Shown here: one piece after another, positions 1-51,324 of the stretch
Layout: each line of letters starts with the position of its first letter
How positions within the stretch are numbered: the first letter of the stretch is position 1
Origin: Escherichia phage WaterSpirit
Length of the DNA stretch: 51,324 nucleotides
Sequence record: OR896833.1
Strand: one strand, 5' to 3'
Translations under genes and position numbers: made by a program
The notes under the pieces: generated by a model
Told to the model about the DNA's origin: nothing
Database searches by the model: none
The model's input: only the letters and a program-made list of their open reading frames with translations

Positions 1-1569
1 ATGCTTATTTGGGAAGATTTAACAGCGGCGCAGAAACGCGCCATTAAGGAAATGAGCGAGCATTCATTCGAAAAGATGATTCGAATCTGGTTCCAGCTAC
101 TCCAGGGGCAAAAGTTTTTAGGTAACTGGCATTTCAGCTACCTGTGCAGCGAAGTAGAGAAAATCATCAAAGGCGAATCACAAAACGTGATTTTCAATAT
201 AACCCCTGGCAGTGGTAAAACCGAGATATTTTCGATCCATATGTCACCTTATGCGTCACTAAAAAGCAAGAAGGTGCGAAATCTGAATCTTTCGTTTAGT
301 GACGGACTTGTGCAGCAGAATAGCAACAGGATTAAGGAGATTATTGGATCTCCGGAATGGCAGGAACTATGGCCTGGCAAACTGGCTAAGGCCAGCGCAA
401 AAGACCTGATAGTCACTGAGAAAGGGAAAGTTAAATTGCAGGTTAATTCCCGCTCTATTGGTGGACAGGTAACTGGCTTGCGCGGCGGCTACATGGATGA
501 TGGCTTTACTGGTATGCTGGTTCTTGATGATCCAGATAAACCAGACGACCAGTTATCAAAGGTTAAGCGCGAAGCCGGACACATGCGCCTGAAAAACACC
601 GTGCGATCACGTCGAATGAAAGACACCACGCCGATTGTAATGGTTCAGCAGCGGCTACACGTCAATGATTCGACTTGGTTTATGACGAATGGCGGTATGG
701 GCGGCATCAAGTTTAAGGTCGTGAGCATTCCGGCGCTCGTTACCGAGGATTATCGGGAAACGTTGCCTGACTGGTTGAAACCTGAGTTTGACCGCGACGT
801 GTTAAGCAGCAAGCCCGTGTATATTGATGGCGTGGCGCATTACTCCTTCTGGCCTGCAAAGGAAAGCGCGGAGGAATTGCTTGCCCTGCGGAATGCAGAT
901 CCTTACACGTTCGCAAGCCAGTACCAGCAGCATCCTATCGCGCTTGGTGGAAACGTGTTTAAGGTGGAGTGGTTCCAATATTACGGCGGCGGGGATAGGG
1001 CAACCGTTCAGAAGCCAGATCGCTTTGAATACACATTCATTACCGTTGATACCGCTCAGAAAACAGGAGAACTTAACGACTATTCTGTGATCTGCTATTG
1101 GGGGATGTATAAAAACCGCGTTTACTTCATTGATGGCGTTCGCGGAAAGTGGGAAGCGCCGGAACTGGAAACAAATTTTGTAGCGTTCGTTAATCAATGC
1201 TGGAAGCGAAACAAGGAGTGCGGAACGTTGCGCCGCATACACGTAGAAGACAAATCATCGGGAACTGGCCTGATCCAGAGTGCAGCTAAAAAGTTGCCAA
1301 TTGCCATCAATCCGGTGCAGCGCGACAAGGACAAGGTAACGCGAGCTATGGACGCAGCGCCAGTAATGAAGGCTGGACGTGTGGCATTACCTGAATCACA
1401 CCCCATGCTTGATGAGATACTTTCAGAGGTTGCGGCTTTTACGTTCGATGATAGCCATCCACATGATGATATTGTCGACACACTGGTTGATGCCGTTAAC
1501 CTTGAAATGAATATGGCAGATGATCCGGTTGCTCGCATGAAAAAACTGGCAGGTCTACGCAATAAATAG
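1..1569 (+). CDS. Terminase large subunit
   Basis: 522-aa ORF directly upstream of the portal gene; P-loop-like GSGKT motif; small-terminase-like gene ends at 51312, so the two are adjacent in the circular map. Family assignment by position and motif only. Confidence 0.8.
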   Translation: MLIWEDLTAAQKRAIKEMSEHSFEKMIRIWFQLLQGQKFLGNWHFSYLCSEVEKIIKGESQNVIFNITPGSGKTEIFSIHMSPYASLKSKKVRNLNLSFSDGLVQQNSNRIKEIIGSPEWQELWPGKLAKASAKDLIVTEKGKVKLQVNSRSIGGQVTGLRGGYMDDGFTGMLVLDDPDKPDDQLSKVKREAGHMRLKNTVRSRRMKDTTPIVMVQQRLHVNDSTWFMTNGGMGGIKFKVVSIPALVTEDYRETLPDWLKPEFDRDVLSSKPVYIDGVAHYSFWPAKESAEELLALRNADPYTFASQYQQHPIALGGNVFKVEWFQYYGGGDRATVQKPDRFEYTFITVDTAQKTGELNDYSVICYWGMYKNRVYFIDGVRGKWEAPELETNFVAFVNQCWKRNKECGTLRRIHVEDKSSGTGLIQSAAKKLPIAINPVQRDKDKVTRAMDAAPVMKAGRVALPESHPMLDEILSEVAAFTFDDSHPHDDIVDTLVDAVNLEMNMADDPVARMKKLAGLRNK

Positions 1570-1585
1570 CACGAATTGCTAAAAG
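1567..1585 (+). promoter_or_regulatory. Conserved 18-bp element, GAATTGC variant (TAGCACGAATTGCTAAAAG); TAG is the terminase stop codon
   Basis: Direct read; followed by TATAAT at 1590-1595 at atypical 4-bp spacing, then a hairpin with T-run. Confidence 0.4.
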
Positions 1586-1596
1586 AAAGTATAATC

Positions 1597-1622
1597 AAGG
1601 CTGGATTTTTCCAGCCTTTTTT
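1597..1622 (+). terminator. Hairpin (GGCTGG/CCAGCC) plus T6, intrinsic terminator-like
   Basis: Inverted repeat with 6-nt loop followed by TTTTTT, between terminase and portal genes. Confidence 0.5.
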
Positions 1623-1637
1623 ATTAGGAGAATAATC

Positions 1638-2921
1638 ATGAGTGAGAAAAATAAAACCATAAAGTACGACGGGTACAACGATATTTTCAAGCGAAGCCAA
1701 AACCAACGAGTCGATCAGCCATTTTACATGCAAGGACTGGAACAGCGAACGCTTGCCGACTTTTACGCCGTTGATGGCATGGCAAAAAGAATCATCGACG
1801 TTGTGCCGGAAGAGATGGTGACGCCTGGGTTTAATATTGATGGCATAGAAGATGAGGCCGCTTTCCGCTCTATTTGGGATGAGAAGCGCCTTAATGCAAA
1901 AATCATTGATGCCCTGTGCTGGTCGCGATTGTTCGGTGGCGCTGCAATTGTGGCAATAGTCAACGACGGGAGAGCGTTAAAGTCAGCCGTCCGCGAAGGC
2001 GCAATGCTTGAAGACATCCGCGTATATGACCGCTTCCAGATCCGAGTAGAAAAACGTGAAACAAATCCCCGAAACGTCCGCTACGGTGAGCCAGTGCTTT
2101 ACACCATCCAACCTGGCGATGATATGCCGGAATATCAAGTACACTACACACGAATTTGTGTTATCGACGGTGAACGTATTCCTAACGCGCAGAGACGACG
2201 TAACGATGGATGGGGCGAGTCAATTCTCAATAAGCGGCTGATTGAGGCCATCGTTGATTACAACTATTGTGAAGAACTGGCGACACAGCTACTACGCCGC
2301 AAACAACAGGCGGTATGGAAAGCACGCGGACTGGCTGACCTGTGCGACGACAACGAAGGTGAACAGGCGGCACGCTTGCGACTAGCGCAGGTTGACGATG
2401 AAAGCGGTGTAGGCCGTGCAATCGGGATTGACGCGGAAGATGAAGAATACGACGTTCTTAATTCTGACATTTCAGGCGTGGATGCCTTCCTGGAGAAGAA
2501 ACTTGATCGTATTGTTTCCCTGTCAGGTATCCATGAAATCATTCTGAAAAATAAAAACGTCGGCGGCGTGAGCGCCAGTCAAAACACCGCGCTTGAAACG
2601 TTCTACAAACTGATCGAACGAAAACGCATTGAGGACTACAAGCCAATCCTGGAATTTCTCCTGCCGTTCCTGATCACTGAAAACGAGTGGAGCATCGACT
2701 TTGCGCCGTTGAGCGTGCCGAGCGATAAGGACGAGGCTGAAATCCTTAACAAAAATATTACTTCTCTGAAAGCAGCTATCGAAGGCCAATTTATTGACGC
2801 AGACGAAGCACGCGACACATTGCGAGCTATCGCGCCGAAAGTTAAACTGAAAGACACCAACAACATCAAATTGCCGGAGCCGGAGCCAGTGGAGCCGGAG
2901 CCAGGCACTGAGGGAGAATAA
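1638..2921 (+). CDS. Portal protein
   Basis: 427 aa, RBS AGGAG upstream, position immediately after the large terminase; acidic C-terminus. Confidence 0.8.
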   Translation: MSEKNKTIKYDGYNDIFKRSQNQRVDQPFYMQGLEQRTLADFYAVDGMAKRIIDVVPEEMVTPGFNIDGIEDEAAFRSIWDEKRLNAKIIDALCWSRLFGGAAIVAIVNDGRALKSAVREGAMLEDIRVYDRFQIRVEKRETNPRNVRYGEPVLYTIQPGDDMPEYQVHYTRICVIDGERIPNAQRRRNDGWGESILNKRLIEAIVDYNYCEELATQLLRRKQQAVWKARGLADLCDDNEGEQAARLRLAQVDDESGVGRAIGIDAEDEEYDVLNSDISGVDAFLEKKLDRIVSLSGIHEIILKNKNVGGVSASQNTALETFYKLIERKRIEDYKPILEFLLPFLITENEWSIDFAPLSVPSDKDEAEILNKNITSLKAAIEGQFIDADEARDTLRAIAPKVKLKDTNNIKLPEPEPVEPEPGTEGE

Positions 2922-2923
2922 TC

Positions 2924-3670
2924 ATGAAACGCGCCGTTAAACAATGGCGCTTTCCTGAAGCCAGCGAGCGGCAATTAAGCCGCTCAATTCAGGAGGCGAT
3001 CCGAGATCTGGTTGTGCTGATGCGCAGCCGGACAAAGGCAATGAAATTTGACGCAAGCGACGCAGAGATTAACGCGGCAGAGGATGAGATCAACAATCTG
3101 TCTACCGACTTAATCAGCGACATCGTTTCAAGTCTTCCGGCTATCGCACTGGCGATCTACAAATTCAATGCGCAGCAGTTTATTAACATCGCGCGCGCTA
3201 CTGGCGGCAAAGATAACGTAGCTGTCATTGTTCTGATCGCGGTCGGCACTAACGCACAAGAGGAATGGTATAGGACGTTATACGGTCAATGGATCGGACT
3301 TACTGAATCATCCCTGAGAAAGCTGTTTACTAACATCGTTTCTGACTGGTCAACAAATATACGCAGCGCCAACTTTCGAGGAAGCAGTGACAAACAGGTT
3401 AATGAACTGGCTGAGAAACGATTCGCCGTCTATAGTTCATGGGGAAAGACCAGGGCGGAAAATATGGTTGGCGCATGGAACAGTCGTCTAATGCGCCAGC
3501 GCCTTTATGATGCCGGAGTGTCTGCCTATTACTGGCACGGGATGTTAGACGAGCGCGAGCGATTGAAACACGTCCAGTGGGAAGGTAAACTGATTCGGCT
3601 GAGTGAAAACCATGTTTTCCCTGGCGAGGAATTTGGTTGTCGTTGTTGGGCTATTCCAAAATGGGATTAA
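2924..3670 (+). CDS. Head morphogenesis / minor head protein (Mu F / SPP1 gp7-like)
   Basis: 248 aa, start overlaps portal stop region (translational coupling); conserved position after portal. Confidence 0.5.
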   Translation: MKRAVKQWRFPEASERQLSRSIQEAIRDLVVLMRSRTKAMKFDASDAEINAAEDEINNLSTDLISDIVSSLPAIALAIYKFNAQQFINIARATGGKDNVAVIVLIAVGTNAQEEWYRTLYGQWIGLTESSLRKLFTNIVSDWSTNIRSANFRGSSDKQVNELAEKRFAVYSSWGKTRAENMVGAWNSRLMRQRLYDAGVSAYYWHGMLDERERLKHVQWEGKLIRLSENHVFPGEEFGCRCWAIPKWD

Positions 3671-3684
3671 CAGGAGACTAATTA

Positions 3685-4797
3685 ATGAAGGCAAAACAAA
3701 GGTTTGATAGTGTGCGCGTCAAAGCGCACTTTGACGATAACGGATTTTTAGTGGATCGCCCAATTGTGGCGCGTATCGGTTTGCAGGAGTACCAAACTCC
3801 TTTCGGCGTTCGACGTGAATTTCGCCCAGCGTCAGAGGTATTCAAGGCCGACTCCCTGGAGACGTTCGCAGGCAAGCCGATCACTATCGGGCATGTTACC
3901 GTCACGCCTGAGAACGCGGAAAAAGTGGTTGTTGGTTCCTGTGCTGGCGCTGGCGTTCCAAACGGGATCGGGGTAGAAGTGCCGTTAAGCATTTACTCTA
4001 AACGCGCGATTGACAGCGCGAAGAAGCGCGCCACTGCGGAAATCTCTGTGGGTTACACTTCCGTTGATATTGATAAGCCAGGCTGGGGAAATAATCAAAC
4101 AGGAGAATATATCTTTGAAGAAGATATGAAAGAAGATTGGAAACCGGATTCTCCTGATTGGGTTAAGTTCGATGCCATTCAGACGAACATCAGAGTTAAT
4201 CATATCGCGCTAGTTTTCCGTGGTCGTGCCGGAGTCGCTAAACTAAACCTTGATAGTGAGCAAGATTTTCCGTATAGTGACGAGGATATTTCAAACAAAG
4301 AGGATGAAAAAATGAACGTTAAAATTAAACTTGATGGAGCTGTAGAATTTGATGTGCCGAAAGAAGTTGCTGCGCACATTGACAACCTGAAAGCTGATGC
4401 CAAAGCTGAGAAAGACAAGGCTGCATCACTTGAGGCAGAGCGCGACGCATTGCAGGCTAAGGTTGATGGCATTCCGGCTAAGATTGAAGAAGCTGTGAAG
4501 CAGGCCAAAGCTGACGCAGAAGCGCACGCCGCGCTTGTTGCTGACGCTACAGAGATTGGCATCAAGTGCGACGGCCTGGACGCAAAAGCAATCAAAGTTG
4601 CTTACATCAAAGAGGTTACTGGTGCGGACGTATCAGACAAGGCTGACGCTTACATCGAAACCGCTTTCGATATTGCGAAGACTTCTGATAAAATGGCAGC
4701 GCAGAGACAAGCAGTTAAGGGTGACTCTTTCTGTTCCAATAAGGAAGACGAAGACAAGCCTCTTAATCCAAACGCTCGCTTTGCTAAACTGAAATAA
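3685..4797 (+). CDS. Putative head assembly protein (scaffold/protease-like, coiled-coil C-terminal half)
   Basis: 370 aa; Ala/Lys/Glu-rich heptad-like segment (AEKDKAASLEAERDALQAKVD...) typical of scaffolding proteins; position between portal and capsid genes. Confidence 0.4.
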   Translation: MKAKQRFDSVRVKAHFDDNGFLVDRPIVARIGLQEYQTPFGVRREFRPASEVFKADSLETFAGKPITIGHVTVTPENAEKVVVGSCAGAGVPNGIGVEVPLSIYSKRAIDSAKKRATAEISVGYTSVDIDKPGWGNNQTGEYIFEEDMKEDWKPDSPDWVKFDAIQTNIRVNHIALVFRGRAGVAKLNLDSEQDFPYSDEDISNKEDEKMNVKIKLDGAVEFDVPKEVAAHIDNLKADAKAEKDKAASLEAERDALQAKVDGIPAKIEEAVKQAKADAEAHAALVADATEIGIKCDGLDAKAIKVAYIKEVTGADVSDKADAYIETAFDIAKTSDKMAAQRQAVKGDSFCSNKEDEDKPLNPNARFAKLK

Positions 4798-4813
4798 TCA
4801 AAGGAGAAATAAA

Positions 4814-5323
4814 ATGGCTAAAATTGGAGCAAGTTACTTTGACGTAATGGCGCGCGCACTTCCTGGTCAGGTGTCTGACACTTCCGCTTATAACATCGAC
4901 GGCGCTTGCGTTCTTGACAAGGAAGACGGCATCCCAATCCTCGTTGGCGTGGCTGTTAAGCTAAAAGGCGTTGACTCAATGGGTAATAAGCTGATCGACG
5001 CTATTTCTGGTGGTGATGATGTTCCTTATGGCGTTGGCATCCGCTCGCACTTTCAAACCACGGCTGATAATGGGCGAATGGTTTATGAGGCTGGCGGCGG
5101 AATCAACGTTATGACCGAGGGCAGAGTCTGGATGGTTGGCGATGATTCTGATAAATCAAAAACTCCACAATATCGCAAGCCTGTGAAAATTGATGAAAAC
5201 ACTGGCAAGGTGAAAAGTGCTGGTGCCATCAATACGAACTGGATCTACACTGGAGATAAAACCACTTTTGGTACTGGTAGCGATTTGTTGACTTTGTTTG
5301 AAGTTCAAGTCTTCCCAAGCTAA
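4814..5323 (+). CDS. Putative head decoration / capsid accessory protein (paralog 1)
   Basis: 169 aa, strong RBS AAGGAGA; N-terminal similarity to next ORF (MAK...YNIDG...GVxV...W). Confidence 0.35.
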   Translation: MAKIGASYFDVMARALPGQVSDTSAYNIDGACVLDKEDGIPILVGVAVKLKGVDSMGNKLIDAISGGDDVPYGVGIRSHFQTTADNGRMVYEAGGGINVMTEGRVWMVGDDSDKSKTPQYRKPVKIDENTGKVKSAGAINTNWIYTGDKTTFGTGSDLLTLFEVQVFPS

Positions 5324-5328
5324 AATTA

Positions 5329-5354
5329 AGGCGCTCGCTTGAGCGCCTTTTTTT
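5329..5354 (+). terminator. Intrinsic terminator (AGGCGCTC-GCTT-GAGCGCCT + T7)
   Basis: Perfect 8-bp stem, 4-nt loop, T-run. Confidence 0.65.
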
Positions 5355-5374
5355 ATTATGTAAGGAGAAATGAG

Positions 5375-6157
5375 ATGGCTAAAGATTACTCATCTGTTAT
5401 GGGGCTTTCCTGTCCTGGATGCCTGGTTGATTCTACTCGCTACAACATTGATGGCACTGGAGTTTGCGGTTCTGAATCCATCATTGCTGGAAAGGTTGTT
5501 TTCTTTAAAGAAAGAGTTGAAGGTTACAACATATTTGTTGATCACAAAGAGGGTGATGCTGTGGTTGCTGGTGTTGCCATAATGAGCAATATCACGACAA
5601 CGGTTAACGAGGAAGACGGATACTCTGACTATAAGGAAGGAGATTCTATCAACATTTTAACAAGAGGGGTTGTATGGTGCTTAACTCAAACGATTGAGTC
5701 TGCGCCTGAACATGGCGATCTTGTTTATGTTAACAATGATGGCTTTGTAGCAAGTAGTGATGGGGATGAAATCGTCGATGGCTGGATTTTTACTGGTGAC
5801 TTTTACAAGTTTGATGAAACAATGAACATAGTCGGAGTCAGAATAACGCCGCTTCATCATAGAAAATACCTTCTTACTGGTGCGATCATTGAGGCCGAAA
5901 ATGGTTATGTAGAGGGAACAGAAACAATTGACAACGTTCAGCTAAAAGTAACCGTTGTTCCAACATGGGCTGACGACAAAACGGGGCAGTGGACGATTAC
6001 AAACGAGCAAGATCCAAAGGTTGCAAGCGTTAGTCGCACTGGTCTTGTAGTTCCTACTGGAGTAGGTGGTCATGTTAATGTTAACTGGACTGCAAACGAC
6101 GGTTCTGGAGTTGCTGATCAGTTTGACATAGTGTTCAGGAAAACAGTAGGCACTTAA
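5375..6157 (+). CDS. Putative head decoration protein with C-terminal Ig-like domain (paralog 2)
   Basis: 260 aa from ATG 5375 (RBS GGAGAA); N-terminal half paralogous to 4814-5323; C-terminal Big_2-like beta-rich segment. Confidence 0.35.
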   Translation: MAKDYSSVMGLSCPGCLVDSTRYNIDGTGVCGSESIIAGKVVFFKERVEGYNIFVDHKEGDAVVAGVAIMSNITTTVNEEDGYSDYKEGDSINILTRGVVWCLTQTIESAPEHGDLVYVNNDGFVASSDGDEIVDGWIFTGDFYKFDETMNIVGVRITPLHHRKYLLTGAIIEAENGYVEGTETIDNVQLKVTVVPTWADDKTGQWTITNEQDPKVASVSRTGLVVPTGVGGHVNVNWTANDGSGVADQFDIVFRKTVGT

Positions 6158-6206
6158 TGAATACCACAAAATAGATTTGCACCTTTAACCAAAAGTGCTA
6201 TCATGA

Positions 6207-6234
6207 GGCTGTTACTTGTTAACAGCCTTTTTTT
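6207..6234 (+). terminator. Hairpin (GGCTGTTAA/TTAACAGCC) plus T7 immediately upstream of major capsid gene
   Basis: 9-bp stem, 4-nt loop, T-run; could be terminator or mRNA-stabilising/processing hairpin. Confidence 0.5.
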
Positions 6235-6248
6235 ATAGGAGAAAAATC

Positions 6249-7223
6249 ATGACAAAGAAAAAATATGATGAGCTAGACGCTTCCATTGTGTCTAATCACC
6301 TGCAATTGCAAGGTATCAAGGGTGACGCTTCCGACATGGGTATTTGGACTGCGCAGGAGTTACACAAAATCCGATCCACTGCTTACGAAAAAGAGTACCC
6401 AGCGGGTTCTGCGCTTCGCGTCTTCCCTGTCACCAATGAACTGAGCGACACCGACAAAACTTTCGAGTATCAGACTTTTGATAAAGTTGGTTACGCGAAA
6501 ATTATTGCAGACTACACCGACGACCTGCCGACCGTTGACGCTCTTATGACTTCTGAGTTTGGCAAAGTGTTCCGCATGGGTAACGCTTTCCTGATCTCAA
6601 TTGACGAAATCAAAGCAGGTCAGCGAACTGGCAAAAGCCTTTCTACTCGCAAGGCTAACGCAGCGCAGAATGCACATGATCAGCTTATTAACTTCCTGGT
6701 TTTCAAAGGTTCCAAGCCTCATAAGATCGTTTCCGTTTTCGATCATCCAAACCTGACTAAAATCACGTCAAAAGGATGGCTGAGTAACGACGGAAACACC
6801 AAGTTTCCAGAAGTTGCAAGCGATGAACTGGAGACTGCAATCGAAACGATCGAGGAAGTAACCAAAGGTCAGCATCGCGCGACCAACATCCTGATTCCGC
6901 CGTCTATGCGTAAAGTCCTTACGGTTCGAATGGAAAATACCACTGAAAGCTATTTGGAATACTTCCAGAAGCAAAACGACGGTATCACCATCGACTCCAT
7001 TGCAGAGCTTGAGGATATTGACGGCAAAGGCACTAAAGGCTGCCTGGTTTACGAAAAAGATCCAATGAACATGAGTATTGAGATCCCGGAGGCATTCAAT
7101 ATGCTGCCTGCACAGCCGAAAGATCTGCATTTTAAAGTTCCTTGTACTTCAAAGTGCACTGGCCTTACAATTTACCGTCCGTTTACGATGGTTCTAATTA
7201 CTGGCTTGAAAAAGGCTGTGTAA
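6249..7223 (+). CDS. Major capsid protein
   Basis: 324 aa from ATG 6249 (RBS GGAGAAAAA); followed by a strong terminator; position and size typical; family not verified. Confidence 0.65.
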   Translation: MTKKKYDELDASIVSNHLQLQGIKGDASDMGIWTAQELHKIRSTAYEKEYPAGSALRVFPVTNELSDTDKTFEYQTFDKVGYAKIIADYTDDLPTVDALMTSEFGKVFRMGNAFLISIDEIKAGQRTGKSLSTRKANAAQNAHDQLINFLVFKGSKPHKIVSVFDHPNLTKITSKGWLSNDGNTKFPEVASDELETAIETIEEVTKGQHRATNILIPPSMRKVLTVRMENTTESYLEYFQKQNDGITIDSIAELEDIDGKGTKGCLVYEKDPMNMSIEIPEAFNMLPAQPKDLHFKVPCTSKCTGLTIYRPFTMVLITGLKKAV

Positions 7224-7234
7224 TTAGATAACAT

Positions 7235-7262
7235 GGGGAGCCTTAAGGGTTCCCCTTTTTAT
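7235..7262 (+). terminator. Intrinsic terminator (GGGGA..TCCCC + T5)
   Basis: GC stem followed by TTTTT directly after the capsid gene stop. Confidence 0.7.
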
Positions 7263-7278
7263 TTATGGAGTGCGCAAA

Positions 7279-7545
7279 ATGAGCAAAAATTTAAAACTTA
7301 AAGTAACTGGCGTTTGCATGATTATTATGGATGGTAAGCGTTATCATCCTGGTGATGAAATTGAAATTGAATCTGATCGCATTAATGATTCCGCAATTGA
7401 ATACCTGATCGCTCGCGGAGATGTGGAAGTTAAAGACAATTCAGAAATTAACGAGCAAATCAAGGAGAAAGCGGAGAAGAAGCGCAAAAAAGATCCTACC
7501 GAGGGTAAGAGCCGCAAAGAGCTAGAGGATGGCGGCGAATATTAA
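7279..7545 (+). CDS. Hypothetical protein (88 aa, Lys/Glu-rich C-terminus)
   Basis: ORF with RBS GGAG 8 nt upstream of ATG 7279. Confidence 0.4.
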
Positions 7546-7591
7546 TAATTGGGGCGCTTATGCGCCCCTTGTCACATCTGGAGAAAACAAA

Positions 7592-8011
7592 ATGGTAGAT
7601 GAATTTTACACAGACGCTGAAATCATGCAGCAAATCGTGAAGTTAGCGCCGCCAATGCAACAAGTTGATCCCGATTTAATTGTGGCATGGATTGAGCTTG
7701 CTAAAGAGTTTGTTTGCAAAAAGCGGTTTAAAAACTCATACCCTAAAGCGGTTGCGCTTTACACCTTGCACCTTATGACGTTGGACGGAGCTATGAAACA
7801 GGAAGGTGAGAGCGTGGAGAGTTACTCACGCCGTATTGCGTCGTTTTCCCTGACTGGAGAATTTAGTCAGACGTTTGACCGCGTGACCAATGACGCAAGC
7901 GGAAAGATGATCCGCCAGACACCGTGGGGAAAAATGTACGAGGCGCTAAACCGTAAGCATGGTGGCGGATTTGGCCTGGTAACTGGATTGCGCCGGAGGT
8001 GTTGCCGATGA
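7592..8011 (+). CDS. Putative head-tail connector/adaptor protein
   Basis: 139 aa from ATG 7592 (RBS GGAGAAAA); position between capsid and tail genes. Confidence 0.35.
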
Positions 8012-8379
8012 ACTACAATGAGATCGCACGATTGGCTACGGCTGGAATTAACTTTTTCAGCGATGGCGCTGGTGAGTTTAAGTGTATCACGCAACAGGGT
8101 AGCGTAGATATTGTGGGAGGCGAGGAAGTGGAGAAGCCGGAAATCAGTGTGATGATTAAAGGTCTTATACGGTCGCCTCGCACGCGTGAGGTGGACGGCG
8201 AAACAATCCGCGTAACTGACAAGCTGGGAGTTTTCACTAATTCCGTAGAAATTAAGAACGGGTATCATATTGATGTTGATGGTGAGCGTTATATCGTAGT
8301 TGAAGCGCGACCAGTCAGACAGACAAACATCACGGTCGCCTACAGGCCAATACTTAGGAGGGTTGCGGTACATGGCTAA
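8008..8379 (+). CDS. Putative head-tail joining protein
   Basis: 123 aa; RBS GGAGG 8 nt upstream; overlaps preceding stop (coupling). Confidence 0.35.
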
Positions 8380-8812
8380 CTACAAGATCAAGGAATTTCA
8401 CGGCGACATTGACCGCTGGATTAACGCCGTAAATGATGGTCTTGAGGATTGCATAGAATTGTTCGCCGTTAAGGTACACACAGATCTGGTAAGACGCTCG
8501 CCAGTTGATACGGGGCGCTATCGGGGAAACTGGCAGGTGACAGCAAATTCCCCGCCACTGTACGCACTGAATCAATATGATAAGCACGGAGATAAGACTA
8601 TTGCGGAAGGCAAGCGGGCAATCTTTGCCATCATGCGTGGAGGCGGCGCGGTAAGGTCGATTTATTTTTCCAATATGTTGATTTATGCTAACGCCCTAGA
8701 GTACGGGCATTCAAAGCAAGCGCCAGCGGGTGTGCTGGGAATTGTTGCAGCGAAGTTAAGAACGTATATAGCAGAAGCAATCAAAGAGTCGAGGAAAAAA
8801 AATGGACTATGA
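8372..8812 (+). CDS. Putative tail completion/neck protein (HK97 gp10-like)
   Basis: 146 aa from ATG 8372 (RBS AGGAGG); conserved position in lambda-like order. Confidence 0.4.
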   Translation: MANYKIKEFHGDIDRWINAVNDGLEDCIELFAVKVHTDLVRRSPVDTGRYRGNWQVTANSPPLYALNQYDKHGDKTIAEGKRAIFAIMRGGGAVRSIYFSNMLIYANALEYGHSKQAPAGVLGIVAAKLRTYIAEAIKESRKKNGL

Positions 8813-9200
8813 ATTGATGTTGGCAGCGCGCAAGGCGCTTGCTGGTGAATTTGAAAGCAGATTTAAAATCGCTTATGAAAACGTCGAGTTTGTACCGCCT
8901 GCCGATGGTTCTATGTGGTTGCGGTTCGATTATACAGAAGTTGACAAGGAGTTTTTCTCAATTGACCGTAGATGTGTTTCTTATATTGGGATGGTTCAGA
9001 TTGGCGTTATTATTCCTCCAGGCGCTGGATCTGACAAAGGTAGAAAACTTGCTAAAGAGATTGCCAGTTTTTTCTATGATGGTAAAATCTTAGAAACTGG
9101 CTATATTAGCGAAGGGGCGAAAGTCCATAAGCTACAAAAAAGTGAAACTGGTTGGTTGATTCCGATCAGGTTCTATGTTCGAATTGAAACAAAGGAGTAA
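8802..9200 (+). CDS. Putative tail terminator protein (U-like)
   Basis: 132 aa; position immediately before major tail gene. Confidence 0.35.
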   Translation: MDYELMLAARKALAGEFESRFKIAYENVEFVPPADGSMWLRFDYTEVDKEFFSIDRRCVSYIGMVQIGVIIPPGAGSDKGRKLAKEIASFFYDGKILETGYISEGAKVHKLQKSETGWLIPIRFYVRIETKE

Positions 9201-9206
9201 TTTACT

Positions 9207-9869
9207 ATGCACCTTCCTAACGGTTCTCAAATTTTTATTGAAAGCAATCGAGCTACTGATGTGCAAGCAACGGCTATTTCTAACGCAGCAGATCCTGTAT
9301 TTACAGTTGCATCAGGCGGCACTGAGTTTAAGAAAGGTGATTATGTAATTATCACTACTTCCTCATGGGGTAAGATGGTTGATCGCGTTCTTCGCGTCAA
9401 GCAGAATGGCGAAGAAACTAGCGTAACGCTTGAGGGTATTGATACTACAGATCAGAATATCTTCCCTTCCGGTGGTACTGCATCGTTTGCGAAAATCAAT
9501 TCATGGGTTGAAATTCCATGCGTTCAGGATCTGTCACAGGACGGCGGCGAACAGCAATATTACACTTATCAGTGTTTATCTGACGACCAGGAGCAGCAGC
9601 TACCAACATATAAAAGCGCGGTATCTCTTACCTACACTTTCGCGCATGAGTTCGATAATCCAATTTATCCATTGCTTCGAAAAGCTGATGAAGGAGGTGA
9701 GGTTACGGCGTTGCGAATGTTCGTTCCAAAGGCGAAAGAAATGCGTTGCTGGGCTGGTGTTCTTTCGTTTAACGAGATCCCGCAGACGACCGTCAACGAA
9801 ATGGAAACAGTTTCCCTTTCCGTTTCTCTGAAAGGTCGATTCACCTTCCTTCCTTCCGATGTTCAGTAA
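9207..9869 (+). CDS. Major tail (tube) protein
   Basis: 220 aa, RBS AAGGAG; followed by strong terminator; position before chaperone and tape measure. Confidence 0.55.
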   Translation: MHLPNGSQIFIESNRATDVQATAISNAADPVFTVASGGTEFKKGDYVIITTSSWGKMVDRVLRVKQNGEETSVTLEGIDTTDQNIFPSGGTASFAKINSWVEIPCVQDLSQDGGEQQYYTYQCLSDDQEQQLPTYKSAVSLTYTFAHEFDNPIYPLLRKADEGGEVTALRMFVPKAKEMRCWAGVLSFNEIPQTTVNEMETVSLSVSLKGRFTFLPSDVQ

Positions 9870-9875
9870 TTACAA

Positions 9876-9897
9876 GGGGGCGTTGCGCCCCTTTTTT
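9876..9897 (+). terminator. Intrinsic terminator (GGGGCG-TTG-CGCCCC + T6)
   Basis: 6-bp GC stem, T-run, directly after major tail gene. Confidence 0.7.
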
Positions 9898-9968
9898 CGT
9901 TCCTGTAGAATCTATCAAACAAGTCATTCAGACTTTTAACAAAAAATGCTATTTAAGGAGAAATTAAA

Positions 9969-10283
9969 ATGGCAAAGATGAAATTAACACTTGGCCCACT
10001 GCCGGACTTCAAGCTACCAGTAAACTTCGTTATGCCTGACGGTAGCGAACAGAAAATCATTTTCACCGTGAAGCACAAGAAAGCGACGGAAGTACAGGAG
10101 CTTTACCGGAAAGAGGGGATCAAAGATTCCGACTTTATCATGAACATTGCGACGGGTTGGGATCTTGAAGAAGAATTTAACCACGAAAACGCAAAACTGT
10201 TAGTCGATTATTACCCTGGGTCAGCGTTGGCGCTCGTTCAATCCTACTTAGGCGCTCTGGCTGGTCAGCGCGTAAAGGGTTAA
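9969..10283 (+). CDS. Tail assembly chaperone (G-like)
   Basis: 104 aa, RBS AAGGAGAAA; located between tail tube and tape measure genes; ends at slippery heptamer A_AAG_GGT followed by TAA. Confidence 0.5.
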   Translation: MAKMKLTLGPLPDFKLPVNFVMPDGSEQKIIFTVKHKKATEVQELYRKEGIKDSDFIMNIATGWDLEEEFNHENAKLLVDYYPGSALALVQSYLGALAGQRVKG

Positions 10284-10594
10284 GGCGCGCGGTTTACCTG
10301 TTTTACCAGAAGCCACCGACAGACGCAGAGCTTGAAGCGGTCGGATTAACACGCGCCGACTACGAAGGCGAGGAGCCGCCGGAGGTTATTTTCGATGAAA
10401 GCATGATGCAGTCATGGGATGTTTTTTGTGCAATGCAAACGCAGTGGAGAAGCGCCGGATCTGGTGCTTACGGATTTGACTATAATGTTTTGCCGATGTT
10501 GTTCAGAATCTATAAAATAGAAGATGAAGAAATGGCCTTAAACGATTTGCGAATCATGGAACAAAAAGCATTAGAAATGATGCACCAAAAATAG
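9969..10594 (+). CDS. Putative -1 frameshift fusion product of tail assembly chaperone (GT-like)
   Basis: -1 frame is open from 10169 to 10594; heptamer A_AAG_GGT at 10274-10280 lies immediately before the zero-frame stop; classic G/GT arrangement upstream of tape measure. Confidence 0.4.
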
Positions 10595-10601
10595 CAATCA
10601 A

Positions 10602-10623
10602 AGCGCCTACGGGCGCTTTTTTA
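10602..10623 (+). terminator. Hairpin (AGCGCC-TACG-GGCGCT) plus T-run
   Basis: Direct read after the T-frame stop. Confidence 0.5.
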
Positions 10624-10642
10624 ATATCTGGAGTAAATGAAC

Positions 10643-13567
10643 ATGGCTGATAAATACGCAGGCTTAACACTTGGCGTTGATGTGTCGCAGGTCACGAATG
10701 CTGTTAAATCATTGCAGCAGTTCAAGAAGGCCAACGACGACGCAAAGAGCAGCGTCGAGGGATTCGTTGATACTGAGGCAATCGCACGACAGCAGGCTAA
10801 ACAGCTTGCCGAGGAATTGCGCAGGCAGCGAGCGGAGTTTAGAAAAATTCAGGACTCCATTGATCCTACATCGGCAAAAATGGATAAGTTGCGACAAGCG
10901 GCATCACAGCTTGATTCCCTTTGGAAAAAAGGCGTAGTGCCGGATGATACTTTCTTTGAGCTTGGCGCTATCTTGGAAACGCAGCAGAATAAGCTGATCG
11001 CCACAAAGAAAGCATTAACCGAAGAAGGCCGAGCAGCGGCAGAGGAAGCGAAACAGAAAGCCCGTGCAGAGGCTGAGGCGCGTAAATTCATCTCTGCATT
11101 GCAACAGCAAGCTGAGGCAGCAGGGAAAACCAGAGAGGAATTGCTGGAGATTCGCGCCGCACAACTAGGGGTAAGTGCTGAGGCAGCGCCATTTATCTCG
11201 CAGATGAAAGCGCAGGATAAGCAAGCCCAAAAATTAGGCATCTCAATGGGACAATATCGGCAGGCTATGAGAATGCTTCCGGCGCAGATCACTGATGTTG
11301 TCACTTCGCTTGCTTCCGGCATGCCTGTATGGCTGGTTGCTATCCAGCAAGGGGGACAGATTAAGGACTCTTTCGGCGGAATCTCTAACACGTTCAAAGC
11401 GTTGTTGTCGTACCTTAATCCGGTAAATGTTGGCGTTGGTGCGCTTGTTGTTTCTCTGGGTGCTTTGGTGAAAGCGGGTTATGATTCCTACTCTTCGCAA
11501 CGAAACTTGCATGAGGCGTTAGTCCTTACTGGAGGTTATGCCGGAACTAACGCGGCGCAATTCGAAAAGATGGCGCAGGACATCAACAGTAGCACGAATG
11601 CAACGATTGGAAGTATCCGCAACATTGCAACCGAGCTTGCAAGATCCGGTAAGTTTACGATTACCCAAATCAGGGCAATCACCAAAACGACTGCGCAATG
11701 GTCAGCGGTAACGGGCGAATCAAGCGGAAAGATTACGGAATACTTTAACAAGATTGCTGATGATCCGGTCAAAGGTCTGGCTAAGCTAAACGAAGAATTT
11801 AACTTCCTGAAACAAGGCCAGCTAACCTATATCGCCGACCTTGAAAAAACCAGCGGCAAAACTGCGGCAGTAACACGGGCGACCGAGCTATTCGCCGATG
11901 TAATGGAGCAACGCCTTGCCAACCTTGCCGATTCGGCAACGCCGTTAGAAAAGATGTGGGACGACGTGCGCAAGTGGGCTTCTGACGCCTGGGGGTGGGT
12001 AGGCGATCACACAATTGGTGCGCTTAACCTGATCACTGACGTTGTGGCGGCAACGGTTGAGCAGGTTCGCTACTTGCTTAATCAGGGTGATATTCTGATC
12101 GGTGAGTTTGTTATTTCTGCCACTAAAGCGATGCAGAACATCCCAGGACTTAGCGGTGTTGGCGATGAATTTATCAAGCAGCAGCAGGAAATCATCGACA
12201 AGAGCAAGAAGGAAAACGAAGAACTGGCGAAGTCCATCGAAGAACGCGACGCGCGAGTCAGAAAGGGCGAGATGGGTTACATTGAAATGATGCGTGAACG
12301 CGCGGCTACAGAGCAGCAGTATTCAGAGAAGACGCGCGAAGCAATCAGGAAAGAGGCCGAAGAACTGGCGAAGCGTGACAAAGCACGTTCTCAAAAGGTC
12401 AAAGTGTCGGCTGGAGACAGGATTGAGGATCAGTATCAGCGAGACATTGTTGCACTGGAGACTCAATTGCGAGTATTGAAGGAGCACGAAACTGTCATTG
12501 CATCAATCAGCCAGCAGCGCCGGACGTTATGGACTGAGCAAGCAAAAATCCAGGTATTGCAGGAAGCATCACAGAAACGCCAGCTTACTGACGAAGAAAA
12601 AAGCATTATTGCCAACAAGGATAAGATCCTTTCGCTGGCAGAGCAGCGGGCTATACTTGGCGACCAGATCCAGTTGCAGGATACATCAATTAAATTCTTG
12701 CATCGTCAAAAGGAAACGCTTCAATCGCTTGAGCTACAGCAAAAAGGCATGAGCGACCGAGAGACGCAAAGGGAGCTTGAACGGCAACGCATCGTCACTG
12801 ACTGGCTGGCAAAAGGAGGTCAGCTTACTGATGCAAGACTCGCCGAGATGATTGATAAGATCAACGAAGTCTACGCAATGCAAGATGAGTTGAGCATGAA
12901 CTCAATCGCAGGGATTGAACGCTCTACGAAAAACTGGATTGATTCGGCTATGGATTTGGGCGGTCAATTTGGTAACGTAATGACCAACGCGTTAAACGGA
13001 ATCAGCGATCAGTTTGTGGAGCTATTGAGCACAGGAAAAAGCAGTTTTAAAGACTTTGCATCTTCAATCATCAAAATGATTATGAACATCATTACGCAGT
13101 TGAGTATTGCCTACGCAATTCAGGCAGCGATGGGATGGGTTAGCGGAAGTCCTAAAACTGGCGGCGGATCTGGTCAGTCATTCCCCGTTCCGTCATTCCG
13201 TCCTCGCGGCTTCTCTGATGGGGGTTACACTGGCGACGGCGGGAAATATGATGCGGCTGGCGTGGTTCACAAGGGTGAATTTGTCATGACGAAGGAGGCA
13301 ACGAAGCGGATCGGAGTCGGAAACCTTTACAAGCTGATGCGCGGTTATGCTAACGGCGGCGTGGTTGGTGGTTCCAGCTATAGCGGCGGTGGCATCAATG
13401 CTGGAGCGGCGCAATTCAATATCGGCGGGATTAGCGTTGATATTAACAACGGTAGCGATCCGAAAGGTATCGAAACTGGCGTTAAGATGATTTTCACCGA
13501 TATGATTAAACGTTCCTGTACGCAGGGCGGCGAAGTTTACGAATTTGTTATGAGCAAGCGAGGCTAA
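10643..13567 (+). CDS. Tail tape measure protein
   Basis: 974 aa from ATG 10643; long coiled-coil/Ala-Gln-rich protein with Gly-rich C-terminus; position before M/L/K/I/J. Confidence 0.9.
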   Translation: MADKYAGLTLGVDVSQVTNAVKSLQQFKKANDDAKSSVEGFVDTEAIARQQAKQLAEELRRQRAEFRKIQDSIDPTSAKMDKLRQAASQLDSLWKKGVVPDDTFFELGAILETQQNKLIATKKALTEEGRAAAEEAKQKARAEAEARKFISALQQQAEAAGKTREELLEIRAAQLGVSAEAAPFISQMKAQDKQAQKLGISMGQYRQAMRMLPAQITDVVTSLASGMPVWLVAIQQGGQIKDSFGGISNTFKALLSYLNPVNVGVGALVVSLGALVKAGYDSYSSQRNLHEALVLTGGYAGTNAAQFEKMAQDINSSTNATIGSIRNIATELARSGKFTITQIRAITKTTAQWSAVTGESSGKITEYFNKIADDPVKGLAKLNEEFNFLKQGQLTYIADLEKTSGKTAAVTRATELFADVMEQRLANLADSATPLEKMWDDVRKWASDAWGWVGDHTIGALNLITDVVAATVEQVRYLLNQGDILIGEFVISATKAMQNIPGLSGVGDEFIKQQQEIIDKSKKENEELAKSIEERDARVRKGEMGYIEMMRERAATEQQYSEKTREAIRKEAEELAKRDKARSQKVKVSAGDRIEDQYQRDIVALETQLRVLKEHETVIASISQQRRTLWTEQAKIQVLQEASQKRQLTDEEKSIIANKDKILSLAEQRAILGDQIQLQDTSIKFLHRQKETLQSLELQQKGMSDRETQRELERQRIVTDWLAKGGQLTDARLAEMIDKINEVYAMQDELSMNSIAGIERSTKNWIDSAMDLGGQFGNVMTNALNGISDQFVELLSTGKSSFKDFASSIIKMIMNIITQLSIAYAIQAAMGWVSGSPKTGGGSGQSFPVPSFRPRGFSDGGYTGDGGKYDAAGVVHKGEFVMTKEATKRIGVGNLYKLMRGYANGGVVGGSSYSGGGINAGAAQFNIGGISVDINNGSDPKGIETGVKMIFTDMIKRSCTQGGEVYEFVMSKRG

Positions 13568-13569
13568 TC

Positions 13570-13920
13570 ATGAAGCTGGAAAGATTCAAATGGTGCACGC
13601 AAACGCAAGGAGGCGGCGGAGCAATGACCACATCCAACAACGACAGGGAGGTCGTTTTTGGTAACGGATACACGCAAGTAGCATCCGGCGGATTTAACAC
13701 GGTGCGGCGAGAGTTTACCATCGTGTACGCCGGACGTGATTACAGGGAGGTGCTGAACTTTCTGCATAATCACAGATTAAAACCGTTTGTTTGGGAAATG
13801 CCGGACGGTCAATTGGGGTTATTCAGGGTGCAGGGAGGCAGCGTTGGCGCAACTCCGATTTCTGCAACCGTTCAGGAAGTCAAAGCTACTTTCACGGAGC
13901 AATTTACATCAATGGGATAA
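13570..13920 (+). CDS. Minor tail protein M-like
   Basis: 116 aa, start 3 nt after tape-measure stop; lambda-like order. Confidence 0.6.
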   Translation: MKLERFKWCTQTQGGGGAMTTSNNDREVVFGNGYTQVASGGFNTVRREFTIVYAGRDYREVLNFLHNHRLKPFVWEMPDGQLGLFRVQGGSVGATPISATVQEVKATFTEQFTSMG

Positions 13921-13926
13921 AACACA

Positions 13927-13950
13927 GGCCGCTTTTGTGCGGCCTTTTTA
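13927..13950 (+). terminator. Intrinsic terminator (GGCCGC-TTTTGT-GCGGCC + T5)
   Basis: Perfect 6-bp stem plus T-run between M and L genes. Confidence 0.6.
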
Positions 13951-13985
13951 TTGGTGTTACAATGCAGCAAACAGGAGGACTTATT

Positions 13986-14744
13986 ATGGCTGAAACAACC
14001 GGAAGACAAGATCTACATAACTGCTTACAAAGCCTGTATCCAGGAGAAATCATCACGCTTATTGAGATTGACGGAACGAAGTTTGGCGCTCGCGTTTACC
14101 GCTTACACGGCGAGAATATCCGCTACACGCCGGAAGAATTATTACAGGCGCAGCAAACAGGAATATTGCCACCGAAAGAAATTACTTTTCGTGGTGAGCA
14201 ATACGGGGCGCGACCGTTTGGAATCACCGGAATTAACTTTACCAGTAACGGAAAGGCAGACAAGCCGCAATTAATCTTGTCCAACCTTGATAGCCAGGTT
14301 AGCGCAATGATCCGAAATTACAACGGCATGATGCAGGCGAAAGTTACCATATACGTTATTCCGGCTGAATTGCTGGGCGAGGATGGGAACATCAAAGATG
14401 GTGCTTTCCGGCGAATGGTTTATTACATTGAGCGTCCTAGTCAGTTTAACCGAACTCTGGCAAAGTTTGACCTTACATCTCCATACGATATGGACGGAAT
14501 CATGATCCCGCCGCGAGTGACACAAAGCGTCTGCTATTGGGCGCAGCGTAACTGGTATCGCAGCGGTAAAGGTTGCAGCTATAACGGATCGCGAATGTTC
14601 GACAAAGACAACAATCCGGTAACTGATCCATCGCAAGACTTTTGCGCAGGAACGGTGAACGCGTGCAAACTTCGATTTGGCGCGGAAAACGAGCTTGATT
14701 TTGGCGGCGCACCAGTGGCAAGCCTGTTAAGGAGAAATCAATAA
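13986..14744 (+). CDS. Minor tail protein L-like
   Basis: 252 aa from ATG 13986 (RBS AGGAGGA); lambda gpL-like position and size. Confidence 0.7.
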   Translation: MAETTGRQDLHNCLQSLYPGEIITLIEIDGTKFGARVYRLHGENIRYTPEELLQAQQTGILPPKEITFRGEQYGARPFGITGINFTSNGKADKPQLILSNLDSQVSAMIRNYNGMMQAKVTIYVIPAELLGEDGNIKDGAFRRMVYYIERPSQFNRTLAKFDLTSPYDMDGIMIPPRVTQSVCYWAQRNWYRSGKGCSYNGSRMFDKDNNPVTDPSQDFCAGTVNACKLRFGAENELDFGGAPVASLLRRNQ

Positions 14745-15475
14745 TGATTAGTGCAAAGATTAAACTTGAAATAATGCAGCACGTTAAAGACGAATACCCG
14801 CGCGAGGCGTGCGGGGTTATCACTCAAAAATCGCGGGTACAGAAATATCACCGCATAACAAATGTGCATGATGATCCAGAAAATCACTTTGAAATGGATA
14901 CGATGGAATACGTCGAAGCGTGCGACAGTGGCGAGCTTATTGCTATTGTGCATTCACACACTGGAGATGGGGCAAGTACAATCCCAAGTGCGCACGACAC
15001 ATGTATGTGTGACGAAACAGGCGTATCATGGGTTATCGTTTCCTGGCCGGAAGGCGATATGCGAATAATAGAGCCGGAAACACGCCCACTGACTGGTCGC
15101 CCATGGTCGCTTGGTTCTTATGATTGCTGGGGGCTTGTTATGGCCTGGCACAAAGAGAATGGCGTAGAACTGAACGACTTCCGAAAGCCTTACGAATGGT
15201 GGAAGCCTGAATACGGCGAGAATCTATATGAGGAAAACTATCTGAAAGAGGGGTTCATACCAACCAATCAGGATCCGAAGGCAGGCGACATGGTGATTTT
15301 TCAGCTATCATCGCCAGTCTGGAATCACGCCGGAATATACTTAGGCAACAACCAGCTATTGCATCACGCTTTTGGTAAGCTATCAAAAATTGATCTGTAT
15401 TCAGGCTGGTATCAGGAACATGCGGTAATGGTATGTAGGCATAAGGATCTAAAATATGACATTGAAAACAATTAA
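14744..15475 (+). CDS. Tail assembly protein K-like (JAB/MPN + NlpC/P60-like)
   Basis: 243 aa; HSHTGDGASTIPSAHD metal-binding-like motif and Cys/His residues; position after L. Confidence 0.7.
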   Translation: MISAKIKLEIMQHVKDEYPREACGVITQKSRVQKYHRITNVHDDPENHFEMDTMEYVEACDSGELIAIVHSHTGDGASTIPSAHDTCMCDETGVSWVIVSWPEGDMRIIEPETRPLTGRPWSLGSYDCWGLVMAWHKENGVELNDFRKPYEWWKPEYGENLYEENYLKEGFIPTNQDPKAGDMVIFQLSSPVWNHAGIYLGNNQLLHHAFGKLSKIDLYSGWYQEHAVMVCRHKDLKYDIENN

Positions 15476-16055
15476 ATTATCGGGGTCGTTAGGCCGTCGT
15501 TTTGGTGTATTTCACAAATTAGCCGTTGACTCATACCCCGAAGCAATCCGCGCCCTTTCTTCACAGATTGAAGGATTCAAGGATTACATGCAAAGCGAGG
15601 TGGGATCGCGTATGCGTTACGCTGTTATTGTTGACGGCAAAGAGATTAGCCAGCATGACGATCGCACCTGGCAATGCGCGAAAGAGATCAGGATAATTCC
15701 AATTCCCACGGGGTCGAAGTCCGGCGGCCTGTTCCAATCCATCTTGGGTGTTACCATCATGGCAGTAGCAGTGGTTGCAACTGGCGGCGTAGCAGCAATG
15801 ATGGCTAGTTCGTTTGCATCGTCTGCTTTCCTTATGGGTGGTGCTATGGCATTGGGAGGAGTAACGCAAATGCTATCACCGCAACCAGGAGGGGCAAAAA
15901 TGCAGGCAACAGCCACAGAGAACAAACCGTCATATGCCTTTGGTGGGGCTGTAAACACTTCTGCGGCTGGCTATCCACTTCCAATACCTTACGGATTGCG
16001 CACCGTTGGTGGTGCGATCTGGTCGGCTGGAAGCTACGCGGAAGATAAAGCATAA
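15456..16055 (+). CDS. Tail assembly protein I-like
   Basis: 199 aa; Gly/Ala-rich hydrophobic C-terminal half typical of gpI; overlaps K end. Confidence 0.65.
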   Translation: MTLKTIKLSGSLGRRFGVFHKLAVDSYPEAIRALSSQIEGFKDYMQSEVGSRMRYAVIVDGKEISQHDDRTWQCAKEIRIIPIPTGSKSGGLFQSILGVTIMAVAVVATGGVAAMMASSFASSAFLMGGAMALGGVTQMLSPQPGGAKMQATATENKPSYAFGGAVNTSAAGYPLPIPYGLRTVGGAIWSAGSYAEDKA

Positions 16056-16063
16056 ACAAAAAG

Positions 16064-16089
16064 AGTCGCGCGTTGCGCGGCTTTTTTTT
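16064..16089 (+). terminator. Intrinsic terminator (8-bp stem with one G-U pair + T8)
   Basis: AGTCGCGC-GTT-GCGCGGCT followed by TTTTTTTT. Confidence 0.7.
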
Positions 16090-16101
16090 CGTCCGTATAA
16101 T
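16073..16101 (+). promoter_or_regulatory. Putative sigma70-like promoter for J (TTGCGC-17-TATAAT) overlapping the terminator
   Basis: -10 TATAAT at 16096-16101; -35-like TTGCGC 17 bp upstream. Confidence 0.3.
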
Positions 16102-16135
16102 GTAAACACGCAAATAGCACAAAAGGTAAAAAAAC

Positions 16136-19100
16136 ATGGCTAAAAATATTATAACTGGCAGTAAGGGTGGGTCGAAAAAACCTTACGTGCCTAAAGAGCT
16201 TGAAGATAACCTGATTTCAATAAACAAAATTAAAATCCTGCTTGCCGTATCCGATGGTGAGTGTGACGCGGATTTCTCATTACGTGATCTGTATCTTGAT
16301 GATGTTCCGGTTATCGCTGACGACGGAACTGTAAACTACCCAGGCGTTAAAGCAGAGTTTAGGCCAGGAACGCAGGATCAGGAATACATTCAGGGTTTTA
16401 CTGACACGTCAAACGAGGTGATCATCAATCGAGATTTGACTACAAATACGCCATATGTTTTGTCGGTAACGAATAAGACGCTTTCCGCAATACGCATCAA
16501 AATGCTAATGCCAGTGGGTATTAAGCAGGAGGATAACGGCGACTTGGTGGGCGTTACCGTTACATATGCAGTTGATATGGCGGTTGATGGTGATTCATAC
16601 AAAGAAGTAATGATCGACACCATTAACGGCAAGACGCGCACCGGATACGACCGTAGCCGACGCATTGACTTGCCGAAATTCAATGAGCGTGTTTTGCTTC
16701 GCGTTCGCCGCGTTACGCCTGACAGCACAACGTCGAAGGTTACAGACCTGATCCGCATACAGAGTTACGCCGAGGTAATTGATGCAAAATTCCGTTACCC
16801 TCTGACTGGGCTTGTTTACGTCGAGTTTGACAGCGAACTGTTCCCTAACCAGATCCCTAACATTTCAATTAAAAAGAAATGGAAGTTGATTCAGGTTCCC
16901 AGCAATTACGATCCTGTATCTCGTCGGTATTCTGGAACATGGGACGGAACATTTAAAAAAGCGTGGTCAAATAATCCGGCATGGGTTCTTTACGATTTGG
17001 TTACTAATCAGCGTTATGGACTTGATCAACGAGAATTGGGAATACAGATCGACAAGTGGAGTCTATACGAGGCTGGGGTGTATTGTGATCAGATGGTTCC
17101 AGATGGCAAGGGAGGAACAGAGCCGCGCTACCTATGCGATATGGTGATTCAAAGCCAGATTGAGGCTTATCAGCTTATTCGTGACATTTGCTCAATCTTC
17201 CGAGGAATGACTTTTTGGAATGGCGAGAGCTTGTCTGTAGTGGTGGATAAACCGCGCGAGCCATCATACATCTTTACAAACGACAACGTAATTAATGGAG
17301 ATTTTCAGTACACGAGCGCCAGCGAAAAGAGCATGTACACTCAATGCAACGTTACGTTTGACGATGAGCAAAACATGTATCAACAGGACGTTGAGGGCGT
17401 ATTTGACACTGAGGCGGCGTTACGTTTTGGCTACAATCCAACAAGTATCACGGCGATTGGTTGTACCCGTCGAAGCGAAGCGAATCGACGCGGACGCTGG
17501 ATACTGAAAACCAACCTGCGCAGCCAAACGGTAAACTTTGCCACCGGGCTGGAAGGGATGATCCCATCTATCGGTGACGTTATCGCGATTTCTGATAACT
17601 TCCTGAGCAGCAACTTAACGCTCAACCTATCAGGGCGCGTAATGGAAGTTTCCGGCTTGCAGGTATTCGTTCCGTTTAAGATTGACGCTAGACCAGGTGA
17701 TTTCATTATCATCAACAGACCGGACGGAAAACCAGTTAAGCGCACAATCTCAAAAGTCAGCGCGGACGGAAAAACCATTGAGTTAAACGTAGGGTTCGGA
17801 TTCGACGTAAAACCGGACACCGTATTTGCAATCGACCGAACAGACCTTGCGTTGCAACAGTACGTTGTAACAGGAATCAGCAAGGGTGACACTGAGGAAG
17901 AATTTACCTACTCGATTACGGCGGTTGAATACGATCCTAACAAATACGACGAAATTGATTATGGCGTAAACATTGATGATCGTCCGATCTCAATCGTGCA
18001 GCCGGACATCATGCAAGCACCGGAAAATGTTCAGGTGTCATCATACTCCCGTGTTGTCCAGGGTGTTAGCGTTGAGACGATGGTTGTGTCGTGGGATAAA
18101 GTGCCTTATGCGTCACTGTATGAAATGCAATGGCGAAAAGGTGATGGCAACTGGCTAAATACGCCGCGCACAGCGAACAAAGAGACGGAAGTAGAAGGAA
18201 TTTATTCAGGGAACTATCAAGTAAGGGTCAGATCTGTTTCAGCTTCCGGCAGTACATCAGCATGGTCGAAGATTGCAACAGCTTCCCTGACTGGTAAAGT
18301 TGGCGAGCCAGGCGCGCCAGTTAACTTAACCGCATCAGATAATGAAGTTTTCGGCATTCGTATTAAATGGGGCATGCCAGAAGGAAGCGGAGACACGGCC
18401 TACATTGAGCTTCACCAGTCGCCAGACGGAACGGTTGAAAACTCAAGCCTGTTAACGCTGATCCCATACCCGCAATATGAATACTGGCACAGTACACTAC
18501 CAGCGGGTCAAGTTGTCTGGTATAGAATCCGCAGCGTTGACAGAATCGGCAACGTTTCTAGCTGGACTGATTTTGTTCGTGGCATGGCATCAGATGATGT
18601 TGAATCTGTTTTAGGAGATATTCTTGATAAGATTTTTGATAGCGAAGCAGGGCAAGAAATCAAGGAGAACGCCATCGAAAGCGCGAACAAGATCAAAGAC
18701 CAGGCGCAGGCAATAATCCAGAACGCTTTGGCGATTGACGCTAACTTGAAATGGACGCGAGTACAGAACGGAAAGCGAAAGGCTGAATATGGTCATGCTG
18801 TTCAGTTGATCGCAAATGAGACTGAGGCGCGAGTAACTCAAATCGAAGAATTGAGGGCTTCAATTGATGGCGAGATAACATCAAGCATCAAGACAGTGCA
18901 GGAGGCAATCGCCACTGAATCAGAGACACGAGCAACTCAAATTCAGCAGCTTGATTCTAAATTCACAAAAGAAATTGACGGCGTGCGAAAGGATACTTCT
19001 GCAAGCATTAGCGATGTAAGGCAGACAATCACTAACGAGTCAGAAGCGCGAGCGCAAGCGGTACAACAGCTTGATGCAAAATTCACCAAAGAGATTAACG

Positions 19101-19714
19101 ATCTCAATGATGCAATCAAGGTTGACGTTGAGGCCAGCATTTCCGAAGTGAGACAAGCTATCGCCAACGAGGAGGAAGCGCGAGTACAAGCTGATCAGGC
19201 ATTAACAGCACGATTTGGAGACGTTGAATCTGCATTGGTTGAAAAGTTGGATTCTTGGGCGAGCGTTGATTCAGTTGGTGCTAAGTACGCTATGAAACTT
19301 GGCCTTACTTACAAAGGACAGCAGTACAGCGCAGGAATGGTAATGCAGCTTTCGCAGGGTTCATCCGGTCTTATCTCGCAAATTTTGTTTGATGCTAACA
19401 GGTTCGCCATTATGACTAGCTCTACTGGAGGGACTTTCACTTTGCCTTTCGTGGTTGAGAATAATCAGGTTTTCATTAATAGTCTTTTGGTGAAGAACGG
19501 ATCAATCACTAATGCGATGATTGGTAATGTGATTCAGTCAAACAACTTTGTTCAAAACCAGCAAGGATGGAGGCTTGATAAAAACGGAATCTTTGAGAAT
19601 TACGGATCAACGACAGGAGAAGGAGCTACTAAATTCACCAATGAGGGATTGAAGGTAAAAGATGCAAACGGAGTATTGAGGGTTGAAGTCGGAAGGATTA
19701 CCGGAAGCTGGTAA
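16136..19714 (+). CDS. Host specificity / central tail fibre protein J-like
   Basis: 1192 aa; size, position after I, internal ~40-aa tandem repeats near C-terminal third. Confidence 0.9.
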   Translation: MAKNIITGSKGGSKKPYVPKELEDNLISINKIKILLAVSDGECDADFSLRDLYLDDVPVIADDGTVNYPGVKAEFRPGTQDQEYIQGFTDTSNEVIINRDLTTNTPYVLSVTNKTLSAIRIKMLMPVGIKQEDNGDLVGVTVTYAVDMAVDGDSYKEVMIDTINGKTRTGYDRSRRIDLPKFNERVLLRVRRVTPDSTTSKVTDLIRIQSYAEVIDAKFRYPLTGLVYVEFDSELFPNQIPNISIKKKWKLIQVPSNYDPVSRRYSGTWDGTFKKAWSNNPAWVLYDLVTNQRYGLDQRELGIQIDKWSLYEAGVYCDQMVPDGKGGTEPRYLCDMVIQSQIEAYQLIRDICSIFRGMTFWNGESLSVVVDKPREPSYIFTNDNVINGDFQYTSASEKSMYTQCNVTFDDEQNMYQQDVEGVFDTEAALRFGYNPTSITAIGCTRRSEANRRGRWILKTNLRSQTVNFATGLEGMIPSIGDVIAISDNFLSSNLTLNLSGRVMEVSGLQVFVPFKIDARPGDFIIINRPDGKPVKRTISKVSADGKTIELNVGFGFDVKPDTVFAIDRTDLALQQYVVTGISKGDTEEEFTYSITAVEYDPNKYDEIDYGVNIDDRPISIVQPDIMQAPENVQVSSYSRVVQGVSVETMVVSWDKVPYASLYEMQWRKGDGNWLNTPRTANKETEVEGIYSGNYQVRVRSVSASGSTSAWSKIATASLTGKVGEPGAPVNLTASDNEVFGIRIKWGMPEGSGDTAYIELHQSPDGTVENSSLLTLIPYPQYEYWHSTLPAGQVVWYRIRSVDRIGNVSSWTDFVRGMASDDVESVLGDILDKIFDSEAGQEIKENAIESANKIKDQAQAIIQNALAIDANLKWTRVQNGKRKAEYGHAVQLIANETEARVTQIEELRASIDGEITSSIKTVQEAIATESETRATQIQQLDSKFTKEIDGVRKDTSASISDVRQTITNESEARAQAVQQLDAKFTKEINDLNDAIKVDVEASISEVRQAIANEEEARVQADQALTARFGDVESALVEKLDSWASVDSVGAKYAMKLGLTYKGQQYSAGMVMQLSQGSSGLISQILFDANRFAIMTSSTGGTFTLPFVVENNQVFINSLLVKNGSITNAMIGNVIQSNNFVQNQQGWRLDKNGIFENYGSTTGEGATKFTNEGLKVKDANGVLRVEVGRITGSW

Positions 19715-19740
19715 AAAAGGGGGCATAGCCCCCTTTAATT
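19713..19740. terminator. Bidirectional intrinsic terminator (A6-GGGGGC-ATA-GCCCCC-T-rich)
   Basis: Hairpin flanked by A-run and T-rich run between convergent J and minus-strand operon. Confidence 0.7.
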
Positions 19741-20355
19741 TTAATCATAGTGTGATGCATTTATAACCAAAACAGATGAAGCGGTGTAAATACCAACTGG
19801 GCCAGGAGTTTGTGCAACTTGCCTAGAGAAAGAATATACACCGTTGCCATACGCAGCAGCCTGAGATTCAAATATCATGAATCCACCTAAAGCCGGATTA
19901 GGAACAGAGTTTAACGCTGTCAGTGATGGCATTATGGCGCAAGGGTATCCCAAATTAACATCAAACGCGATCCCGCTTACGCCTACTTGCTTTGCATCTA
20001 GCGGCCTCATTTTTCCATGATAAACCATTTCACCATGAGCATTATAAAACGCTATGCCGTGACTACCTGGGGGAGTCACCATATTACTAAAAGCATAAAC
20101 AATAACCTCACCCTGATTATCAGATCTATCAAGTCTTATTGCGTGCCTTCCACCATTGTTAAATTGCGTGAATGATATGTATGATTTAGCGGTCAATCTA
20201 ACAAAGAAAAAACATACCCTATCAACAGTAATTGACGAAGTAAAAACGGTTCCAGTATTAGCAGATATTACGGCACGATCAATTAGATTAACCGGAGTGA
20301 AATCTGGGCTTAACCATAATGATCCGTCTGGTTTTTTTATGCTCATCCCGTACAT
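19741..20355 (-). CDS. Putative receptor-binding / distal tail protein (204 aa)
   Basis: ATG 20355 is 2 nt after upstream TGA (TGAtaATG); last gene of lipoprotein operon adjacent to J. Function inferred from position only. Confidence 0.3.
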   Translation of the reverse strand: MYGMSIKKPDGSLWLSPDFTPVNLIDRAVISANTGTVFTSSITVDRVCFFFVRLTAKSYISFTQFNNGGRHAIRLDRSDNQGEVIVYAFSNMVTPPGSHGIAFYNAHGEMVYHGKMRPLDAKQVGVSGIAFDVNLGYPCAIMPSLTALNSVPNPALGGFMIFESQAAAYGNGVYSFSRQVAQTPGPVGIYTASSVLVINASHYD

Positions 20356-20357
20356 TA

Positions 20358-20636
20358 TCACCCCCAAAAAGTATATATATATCTTGAATCAGATCCAGAA
20401 AGTCCACTCCATGTAACGGTGTCGCCACTTACTCCTAAGCTTGGTGCGCCAGGGTCGCCACCGCGCCAGGAATTCATGCCAACATATATTGCTTTCAATG
20501 ATTTACCTGGCGGCCTGTTTTGGTAAGTCTTGCTACCTGATGGCTGAGTGAATTTATCAAGAAAGAAAACAGGCGTTAAAAGTCCTGTAACTTCCCTTCC
20601 TCGATCGTCATATATTGCATAACCATATTGCGCCAT
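20358..20636 (-). CDS. Hypothetical protein (92 aa), Gly/Ser-rich
   Basis: ATG overlaps lipoprotein stop (TAATG coupling); RBS GAGGTG. Confidence 0.3.
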   Translation of the reverse strand: MAQYGYAIYDDRGREVTGLLTPVFFLDKFTQPSGSKTYQNRPPGKSLKAIYVGMNSWRGGDPGAPSLGVSGDTVTWSGLSGSDSRYIYTFWG

Positions 20637-20905
20637 TAATTACACCTCAAATCAATAAATTTACTTTCATTTTGCCAGCGGTTGATAAATTTAACTTCTT
20701 TATTGTCAACGCTCAACCTGTATTGCTTTTGGCTGAATCTGTTTTCGCGTACTGCATTAATTTTGACTTCATGGAATCCGTTAACAGGGAATGTTTTAAC
20801 GTTAAATTTTGCCGTGCAATCGATCTTTTTGAAGCCGCCAGTAGGCGACGATGCGCATCCGGTCAGAGCGGCTACGGTGGCGATAACTGCGATTAATTTT
20901 TTCAT
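20636..20905 (-). CDS. Lipoprotein, putative superinfection-exclusion (Cor/Llp-like by position)
   Basis: 89 aa; signal peptide with lipobox LTGC; strong RBS AAGGAGA; first gene of operon next to tail fibre genes. Confidence 0.55.
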   Translation of the reverse strand: MKKLIAVIATVAALTGCASSPTGGFKKIDCTAKFNVKTFPVNGFHEVKINAVRENRFSQKQYRLSVDNKEVKFINRWQNESKFIDLRCN

Positions 20906-20936
20906 CTTTGTATCTCCTTAGTTGTTGTTGTTTCCA

Positions 20937-20978
20937 ACTATACACGATCTTGAACATCGAGTTTAGCAAAAAGTGCTA
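20937..20978 (-). promoter_or_regulatory. 18-bp element (TAGCACTTTTTGCTAAAC) + 18-nt spacer + TATAGT, upstream of lipoprotein operon
   Basis: Minus-sense read of 20961-20978 matches the conserved element; TATAGT at 20937-20942 (minus sense). Confidence 0.4.
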
Positions 20979-21360
20979 TTTGTTTTTTCTGTTCTCGCTT
21001 GTTATCAAATTCACACCTCCTTAATTTTAGCGCAAAACTTAAACACCAACTGGACAAACAATAGACAGTAAAATCATCTATATACATAAAAAATAAAGAG
21101 TTTATTTATCTATGTATCTATATTTGTTTTTATTTGTTCTCTGTGTTTCATTGGGTTGTGGTGTGTAGCATGTTTGGTGAGTGTATTGATTTATGTAATT
21201 ACAGATGCTCACTGGGTATTGCATATGTATGTATAAAGCTGAGTAGATACGCGAACGCGAGAACAGAAAAATAACAACCTTGATATTCAATCACTTATAA
21301 TCAGATTTTGTTCTTAAGCCCAAAAGAAGCGTTTAGAAAACAGAAAAAACAAATCACCTA

Positions 21361-21388
21361 TTGACTAAACGCATCAAATAGCTAAAAT
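21361..21388 (+). promoter_or_regulatory. Sigma70-like early promoter (TTGACT-16-TAAAAT)
   Basis: Direct read; homologous to the promoter at 42457-42484. Confidence 0.55.
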
Positions 21389-21417
21389 GCAGGCATACCA
21401 ACCAATGAGGGCTAATC

Positions 21418-22479
21418 ATGAATAAATTTATGGCTTACACCAGCGCAGAAATGAGCAACGAGCTTTATCACGATCCAGAAGCATGGACGGCTGAATATGT
21501 TAGCGGTTCAAGTCTGGCAGAGATTTACAGCACTTGCCCTGCTGCCTGGAAGTTCAAGCCGCGCGACGATAAGAGCAAGGCGCTCGTTTTCGGTACGCAG
21601 TCGCATACCAACTTCGAAAGCAAGGAGCTATTTGATAAAACTTACCGCCGTGCGCCAGCGCCGGAAGACTTCAAAGAGTTGATCACAAGCCAAACGGCAT
21701 TGGCTGCAAAGCTGAAATCTTTTGGCCTGAAAGGGACAAGCGGAAAGACTTACCCCGACCTTATCAAAATGATGGTTGATTGTGGCGAAGACCTTAACAT
21801 CATGTGGTTAATCGACATGATCGCAGAAAGCCAGGCCAGAGCCGACGGCGTACAGTTAATCGACGCGAAAGATTACGATGCTTGCGTTGCAATGCGCCAG
21901 GTTTTGGAATCAATACCGGAGCATAACGCTTGTATGAACAGCACAACGGCGCAGCGTGAATTATCGCTGTTCGGTGAAATTAACGGCGTAAAAGTTAAAG
22001 TGCGATGCGACCATGTAGACGTAGTGAAAAACGTCACTGCAACGCTGATTGATGGTTATGATGAAAAAGGTCAGCCCATTTGTCGTGATATTGTTTATCC
22101 AGAAGCAGTGGTGATCACAGACTACAAAACAACAATGAGCGCAAATCCTATGGAGTTTATGCGACTGGCTTACAACCACGGTTATTATTTGAAAATGGCA
22201 CTGCAACATGATTTATTCAGGAAGGCATATCCAGATGAGAAGCGACCTGTAGTTATGCGCCTGTTAGCACAGGAGAAGAAGGAGCCTTATCTACCGCTGG
22301 CTTTCCGCATGAACAGCGAGCAATTGAAAATAGGCCGAGTCCAGTATGTTAGCGTGATCCAACAGTTTGCTATGTGCCAGCAGCATGACGTATGGCCTGC
22401 GTATTCAAACGGTGAGCCGGAAGTTTGCTTGGATACGCCGGAATTTGTGCGCCGACAGTTCAAGCAGTATTTGATTTAA
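21418..22479 (+). CDS. Recombination exonuclease (PD-(D/E)xK-type, RecE/YqaJ-like)
   Basis: 353 aa; ITDYKT motif region typical of this nuclease fold; followed by Erf-like and SSB genes. Confidence 0.55.
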   Translation: MNKFMAYTSAEMSNELYHDPEAWTAEYVSGSSLAEIYSTCPAAWKFKPRDDKSKALVFGTQSHTNFESKELFDKTYRRAPAPEDFKELITSQTALAAKLKSFGLKGTSGKTYPDLIKMMVDCGEDLNIMWLIDMIAESQARADGVQLIDAKDYDACVAMRQVLESIPEHNACMNSTTAQRELSLFGEINGVKVKVRCDHVDVVKNVTATLIDGYDEKGQPICRDIVYPEAVVITDYKTTMSANPMEFMRLAYNHGYYLKMALQHDLFRKAYPDEKRPVVMRLLAQEKKEPYLPLAFRMNSEQLKIGRVQYVSVIQQFAMCQQHDVWPAYSNGEPEVCLDTPEFVRRQFKQYLI

Positions 22480-22560
22480 ACCGCACAAATAGCTAAACAA
22501 ATGATTATCGCGGCGTTATAATGCGCCGCGTAGGTTAACTAAACACAGAAGGAAGATATT

Positions 22561-22845
22561 ATGAATCAGCAAGAAAACCAGGCTTACCAGGCAACCATCA
22601 ACCATGTTAAACGTTTCGTTGATAAAGTGACGATTGCTACACACGAATTGCTGTACCCGCTTAACATCAACGAAAGCGATGAAATGCGCCAGTACATCAA
22701 AGACGTTCTAACCGCCGCAAACAACCTGATTCTTGAAGCGACTCTCACCAAAAAGAGCGCGGAACATGTAAAAATGATGGACGCAGCAGCAGAAGATTAC
22801 ATGCGCCATATGACCGAACGTAGCAACGAACAGGAGGCCAAATAA
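22561..22845 (+). CDS. Hypothetical protein (94 aa)
   Basis: ORF with RBS GGAAG; stop overlaps next start. Confidence 0.4.
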
Positions 22846-23498
22846 TGCAGCTATCAGAAAAGTTTGATCTGGTTCTTCCGGCGTTACATAAAGCACGTTC
22901 AATGTTCGTGAAGGTCAAAAAAGACCGCCAGAACAGCCACCTAAAAAACCGTTACGCCACGCTGGACGCTGTACTTGATGCAATCACGCCAGCGTTGATG
23001 GACAACGACCTTATGTTAATGCAGGACGGTAGCCGCATCGAAAATAACACGCTGCGAGTAGAAACAACAGTAATGCACACATCAGGTCAGTGGGTGAAAT
23101 ATTTCTTTGACATCCCAATCGTGAAGAATGATCCGCAAGGCGTAGGTTCTGCTTTCACCTATGGGCGACGTTATGCGGCGGCGGCAGCGTTCGGTTTAAG
23201 CCAGGCTGACGACGATGCGCAAATCGCTGTTAAGTCTGCGAACGACTGGAAACGTGATCTTGATAAATGCGAGTCTGTACCTGAATTGCAGGAAACATTC
23301 AAGAAAGCATGGAGCGCAAGCGATCCAGCAAGTAAACAGGTCGTTAAGGAACACTACGAGAAACGAAAAGCAGAAATCGAAATCTGCGGCGCTCGCGGTT
23401 TTAATCCAGCGCAACCAAAAAAGAATCTTGCAAGTGATTCCGTTGACACCGCAAAACCTGAGCAAGTACAATCGGCTAACATCACCGATTTTGAATAA
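22845..23498 (+). CDS. Erf-like single-strand annealing protein
   Basis: 217 aa; Erf-family-like central region (RYATLDAVL...[12 protein letters not shown]); position between exonuclease and SSB. Confidence 0.6.
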
Positions 23499-23539
23499 AA
23501 ACGGGGCGCTTGCGCCCCATTTTCATAGGAGAAAACAAA

Positions 23540-23995
23540 ATGCACGTAGTCACAGGAACGATCCGAAAAGAGCCATACACAAAAGAAGGACAAAGCAACT
23601 CCGGCGCTTACAAGATGTATATTGTGGAATTGTCGGAGTCTATTAAAGACAGACAGAGTGGTGAACGGATATATTCAAACTATAGCGCAACGTTCTTCGC
23701 ATCAAGCGATGCAATGCGTCAGTGGTATGATAACGCTTTGCAGGTTGGTAAAGTCGTTTCCATCTCTGCGGAAGTTCTACGCATCAACCAGCGCGAGCAT
23801 AACGGTAACAACTACGTAACGTTGCAGATGGAACAACCACGACTGGTATTCAGCCAGCGCACCGAAGGACAGCAGCAACAGCAGAATCAAGGTGGATGGG
23901 GGCAACCACAACAGCAACAGCAACAAAATACTCAACAGCAACCACAGCAAAGCAATCAGCCGCCAATGAATTTTGACGACGACATCCCATTCTGA
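23540..23995 (+). CDS. ssb: Single-stranded DNA-binding protein
   Basis: 151 aa from ATG 23540 (RBS GGAGAAAA); Gln/Gly-rich linker and acidic tip DDDIPF characteristic of SSB. Confidence 0.8.
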   Translation: MHVVTGTIRKEPYTKEGQSNSGAYKMYIVELSESIKDRQSGERIYSNYSATFFASSDAMRQWYDNALQVGKVVSISAEVLRINQREHNGNNYVTLQMEQPRLVFSQRTEGQQQQQNQGGWGQPQQQQQQNTQQQPQQSNQPPMNFDDDIPF

Positions 23996-24004
23996 TAACA
24001 AAAA

Positions 24005-24030
24005 GCCCCGCATATGCGGGGCATTTTTTT
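24005..24030. terminator. Bidirectional intrinsic terminator (GCCCCGC-ATAT-GCGGGGC + T7)
   Basis: Perfect palindrome flanked by A-run and T-run between convergent operons. Confidence 0.75.
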
Positions 24031-24724
24031 AGTCTAACGTGGTTGGTTTGTTTACCAGTGCCGCTACAACCGCTTTTAGCTCGTCAATTTCTTTTCTCAT
24101 CTCCTCATTTTCCGCTTTCAGTTTCTTAACGTGGTGAATCAGTGGAACAGTGAGGCGGTCATACATAACGCCTTCCGCCACCATGCCATTACTTGAAGCA
24201 ATGGCAGGATCTTCTCCTTCTTGCAGCGGTCGCCAGTGAACGTACTCCGGCGCAACCTCTCCAACTTCCTCTGCAATCAGTCCGTACCATCCCCAATCTT
24301 TACGGTCGCTTTCACAAGTTGACCGATACCACACAGGACGCATTTCAAGCATCAGATCCGCATATTCATCAATAACCGATTCTACGCTGCACTTATAACG
24401 AGAAGAGGAAGTGGAGCGTAAAACTTGCGACACTCCAGCATTTGGATCAAGCCATAAGTTTGCTGATTGAGCGGTTGTGTTAAGATTAAATAAATAAAAT
24501 GCATCGTAACCAGTTAGGGGGTAAAAACTCCCACTATACCTTCCGCTATCCAACTCGGATGATAGATCAGTTTGTTTTAGATACGGTTTCAACTTATTGT
24601 CAACATCAGTAGTTGATGCTTTTCCGGCAACATCCTGTTTTATTGTCGAAACATCCTGTTTTATCGTAGAAACATCATTTTTCAGCTTCGTTATATCAGT
24701 AGGTATAACAGTTACTGTAGCCAT
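24029..24724 (-). CDS. Putative tail fibre-associated protein (231 aa) with C-terminal coiled coil
   Basis: N-terminal short repeats (DVSTIKQDVSTIKQDV), C-terminal heptad segment; downstream of tail fibre gene on same strand. Confidence 0.3.
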   Translation of the reverse strand: MATVTVIPTDITKLKNDVSTIKQDVSTIKQDVAGKASTTDVDNKLKPYLKQTDLSSELDSGRYSGSFYPLTGYDAFYLFNLNTTAQSANLWLDPNAGVSQVLRSTSSSRYKCSVESVIDEYADLMLEMRPVWYRSTCESDRKDWGWYGLIAEEVGEVAPEYVHWRPLQEGEDPAIASSNGMVAEGVMYDRLTVPLIHHVKKLKAENEEMRKEIDELKAVVAALVNKPTTLD

Positions 24725-24736
24725 TTCCTAACCCCC

Positions 24737-25015
24737 TTAAGCCCATTCTCTAATCGGCTGATCTAGCTCAACAACGTATCTGTTAAAAATTACAGCATCA
24801 AACTTATCATCAATGATTCGCACATTAACGAAATAGCCGTCGTTCTTTCGCGCAATCTCCTCGCCATCGTCAGATCGTGCAATTACTGTGTAAGTATTGC
24901 CGATTACATCTAGCAGGATTGCGTCCTGAATGTTTTCGTTTTCGTTCCATTCTATTCTTTCCAGAAAGGCGGAAAACTCCGCCTTGTCTACAAATTTCAG
25001 TGTTAAATCACGCAT
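24737..25015 (-). CDS. Hypothetical protein (92 aa)
   Basis: ATG overlaps tail fibre stop. Confidence 0.3.
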   Translation of the reverse strand: MRDLTLKFVDKAEFSAFLERIEWNENENIQDAILLDVIGNTYTVIARSDDGEEIARKNDGYFVNVRIIDDKFDAVIFNRYVVELDQPIREWA

Positions 25016-26979
25016 TATACAATTTCCCCCAATTGATGATCTGTTAGTGCCTTGTGCCAGATTCTCAAGTTTCTTATATGACCAAAAAGGTGTCTATCCC
25101 CGACTGCTGTCTGACCTGCAATTCTTATCGTAGTTGCCCCTCCTGTATTTTCCCACGTTGTCTTCGCTGGATTTGACAAAATGCCATTGTAACCAGCTTG
25201 GAAACTGCCATCTTTTTTTATCCTATATGCGGCCACGATCTTTTTTGGTGCTTGTCCAGGTGGAAATGATATTGGAGAGCCAAATTGAACATATGGCGTA
25301 CCTAGACTTTTTGGCACATTCCTGAATGCAAAAACAAAGGCACTATCCTTTGTCTTAAATCCACTTATATCATATATGCGCGGAGCGGCATTTGGAGCAA
25401 CAGACCAGTTTTTATTAACTTCAACAAGGCATGTTAAAGGTTTATCAAACATATTGTTTATGCACGGCATAGTCACCATGTCACTCGCCCTTGTTGCCGG
25501 AGTTCCATCAGTGATAACCAGAGACGAAGCAGATGATCCGTTTTCAACTTGGGCGGTAGCTATGGTCATAAATTGACCTGATGTAATATCCTGGCCTGCC
25601 CTTGCTATCATCTCAACGTGAGCATACATCTTTATATCTTCTGGTGCTCTATATGTACCCTGGAATAATACCCATCCACCTGATTCCTGCTTCACATCAT
25701 AAGTCAACTTATCTCCTCCAGTCACATCAAGAGTGACAAGATCTAACATCACGTCAGTTATAAATGTGTTTTCCTGCCCATCAGGATTTAGCTTGGAGAA
25801 TAGCAATCTTAACCTAACTGGTGAAGAATATTCCTCGCCGATTCTTGCGCGTATTGAGATAGTGCCATACTCACCATTCGCAACATCCACTACGCGAGAT
25901 GTACCAGTTGAAATTGCTGTGATCGGGCCAGTATCTTGACTTTCTTTATAAGTGAATTTAGCGGAAGTTATACCAAATTCATCTGTATAATCATCGGATA
26001 CGTCCAGTCTGTTTACGTTTCTATTCCATTTGTTCGGTGAATTGCTATTTATGAAGTTGTTTGTTCTCTGCCCTTCAATCAGCAATCCATCTCTTTCAAA
26101 ACGTGGTTCATCAATTTCTGCAACTGTAAAAACACCTGATTTGTTAATGTAAGTAGCGGTTGATGCTCGTTTAAACTTAACTATCTTGTCACCTGGCATC
26201 GTGATCTCATCGTCACCTATAACAATCTTTTTATATGACGGAGAGAATCCGGTAATCATATCCAGGGAGTCATTAAATGGTATCCACACGTCCGGCAACG
26301 GCTGCAATACATCTTTGTAAGGTTCTGCGGCCTGCTTTGCGTATTCCTCTGCTTTGTCGCGAGCATCCTCTGCGCCAGCCTTTGCAGTGTTCGCATCGTC
26401 ACGCGCAGTTTCAGCTCCTTTTCTTGCTGTTTCAGCGCCAGTCTTTGCAGTGTTTGCAGCGTCGCGCGCGGATTCAGCAGCAGCCTTTGCAGTATCAGCA
26501 CCTTTCTTGCTATTCTCTGCATTTGTTGCTCTTGTCTTCGCGTTATTCTCGCTAGTTTTAGCTGCCTTCTGGCTTGCTGCGGCTGCGTCAGCATTTGTCT
26601 TTACGTCTTCCTGAATCTTCTGTAGCTTATCCCAATCAAAATCCTTGATGATCTCAATAAATCCAGCAAGCTCCGACTCCTTTCCCATGTAGTAGCGCAA
26701 TGTTTCAGCTACGTCTTGCGCCAGGCCATCAACAGTTAACGAGTCATGAAGCAAGATTATGTAGTCTGAACGGGGAACAACAGCACCACCAGTGGTGATT
26801 GCTCGAATGCTAGTATCGTTGACCACTTCGGTGATAACTGCGGCCTGTAGCGGCTGAGTCAGAAAAATAATGGTTGCGCCGGAACGGATCAGCGTTAACT
26901 GCTCACGCCAGTTCGTACCGTAGCCAGTTATATAGCCTTGAGCGTCCATTGACGCTTGACCTTTGCGATAAATTGCCAT
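25015..26979 (-). CDS. Tail fibre protein
   Basis: 654 aa from ATG 26979 (RBS AGGAG, 9-nt spacer); Ala/Thr/Lys-rich repeat region near N-terminus, beta-rich C-terminal region. Confidence 0.55.
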   Translation of the reverse strand: MAIYRKGQASMDAQGYITGYGTNWREQLTLIRSGATIIFLTQPLQAAVITEVVNDTSIRAITTGGAVVPRSDYIILLHDSLTVDGLAQDVAETLRYYMGKESELAGFIEIIKDFDWDKLQKIQEDVKTNADAAAASQKAAKTSENNAKTRATNAENSKKGADTAKAAAESARDAANTAKTGAETARKGAETARDDANTAKAGAEDARDKAEEYAKQAAEPYKDVLQPLPDVWIPFNDSLDMITGFSPSYKKIVIGDDEITMPGDKIVKFKRASTATYINKSGVFTVAEIDEPRFERDGLLIEGQRTNNFINSNSPNKWNRNVNRLDVSDDYTDEFGITSAKFTYKESQDTGPITAISTGTSRVVDVANGEYGTISIRARIGEEYSSPVRLRLLFSKLNPDGQENTFITDVMLDLVTLDVTGGDKLTYDVKQESGGWVLFQGTYRAPEDIKMYAHVEMIARAGQDITSGQFMTIATAQVENGSSASSLVITDGTPATRASDMVTMPCINNMFDKPLTCLVEVNKNWSVAPNAAPRIYDISGFKTKDSAFVFAFRNVPKSLGTPYVQFGSPISFPPGQAPKKIVAAYRIKKDGSFQAGYNGILSNPAKTTWENTGGATTIRIAGQTAVGDRHLFGHIRNLRIWHKALTDHQLGEIV

Positions 26980-26997
26980 CTGTAATTTTCTCCTGTA

Positions 26998-27015
26998 TAG
27001 CACTTTTTGCTAATG
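26998..27015 (+). promoter_or_regulatory. Copy of the 18-bp element (TAGCACTTTTTGCTAATG) antisense to the tail fibre gene, just upstream of its RBS
   Basis: Direct read. Confidence 0.35.
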
Positions 27016-27044
27016 ACAACATTGAGAATAGCAGTTTTGCATGC

Positions 27045-27068
27045 AAAAAAAAACCCCGCGTAGCGGGG
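27045..27068 (-). terminator. Intrinsic terminator for primase operon (CCCCGC-GTA-GCGGGG + U9 on minus strand)
   Basis: A9 run on plus strand followed by hairpin. Confidence 0.7.
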
Positions 27069-27108
27069 TAAGCATAAAGGAAGTGATAACGATGGATTCG
27101 CGCTAATC

Positions 27109-28020
27109 TTATAAAAGCGATTCAGGCTTGTAAAGTTTTTTCTCAATGCCATTTTTGAAGTTTCCACCAATCGGCAGCATAACATCAAGGTTTCTTTCAT
27201 CGGCGGCGATTATTACATCACGATCATCTTTATGGCATACGACGCGCATCTTTCGATTTCCTTTGTATCTGTGGGCAACCATCTCAAGATTGTAGTTATT
27301 GTAGCACGTCCATACTTCTTGCCCCGTCGCAAGGTGCACATGCTGAGCATTTACCCAGTCAGTGCACAAATAGATCGTCTTATCTGTGCTACCAGTTACA
27401 ACAACCGATCCGCGCGTGTAATCCTTTGCCAGAAATGATTTATCGCCTTCCTCGGTGATAAAGAGAATATTGCACATCTCATCATCCACGCCGTCTTCGT
27501 GAACAAGTCGGCACGGAAGCGCGTGAATGTATCGCCCATCCTTAACGCCGCAATCGTAATGACCATCATCAGGCGGGTAGATTCCTTCAAATACGCTTAA
27601 AGGAGTGCGATCAAATTTAAGCGTCTTTGCCATTACTCTTTCACAGCATTCATGGCTGGCCTGCTTCCCGAAATTGTAGCCGGACGAGCGCGACGCTATC
27701 TTGTTAGCCTTTGCCACCACCTCGACCGGAACGAGGTTGAGCCAGTCGCCCAGCGTGTTAATTGCTTCGCTATAGCTTTCCCCGCGCAATCGCATAAACA
27801 ACCCGATCCCGCTATCGTTACCGCATACGTTGCAGATATTGCCGCCATCACCTTTCTTTGCGAGTTGGTTAGTCCAACGAGCGCGATCTTTGCCACCACA
27901 ATACAGGCACGGTTGATGCTTGCCATTAAAGAAAGATTGAGGCGCATTGCATAGTTTCATTAATGCAGTTTGCCACATTCCAAGCATACGCGGTAAAACT
28001 TCGTCTTTGTCGTAGTGCAT
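27109..28020 (-). CDS. DNA primase (zinc-ribbon + TOPRIM-like)
   Basis: 303 aa from ATG 28020 (RBS GAGGT); CxxC...CxxC zinc-binding motif followed by acidic TOPRIM-like segment. Confidence 0.55.
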   Translation of the reverse strand: MHYDKDEVLPRMLGMWQTALMKLCNAPQSFFNGKHQPCLYCGGKDRARWTNQLAKKGDGGNICNVCGNDSGIGLFMRLRGESYSEAINTLGDWLNLVPVEVVAKANKIASRSSGYNFGKQASHECCERVMAKTLKFDRTPLSVFEGIYPPDDGHYDCGVKDGRYIHALPCRLVHEDGVDDEMCNILFITEEGDKSFLAKDYTRGSVVVTGSTDKTIYLCTDWVNAQHVHLATGQEVWTCYNNYNLEMVAHRYKGNRKMRVVCHKDDRDVIIAADERNLDVMLPIGGNFKNGIEKKLYKPESLL

Positions 28021-28077
28021 TGTAAACCTCATACAAGAAAAAGCCTGGCAATGATAAACCACGCCAGGCAATTAACT

Positions 28078-28554
28078 TTAGCTATTTGTGCTTTTTGGTT
28101 CTTTGTAAAATATTCCGCCAGGTTCATAATCGCGCATCGTTACCACTCGCAACATCTCACGACGTTCGCAACGTGTAACAAGCGGCTTACCGTTTGAGTC
28201 GAATTTTAGATCCGGGCGACAGAATGATGCGCGATATCCTTTACAGCCATTATATTTGTAGTCATTATGCACGCGTTGTGCGCCCATCGCTGAAATCATC
28301 CCGCGCTTGCGCCACATATTTACAGTTTGCTGGGATACTCCCAATCGACGAGCCATATTTGCCACACCTCCGAAATACTCCAGAAGAATATCAAGGCGAG
28401 CGGTCAGTCCGGCTTTTACTTCTTCTTTCAGTATGTAATATCCGGTGCGCGGCTTGCGTGGCTTCTTGTCCTTGCCGCGTCGCGTTCCGTTGTTGCCGTT
28501 CAATGTTCTCTTGTCAATCTCACCAGTATAGGCCGCGATTCGCTTTTCTTTCAT
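28078..28554 (-). CDS. HTH DNA-binding protein (158 aa), basic N-terminus
   Basis: From ATG 28554 (RBS GAGGTG); helix-turn-helix-like segment VANMARRLGVSQQTVNMWRKRGMIS. Confidence 0.45.
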   Translation of the reverse strand: MKEKRIAAYTGEIDKRTLNGNNGTRRGKDKKPRKPRTGYYILKEEVKAGLTARLDILLEYFGGVANMARRLGVSQQTVNMWRKRGMISAMGAQRVHNDYKYNGCKGYRASFCRPDLKFDSNGKPLVTRCERREMLRVVTMRDYEPGGIFYKEPKSTNS

Positions 28555-28565
28555 TTTGCACCTCA

Positions 28566-28607
28566 TAGCACTTTTTGTTAAAAATAGCTTTTGAACGTGT
28601 GTATTAT
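28566..28607 (+). promoter_or_regulatory. 18-bp element + 18-nt spacer + TATTAT, upstream of helicase operon
   Basis: TAGCACTTTTTGTTAAAAA at 28566-28584; -10-like at 28602-28607. Confidence 0.4.
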
Positions 28608-28639
28608 ACACGCCTAATGGCTTATTAAAAGAGACAGTT

Positions 28640-30679
28640 ATGATTCCTAATATTGAAAAGCAGATAGCCGCTTTAGGTGAAGAAACGATCCGAAAAATAC
28701 AGGAGCGTTTCACGGTTGGCGATATTGTGCCATATCCTTACCAGGTTGTTGCATACACTGAGATCGCAAAGCGTATGCGCAATTATCAGCATCCATTCTT
28801 TATTAAAGCGTCAGTATCAGCAGGCAAAACATTGATGTTTGCAATGGTTGCGGCGCAATGCCGGAAAATGGGCTTGAAAATGATGGTATTGGCGCGACAG
28901 GCTGAAATTGTGGATCAGGATTCAGAGGAGATCACAAATCTCGGCGTGCCAAATTCCATTTATTGTGCCGGACTGAAAACAAAAAGCGCATACTTTCCTA
29001 TTGTGGTTGGTTCTGAGGGTACTGTAGTTAATGGCTTGTTTAAGTCACTTGGCGACTACGTGCCGCACGTTATCGGGATTGACGAGTGTCATCAAGTGGA
29101 TTGGGAAGACCTTGCCGACGCGATAGAGAATGATGAATCACTCATTCAAATGACGACAAAAAAGGGCGAGAAAGTAAAGAATCCAGATTACGACATCACG
29201 AACGCCCATGAGTGTGATGAATTCCTGATTGGGGAAGATGGCTTGCCAATGGAAGGAACAGGCCGGACACAGTACACCGTTATCATCATGGAAATGATGC
29301 GTCGTTGCAGGAAGGAATACGGTCACGAATTGCGTATATTTGGCATGACTGGATCGGAATTTCGCGGCGTGGTTCCAATCCTGGTTGAAGATAAAAAACA
29401 GAAAGGATTTTGGCGAGAACAGGTTACGAACATAGATACCAACTACCTGATCAAATTCGGTTCGGTCGTGCCAACTAATTTTGGCGACGTTGGCGATCTC
29501 GGTTATGACCTGTCAGAGTTCGAGGCATCCAGCGAGGACGGCGTTGCAGATTTTGACGCTAAAACGCTTCGCAAAATGGAACAGAAGATCCATGAAGAAG
29601 CCACCATGACTAAGCGCATCATGGAGAAGGTGCACGAAATATGTAAAAACCGTAACGGCGTATTGGTGACATGTGCAGGTGAAAGACATTGTAAAGAGGC
29701 GGCGGCAGCGTTGCCACCTGGCACGACTTACCGGATCATCACTGGCAAGACTGGCGACAACCAGCGTAAAGAATGGCTGAAAGAAGCATACGAGGGTAAA
29801 GTAAAATACATCTTCCAGGTGCAGGCGCTAACCACTGGCGTTAATGTGCCGTTTTGGGATACGTCGGTTATTCTGCGCAAGATTGGATCTCTTACGTTGC
29901 TGATTCAGCTTTTAGGTCGCGGTATGCGACTTCTTAAAAAGTGGCACAAAGAGCAGGGCTTTCATAAAGACGATCATCTTGTTTTGGATTTTTCCGGCAC
30001 GATGGACGAGTTAGGGGAGCTTTATTTCGATCCGATACTGGAGCAGGCACAGCATCAGAAGAGATTCAAAAACGGAAAAGATCCTAAGCCTTGCCCTGTA
30101 TGCAAGACGTTAAACAGCTATTACGCTCGACGTTGTATGCACGTAGACGAAAACGGAAACAGATGCGAATGGTTTTTCAAATACAAGATATGCGAGGATC
30201 GGATAGACCAGCGCACCAGAAAGGTTATCCATCACGGCTGTGGTACTAAGAATGATATTGCGGCCAGGGTGTGCAGGCATTGCGATGTGTCGCTTATTGA
30301 CCCTAACGAAAAGTTAAGCGGTAAGCACTACACAAAAAACGACTGGTTCCAGGTAAAATCTTTCTCGGTTGACATGACGAAAAATCAGAAAGGGATCATC
30401 TTCAATTATGAGCTTTCCGACGGCATCGACACATTCAGGGCGCGAGAGATATTTTTCCCTGAATCAGAAAGCCAGATTTGCAGGGATAAATGGCGTAGAG
30501 TCGCGTTAAAGCATATACCGGATCGCCGTATTGCTGGCATGGTGGCAAGCTATCGCAATGCAAGAAAAATCATGCAATATGCGAATCACATCATGCAGCC
30601 GTCGATGGTAACTCACCGCAAGACGAGTAAGGGCGAAGATAATCTATACAAGAAGGAGTTTAATTATGGCAATGACTGA
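28640..30679 (+). CDS. ATP-dependent DNA helicase (superfamily 2-like) with C-terminal Cys-rich zinc-finger region
   Basis: 679 aa; Walker A SAGKT, DECH box (GIDECHQ), multiple CxxC pairs in C-terminal third. Confidence 0.7.
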   Translation: MIPNIEKQIAALGEETIRKIQERFTVGDIVPYPYQVVAYTEIAKRMRNYQHPFFIKASVSAGKTLMFAMVAAQCRKMGLKMMVLARQAEIVDQDSEEITNLGVPNSIYCAGLKTKSAYFPIVVGSEGTVVNGLFKSLGDYVPHVIGIDECHQVDWEDLADAIENDESLIQMTTKKGEKVKNPDYDITNAHECDEFLIGEDGLPMEGTGRTQYTVIIMEMMRRCRKEYGHELRIFGMTGSEFRGVVPILVEDKKQKGFWREQVTNIDTNYLIKFGSVVPTNFGDVGDLGYDLSEFEASSEDGVADFDAKTLRKMEQKIHEEATMTKRIMEKVHEICKNRNGVLVTCAGERHCKEAAAALPPGTTYRIITGKTGDNQRKEWLKEAYEGKVKYIFQVQALTTGVNVPFWDTSVILRKIGSLTLLIQLLGRGMRLLKKWHKEQGFHKDDHLVLDFSGTMDELGELYFDPILEQAQHQKRFKNGKDPKPCPVCKTLNSYYARRCMHVDENGNRCEWFFKYKICEDRIDQRTRKVIHHGCGTKNDIAARVCRHCDVSLIDPNEKLSGKHYTKNDWFQVKSFSVDMTKNQKGIIFNYELSDGIDTFRAREIFFPESESQICRDKWRRVALKHIPDRRIAGMVASYRNARKIMQYANHIMQPSMVTHRKTSKGEDNLYKKEFNYGND

Positions 30680-31085
30680 TAAAGGTGACTATCTGGAGTT
30701 TTACGAAAGAGATCCAACAGATACACTAAAAGAAGAATCGCACCAGATAGGTGCGTTTCAATGGGTGACTTATGCTCATCCTGAATTGCTGGCCTGGCAT
30801 ACGAAAAACGAAGGAGACAAGGGAATCGCCACTGCAATGATGGATCAGCAAGCCGGACTCGTTAAGGGTGTGAGTGACTTCATCATCCTGATTGGATTAA
30901 AAGGCCGCTACCCGTTTGCGGCTATTGAAATGAAGCGCGTCAACAAGTCCGGCAAGGGGAAGGCTTCTCCGGTCAGCAAAGAGCAAAAAGCCTTCTTGCG
31001 CCGCGTGCGCGAGCTTGGCGGCTTCGCTGCCGTCACCTACGGTTACAAGCAATTCATGATCGCAGTTGATTACATGCTGAAATAG
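30666..31085 (+). CDS. VRR-NUC domain nuclease
   Basis: 139 aa; GxSDFIIL...E.K...G.G..S..Q pattern consistent with VRR-NUC/PD-(D/E)xK. Confidence 0.5.
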   Translation: MAMTDKGDYLEFYERDPTDTLKEESHQIGAFQWVTYAHPELLAWHTKNEGDKGIATAMMDQQAGLVKGVSDFIILIGLKGRYPFAAIEMKRVNKSGKGKASPVSKEQKAFLRRVRELGGFAAVTYGYKQFMIAVDYMLK

Positions 31086-31125
31086 CACTTTTTGTTAAAA
31101 CAGGCGCGATGGATTGCGCCATAAT
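31083..31125 (+). promoter_or_regulatory. 18-bp element (TAG = stop codon) + 19-nt hairpin spacer + CATAAT
   Basis: TAGCACTTTTTGTTAAAA 31083-31100; spacer hairpin GGCGCG/CGCGCC-like; CATAAT 31120-31125. Confidence 0.45.
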
Positions 31126-31157
31126 CAAATAAACAAGGAAATCGCGAGGATATTAAC

Positions 31158-31859
31158 GTGAAGAAAGAAATTGAAATCAGCTTTGAACAAATCGAACGAG
31201 AAACGTTTGTAGGTAATGCCCTAGCGACCGGAGGCCATTACCAGGCAGTTAAGTCAAATCAATATTTCAAAGTGACGGGCAACCGATATAACGGAAGCAA
31301 TACGCCGGACGTTGTGCGCGATTTATGGTCTACGCCATCAGAGCTTGTCGCATGGATGGAAAGCGAATATGGTGATTATGACATCGACGCGGCAGCAAGC
31401 AAAGATAATGCTGTATGCGAAAAATTCTACAGCAAGGAAACGAATTGCTTAAAGCGTTGGTGGGGTAGTAATAAGCACATCTGGCTTAATCCACCATACA
31501 GCAACATCACGCCATTCGTTAAGAAAGCGATTGAGCAGATGGAGCACAACAACCAGATCGACATGCTTTTACCATGCGACACATCAACAGGATGGTTTTA
31601 TGAAGCGCAACAGCACGCGGCGGAAATAATCTGGATCACTGGAGAAGTTTACAAAGAGGATGGAACAGAATATTCACGCACCGGACGCCTGGCGTTTACT
31701 TCCGCACTTACAGGTAAACCAGTACAGGGCAACAACAAAGGAAGCGTTATTTTCATCATGCGTGAACTGAAAGAAGGCGAGCATCAGAAAACGCGATACG
31801 TTAAAATCAGCGACATTTGCCCTTCCGTGGCAGAGCGTCGGGCAAGAAAGCGGAGTTAA
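31158..31859 (+). CDS. DNA N6-adenine methyltransferase (phage Dam-like)
   Basis: 233 aa, GTG start with RBS GAGGA; NPPY catalytic motif (WLNPPYSN). Confidence 0.65.
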   Translation: MKKEIEISFEQIERETFVGNALATGGHYQAVKSNQYFKVTGNRYNGSNTPDVVRDLWSTPSELVAWMESEYGDYDIDAAASKDNAVCEKFYSKETNCLKRWWGSNKHIWLNPPYSNITPFVKKAIEQMEHNNQIDMLLPCDTSTGWFYEAQQHAAEIIWITGEVYKEDGTEYSRTGRLAFTSALTGKPVQGNNKGSVIFIMRELKEGEHQKTRYVKISDICPSVAERRARKRS

Positions 31860-31863
31860 TATC

Positions 31864-32121
31864 ATGCAAAAAGAAAGAAGCGTTTATTTAAATGAGTGTG
31901 GCGAATGGTTGCTTTATCGCGCTATGGTTTGCGATGCGCTTGATAAAAACCCTAACGTGAAAAAGATGATTGATTGCGATCCGTGGGAATTTTCAAGCGC
32001 ATTGGATATGAGCTTTGAGGAGACAAAAAAACTCCCGCTTGAAAAATGGCATGAACAGATCAGAAATGACATGCAAGAATTTGTCGATTCGTGGAATTTT
32101 CAGCACGGAATGATCCATTAA
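31864..32121 (+). CDS. Hypothetical protein (85 aa)
   Basis: ORF 4 nt after methyltransferase stop. Confidence 0.4.
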   Translation: MQKERSVYLNECGEWLLYRAMVCDALDKNPNVKKMIDCDPWEFSSALDMSFEETKKLPLEKWHEQIRNDMQEFVDSWNFQHGMIH

Positions 32122-32164
32122 CAGCACTTTTTGTTAAAACGCCCGGCATTTTGTCGGGCATAAT
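32122..32164 (+). promoter_or_regulatory. 18-bp element (CAGCAC variant) + 19-nt hairpin spacer + CATAAT
   Basis: Spacer hairpin GCCCGGC-ATTTTGT-CGGGC; CATAAT 32159-32164. Confidence 0.45.
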
Positions 32165-32196
32165 TATTTCATCGAAACGAACATGAGGAAATGAAA

Positions 32197-32376
32197 ATGG
32201 TAGTATATAGCAAGAAAGCATTTGACCAGGCGCAACAAACAGCACGCGAGGCGGTAAAAGGTGGAACGAAAAACAATATGCAGCTTGATTGGGGCGCTGC
32301 AATGATTCTACTTCGCGTTGCATATGGTCACTACCCATTAGAATTTGCGGAGGTATATTATAAGCATGAAAGTTGA
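32197..32376 (+). CDS. Hypothetical protein (59 aa)
   Basis: RBS GAGG 8 nt upstream of ATG 32197. Confidence 0.3.
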   Translation: MVVYSKKAFDQAQQTAREAVKGGTKNNMQLDWGAAMILLRVAYGHYPLEFAEVYYKHES

Positions 32377-32608
32377 ACAAGGGCGTGAAGCAGTCTGGCA
32401 ACATATAAACGAAATGGGGATGGCTGACGACATAAAGAAGATCGCGCAATATTTCGATATTGCAGACATTAGCGTGATCGGAGGCGGCAAAATGACTTTC
32501 CTCAAGGAAAAGCCGCGCAAGATGGTGCGAGTTCCAGCCATACCAACAAAAATTGATTTCAAAGAGGCAATGGCTAAAATTCGAGAGCCTCGCAAATATT
32601 ATAAGTGA
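32366..32608 (+). CDS. Hypothetical protein (80 aa)
   Basis: RBS GGAGGT upstream of ATG 32366. Confidence 0.3.
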   Translation: MKVEQGREAVWQHINEMGMADDIKKIAQYFDIADISVIGGGKMTFLKEKPRKMVRVPAIPTKIDFKEAMAKIREPRKYYK

Positions 32609-32708
32609 GGATGGTTATCATGTGGCGCTTGTTTGTTCTACCGTTACCCGTTATCATTGCGACCGCTATCATATATAGTATCGTAATGCACCAATAGGAG
32701 AAAAAATC

Positions 32709-33827
32709 ATGAGTCAGAGCAAGATAACGGACGAGCAATTCACGCATGAGCGATTAAAGGGTAAGAGCTATCGTCAGATTGCTGAGGAATACGGCCTTAA
32801 CGTTCGTAGCGTCGAGCGCCGAGCGGCACGACTGGCAAAACAGGGTAAAATATCAACCATCGGAACTCCTGGTTTTGGTGTTCACGGTGAATCGGTCATG
32901 ACCGACAAAGAAGGTAACGTGATCGTCAAATGGACAAAGACCAGTAAGGACAAAGAGCAACTGGAAGCGTTGATGCGTGCAGCTATGGACGCTTTTACCG
33001 AAGAATTGCCGCGAGTAGATCCGACACCGGAAGAAGCGAGCGAATACAGCGAAAGCCTTGCCCTTTACCCCGTTTTTGATATGCACCTGGGAGCTATGGC
33101 GCACAAACACGAATGCGGCGAGAATTGGGATACTTCCACGGCTGAGAAAGTAATGAATGACTTTTTCGATTATGCTGTGGCCTGTGCACCGTTCAGCGAG
33201 AAAGCAGTGCTACTGATTGGGGGTGACATGCTTCATAGTGACGGCCTGGAAGCAGTAACGCCTGCAAGCGGTCACGTCCTGGATCAAGATAGCCGATACG
33301 CAAAATTGGTTTACGTGGCAATCCGCGCCGTCCGTCGTGCCATTGAGTTGATGCTCAAAAAACACAAAGAAGTAGAGATCCAGATAATTGAGGGAAACCA
33401 TGACCAAAGCGGCATGATCTGGTTACGTGCAGCTATGGCGGCGGCATATGAAAAAGAGCCGCGCGTTTACGTTGATGTATCGCCGCGAGTGGTTCACCAT
33501 ACGCAGTACGGAAAAACCTTCCTTGCATATCATCACGGTCACACCGTCCGCAAGCCGGAAACATTGCTAATGATGTGCGCGGCAGACTGGCGGGAGGACT
33601 TCGGCAACTCAAAAACGATGTATGCGCACGTAGGGCATTTTCATCATCAGACTGTAACAGAAACATCGCTCGGCATTGTTGAAGTACATAGCACGATGGC
33701 AGCTAAAGACGCATACGCCGCGCGAGGCGGTTGGCGTTCCCGTCGCCGTGCTGCGGTTATCATTTACGACAAAGAACACGGCGAAATCGGAAGATTTATG
33801 TTTTATCCTGAGATGGCAGAGAAATAA
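32709..33827 (+). CDS. HTH domain fused to calcineurin-like metallophosphoesterase
   Basis: 372 aa; N-terminal HTH-like SYRQIAEEYGLNVRSVERR; phosphoesterase motifs DxH (FDMH), GD (GGDMLH), GNHD, and His-rich HHGH/HVGHFHH. Confidence 0.5.
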   Translation: MSQSKITDEQFTHERLKGKSYRQIAEEYGLNVRSVERRAARLAKQGKISTIGTPGFGVHGESVMTDKEGNVIVKWTKTSKDKEQLEALMRAAMDAFTEELPRVDPTPEEASEYSESLALYPVFDMHLGAMAHKHECGENWDTSTAEKVMNDFFDYAVACAPFSEKAVLLIGGDMLHSDGLEAVTPASGHVLDQDSRYAKLVYVAIRAVRRAIELMLKKHKEVEIQIIEGNHDQSGMIWLRAAMAAAYEKEPRVYVDVSPRVVHHTQYGKTFLAYHHGHTVRKPETLLMMCAADWREDFGNSKTMYAHVGHFHHQTVTETSLGIVEVHSTMAAKDAYAARGGWRSRRRAAVIIYDKEHGEIGRFMFYPEMAEK

Positions 33828-33998
33828 ATGAAAGTACGTTGCACCAGAAACACATCTAAGCAATTGCCTTATACCGTCGGCCTGATTTACACGGCTGTAG
33901 CAATTCCTGGCGGCATGTATGAGATCCGCGACGGGCAAGGCAGTGCAATAATCGCACCATTACACGGCTATTACCTGACTTTTTCACCAGCAGAATAA
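33828..33998 (+). CDS. Small hypothetical protein (56 aa), below ORF-track cutoff
   Basis: ATG immediately after upstream TAA; ends before strong terminator. Confidence 0.25.
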   Translation: MKVRCTRNTSKQLPYTVGLIYTAVAIPGGMYEIRDGQGSAIIAPLHGYYLTFSPAE

Positions 33999-34020
33999 CC
34001 ATATAAAACATTAACTTATA

Positions 34021-34052
34021 AGGAGGCTTAATTTACAAGCCTCCTTTTTTTT
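34021..34052 (+). terminator. Intrinsic terminator (AGGAGGCTT-loop-AAGCCTCCT + T8)
   Basis: 9-bp stem plus T-run. Confidence 0.75.
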
Positions 34053-34122
34053 ATTTATTTTTTCAGCACAATGTTTAAAATGCAATCATCACTATTGACA
34101 TTTGAATAAAGAGGATCTAAAA

Positions 34123-34335
34123 ATGAAAGATTTTTTGAACGCTGCAACGTCAGGCACGGGTGGTGCATCAATCACTGGAGCAGTAACAGGACAAACTGCA
34201 ATTGCAATTGCCAGCTTCGTATTGATGGCTATTTTCGGCGTGTGGGGCGCTTATCTGCGGTGGCGTGATAGTAAAGCCTTCCAGAAGGCGCTTGATAGTG
34301 GTGACTTTAAAAAAGCAATTGAAATTAGGGGGTAA
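34123..34335 (+). CDS. Holin (single predicted TMD)
   Basis: 70 aa from ATG 34123 (RBS AGAGGA); hydrophobic segment IAIASFVLMAIFGVWGAYL, charged C-terminus; immediately upstream of endolysin. Confidence 0.5.
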   Translation: MKDFLNAATSGTGGASITGAVTGQTAIAIASFVLMAIFGVWGAYLRWRDSKAFQKALDSGDFKKAIEIRG

Positions 34336-34338
34336 ATA

Positions 34339-34827
34339 ATGAGCGCAAGAAATAGCGTCGTCGCCGTCGCCATCGGCGCTGCGCTTGCTCTTACTTCTCC
34401 ACTTCTTGAGGAAATCGAAGGGATCAGATACACGCCATATAAAGATATTGCCGGAGTCTGGACGGTATGCGCCGGAATCACCGGAAAAGATGTGATTATC
34501 GGCAAGACCTACACAAAGCGCGAATGCGATGCGCTACTGGCAAAACATATCAAGGTGGCGAAGGATGAAGTAGACAAGCGCGTGAAGGTTGAAATCCCAG
34601 CCACGATGAGAGCGGCGATGTATAGTTTCACTTTTAACGCTGGTGTGGGTGCATTCCGCAATTCGACAATGCTTAAACTGATTAATCAGGGCAGATTGCC
34701 GGAAGCGTGCCAGCAGTTATGGCGGTGGGATAAATTCACGAATCCTAAAACCGGAAAGAAAGAACGCTCTAAAGGTTTACGCAACCGTCGCGCGGTTGAG
34801 TTTAAATACTGCATGAGGGATCTGTAA
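34339..34827 (+). CDS. Endolysin (lysozyme, GH24-like)
   Basis: 162 aa; catalytic-region motif [23 protein letters not shown] typical of T4-type lysozymes. Confidence 0.8.
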
Positions 34828-35213
34828 TGAAACGAATCACAGCTATTGCACTGGCGGTTTTATTGTCCGGCTGTTCTGCTATAAGTCCAGTTGACCTACT
34901 GACCGGAAGTAAGCCAGATATTAGCGCCCAGGCTGGCGCGGAGAACGTGAAGCAGGCCGTTGGTATTACCGCAAAAAAAGACTCCAGCAGCAAGCAGGAA
35001 AACACCTTTAAAGAATCGAAGGTCGAAAAGGTGGATACATCCAGCAAGAAGACGGTTAAGGCATCAACCATTCAGGCCAATACCATCAATGCGGAAAAAA
35101 TCCATGTTGTGCAGGGTGATAACGGCAGATGGTACGACCCGATAATCGTATGTTTTGCCACATTCGCCGTAATGCTTGCTATCTACTTCTGGACAAAGAA
35201 AAAGGAGGCTTAA
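34827..35213 (+). CDS. Unimolecular spanin (lipoprotein with C-terminal TMD)
   Basis: 128 aa; lipobox LSGC at N-terminus and C-terminal hydrophobic segment IIVCFATFAVMLAIYFW; T1 gp11-type architecture. Confidence 0.6.
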   Translation: MKRITAIALAVLLSGCSAISPVDLLTGSKPDISAQAGAENVKQAVGITAKKDSSSKQENTFKESKVEKVDTSSKKTVKASTIQANTINAEKIHVVQGDNGRWYDPIIVCFATFAVMLAIYFWTKKKEA

Positions 35214-35230
35214 AGCCTCCTTTATTTTTA
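35203..35230. terminator. Bidirectional intrinsic terminator (AGGAGGCT-TAA-AGCCTCCT, flanked by A-run and T-run)
   Basis: Direct read between convergent lysis and early-left operons. Confidence 0.7.
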
Positions 35231-35446
35231 AGCATCAGGCCATTCGTGTGAATGATTTGTTAGCTTCTGGTTTTCCTGAAATTCAATATCATAATGACCA
35301 GCCATTACGCGTTTAGCCATTTCCTCAACATATCCGACAGCTTGCTCGTGAGTCCAGGAGTCGGCTGGGAATTTTGTAGGGATCTCAGTGGTAGTGCCGT
35401 TTTCATGTTTGATAATCAGCGCCACGGTAAAAAATTTGTTGCTCAT
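35228..35446 (-). CDS. Hypothetical protein (72 aa)
   Basis: ATG 35446 with RBS GAGGAAAACAAA. Confidence 0.35.
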   Translation of the reverse strand: MSNKFFTVALIIKHENGTTTEIPTKFPADSWTHEQAVGYVEEMAKRVMAGHYDIEFQENQKLTNHSHEWPDA

Positions 35447-35478
35447 TTTGTTTTCCTCATATTCGTTTCGATGAAACA

Positions 35479-35521
35479 AATATACCCGACTATAAGCCGG
35501 GCGTTTTAACAAAAAGTGCTA
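35479..35521 (-). promoter_or_regulatory. 18-bp element + 19-nt hairpin spacer + TATATT (minus sense)
   Basis: Minus-sense TAGCACTTTTTGTTAAAA at 35521-35504; TAG is stop of upstream gene. Confidence 0.45.
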
Positions 35522-35716
35522 TTCCATCCGCTTCACCGTAACCAGCAAGACACCATCATCATCACATAAATTGTGTTCGGAAGTGTCAAAGGCACGCATA
35601 TCCGATAAAAGCAGCGTAAGTAACGCATGAATGAAATCATCATGTGATATTGAATTTACGGCGCAAAATTTCAATATCTTGTCTATTAGACTTTGCTCCA
35701 AAGAGTTCATCATCAC
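35519..35716 (-). CDS. Hypothetical small protein (start uncertain)
   Basis: ORF overlapping the 3' end of 35640-36035; real start may be an internal ATG. Confidence 0.2.
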   Translation of the reverse strand: MMMNSLEQSLIDKILKFCAVNSISHDDFIHALLTLLLSDMRAFDTSEHNLCDDDGVLLVTVKRME

Positions 35717-36035
35717 TCATTTCTCCTATCCGTGCCATATCCCTTATCCATTCATTTTGCATTCCCTCAAAGGTGTAAAATTCGAATCCGAACGGCCTAC
35801 GGGCAGATCCGTCAATGCACCAAAATCTACCTTCAACGCCATCCAGATAACCAGCGCCCATCATTCTTGCGCAAAACTCTTTCGATAGCATGGAAGCGAA
35901 CATGCGCGGGGTGAATCCGGCCTGCTTCGCCAGGCGTTCACATTCTCTGTGCTGATAGATAAATTTTGCAATGTGCTGACGAGTAAACCAGTCGTAAGAC
36001 TCACACCATCTGTAGAGATCCAGAATGAACATCAT
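35640..36035 (-). CDS. Hypothetical protein (131 aa)
   Basis: ATG overlaps stop of upstream ATPase gene. Confidence 0.35.
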   Translation of the reverse strand: MMFILDLYRWCESYDWFTRQHIAKFIYQHRECERLAKQAGFTPRMFASMLSKEFCARMMGAGYLDGVEGRFWCIDGSARRPFGFEFYTFEGMQNEWIRDMARIGEMSDDELFGAKSNRQDIEILRRKFNIT

Positions 36036-37618
36036 TACCCCATTAACACAGGATTCACAAAAATAACACCATTAATAACACAAACGTAGTTTTTTTGCTC
36101 AAGCATCGGAAGCAGTTGCGATTCTATGCGCTTCATCACGCCAGCTTGCCCCAGGAAAGGTTTTACCTTGCGTGCTGCCTCATACAAAGCGCGGACATTC
36201 AATACGCCTTTATTTGCCTTACCGTGGCGGGTGATTAACTCAATCAGTTTTGACATCTCGGCATCATCACCAGCATAGCCGGACGCGTTCGCCGCGCTGA
36301 TATACGTTTTGCTCAATTCATGGAACATCAGCAAGGCTTCTTGCATCGTGTCAACGTCAATCTCTCTAGACTTTTGCGGGTATCCAGCAGGATTAAACCA
36401 ATTGCGTATCACATGCAGAACGGCAGCAATGCGGATCACCTGCTTATCCATTTTACCCAGCGCACCGCGTAGCATCGTATGCGAATACTTTCCGCCGTCG
36501 GCAAGATGCGGTTCCATATCCTGGCGTGCAATGTTCAGCACGCGCATTGCAGAACGGCTAACTTTCAGAGAAACGTTAATTTCGCTCATAATGTTATGCA
36601 CCAACTGAAAGTATTGCGCTTTCAATTCACCGTCTACTGGTTCGTAAGTTGAATCACCATTCTCATCAACAAATACACGCGTACCGATTAACGGCTGTTC
36701 GCGCACCAGTAGAAAACGCTCGCTTACACCGATGCCACGAGATCCTGCATCCATGATGCCATTAATGGTTTCATCCTGGGCGATAACACTCATACATCCA
36801 AGCGCAAAAAAACTCATGTTATTGTCTGCATTAGAACGGGCGATAGAAACATGGCCGTGATCCCATGCTTTTAACACAAGTTCGCTGTTAGTTTTGCGCT
36901 CGCTATTCGCGTAAGTCAGGCCAAGCAGACTGTTAATACTGGTTGCTTCATCAGAAATAACCGCGAAGTTTCCTTGTCTGTTATTTATCTTTGCTAATCC
37001 CTCTGGTGTGGTGTCGGAGACAGGGAAAACAACATCGCAAAGTTTGCTTAGTTTTTCTTCCAGATCTTCTTTTTCTTGATATAGAATCTCCATATCTGCG
37101 CCGGAGCGTTCGCTTTTCATCTCCTTTAGTAGTCCGGCAAGTTTTGCCTGTATCTTTTTTCGATCTTTCTTGCGTTGCTCGTTGATGCGATCAACCTCTG
37201 CAACCATAGGAGCAATAGCCAGACTGTTAATCGCGGATTTACCTGCCGACGGAGGCTGGCTTGTCACAACGTAAAGCGCGGTCGGCTGATCTGTTCCGTG
37301 GTAGTCAACTGTGAATCGACCAAGCATAGCGGCAGAAATACATCCGATAAAGTGCATGTAGGCCGATGATTCAGGGAATTGAACAGATCTCGCAAGATTG
37401 CGCGCCAGCTTACCAACTACATCAACATCATTCCCAAGTGAAATAACAGGGTAGCGGTCGTTACCGCCGTTAATATCTTCCACCTGGCCCCAATAGCTTG
37501 AAGATTGGCGGTATCCGTTGGCCTGAATGGATACACGAACAGGGGAAATACCTTGAGATTCGGCGGTTTCAATGATTTGTTTCGGTGATAACTGACTTGT
37601 TTCAAATGAAAAATTCAT
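36035..37618 (-). CDS. P-loop ATPase-like replication-associated protein (possibly DUF3987-type)
   Basis: 527 aa; Walker A-like PPSAGKS; strong RBS AGGAG; in early-left operon. Confidence 0.4.
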   Translation of the reverse strand: MNFSFETSQLSPKQIIETAESQGISPVRVSIQANGYRQSSSYWGQVEDINGGNDRYPVISLGNDVDVVGKLARNLARSVQFPESSAYMHFIGCISAAMLGRFTVDYHGTDQPTALYVVTSQPPSAGKSAINSLAIAPMVAEVDRINEQRKKDRKKIQAKLAGLLKEMKSERSGADMEILYQEKEDLEEKLSKLCDVVFPVSDTTPEGLAKINNRQGNFAVISDEATSINSLLGLTYANSERKTNSELVLKAWDHGHVSIARSNADNNMSFFALGCMSVIAQDETINGIMDAGSRGIGVSERFLLVREQPLIGTRVFVDENGDSTYEPVDGELKAQYFQLVHNIMSEINVSLKVSRSAMRVLNIARQDMEPHLADGGKYSHTMLRGALGKMDKQVIRIAAVLHVIRNWFNPAGYPQKSREIDVDTMQEALLMFHELSKTYISAANASGYAGDDAEMSKLIELITRHGKANKGVLNVRALYEAARKVKPFLGQAGVMKRIESQLLPMLEQKNYVCVINGVIFVNPVLMG

Positions 37619-37645
37619 TAAATCGACTCCTATTTGGTGCGGTGT

Positions 37646-37688
37646 ATGTTACCGCACCAATACTACCCTTATTTGTCAAAAAGTGCTA
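37646..37688 (-). promoter_or_regulatory. Variant 18-bp element (TAGCACTTTTTGACAAAT) + hairpin spacer, upstream of ATPase gene
   Basis: Minus-sense read; spacer hairpin GGTGCGGT/ACCGCACC; weak -10-like TAACAT. Confidence 0.3.
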
Positions 37689-37907
37689 TTTGATCCGCTC
37701 GATTGCAACCAGTAGGCGATCCGGCTGGCGGTCGCTGTAGCATTCTCCGGTTACATCATCCTTAAAAGTGAAGTAAAGCGACTTGTGATATGAATACCCA
37801 ATCAGCCAACCTTCCGCAGTTCTCTTTATTGGCCTGACAATATCGCCAGGCTTGAAAGTTGCAGTTGTGGCGTGAGTTACTTTATATCGGTATTCACTGC
37901 GGATCAT
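37686..37907 (-). CDS. Hypothetical protein (73 aa)
   Basis: ORF; stop TAG lies within the conserved element. Confidence 0.35.
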   Translation of the reverse strand: MIRSEYRYKVTHATTATFKPGDIVRPIKRTAEGWLIGYSYHKSLYFTFKDDVTGECYSDRQPDRLLVAIERIK

Positions 37908-38290
37908 GAATATTTGGCCTCAAAAAGATAAGAGTAACCAGCAGAGAATCCGACCTCCTCGCGGTAGAGCGTCCATCGGTCGCCGTCCTCATCGAAGACG
38001 TAACCAGCAACTGATCCAAGAACGCGACCCTGTTCGACCTGGTAACGCTTTCCAGCTTTAAAACTTTTTTTGGTTGCCATCCGGTGATCAACAAACGTAC
38101 ATAGAATCGTCTTTGCCTTGATAGTGCGGTATTCGTCCTGGTTGGCTGATTCCCACTTCGCGCCCTTAGCCAGCGCCTTAACCTGAAATTCCTCCATTTC
38201 GATCACGTCGTCGCTGCCAGCTACTTTTGTGTAAACAGTTTTATAGCGACCGTTCATCAATTTGTTGTCGGAATTGCGGATAACTTTCAT
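37904..38290 (-). CDS. Hypothetical protein (128 aa)
   Basis: ATG 38290 with RBS GGAGAAAA. Confidence 0.35.
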   Translation of the reverse strand: MKVIRNSDNKLMNGRYKTVYTKVAGSDDVIEMEEFQVKALAKGAKWESANQDEYRTIKAKTILCTFVDHRMATKKSFKAGKRYQVEQGRVLGSVAGYVFDEDGDRWTLYREEVGFSAGYSYLFEAKYS

Positions 38291-38322
38291 TTGATTTTCT
38301 CCAGTTGTTTTCGTTGAAACGC

Positions 38323-38365
38323 ATTATTCCCGACTCAAGGTCTGGCGTTTTAACAAAAAGTGCTA
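38323..38365 (-). promoter_or_regulatory. 18-bp element + 19-nt spacer + AATAAT (minus sense)
   Basis: Minus-sense TAGCACTTTTTGTTAAAA at 38365-38348; TAG is the methyltransferase-like gene stop. Confidence 0.4.
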
Positions 38366-39067
38366 TTTTGAGTTTGCCTCAAATACGGCGCGAGCAAATC
38401 CTCGCGGAGTGAGGGAGCGTATCATCTTTGTTCTGGATGATTTGCCACCAGTTTTAGCCCAGCCTGGGTTATCCTTCTCGGTTGGCAATACCAGTTTTCT
38501 CTGTGGAACGATAAAGCCGTTTCCAGTCCAAAGGCATGTTTTCTTAAAGTAGCAATCACGCGCCGGAATAATATCAGGGAAGTCTGGATGCTTATCATCT
38601 TCCGGCAGATAGCCAGCGTAATCGCACGGATGGAACGTATAATCAGGCTTTCGCCATAACGTTGACAACTTGCCAACCGGATTTTCGATCATGTAAGGAA
38701 CACCGAAATAATCAGCTATATCAGCCGCGATTCTGCAAGTGTCGGCGGCCTCATCCTGGAACGATGGATTCTCAAGGCGTTTTTTAGCCCAATGGCGAGA
38801 TCCGCTATTTGCAAGGTCAGTGCATGGTGGGAAGGCCATAATAAAATCAGGATTGCCCCACTCATTATTTATTGCCTTAACATAAAAAGCATCGTCAATC
38901 CAGACGTTAACGTATTCGATATTCTCATGCTTTATGCGCACTGACTGGTAATCACCGTGATCGCCACCGTCAGCATTAAAGCAAATGCACTTATAGCCAT
39001 TATCAGCCCAATCTTTAACGGCTTTACCAGATCCATCAAATAGGGAGAATATTAAACCTTTATACAT
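38363..39067 (-). CDS. DNA methyltransferase-like protein (C5-cytosine type, diverged)
   Basis: 234 aa from ATG 39067; FSLFDGSG (motif I-like), FPPCTDLANSG (PC motif), ENP (motif VI-like). Motif match is partial. Confidence 0.45.
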   Translation of the reverse strand: MYKGLIFSLFDGSGKAVKDWADNGYKCICFNADGGDHGDYQSVRIKHENIEYVNVWIDDAFYVKAINNEWGNPDFIMAFPPCTDLANSGSRHWAKKRLENPSFQDEAADTCRIAADIADYFGVPYMIENPVGKLSTLWRKPDYTFHPCDYAGYLPEDDKHPDFPDIIPARDCYFKKTCLWTGNGFIVPQRKLVLPTEKDNPGWAKTGGKSSRTKMIRSLTPRGFARAVFEANSK

Positions 39068-39077
39068 CGTCATTACC

Positions 39078-39302
39078 TCAAAACGGAAAACAGCGCGCAC
39101 AACCAGGATCGAAATCGCATCCACAATCATTAACAATCATAGTGGGATCTGCAAATATTGCGCTTGATTCAAGATCCATATCCATATCACCTAAAGCCTC
39201 ATCAAGAGTCTTAAATTTATATGCCACTTCAAGCGCCGCCTCTTTATTTAGTCCGGCATCTTCTGCCATTTGAAGGCGCTCAAAAAAACCGTCCTGACTC
39301 AT
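39078..39302 (-). CDS. Hypothetical acidic protein (74 aa) with C-terminal Cys cluster
   Basis: ORF; ATG overlaps upstream small ORF stop (ATGA). Confidence 0.35.
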   Translation of the reverse strand: MSQDGFFERLQMAEDAGLNKEAALEVAYKFKTLDEALGDMDMDLESSAIFADPTMIVNDCGCDFDPGCARCFPF

Positions 39303-39415
39303 CGCATAACTCCATTAATAACAGCCAAGATAATAGCCAGGCCAGCAGCAGTAACCAAAAATCCAACCGCGCCAATAATCGAATAAAAAAAGAAATCAAT
39401 AGCTTTATCTATCAT
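39299..39415 (-). CDS. Small hydrophobic protein (38 aa), below ORF-track cutoff
   Basis: RBS GAGGTGG; single predicted TMD; stop overlaps next ATG. Confidence 0.25.
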   Translation of the reverse strand: MIDKAIDFFFYSIIGAVGFLVTAAGLAIILAVINGVMR

Positions 39416-39457
39416 TTTCCACCTCATTTAAAAGGCGGCAAAACGCCGCCAGATTAA

Positions 39458-39685
39458 TTAAAGAGCGCGCCAACTTTGAATATAGAAAGCGTTTTCTTCC
39501 AGTAATTCTTTTACCTGATCTTTATTGTATTTGCGCACCTTACCGCCTGGATGGATACCAATAAGATAGCCGCCTTTGCCCTCGGTGATAGTGATTTGGC
39601 TAATTCCACAAGACTTATCAAGTTTTACAGCCACGCGGTGATGAGCGTCAATAGTTGACATAATGTTTAAAACTTTTGCTTTCAT
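39458..39685 (-). CDS. Hypothetical protein (75 aa)
   Basis: ORF in early-left operon. Confidence 0.35.
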   Translation of the reverse strand: MKAKVLNIMSTIDAHHRVAVKLDKSCGISQITITEGKGGYLIGIHPGGKVRKYNKDQVKELLEENAFYIQSWRAL

Positions 39686-39793
39686 TTAAATATCCTCAAT
39701 TGAAATATGAATGGCGTCGTGCTCTTTTTCCGTCGCCGCCGTAATGGTCATTTGCAACCGCCACCATCCAGGCATTTTTGAAAATAAATAGCC

Positions 39794-40006
39794 TCATTTC
39801 TTATTTTTCATCTTAAATTTATGGCCTGGAACACCAGCACCAATATATCCATCGTTGTATTCCATTAAATAAAGGTGAAGACCATTATCTGAAATTACAT
39901 GAGGATCTTCTTTGAGATTTCCCATTAGTGGATATTCTTTTTCGCGCGTGAATTTCCAAATTGAGTTATAAGTTTCTACGCATTTAAGTTTTAATTGCTT
40001 TGCCAT
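39794..40006 (-). CDS. Hypothetical protein (70 aa)
   Basis: ATG overlaps upstream stop. Confidence 0.35.
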   Translation of the reverse strand: MAKQLKLKCVETYNSIWKFTREKEYPLMGNLKEDPHVISDNGLHLYLMEYNDGYIGAGVPGHKFKMKNKK

Positions 40007-40203
40007 TAGATGATCTCCATGTATGTTTCAAAGCCATTTAACTTGAACAGGCCGTTTTCACATTTGCGAACGTTCCAAGTTAGCCCTGAGTGGTACGCCT
40101 CCATATCATCAAGGTCAATGGTGATTTCAGCACCTTTCTTAAACAAACCTTTTTCGTGAGACTTGTCGCGCTTGATAACCTTAACGTCAACCTGCGTTTC
40201 CAT
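40006..40203 (-). CDS. Hypothetical protein (65 aa)
   Basis: ATG 40203 with RBS GAGGAATTGAAA; 5' leader paralogous to that at 40701. Confidence 0.35.
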   Translation of the reverse strand: METQVDVKVIKRDKSHEKGLFKKGAEITIDLDDMEAYHSGLTWNVRKCENGLFKLNGFETYMEII

Positions 40204-40234
40204 TTTCAATTCCTCGTTCGTTGTCGATGCGCAT

Positions 40235-40277
40235 ACTATACCAATCAGCCGCGCATCGTTTTTAACAAAAAGTGCTA
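40235..40277 (-). promoter_or_regulatory. 18-bp element + hairpin spacer + TATAGT (minus sense)
   Basis: Minus-sense TAGCACTTTTTGTTAAAA 40277-40260; GATGCGC/GCGCATC stem with TATAGT in loop. Confidence 0.45.
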
Positions 40278-40559
40278 TTCTTCAATGATTCCGGTTAGCG
40301 ACACAATTGTGCCAGTCCGGCGGCGATAGCGGCGCATTACAACCGGAAGGTTTTCACCGCTTTGATGCCCGAAGCAGATCGGCATCATTCCATTTTCTGA
40401 ATACCATGCGTCAAACTCACGATCCCGCACTGGCCTGAATTGCCACGCGCAGATAAAGCCGTTTGCATCGCGCGTGATAAATTTATAAATGTTCGGCAAT
40501 TGTAGTTTGATGCCTTCGAAATCCACCTCGTCGCTATAGCTGCGAAACTTAAAACTCAT
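40275..40559 (-). CDS. Hypothetical protein (94 aa from internal ATG; ORF extends to 40610)
   Basis: RBS TGGAG 9 nt upstream of ATG 40559; stop TAG lies in the conserved element. Confidence 0.3.
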   Translation of the reverse strand: MSFKFRSYSDEVDFEGIKLQLPNIYKFITRDANGFICAWQFRPVRDREFDAWYSENGMMPICFGHQSGENLPVVMRRYRRRTGTIVSLTGIIEE

Positions 40560-40701
40560 AGTCAACAACTCCAAATTCATTGACGATTTGCGCCTTGTAG
40601 AATCCGCCATTTTTCGCCAGGTTGTAACAAGCGGCTACGGTTTCAAATTCGCGTGCTTCCGGCTGGCTGTTTTCGTGTTCCCAGGTAATCAGAGTAACCA
40701 T
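40549..40701 (-). CDS. Small hypothetical protein (50 aa), below ORF-track cutoff
   Basis: ATG 40701 preceded by the same leader/RBS module (GCGAGGATTTGAAA) as gene 40006-40203. Confidence 0.3.
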   Translation of the reverse strand: MVTLITWEHENSQPEAREFETVAACYNLAKNGGFYKAQIVNEFGVVDYEF

Positions 40702-40734
40702 TTTCAAATCCTCGCATTCGTTGTCGATGCGTGT

Positions 40735-40777
40735 AATGTACAGGAATACGAGGATTGAGTTTTAACAAAAAGTGCTA
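40735..40777 (-). promoter_or_regulatory. 18-bp element + 19-nt spacer + TACATT (minus sense)
   Basis: Minus-sense read of 40760-40777. Confidence 0.4.
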
Positions 40778-40778
40778 T

Positions 40779-41072
40779 TTAGTCCAGTAATTCGATTTCA
40801 CGTTCTCCAGTTAACGGATCTACAAGCCAGAATCCGAGCGGTTCGCCGTAAACACCGCCATAGAATCCAAGCGCCGCCAGATCTTCACCTTTAACGAATA
40901 CCAGGTTTCCGCTACGGCTTACGTGAGACACGTTAACGATAACCGGAAAGGTGCGATCCTTAAATGCAGGCATCAGGGCGTAACATCCTTTATTGAGCAA
41001 ACGTGCTTTGCGCTTTACTGGAATAGGTGCATTGATACGTGCCATCAGTTGATTCTCCCATACAGATCGCAA
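40779..41072 (-). CDS. Hypothetical protein (97 aa)
   Basis: ORF in early-left operon. Confidence 0.35.
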   Translation of the reverse strand: MRSVWENQLMARINAPIPVKRKARLLNKGCYALMPAFKDRTFPVIVNVSHVSRSGNLVFVKGEDLAALGFYGGVYGEPLGFWLVDPLTGEREIELLD

Positions 41073-41281
41073 ACTTCGTTGATAAAGCAGCGTTGCGCCT
41101 CCTTATCTTGTTTCTCAAACATCGCACGGCACTCATAGCGGTGATTATGCACAATGACTACAACCATATTTTCCTGCGCTAACGGGTGACGCGCGGACGC
41201 GTCGCAGATTGAAACATCCATACCCATCTCACGGGCTTTCTTGATCACATTAAGCATTTTTTCTTCTCCTGCAATAAGCAA
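41045..41281 (-). CDS. Hypothetical protein (78 aa)
   Basis: ORF in early-left operon. Confidence 0.3.
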   Translation of the reverse strand: MLIAGEEKMLNVIKKAREMGMDVSICDASARHPLAQENMVVVIVHNHRYECRAMFEKQDKEAQRCFINEVCDLYGRIN

Positions 41282-41511
41282 ACATCATTGATAAAATCAG
41301 CGCGGCCTTTAATGTTGCTGATGTGGAAAGTCTTTTCAGCGTACAGGCCATCACCTTCAATCACGATCATTACGCGAGTCGGTTTATTCACGGGCGCACA
41401 TGAAAAGAGTGGGCGCACCGGAAGAAATTTAGTAGTCACATCCAGGTTAGCCCTGGCCGCCCTGCAAAATGCCTCCGCCAGATCTAAATCATTTTCGGTA
41501 ATCACCGCCAT
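41245..41511 (-). CDS. Hypothetical protein (88 aa)
   Basis: ORF in early-left operon. Confidence 0.3.
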   Translation of the reverse strand: MAVITENDLDLAEAFCRAARANLDVTTKFLPVRPLFSCAPVNKPTRVMIVIEGDGLYAEKTFHISNIKGRADFINDVCLLQEKKKCLM

Positions 41512-41783
41512 TACTTCTTGATCTCCTCACTGATAAATTTCAGCACCCGGCGCAAGAAAACTTCGTTGTTGATAGTCGCTGGCAATTCTTCTTTCACCTC
41601 TTGCGGCAGATAGATATTGCCGTGCCAGGTCAAGCAATCGTAGTTGATACGATAAGAGCAAAGCCACTCGCAATCGTTATCTGCTTCCCAAATGCAGAGT
41701 TGCAGAACATCGCCTAAGTTCTCAACAGTCAGATCCAGACCGTGACGCTTAGCGAAATTGAAAGTGGTTTTGCTGATGTTCAT
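41511..41783 (-). CDS. Hypothetical protein (90 aa), first gene of early-left operon
   Basis: RBS GGAGATAGCAAATG. Confidence 0.35.
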   Translation of the reverse strand: MNISKTTFNFAKRHGLDLTVENLGDVLQLCIWEADNDCEWLCSYRINYDCLTWHGNIYLPQEVKEELPATINNEVFLRRVLKFISEEIKK

Positions 41784-41818
41784 TTGCTATCTCCTGAGCG
41801 GTTTGTTTCGATGTGTGT

Positions 41819-41861
41819 AATGTACCCGATCAGAATGATTCGGTTTTAACAAAAAGTGCTA
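41819..41861 (-). promoter_or_regulatory. 18-bp element + 19-nt spacer + TACATT (minus sense), upstream of early-left operon
   Basis: Minus-sense read of 41844-41861. Confidence 0.4.
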
Positions 41862-42456
41862 TTCCATGCCTGGTGCATTATTCCAGTTATTCCACGCTCA
41901 AAGAATAATCGGAATAAGTTGCTTAACTGTTAAATTGGTTAGTGTGATATGCGTTTACCAGGTTTTTCGATTGATTGCGTGTGTGATTAATCATGTGTGG
42001 CGGGGTGTATAGAAAGTAGTTGCCCTCTCGCCTCGTCCTGGTGGCGTCAGCAAACAGAAGCTGTTTATTTTGTTCGCGCGTGTTCGCGTTTCAGGGAGGC
42101 ATGTTTCCGCGCTGTTTTTCAATGTATTGCGAACGCAAAAAACAAAATAAATCCCTTATAATACATTGAAAATAAAGAATATTTATTTATGTGTATATTT
42201 ATGTGTTATTTCTTGTTAGCGTTGTTAGTGTGATATGTGATGGTTGCGGTGTCGCTTTGTTGGTATATATATGGATAGTTGCGCGCCTGGTGGAATGAGT
42301 ATGTATATATACTTTTATTGCGATATTGCGCTAACAGCGCGAACAGAAAGAAAACAAGCGGTAAAAACTTATTGAAAATCATGTGTTTATGTAGCGATTC
42401 TCTCAAAACGTCGGCAACGCGAACAGGCCGCGAACGTTATACGGACAAAATAAACA

Positions 42457-42484
42457 TTGACACGCATGAAATAGCACTTATAAT
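42457..42484 (+). promoter_or_regulatory. Near-consensus sigma70 early promoter (TTGACA-16-TATAAT)
   Basis: Direct read; spacer contains AAATAGCAC; drives early-right gene block. Confidence 0.65.
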
Positions 42485-42515
42485 GGCCTGCAACTGACCA
42501 ACAGGAGGAATGACA

Positions 42516-42977
42516 ATGAGTCAGAAAACATCGAAAGACTATTGCGACTGGTTGCGAGAGCTTGGGCGACGCCTTGCAAGCGGCGAGATTGTAGAGCATA
42601 AAATGTCAGTTCTCGACCTTGCCGGAATGTTAAACGGCGACGACTACTACAAGGTGACAAAGAATCAGGCATACAGCCGCACAATAATCAACCGTGTGCC
42701 GGAAGTGAAAGCGGTTGGAAAGGTGCGAATCAGAACGGAAGAAACGGAAGACGATAAGTTTTACGTTTTCAGCCTGAATCGCGACGTTAAGCGCAAGGTG
42801 ATCACGAGCGAAGACTTGCCAGCCGTCCAGGCAAAGGCGGTAGAAAAGTTCGCCGCTCGCATTCTTGCATCAATGCCAAACGTTACCGATATGCAAGGCG
42901 ATAAACTGGCTGGAGCTTGTGAAGGAATAAGCCGCTACCAGGAAATGATCCGCAATCTTGTTAACGAGGAGAAATGA
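42516..42977 (+). CDS. Hypothetical early protein (153 aa)
   Basis: RBS AGGAGG 7 nt upstream; first gene after the strong promoter. Confidence 0.4.
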   Translation: MSQKTSKDYCDWLRELGRRLASGEIVEHKMSVLDLAGMLNGDDYYKVTKNQAYSRTIINRVPEVKAVGKVRIRTEETEDDKFYVFSLNRDVKRKVITSEDLPAVQAKAVEKFAARILASMPNVTDMQGDKLAGACEGISRYQEMIRNLVNEEK

Positions 42978-42978
42978 A

Positions 42979-43242
42979 ATGAATAAGGCATTAATGGCGG
43001 TTTTTATGGCAACAGCATTCCTTACCGGATGTAATGGTGATGGTGCTTACGTCGATGCACAAATGGCTAACCCTGCCGATACTTACAACGTCAGAAAACT
43101 ATTTACAGTTGATGGTTGCGATGTGTACAGGTTCAGCGATAGCCGATACGTGTACTTTACCAACTGCCAGGGTAGCGCAAACTGGTCAACTAACGAAGGT
43201 AAGTCGGTTAGTCACTACCAGAACACAACAAACGTTAAATAG
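42979..43242 (+). CDS. Early lipoprotein (87 aa)
   Basis: RBS GAGGAGAAA; signal peptide with lipobox LTGC; two Cys pairs in mature part. Confidence 0.5.
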   Translation: MNKALMAVFMATAFLTGCNGDGAYVDAQMANPADTYNVRKLFTVDGCDVYRFSDSRYVYFTNCQGSANWSTNEGKSVSHYQNTTNVK

Positions 43243-43282
43243 CACTTTTTGTTAAAACTCAAAAACGATAACCAGTCATAAT
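43240..43282 (+). promoter_or_regulatory. 18-bp element (TAG = stop codon) + 19-nt spacer + CATAAT
   Basis: TAGCACTTTTTGTTAAAA 43240-43257; CATAAT 43277-43282. Confidence 0.45.
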
Positions 43283-43288
43283 ACACAC

Positions 43289-43484
43289 ATAGACGGGCGG
43301 CAAGGATTGCTGCGGGAGAGGAGCGACGCAGGGGCTTGATCGAAGTGTCAGGATTCCCAACCGTGAGGCCAGAACTATCACACTCGCCACCAGGCAGAAC
43401 GCTAGATAGGTCACTGAACTGAGGCTACCGACGAAGTGAAGCCCGTCACCAAAGATTAAACGGTTATTTATGTGAAAGGGGTTA
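43289..43484 (+). ncRNA. Candidate structured RNA / long structured 5' leader
   Basis: About 195 nt GC-rich non-coding segment between a promoter and the next RBS; long-range complementarity GACGGG (43292-43297) with CCCGTC (43442-43447) plus several local stems. Not verified by folding or homology. Confidence 0.25.
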
Positions 43485-43667
43485 ATGATGGATAAAATCA
43501 TCAAAATGAGCGAAGTCAAACCGGGAATGATGGTTAAGTTTGCTGGCAAATATCGCCTGGTGCTGGATAACTGCCGCAAAGAGAACATTCTCACCATTCG
43601 CGTTAACGGCAAGGCGCAGCTATTCGCCCCCAACGCAGATATTAATGTTGAGGTAAGAATTAAGTAA
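43485..43667 (+). CDS. Hypothetical protein (60 aa)
   Basis: RBS AAAGGGG upstream. Confidence 0.3.
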   Translation: MMDKIIKMSEVKPGMMVKFAGKYRLVLDNCRKENILTIRVNGKAQLFAPNADINVEVRIK

Positions 43668-43735
43668 TAATCCAGGCCGTAAAATCCGGCCTATAACCAG
43701 AAATAATTTTGTTAAACCAATCAGGAGAAAGCACC

Positions 43736-44626
43736 ATGTTAAAACTTGCTGACATTAAATTCCCGATCACCTTCCAATCAAAGGGAGTCGGACACTTCAT
43801 GTTTACCGATGAAAATACATGCACTAAGTTTAACGAATACGGAAAGCCTGATGTTTCATCAATGGAGATTGATCACTTCATTGATGCGCATAACAAGCAC
43901 TACAACTCGCTTAAAGACTACGGCTACGCAATGCCAGGATATACCAGCCTCCACTACAAGCCATATAAAGGCCAGGTGTTACCAGTGCGCTCGCCGGAAC
44001 GCGCAGAGATTCCGATGGTCGAGATGAAAACATGCGACTATAAAAAGCTGTGGTGCTTAAACGTGGACAATATCAAGTATCCGATCACGTTCCGAGCCAC
44101 TGGTGATAGCACGATAACATATACATCAAGAGATAACGGCGTTTATAGCGATGGTCAGAAATCAGAGCTAAAAGTTGATTTCTTTGTTAATGGTCACAAT
44201 AGATTCAACCCACACAATGAAAAAGATAAGGTGTACTACGTGGAAGACATTACAAAACACTTATTTGGAGAAACACCATTCGGCGGCGGGAAGACGTCAA
44301 TTCAGAAAATAATTGGCGAGGAGATCCACAAAGCGGCTAACGAAATAAAAGCGCCTGGAGGCTGGCGTATTGATAAGAGCGCCTTTGCCAATCAAGAAAT
44401 CTTAACGCAGGGAGCAATTGAAGACATGCCAGTTGCAGCCACTCTAAAAGGAGTCCAGCTTGATGATGGTTCATGGTATGAACTAACTGCGAAACCAAAG
44501 ACGATTGAGATTCATGATGATGTTGTTATCCTTCTGCTTCACTATGGCAGCGCAAAAAACCGGACTGTTGCGGGTGAGATCAGCATCAAGCGCGGAACGA
44601 TGGTTAAGTGGAAGGTGAAGATTTGA
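43736..44626 (+). CDS. Hypothetical protein with internal tandem domain duplication (296 aa)
   Basis: RBS CAGGAG 8 nt upstream of ATG 43736; repeated segment D(I/N)K(F/Y)PITF...F(I/V)(D/N)(A/G)HN at aa ~5-60 and ~120-180. Confidence 0.45.
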   Translation: MLKLADIKFPITFQSKGVGHFMFTDENTCTKFNEYGKPDVSSMEIDHFIDAHNKHYNSLKDYGYAMPGYTSLHYKPYKGQVLPVRSPERAEIPMVEMKTCDYKKLWCLNVDNIKYPITFRATGDSTITYTSRDNGVYSDGQKSELKVDFFVNGHNRFNPHNEKDKVYYVEDITKHLFGETPFGGGKTSIQKIIGEEIHKAANEIKAPGGWRIDKSAFANQEILTQGAIEDMPVAATLKGVQLDDGSWYELTAKPKTIEIHDDVVILLLHYGSAKNRTVAGEISIKRGTMVKWKVKI

Positions 44627-44702
44627 GTTTGCTCACTGCGGCGACGTGCGCCGCATGGATCGGATTGTTTGTCTACCTGTTTAGCTTTTATTGAGGTGAG
44701 AG

Positions 44703-44855
44703 ATGGCTACCTGGATTTTACTGATTCTTATGATTGATGGCGGCGTTGACCATATTGAAATGAATAGCCAGCAATCTTGCATTGAGGCACGAGAGCAGAT
44801 CAAGAACAACAACAGGTTTTATGCTTACACTCACACGCTATGTATTAAGAAATAG
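44703..44855 (+). CDS. Small hydrophobic protein (50 aa), below ORF-track cutoff
   Basis: Strong RBS GAGGTGAGAG; N-terminal TMD (WILLILMIDGG); stop TAG inside the conserved element. Confidence 0.3.
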   Translation: MATWILLILMIDGGVDHIEMNSQQSCIEAREQIKNNNRFYAYTHTLCIKK

Positions 44856-44894
44856 CACGAATTGTTAAAACTCAAATGTGGGGCCAGGTATAAT
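44853..44894 (+). promoter_or_regulatory. 18-bp element, GAATTG variant + 18-nt spacer + TATAAT
   Basis: TAGCACGAATTGTTAAAA 44853-44870; TATAAT 44889-44894 within GGCC/GGCC hairpin loop. Confidence 0.45.
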
Positions 44895-44924
44895 GGCCTC
44901 ACTTTCAACGAAGGAGATAAAACG

Positions 44925-45143
44925 ATGTACATTAACAAGAAGATGAAATGCGTTTCCGTTGGCTATGGTTGCGCTGGCATGTTTAAGCCTGGCGAAATCT
45001 ATACGGCGCAAAAACTGAAATCATCAACCGGATCTTTTTACGTGAGCAATAGCAAGGGGCATCGCATGTTTCTTAACGGTGGTGAAGGAACGAAGGTTAT
45101 GGCGCACGCTATGGTAATTGCTGAATTTGAGGAAGTGAAATAA
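44925..45143 (+). CDS. Hypothetical protein (72 aa)
   Basis: RBS AAGGAGA upstream of ATG 44925. Confidence 0.35.
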   Translation: MYINKKMKCVSVGYGCAGMFKPGEIYTAQKLKSSTGSFYVSNSKGHRMFLNGGEGTKVMAHAMVIAEFEEVK

Positions 45144-45325
45144 TGGATGATTTTACTCGGATTGTTCTCTGTTGGATTTTGTTTCTTTTTGCCTGGCTTA
45201 TCTACTGTGCGAAATATAAATTCAGACTGAGCTATGATAATTCATTTGTTATGGCTTGCTTCAGTGTTCCAGGATGGATCATTTTACTTTTAGCTACTGC
45301 TGAATACATTCATAAAACATTTTAA
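45143..45325 (+). CDS. Small membrane protein (60 aa)
   Basis: Two hydrophobic segments. Confidence 0.3.
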   Translation: MDDFTRIVLCWILFLFAWLIYCAKYKFRLSYDNSFVMACFSVPGWIILLLATAEYIHKTF

Positions 45326-45335
45326 GGATTAATAT

Positions 45336-45878
45336 ATGAAAAAATACACTTTCGAACTATGGGGCAAGAAATACGAATTAATGACCAGCAAGCCGATTGT
45401 TATCGTTGATCTTGATGGCACGCTATCGGACGGATCGCATCGTTTGCACTTGTTGCCAACGGAAAACTTGCACCTTACTGAATCGTGGAGCGAATTTAAC
45501 AGGGCAGCCGCCGGAGATTCACCTATTAAGAGCACGATCGCGGTTATTAACGGTTTATGGGTATCAGGATTCGCCGTCATTATCCTGACCGGACGCAGCG
45601 ACGAAGTTCGCTATGAAACATGCAAATGGTTGAATGAGAACGGAGTGAAGTTTGACGAAATCATCATGCGCCGCCAGGAGGATAACCGAAAGGATACGGT
45701 TATTAAAGAAGAAGCCTTGCGCGCTATTGGCCTGGACAATATCGTTTGCGCCTTTGACGATTCCGCGAACGTGGTGAAGCACTTCCGTAACCTGGGGATC
45801 ACAACCTATCAGGTAACGGAATATGACAAGCCACACGCTCACCTGCAATCTCACGGCGTGGAGGAGTTGCAGAAATGA
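45336..45878 (+). CDS. HAD-superfamily phosphatase (polynucleotide 3'-phosphatase-like)
   Basis: 180 aa; HAD motif I DLDGTLSDG near N-terminus; small size typical of phage Pnk phosphatase domains. Confidence 0.5.
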   Translation: MKKYTFELWGKKYELMTSKPIVIVDLDGTLSDGSHRLHLLPTENLHLTESWSEFNRAAAGDSPIKSTIAVINGLWVSGFAVIILTGRSDEVRYETCKWLNENGVKFDEIIMRRQEDNRKDTVIKEEALRAIGLDNIVCAFDDSANVVKHFRNLGITTYQVTEYDKPHAHLQSHGVEELQK

Positions 45879-46084
45879 TCCTGAATGTAGCATATGCTAA
45901 CCCTCGCGGCTGCAATATATACGGCTTTAAGGTTGGCGCGATGGTCAACGCCAGGATAAACGAAAAAGGCGTATTAGTTGTCAAGTCACCTAAAACTGGC
46001 ATGGATATGCGCATCAAGGAGAACGGCGGAAGATTGTTTATCAGGTCAATGTCTGGTCAAACGCTCGCAACGTTCACCAAATAG
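45875..46084 (+). CDS. Hypothetical protein (69 aa)
   Basis: Start overlaps upstream stop (ATGA). Confidence 0.3.
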   Translation: MILNVAYANPRGCNIYGFKVGAMVNARINEKGVLVVKSPKTGMDMRIKENGGRLFIRSMSGQTLATFTK

Positions 46085-46125
46085 CACGAATTGCAAAAAA
46101 CAGATCATCGGGCTTGCTTTATAGT
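46082..46125 (+). promoter_or_regulatory. 18-bp element, GAATTGC variant + 19-nt spacer + TATAGT
   Basis: TAGCACGAATTGCAAAAAA 46082-46100; TATAGT 46120-46125 in loop of GGGCTT/AAGCCC hairpin. Confidence 0.45.
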
Positions 46126-46187
46126 AAGCCCATCAACAACGAAAGAGGAAAGCATCATGTTGTTACAGCAGACGAGGAGACGAAGAA

Positions 46188-46457
46188 ATGACACGCAAAA
46201 TTGAAATATTCCAGGCCATAGACAGAATCGACATGAGGGATTCACTATTCGCTATTGAGTCCATTGATGGCGAAGACGTCGCCTACAACGTAGAGCTGGA
46301 TGAATACAGCTTCGACTGTGTGCGCAAAAAGTTTGCAGATAAAATTGCTATGCAAGGCCGATGCTTGCATAAAGACTCAAGCATAGAGCCTAGACGAAGC
46401 GACATGATTAATCCAAAACTTGTTGAGACTATTACTTTTGTGGAGAGCAGAAAATGA
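46188..46457 (+). CDS. Hypothetical protein (89 aa)
   Basis: ORF; stop overlaps next start. Confidence 0.3.
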   Translation: MTRKIEIFQAIDRIDMRDSLFAIESIDGEDVAYNVELDEYSFDCVRKKFADKIAMQGRCLHKDSSIEPRRSDMINPKLVETITFVESRK

Positions 46458-47044
46458 AAAGAGACATCATTATCCTGAATGGGCCACCTGGAGTGGGAAA
46501 GGACACCATTGCGGCATACCTTACCGGACACCGATACCCAGCAGTTAAGGCATCATTCAAACAGCCAATGTTCGATATTGCGTTCTCCATGCTTGGCGTG
46601 TGCCGATACGATGAATTTATGGACTTGTACAACGACCGGGAACAGAAAGAGAAGCCTCAAGTTATTTTGGGCGGCAAGTCACCGCGACAGTTCATGATCT
46701 GGATTAGCGAGGAGGTCATGAAGCCAGCATTTGGGGATCAGTATTTCGGCCGTCGCATGGTTGAAGAGATTCACGAGATGTACCGAGATTTGGCAGTTGT
46801 GATCAGCGATGGGGGATTCACCGAAGAAATAAAGCCACTGATTAAAGCAGGTCACAAAGTGCACATTTGCCGACTGCATCGCGAGGGGTACACGTTCGAT
46901 GGCGACTCGCGAAACTATATCGACATGGGCGACTATCATCACCGCCTCAAGCATTACGATTTCACGTTGCACGATGGCGAGCCAGAAAAGACGGTAGAGG
47001 AAATCATCGAAACCGTGCAGTGGTATTTCACAAAAATCAAATAG
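46454..47044 (+). CDS. P-loop kinase (nucleotide or polynucleotide kinase-like)
   Basis: 196 aa; Walker A GPPGVGKDT near N-terminus. Confidence 0.5.
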   Translation: MKRDIIILNGPPGVGKDTIAAYLTGHRYPAVKASFKQPMFDIAFSMLGVCRYDEFMDLYNDREQKEKPQVILGGKSPRQFMIWISEEVMKPAFGDQYFGRRMVEEIHEMYRDLAVVISDGGFTEEIKPLIKAGHKVHICRLHREGYTFDGDSRNYIDMGDYHHRLKHYDFTLHDGEPEKTVEEIIETVQWYFTKIK

Positions 47045-47084
47045 CACGAATTGCTAAACGCGGGGCGCAATGCTCCGCTATAAT
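47042..47084 (+). promoter_or_regulatory. 18-bp element, GAATTGC variant + 19-nt spacer + TATAAT
   Basis: TAGCACGAATTGCTAAAC 47042-47059; TATAAT 47079-47084 inside CGGGG/CCCCG hairpin. Confidence 0.45.
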
Positions 47085-47115
47085 TTACCCCGTTCAGTAA
47101 ACATAGGAATCAACA

Positions 47116-47517
47116 ATGTTAGAGCTTAACAATATCCGCACCGGAACAAAATTTCGCGTAACCTGGGCAGACGAAAAATGCGGCCTTCGTCGTGGTGAGA
47201 TTGTAACCGCCCAATCCCGTTACATCGGCAGACTGGAGAACTACAAGCGCCCACGCATTAAATTCGGCTACATCATCACCGATAGCCTGGGATTTGACAA
47301 TTACGTGATCAAGTCCAGCACCGGAATCATCGCAGACCTTAAGCGAATCCGCAACCATCGCGGCTGCCACGTAAAGACCATGAAAACTCCATTCCAGAAT
47401 GCCAGATACGATGCGCGACGTATGCGCCGACTTGCTCGCAACGCCTGTAAGTTCAAGAAGACTGGCGATGATTTTTACAAAACCTACCAGGGGATCGCGC
47501 GCAATGCTGGCAAATAA
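47116..47517 (+). CDS. Hypothetical basic protein (133 aa)
   Basis: ORF, Arg/Lys-rich. Confidence 0.35.
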   Translation: MLELNNIRTGTKFRVTWADEKCGLRRGEIVTAQSRYIGRLENYKRPRIKFGYIITDSLGFDNYVIKSSTGIIADLKRIRNHRGCHVKTMKTPFQNARYDARRMRRLARNACKFKKTGDDFYKTYQGIARNAGK

Positions 47518-47616
47518 CGTCGATTCGACTAATCCAAAGCCGCCATTTGATTTTCATAAGGCGATGGCTGTGATACTATTCGTTCTGTTAATTTTTCACT
47601 GTTTGAGGTTTGGATT

Positions 47617-47868
47617 ATGGTTATCAATGCACTAAAGCGGCTTATTCGTCCAGAATACAGGATCGTATGTTGCACTGAATGCAAGGTTTACTATCTGCAA
47701 CGTCGTAGCACCTGGCGCGGTCGCTGGGAATATCTGACAGAGGATTCATTCGGCCTGTTAGCTATGGAGTTTGCCCGATACAGTTCGGCGGCAATGTATG
47801 CGAAAACAGCGCACCGATTCCGCAAATCACGCCTTCGTTTGCTTGTTGTTAATAAGTGCGATGTATAG
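47617..47868 (+). CDS. Hypothetical protein (83 aa) with CxxC motif
   Basis: RBS GAGGTT upstream. Confidence 0.3.
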   Translation: MVINALKRLIRPEYRIVCCTECKVYYLQRRSTWRGRWEYLTEDSFGLLAMEFARYSSAAMYAKTAHRFRKSRLRLLVVNKCDV

Positions 47869-47876
47869 GATCACGA

Positions 47877-48056
47877 ATGAAGATAGCAATTATCACTTTT
47901 ATTGCCCTTATCGCTGGTTGCTACCTTGCTTATAATTATAGCGGCATTGTTGAGTCAATCGGCGGGTTGATTATCTTCATGGCTGGCGGTTATGCTGGAT
48001 ATTGTGACGGATTCGAAAACGGAAAGCGTTATGTGCTGACCGGAAAGAAAAAGTAA
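47877..48056 (+). CDS. Small membrane protein (59 aa)
   Basis: Two hydrophobic segments. Confidence 0.3.
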   Translation: MKIAIITFIALIAGCYLAYNYSGIVESIGGLIIFMAGGYAGYCDGFENGKRYVLTGKKK

Positions 48057-48100
48057 AACACGCGCCGCCGCAAGGTGGCGTTTTCTATAGGAGAAAGAAA

Positions 48101-48391
48101 ATGGCAACTATGCGCAAAATGCTTATCAATGGCTTTGAAAGAGAAATTCGCCGTCGAGGCTGGGATGATTCTAAAAATTCACCTTACACTATCAATCGCG
48201 GAGATTATAAATCAGTTCGACATTTTGCACGATGCCTGGCTGGATGCTACGACCTGGAGCATCCTTTCCCGTTCATGAACGAAACTCTAACAGAAATGAT
48301 GGAAGAGGCCGCAACTCAAGATCGCCCACTGACGCAACATGATTTTGATGAGTTTGCGCACTGGGAAATCGAATGTGCGCTATATAAATAG
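48101..48391 (+). CDS. Hypothetical protein (96 aa)
   Basis: RBS GGAGAAAGAAA; stop TAG inside the conserved element. Confidence 0.35.
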   Translation: MATMRKMLINGFEREIRRRGWDDSKNSPYTINRGDYKSVRHFARCLAGCYDLEHPFPFMNETLTEMMEEAATQDRPLTQHDFDEFAHWEIECALYK

Positions 48392-48431
48392 CACTTTTTG
48401 TTAAAACCAGCTTCGGCTGGTTTTGTATTAT
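48389..48431 (+). promoter_or_regulatory. 18-bp element + 19-nt hairpin spacer + TATTAT
   Basis: TAGCACTTTTTGTTAAAA 48389-48406; CCAGC-TTCG-GCTGG hairpin + TTTTG; TATTAT 48426-48431. Confidence 0.45.
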
Positions 48432-48461
48432 ATGCGCATCGACAACAGAGGAGGCCGGAAC

Positions 48462-48647
48462 ATGGCAACGCTGACAGTTAAAACAAAATTTTCCGTTATG
48501 AAGTTCGAATGTGAGCAATACAATTACAAGAAAGGTGGCAGCTTCGGAACGCTGGTTACATACGACAAAGAAGGTCGACAACTTGAAGTGGTGACAATAG
48601 GTAATGCGCTAGGCGGCGAGAATCCACAATTTCAGTTTGAGGGATAA
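48462..48647 (+). CDS. Hypothetical protein (61 aa)
   Basis: RBS GAGGAGG upstream of ATG 48462. Confidence 0.3.
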   Translation: MATLTVKTKFSVMKFECEQYNYKKGGSFGTLVTYDKEGRQLEVVTIGNALGGENPQFQFEG

Positions 48648-48650
48648 GTG

Positions 48651-48899
48651 ATGAAAGATAAAAGTTTTGTAGGCCATGTTCGCGTTAAGTTAATCAATGT
48701 TGACTATCGTCCAGATCCAGAATCACCTACATTGCGCGAGTGGGCTGGATTCGAAAATGGAAAGGAAATGGTAGTAGAGCTTTACAAAGACGGTGAGATG
48801 TGGGCTATGGCTGGCGTTAACCGTAGCGGCGAATTTGGCGAAGTGAAGGAAACAGATTGGTTTAGTTTGACAAACGAAGAAGCGGAGATTATCGAATGA
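48651..48899 (+). CDS. Hypothetical protein (82 aa)
   Basis: RBS GAGGGA upstream. Confidence 0.3.
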   Translation: MKDKSFVGHVRVKLINVDYRPDPESPTLREWAGFENGKEMVVELYKDGEMWAMAGVNRSGEFGEVKETDWFSLTNEEAEIIE

Positions 48900-49204
48900 T
48901 TACGATCAACCTTTCAGAAGAGCAAGCGCGAATTATGTTAGCGGCCTTTGGTTGGCGAGATGATAACGGTATTCAGGCAACGGTTAAAATTCCTGAGTCT
49001 GTAGCGCGTGAAGTTTTTAACCAGCTTGAACACGCATTTGTTCCCGCTGGTTCTGATCAGGCAGAAACAGCGGCATGGTTTGGTGAGAATGGCTACCGAG
49101 ATCAGCAGATTGAGGACTGGAAGCGAAAGAATGAAAGCATGGAGTCGGCATTTGCTGATTACGTTCAATCAGTTGCAAATCATGTATCGGAGAAATACAA
49201 ATGA
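48896..49204 (+). CDS. Hypothetical protein (102 aa)
   Basis: Start overlaps upstream stop (ATGA). Confidence 0.35.
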   Translation: MITINLSEEQARIMLAAFGWRDDNGIQATVKIPESVAREVFNQLEHAFVPAGSDQAETAAWFGENGYRDQQIEDWKRKNESMESAFADYVQSVANHVSEKYK

Positions 49205-49515
49205 TTTACATTCACTACTACCAAATCGGAACAAACGAGAACAAAAAAGAGCATCGCTTCATTCATGATGATTTTGACAAGGCAAAGGCGCAGCAACAGG
49301 TTTTAGGCGGTGTCATTCAGGCTTTTGAGCCTGTAGAAGATATTGAGCACCGCGATCATTTAAAAGATATTGTCATTGATGAGATCTCTTGCTTGATTGA
49401 CGATATGACAAATCACGGCCCTGGTTCCCCGTGGGAAGATGCAGGATCTGTAACGTGGGACAAGGCAAAAGTTAAGACGCTAAACAACTTTCGGGAGATT
49501 CTCGACGGTTTTTAA
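49201..49515 (+). CDS. Hypothetical protein (104 aa)
   Basis: Start overlaps upstream stop (ATGA). Confidence 0.35.
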   Translation: MIYIHYYQIGTNENKKEHRFIHDDFDKAKAQQQVLGGVIQAFEPVEDIEHRDHLKDIVIDEISCLIDDMTNHGPGSPWEDAGSVTWDKAKVKTLNNFREILDGF

Positions 49516-49585
49516 TTAAAAACACATAGCCGCTAGAGAGCCTCAATAGCATTCTAACGAGCTATTTTTTAAGTAAGGTGATTTT

Positions 49586-49714
49586 ATGGGTGAGTACAAA
49601 CAGCCTTCGCAGTGGTGCAAAGAGAAGCAGGAGGAAGCACTGGAGCGCGGAGATGTAGAAGAAGCTATGAACTATTTCAAACTTGCGGAAGAATGGAAGG
49701 GGAGAGGATACTGA
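49586..49714 (+). CDS. Small hypothetical protein (42 aa), below ORF-track cutoff
   Basis: RBS AAGGTG; stop overlaps next ATG (TGATG). Confidence 0.25.
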   Translation: MGEYKQPSQWCKEKQEEALERGDVEEAMNYFKLAEEWKGRGY

Positions 49715-49944
49715 TGTTCGGCATGAATGAGGCGCAATTCAACGCAGCTAAACGCCAGGCTAAAAAGTGCGGCGAGGCGATGAAAGCGGATGTAGAAAAG
49801 CGCGGGAAGTATGTTGATGAAGTAATGAAGAGCATCATTGCAGAGCACTACCAACCAATCGCGCCAATGTTGACGATCACGCAATTTATCTGGCTGTGCG
49901 GTTACTTGCGCGGGAGGTGGGGTAATGCTTTCGACCGCGAATGA
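49714..49944 (+). CDS. Hypothetical protein (76 aa)
   Basis: ORF from ATG 49714. Confidence 0.3.
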   Translation: MFGMNEAQFNAAKRQAKKCGEAMKADVEKRGKYVDEVMKSIIAEHYQPIAPMLTITQFIWLCGYLRGRWGNAFDRE

Positions 49945-50075
49945 TTGACAACGTTGTCATGATTGGATAGCATCAATCCCGTAAACGTAAGAGCGGCCTT
50001 GCTGCCGAACGCGTGACGCGATAGTCACAAACAACGGCGCTATGCTGGGACACTGTAAGACGTAGCGCCTTTTTT
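49945..50075 (+). promoter_or_regulatory. Palindromic operator-like site (TGACAACGTTGTCA) within TTGACA element, followed by hairpin + T6
   Basis: Perfect 14-bp palindrome at 49946-49959; GGCGCTA/TAGCGCC stem at 50036-50069 followed by TTTTTT. Confidence 0.3.
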
Positions 50076-50089
50076 ACGGAGCAAATAAA

Positions 50090-50323
50090 ATGCAAAAGTT
50101 CAAACTTACAATTGCCTTTCGCGATGAGGTCATTCATCCTTTCTACGGTAGCTTTGATAAATGCTTTACGGTAGAAGTCACAGAAAATCAGCTTAATGGT
50201 GATGATACGTGTATTTCTATCGGTGATGTTGCCTACCCGATTCATAATATTACTTGCATTAAGCGTGAGGTTATCGCCAGTGATTTACAAGGTGAAACTA
50301 ACGATTCGACGGATGGGGCGTAA
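50090..50323 (+). CDS. Hypothetical protein (77 aa)
   Basis: ORF from ATG 50090. Confidence 0.3.
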   Translation: MQKFKLTIAFRDEVIHPFYGSFDKCFTVEVTENQLNGDDTCISIGDVAYPIHNITCIKREVIASDLQGETNDSTDGA

Positions 50324-50461
50324 TTGCTCATCTTGCAAACAAGATTTTGAATGTGAGGTTGCGGCCTTTAATGCAGAGCACGCCGTTAACCTTGCAAAAC
50401 GCCTTTCAGGTGCGAATCCTGAAACACATCAATTTTCCATTAACTTTGTAAAGGAAATGTC

Positions 50462-50704
50462 ATGAGTACGTTACTATTTGTTTTAAGTTATATCCTCACC
50501 TTTATTGCTGGCGCATTTGCATGGGGATGCCTGACGTCAGTCGCAATAGCTCATCTTGCACGTAAAGGCAAGGCGGCGTTTGCCATTTACTCAAGCAAGG
50601 ATGAGAAATGGCATGTTCGCGGTCGATACCTGCGGATCGGACAGGAAATTCACAAGCACATCAAAGCAATGGACGGAAAAGTGGAATACAAATTGCTTGA
50701 GTGA
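50462..50704 (+). CDS. Small membrane protein (80 aa)
   Basis: N-terminal hydrophobic segments. Confidence 0.3.
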   Translation: MSTLLFVLSYILTFIAGAFAWGCLTSVAIAHLARKGKAAFAIYSSKDEKWHVRGRYLRIGQEIHKHIKAMDGKVEYKLLE

Positions 50705-50713
50705 CGAAAAACA

Positions 50714-50738
50714 GCCCGCCTTTATGGCGGGTTTTTTA
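50714..50738 (+). terminator. Intrinsic terminator (CCCGCC-TTTAT-GGCGGG + T6)
   Basis: Direct read after the early-right gene block. Confidence 0.6.
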
Positions 50739-50790
50739 TTGCCTGTTATTTGCTATAATGATGCCCTGTTATCAAAAAGGAGAAATGATT

Positions 50791-51312
50791 ATGGCACGCA
50801 ATCCTGAGCCAGTAGTGAAGGTTCAAAACTTCAAGGAACTATATAACAAGAAATACGGAGATATTGTCACCGTGCAGGCCAGCAGCCGATACACACCGGA
50901 ACAGATTTTCGATCTGGCTGTGCGTTACTTCACCTGGGCAGAACAAAACCACATCCAGGCGGCAGAAACGGCATCTTTCCAGGGCGATGTGTATGAAAGC
51001 AAAGTGCATAAGCCGCGAGTGTTTACGCTGACCGGATTTTCTTTGTTTTCCGGTATCTCTGACAGCAACATCCAGAGACTGCGAAAACTCCCAGGTTACA
51101 GCGATGTTATGGCGTTTATTGATTCCGTTGTATTTGAGCAAAAATTTCAGCTTGCCGCTCACAACATGATTAACCCTGGCTTAATCGGCAAAGAGATCGG
51201 AATAGACAAGCCAGCAAGCATCAACGTTGAGGCCACGGCTGATTCCAGCATCGAATCCGTGACGGCTGAGGAAGTGCGCGAGGCTGTACGCGATATTCTG
51301 GATAATATCTAA
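50791..51312 (+). CDS. Terminase small subunit
   Basis: 173 aa from ATG 50791 (RBS AAGGAG); segment FTLTGFSLFSGISDSNIQR resembles the small-terminase HTH region; adjacent to the large terminase in the circular map. Confidence 0.6.
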   Translation: MARNPEPVVKVQNFKELYNKKYGDIVTVQASSRYTPEQIFDLAVRYFTWAEQNHIQAAETASFQGDVYESKVHKPRVFTLTGFSLFSGISDSNIQRLRKLPGYSDVMAFIDSVVFEQKFQLAAHNMINPGLIGKEIGIDKPASINVEATADSSIESVTAEEVREAVRDILDNI

Positions 51313-51324
51313 TGGTGGTGTTTT

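Follow-up and report, generated by a model that had tools for sequence, protein, structure and literature searches.

The window, by which we mean the whole stretch of DNA that was analysed, is the complete genome (51,324 bp) of a T1-like siphophage (Drexlerviridae, Tempevirinae, Warwickvirus). The genes for the terminase large subunit and the structural proteins lie on the + strand from position 1 to ~19.7 kb, and small early genes occupy the same strand from ~41 kb up to the small terminase gene TerS (50791–51312). The region 49500–50800 is 99–99.8% identical to its counterparts in Escherichia phages BEBK14, MatMar and Jahat_MG145, and the MatMar genome is colinear with the window. The element described here sits in a 145-nt gap between a gene of 76 aa (49714–49944, phrog_303) and an ORF of 77 aa (50090–50323), 0.7 kb upstream of TerS. 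Protein family assignment of the adjacent genes placed every neighbouring protein in a family of unknown function; the upstream gene is labelled 'inducer of pleiotropic effects' in some records. The features to which a first-pass annotation had drawn attention, namely the stop codon, TTGACA, the palindrome, the GATTG/CAATC repeat, the stem, TTTTTT and the next ATG, are all present where it had placed them. The locus is composed of the following:

49714–49944, + strand: upstream ORF (phrog_303), with its TGA stop at 49942–49944
49945–49950, + strand: -35 hexamer TTGACA, immediately 3' of the TGA stop
49946–49959: perfect 14-bp palindrome TGACAACGTTGTCA, made up of -35 hexamer and first spacer bases, judged incidental
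49959–49966, + strand: spacer motif ATGATTGG, which abuts the -10 hexamer and corresponds to CTGAYYGG across the family
49961–49965 and 49974–49978: inverted repeat GATTG / CAATC, flanking the -10 hexamer
49968–49973, + strand: -10 hexamer TAGCAT, 17 bp after the -35 hexamer
49980–49993, + strand: single-stranded 5' box CGTAAACGTAAGAG (RNA CGUAAACGUAAGAG), 14 nt, predicted 5' end of the RNA
49994–50007, + strand: hairpin 1, stem CGGC / GCCG, loop CTTGCT (CUUGCU); 4/4 pairs with double-sided changes, 96% of cells paired
50008–50012, + strand: linker AACGC, in which AA and G are invariant
50013–50028, + strand: hairpin 2, stem GTGAC / GTCAC, loop GCGATA; 5/5 pairs with double-sided changes, 97.6% of cells paired
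50029–50035, + strand: A/C-rich linker AAACAAC; AAYAAC is also conserved in T4-like homologues
50036–50069, + strand: hairpin 3, outer 9-bp stem GGCGCTATG / CGTAGCGCC (RNA GGCGCUAUG / CGUAGCGCC)
50070–50075, + strand: T6 tract, completing the putative intrinsic terminator; predicted 3' end of the RNA
50750–50758: extended -10 promoter TGCTATAAT, before TerS and directly after the terminator at 50713–50740

On its 3' side the element is followed by two to three small ORFs (50090–50704), the first of which opens with the ATG at 50090, 14 nt past the T-run, and then by the strong terminator at 50713–50740. This terminator and the extended -10 promoter before TerS were kept in 14/14 genomes inspected. 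Since TerS has a conserved terminator and promoter of its own, the element heads a separate short unit, and transcription of the late operon does not have to rely on the element promoter. The first downstream gene varies between lineages, and in ACG-M12 a tRNA-Arg follows the element within the same transcription unit.

The arrangement TTGACA-17-TAGCAT gave 10/12 matches in a promoter scan, with the hexamers and the 16–18 bp spacer expected of a sigma-70 promoter. One such match is unremarkable by itself, as evidenced by the eight matches found in the region when 10.8 were expected from shuffled sequences. The features of the element taken alone are statistically unremarkable, and the case for it rests on the comparison with relatives. 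The homologous gap was gathered from GenBank phages, IMG/VR and metagenomes, resulting in 31 distinct variants from at least 10 genera (Warwick-, Hanriver-, Henuseptima-, Changchun-, Tls-, Tuna-, Nouzilly-, Guelph-, Kyungwon- and Webervirus). The geometry of -35 hexamer, spacer and -10 hexamer was retained in all 31. TTGACN was present in 30 of them, and TTGAC was invariant in alignment A1; a TAnnnT -10 hexamer with a 17-bp spacer was likewise found in 30/31, the spacer of T1 being 18 bp, and this spacing survives indels within the spacer. After the -10 hexamer, 5–6 nt are variable in the 31 variants, followed by an abrupt return of conservation, as would be expected if the functional product begins at the transcription start. 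The start is hence predicted at ~49980 ± 2, from the point at which conservation resumes.

Only four promoters of the form TTGACN-(16–18)-TAnnnT are present in the whole genome, the element promoter being one of them. Most promoters of this genome belong to the 21-nt repeat class of the family (aaATAGCACnnnTTGnTAAAA), with 14 copies here; this class is already known (PMC11447400). The 2024 re-annotation of TLS gave only three sigma-70 promoters, the element promoter not being among them, and listed questions on transcription (PMC11447400). A promoter at 43240, the leader of which starts in a similar manner, was considered as a diverged second copy of the element and rejected: it gave no match to the covariance model R1 described below, and its 197-nt leader folds no better than shuffled sequences.

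The 14-bp palindrome had been put forward in the first-pass annotation as an operator, and it was the part of that proposal that failed on comparison. In this model, the palindrome and/or the GATTG/CAATC repeat would be bound by a phage helix-turn-helix repressor. The positions are those of classic operators, with the palindrome overlapping the -35 hexamer and the second repeat bracketing the -10 hexamer, and the near-identical MatMar has an annotated transcriptional regulator. However, the dyad is limited to the 99%-identical lineage of BEBK14, MatMar and Jahat; at the same site the relatives read TGACAACGATTTCC, TGACAACTCTTTCC, TGACGTAACGGCTC etc., and no dyad is seen. The number of perfect 14-bp palindromes in the window is also ordinary (seven, compared with 4.0 ± 2.1 in Markov simulations, 11.5% of which gave seven or more), near-copies are not enriched (three found, 2.6 expected), and a search of the genome for a second copy of the palindrome gave none. 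The GATTG/CAATC repeat is kept in a subset of the relatives only, a few Hanriverviruses (G29-2, aalborv, A14b and BEK1-23), and is missing in most variants. We consider an operator at these repeats very improbable, and judge the palindrome to be an incidental, lineage-specific accident with no part in the mechanism. If the promoter has an operator at all, a better candidate would be the CTGAYYGG motif, which almost all variants have in the spacer, abutting the -10 hexamer. Two further promoters in the window, at 40248 and 41833 on the minus strand, have this octamer likewise placed against their -10 hexamer; it is possibly a regulator site or a promoter element.

The predicted transcript is a + strand RNA of ~96 nt (about 49980–50075), which displays the following structural features: a 5' box, three hairpins and a U6 tail. 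Among 25 diverse sequences, T3, A6, C7, G12, A13 and G14 of the 5' box were invariant. The box resembles the short leader, with its Shine-Dalgarno sequence, that follows other promoters of the phage (CATCGACAAC...GAGG); in view of this likeness, part of its conservation may be generic and not specific to this RNA. The loop of hairpin 2 contains an invariant CG. In hairpin 3, the GGCGCTA...TAGCGCC stem lies within 50036–50069 and encloses an internal loop (CT / GTAAGA), inner GG/CT pairs and a GACA cap; a repeat finder reported this part of the locus as an inverted repeat at 50030–50042 / 50063–50075. A RUAAGA motif is present twice, in the 5' box and in the hairpin-3 loop. The invariant nucleotides lie in unpaired parts of the RNA: the 5' box and the AA-G linker, together with CG in the loop of hairpin 2 and UAAG in that of hairpin 3.

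Hairpins 1 and 2 were examined in an alignment of 25 distinct sequences (A2), and hairpin 3 in one of 17 distinct sequences with the variable tip masked (A3). All nine pairs of hairpins 1 and 2 had changed on both sides, and 96.9% of the cells were paired, compared with 73.3 ± 1.8% in shuffled alignments and at most 58% with a slid partner; the compared sequences are related, so that the shuffle statistics overstate independence and are not to be read as probabilities. The variants of stem 1 included CGGC/GCCG, GCGC/GCGC, GCCA/UGGU, GCUC/GAGC and CAGC/GCUG, and those of stem 2, each with a matching partner, included GUGAC, GUGGC, GUAGC, GCAGC, GCGGC and GUGAG. For hairpin 3, double changes were found in 8 of the 11 pairs, with 96.2% of cells paired and at most 60% when slid. 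Changes on both sides were hence observed for 17/20 pairs of the three hairpins together, with more than 96% of cells paired. Based on the slid controls and on the number of independent pair types, we regard the helices of hairpins 1–3 as secure. Many of the cells are G-U pairs, which would be A-C mismatches on the opposite strand; this asymmetry argues for RNA, with the structure belonging to the + strand transcript. Folding the 96-nt RNA as a single sequence gave a result only marginally better than that of shuffles (z = -1.75). Judged across the relatives, the conservation and covariation of the promoter–RNA–terminator unit lie far beyond chance.

These data bear on whether the hairpins might serve as transcription punctuation only, the unit being a plain promoter–terminator cassette akin to the promoter/stem-loop (PeSL) cassettes of T4-type phages and its RNA having no function of its own. 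Terminator–promoter modules are abundant across the window genome, the late regions of T1-like phages have been described as transcriptional modules with flanking terminators (PMC11447400), and PeSL cassettes are mobile between T4-type genomes (PMC4122927). Punctuation would, however, need neither three hairpins nor invariant loop and linker nucleotides; nor would it account for the retention of hairpins 1–3 in genera that have no T-run, or for an internal loop of hairpin 3 that has stayed the same in two phage families as the stems diverged. The order of parts differs as well. The PeSL stem-loop lies upstream of the promoter, which drives a gene directly (PMC4122927), and the order here is reversed, with the promoter first, then ~96 nt of conserved structured RNA and then the terminator. 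The element was on this ground not assigned to the PeSL class, although the two are alike in being small modular units of a sigma-70-like promoter and a terminator hairpin (PMC2839356, PMC4122927), with part of the cassette evidently exchanged between phage families. A cassette for punctuation is, in our view, quite improbable.

A covariance model of the 5' domain (R1) was used to follow the element through the family. It found one copy per genome, always after the phrog_303 gene and 0.5–1.5 kb upstream of TerS. The window scored 65.9 bits over 49980–50035; scores were 52–66 bits in seven genera and weaker in Guelphvirus and Webervirus (14–32 bits), and the T4-like loci considered below gave no R1 match. 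A BLAST search with 13 concatenated variants matched 801 phage records, all of 44–52 kb, in which the annotation under the match was either 'none' or 'hypothetical protein'. No match was obtained in E. coli (BLAST, 5,426 genomes), and the only match among plasmids was a 49.6-kb 'plasmid' that is evidently a misfiled T1-like phage. When 185,579 bacterial and archaeal genomes were scanned for the pattern, only five chance-like matches emerged, about the number estimated by chance, all in unrelated metagenome-assembled genomes and in sequence that is apparently unrelated and has no stem complementarity. Rfam 15 gave no match at E ≤ 10 within 49945–50075 and none at the gathering score in the whole window; in nine other genera, the search returned only a tRNA and a weak tmRNA-like match. 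The searchable literature on T1 and TLS (T1-like, Drexlerviridae) contained no mention of the element, of a small RNA or of a transcriptome of relevance.

The position of the element upstream of TerS, and the several GenBank records in which a hypothetical protein is annotated over it, would be in keeping with a DNA-level signal for packaging (pac) or replication, or with a small protein-coding gene. A pac site was rejected, since the terminal repeat of T1, which starts at the packaging end, spans 1–2800 and the T1 element lies at ~7591–7754; the strand asymmetry of the G-U pairs likewise speaks against a signal in DNA. A small coding gene was rejected on the grounds that stops or indels of a length other than a multiple of three interrupt the three frames and that no start codon is conserved. 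The CDS annotated over the element in G29-2 and damhaus proved to be an upstream in-frame extension of the next gene. A DNA-level signal or a coding gene is thus extremely improbable. An antisense regulator of a phage gene also appears unlikely: a search of the phage genome gave stretches of complementarity of at most 12 nt, which is at chance level, and none of ≥13 nt. By comparison across the family, the element is shown to be single-copy, family-wide and non-coding in T1-like phages, with the characteristics of a structured noncoding RNA.

The 3' end of the element differs between genera. In the lineage of the window, hairpin 3 has a predicted stability of -15.3 kcal/mol and is followed by U6; a G+C-rich hairpin with a 9-bp stem and a T6 directly after it has the makings of an intrinsic terminator, and hairpin 3 with U6 is predicted to be a competent one. 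A terminator scan missed it because the loop is longer than 8 nt. The T-run is present in Warwick-, Hanriver-, Henuseptima- and Webervirus, and absent in about half of the genera (T1, Tls-, Changchun-, Nouzilly- and Guelphvirus). Where it is absent, hairpins 1–3 are kept, the last of them with the loop motif (…CCGUAA) and a covarying stem, and the RNA continues directly to the Shine-Dalgarno sequence of the gene that follows, an arrangement that fits a leader better than a free small RNA. The U6 tail and the AAC-AAC linker of the window RNA are compatible with an Hfq-type small RNA and with other readings, the T-run being missing in many genera.

The main alternative to an independent RNA is a cis-acting leader or attenuator, which we hold to be possible but doubtful. 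The RNA would then be the 5' untranslated region of the small-gene unit 50090–50704, with hairpin 3 and U6 as a regulated terminator, and the conserved hairpins would act by binding a factor or ligand or, in the manner of put/nut sites, by modifying the polymerase, thereby setting the level of read-through. Consistent with such a role, the last hairpin of the T1-, TLS-, W011D-, GaoY1- and ACG-M12-like phages, which have no T-run, lies 10–25 nt before a Shine-Dalgarno sequence and ATG, and the ATG in the window follows closely on the T-run. The unit ends in a strong, conserved terminator immediately upstream of the TerS promoter, and the co-directional late operon contains at least eight strong intrinsic terminators, among which an antitermination device would be useful. 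On the other hand, the gene directly after the element changes from lineage to lineage, inspection by eye revealed no competing antiterminator helix in covariation with the hairpin-3 stem, and TerS has its own terminator and promoter in every genome inspected. The MatMar annotation includes no antiterminator protein. Moreover, hairpin 3 is found in T4-like phages with different RNA upstream of it and with no detectable promoter.

Short transcription units of a comparable kind are known from other phages. The lambdoid PR'-6S RNA-tR' unit and the oop RNA combine a constitutive sigma-70 promoter with an intrinsic terminator within about 100–200 nt and yield a short, abundant transcript; such units lie shortly upstream of the packaging/late genes and in the same orientation. 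The element is similar in being a promoter-to-terminator unit upstream of packaging/late genes. It differs in showing no Rfam or sequence relationship to them. Lambda-type PR'/qut/tR' control relies on an antiterminator protein and on a late operon reached by read-through; here no Q-like antiterminator is present in the MatMar annotation, and TerS has its own promoter after a strong terminator. A strongly structured, conserved body, such as the RNA of the element has, is not known to be needed by the lambdoid 6S transcript. The put sites of HK022 and the nut sites of lambda are promoter-proximal RNAs in which a single-stranded box is followed by hairpins, upstream of the terminators in a phage operon. 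The element resembles them in its single-stranded box and hairpins near the promoter, but the loop of hairpin 2 is a hexaloop and not a GNRA-like pentaloop, and no sequence similarity between put/nut and the element is known.

The 3' part of the element is not restricted to T1-like phages. Positions 50029–50077 have an unannotated counterpart, with 84% identity over 51 nt, in the intergenic region that lies downstream of rIII in T4-like phages of Winklervirus/Karamvirus (Serratia phages CHI14 and CBH8, Erwinia phage Gravdalen, Enterobacter phage KMB19 and Yersinia phage TG1). The two hairpins have in common the AAYAAC linker, a 9-bp stem and the CW / RUAAGA internal loop, and are also alike in a GG-GAAA-CC tip and a U-rich tail; the T4-like stem, GGCUCUA/UAGAGCU, differs by compensatory changes. 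The T4-like versions have neither the 5' box nor hairpins 1 and 2, the upstream RNA being different, and a simple scan found no sigma-70 promoter before them. A scan of metagenomes for new partners of hairpin 3 returned T1-like contexts only, apart from one chance match.

In Yersinia phage TG1, hairpin 3 follows directly after a single repeat that matches ToxI, the antitoxin of toxIN plasmids in E. coli, at 30/36 positions. On small plasmids of E. coli and Salmonella, toxN is preceded by ToxI in tandem copies; a published primer (PMC5772629) bears out the ToxI sequence, and mimicry of ToxI by phage RNA is an established anti-defence or escape route (PMC3475682). The CBH8 and KMB19 versions scored 22–23/36 against ToxI, near the baseline of 19/36, and no claim is made for them. 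The window RNA scored 19/36, i.e., at the baseline, with no similarity and no tandem repeat; together with the lack of a match in E. coli genomes and plasmids, this led us to reject it as a type III antitoxin mimic (pseudo-ToxI). The pseudo-ToxI of Pectobacterium phage PhiTE is a phage noncoding RNA that acts as a decoy for a host protein (PMC3475682), and the likeness of the element to it runs through the context of hairpin 3 in TG1; the window RNA differs in having no tandem repeats and no matching host antitoxin in E. coli genomes or plasmids. The link between the element and decoy RNAs is one of association only.

Weighing these observations, we lean towards a trans-acting, protein-binding early noncoding RNA made from its own transcription unit, a reading that as a whole we put somewhat above an even chance. 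It is favoured by the conservation of the RNA and not of the downstream gene, by the modular nature of the element, the 3' hairpin of which travels with other small-RNA cargo in T4-like phages, by the co-transcription of a tRNA in one genus, and by the good terminator that closes the element in the lineage of the window. The first-pass annotation had proposed a repressor-controlled promoter followed by a short terminated transcript or an attenuator; the conserved promoter, the covarying hairpins and the terminator support a promoter with a short, structured, terminated transcript, and it is the palindromic operator that is lost from the proposal.

We infer the start site, the termination and the function of the element as follows. 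Host sigma-70 RNA polymerase would start at the near-consensus promoter (49945–49973) and transcribe from ~49980, probably early in infection, given that the promoter needs no phage factor. In the lineage of the window, hairpin 3 and U6 would end most transcripts at ~50075 and release the ~96-nt RNA, and read-through would feed the two to three small ORFs up to the terminator at 50713–50740. The RNA may then bind a protein, either as a decoy that sequesters it or as the ligand of a host factor, acting via its conserved unpaired nucleotides; the contacts would be the RUAAGA motifs in the 5' box and the hairpin-3 loop, and the hairpin-2 loop.

A bolder form of this proposal, which we consider unlikely though worth stating, is that all T1-like phages make an immediate-early structured decoy RNA against a host RNA-binding protein, be it a defence nuclease/toxin or a global regulator, and that this RNA is built on a cassette of cargo plus hairpin 3 that is also used by T4-like phages, once for a ToxI mimic. 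If this were true, RNA-based counter-defence would be a core feature of a classic phage group and not a rare escape event. That T4-like phages have this hairpin as well, in one case beside a ToxI-like repeat, is a hint that phages carry small RNAs in modular form. The element is a candidate for a new Rfam family, and its recognition corrects the 'hypothetical protein' annotations that overlie it. The classic T phages include T1, and its relatives, the Drexlerviridae, belong to the coliphages and Klebsiella phages that are isolated most often, some of them candidates for therapy, yet their regulation is barely known; a single-copy RNA that has covariation support, is present in ~800 genomes and is preceded by a consensus host promoter would provide a testable handle on the early biology of T1-type phages.

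Among the loci compared with the window, two carry a coding sequence annotated across the three-hairpin RNA:
L002 1293-1595, G29-2 gp23
L035 1593-1895, damhaus_71

The annotated ATG start of both falls within hairpin 3 of the RNA. They are probably the next gene with an over-extended start, the likely start being the ATG 3' of the T-run. About 20 UNVERIFIED 'Campylobacter phage' genomes (GenBank MG0656xx, e.g. the records behind loci L036 and L038) are T1-like phages of the Hanrivervirus type, as is the 49.6-kb 'Paraclostridium plasmid' CP124687.1. The host label of the former and the replicon label of the latter are probably wrong.

The genera of ACG-M12 and CS01 possess a larger form of the element, and a ToxI-like repeat was located next to the shared hairpin (the homologue of hairpin 3) in a T4-like phage:
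L066 2304-2652, enlarged element of ACG-M12
L067 2087-2465, enlarged element of CS01
L010 11847-11930, minus strand, ToxI-like repeat region of Yersinia phage vB_YenM_TG1 (KP202158)

The ACG-M12 element contains additional hairpins with GUAAGAC/CGUAAC motifs, followed by tRNA-Arg(UCU). The CS01 gap measures 379 nt, and its tmRNA-like match is weak and sub-threshold (21.9 bits, E = 0.015). The TG1 region, compared with positions 830-1000 of locus L072, has a single ToxI-like repeat, AGGTGATTCGCTACCTTAAGTGCGGCTAGAAAAC, flanked by rIII and the shared hairpin. It showed 30/36 identity to the repeats that make up the antitoxin ToxI on toxIN plasmids from E. coli, and is a candidate antitoxin mimic.

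The octamer CTGAYYGG (extended consensus CTGAYTGGTT) is over-represented 4-5 times in the window and in T1 alike, with 27 sites in the window against about 6 expected and 28 in T1 (locus L089) against about 7. Example window sites are:
767, 3342, 4154 and 7850
40248 and 41833, minus strand

Part of the copies adjoin -10 hexamers, like the copy in the promoter of the RNA; others are the opposite strand of ribosome-binding regions that read CCARTCAGGAG, and numerous copies are intragenic. One explanation does not cover all of these sites.

Ahead of the small terminase gene TerS lies a compact module:
50713-50758, strong terminator AGCCCGCC…GGCGGGTTTTTT with extended -10 promoter TGnTATAAT

The promoter follows the terminator immediately and is itself followed by the TerS ribosome-binding site. 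Equivalents were found in 13 other genomes, and the module is kept in all genera inspected. PeSLs of T4-type phages likewise place a terminator before a promoter.

Promoter-like sequences of another kind, together with the terminators of the late operon, are distributed as follows:
26998, 28566, 31083, 42472, 43240 and 48389, plus strand, repeat aaATAGCACTTTTTGTTAAAAC
6200, 20978, 35521, 37688, 38365, 40277, 40777 and 41861, minus strand, repeat aaATAGCACTTTTTGTTAAAAC
1597-1618, 5328-5349, 6205-6229, 7235-7255, 9874-9894, 10600-10619, 13926-13945 and 19716-19736, plus strand, strong intrinsic terminators

The eight terminators sit between co-directional structural genes, among which no 21-nt-repeat promoter was found on the late-operon strand. 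Between the repeat promoter at 43240 and the start codon at 43485 we observed an ORF-free stretch of about 200 nt (43288-43484). Its initial bases, CATAGACGGGCGGCAAGGATTGCTGCG, are similar to the beginning of the three-hairpin RNA; the covariance model of the RNA's 5' domain gave no match within 43288-43484, and the fold of the stretch was not better than shuffles.

The aaATAGCACTTTTTGTTAAAAC repeat, present in 14 copies, is the 21-nt direct repeat known from T1-like phages, the role of which was listed among the open questions in the TLS paper (PMC11447400). Its 8-mers are the most over-represented of the whole genome, and most copies are followed downstream by a TAnnnT hexamer and then a conserved leader (…CATCGACAAC…GAGG). 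By their appearance, these repeats look like the main promoter class of the phage.
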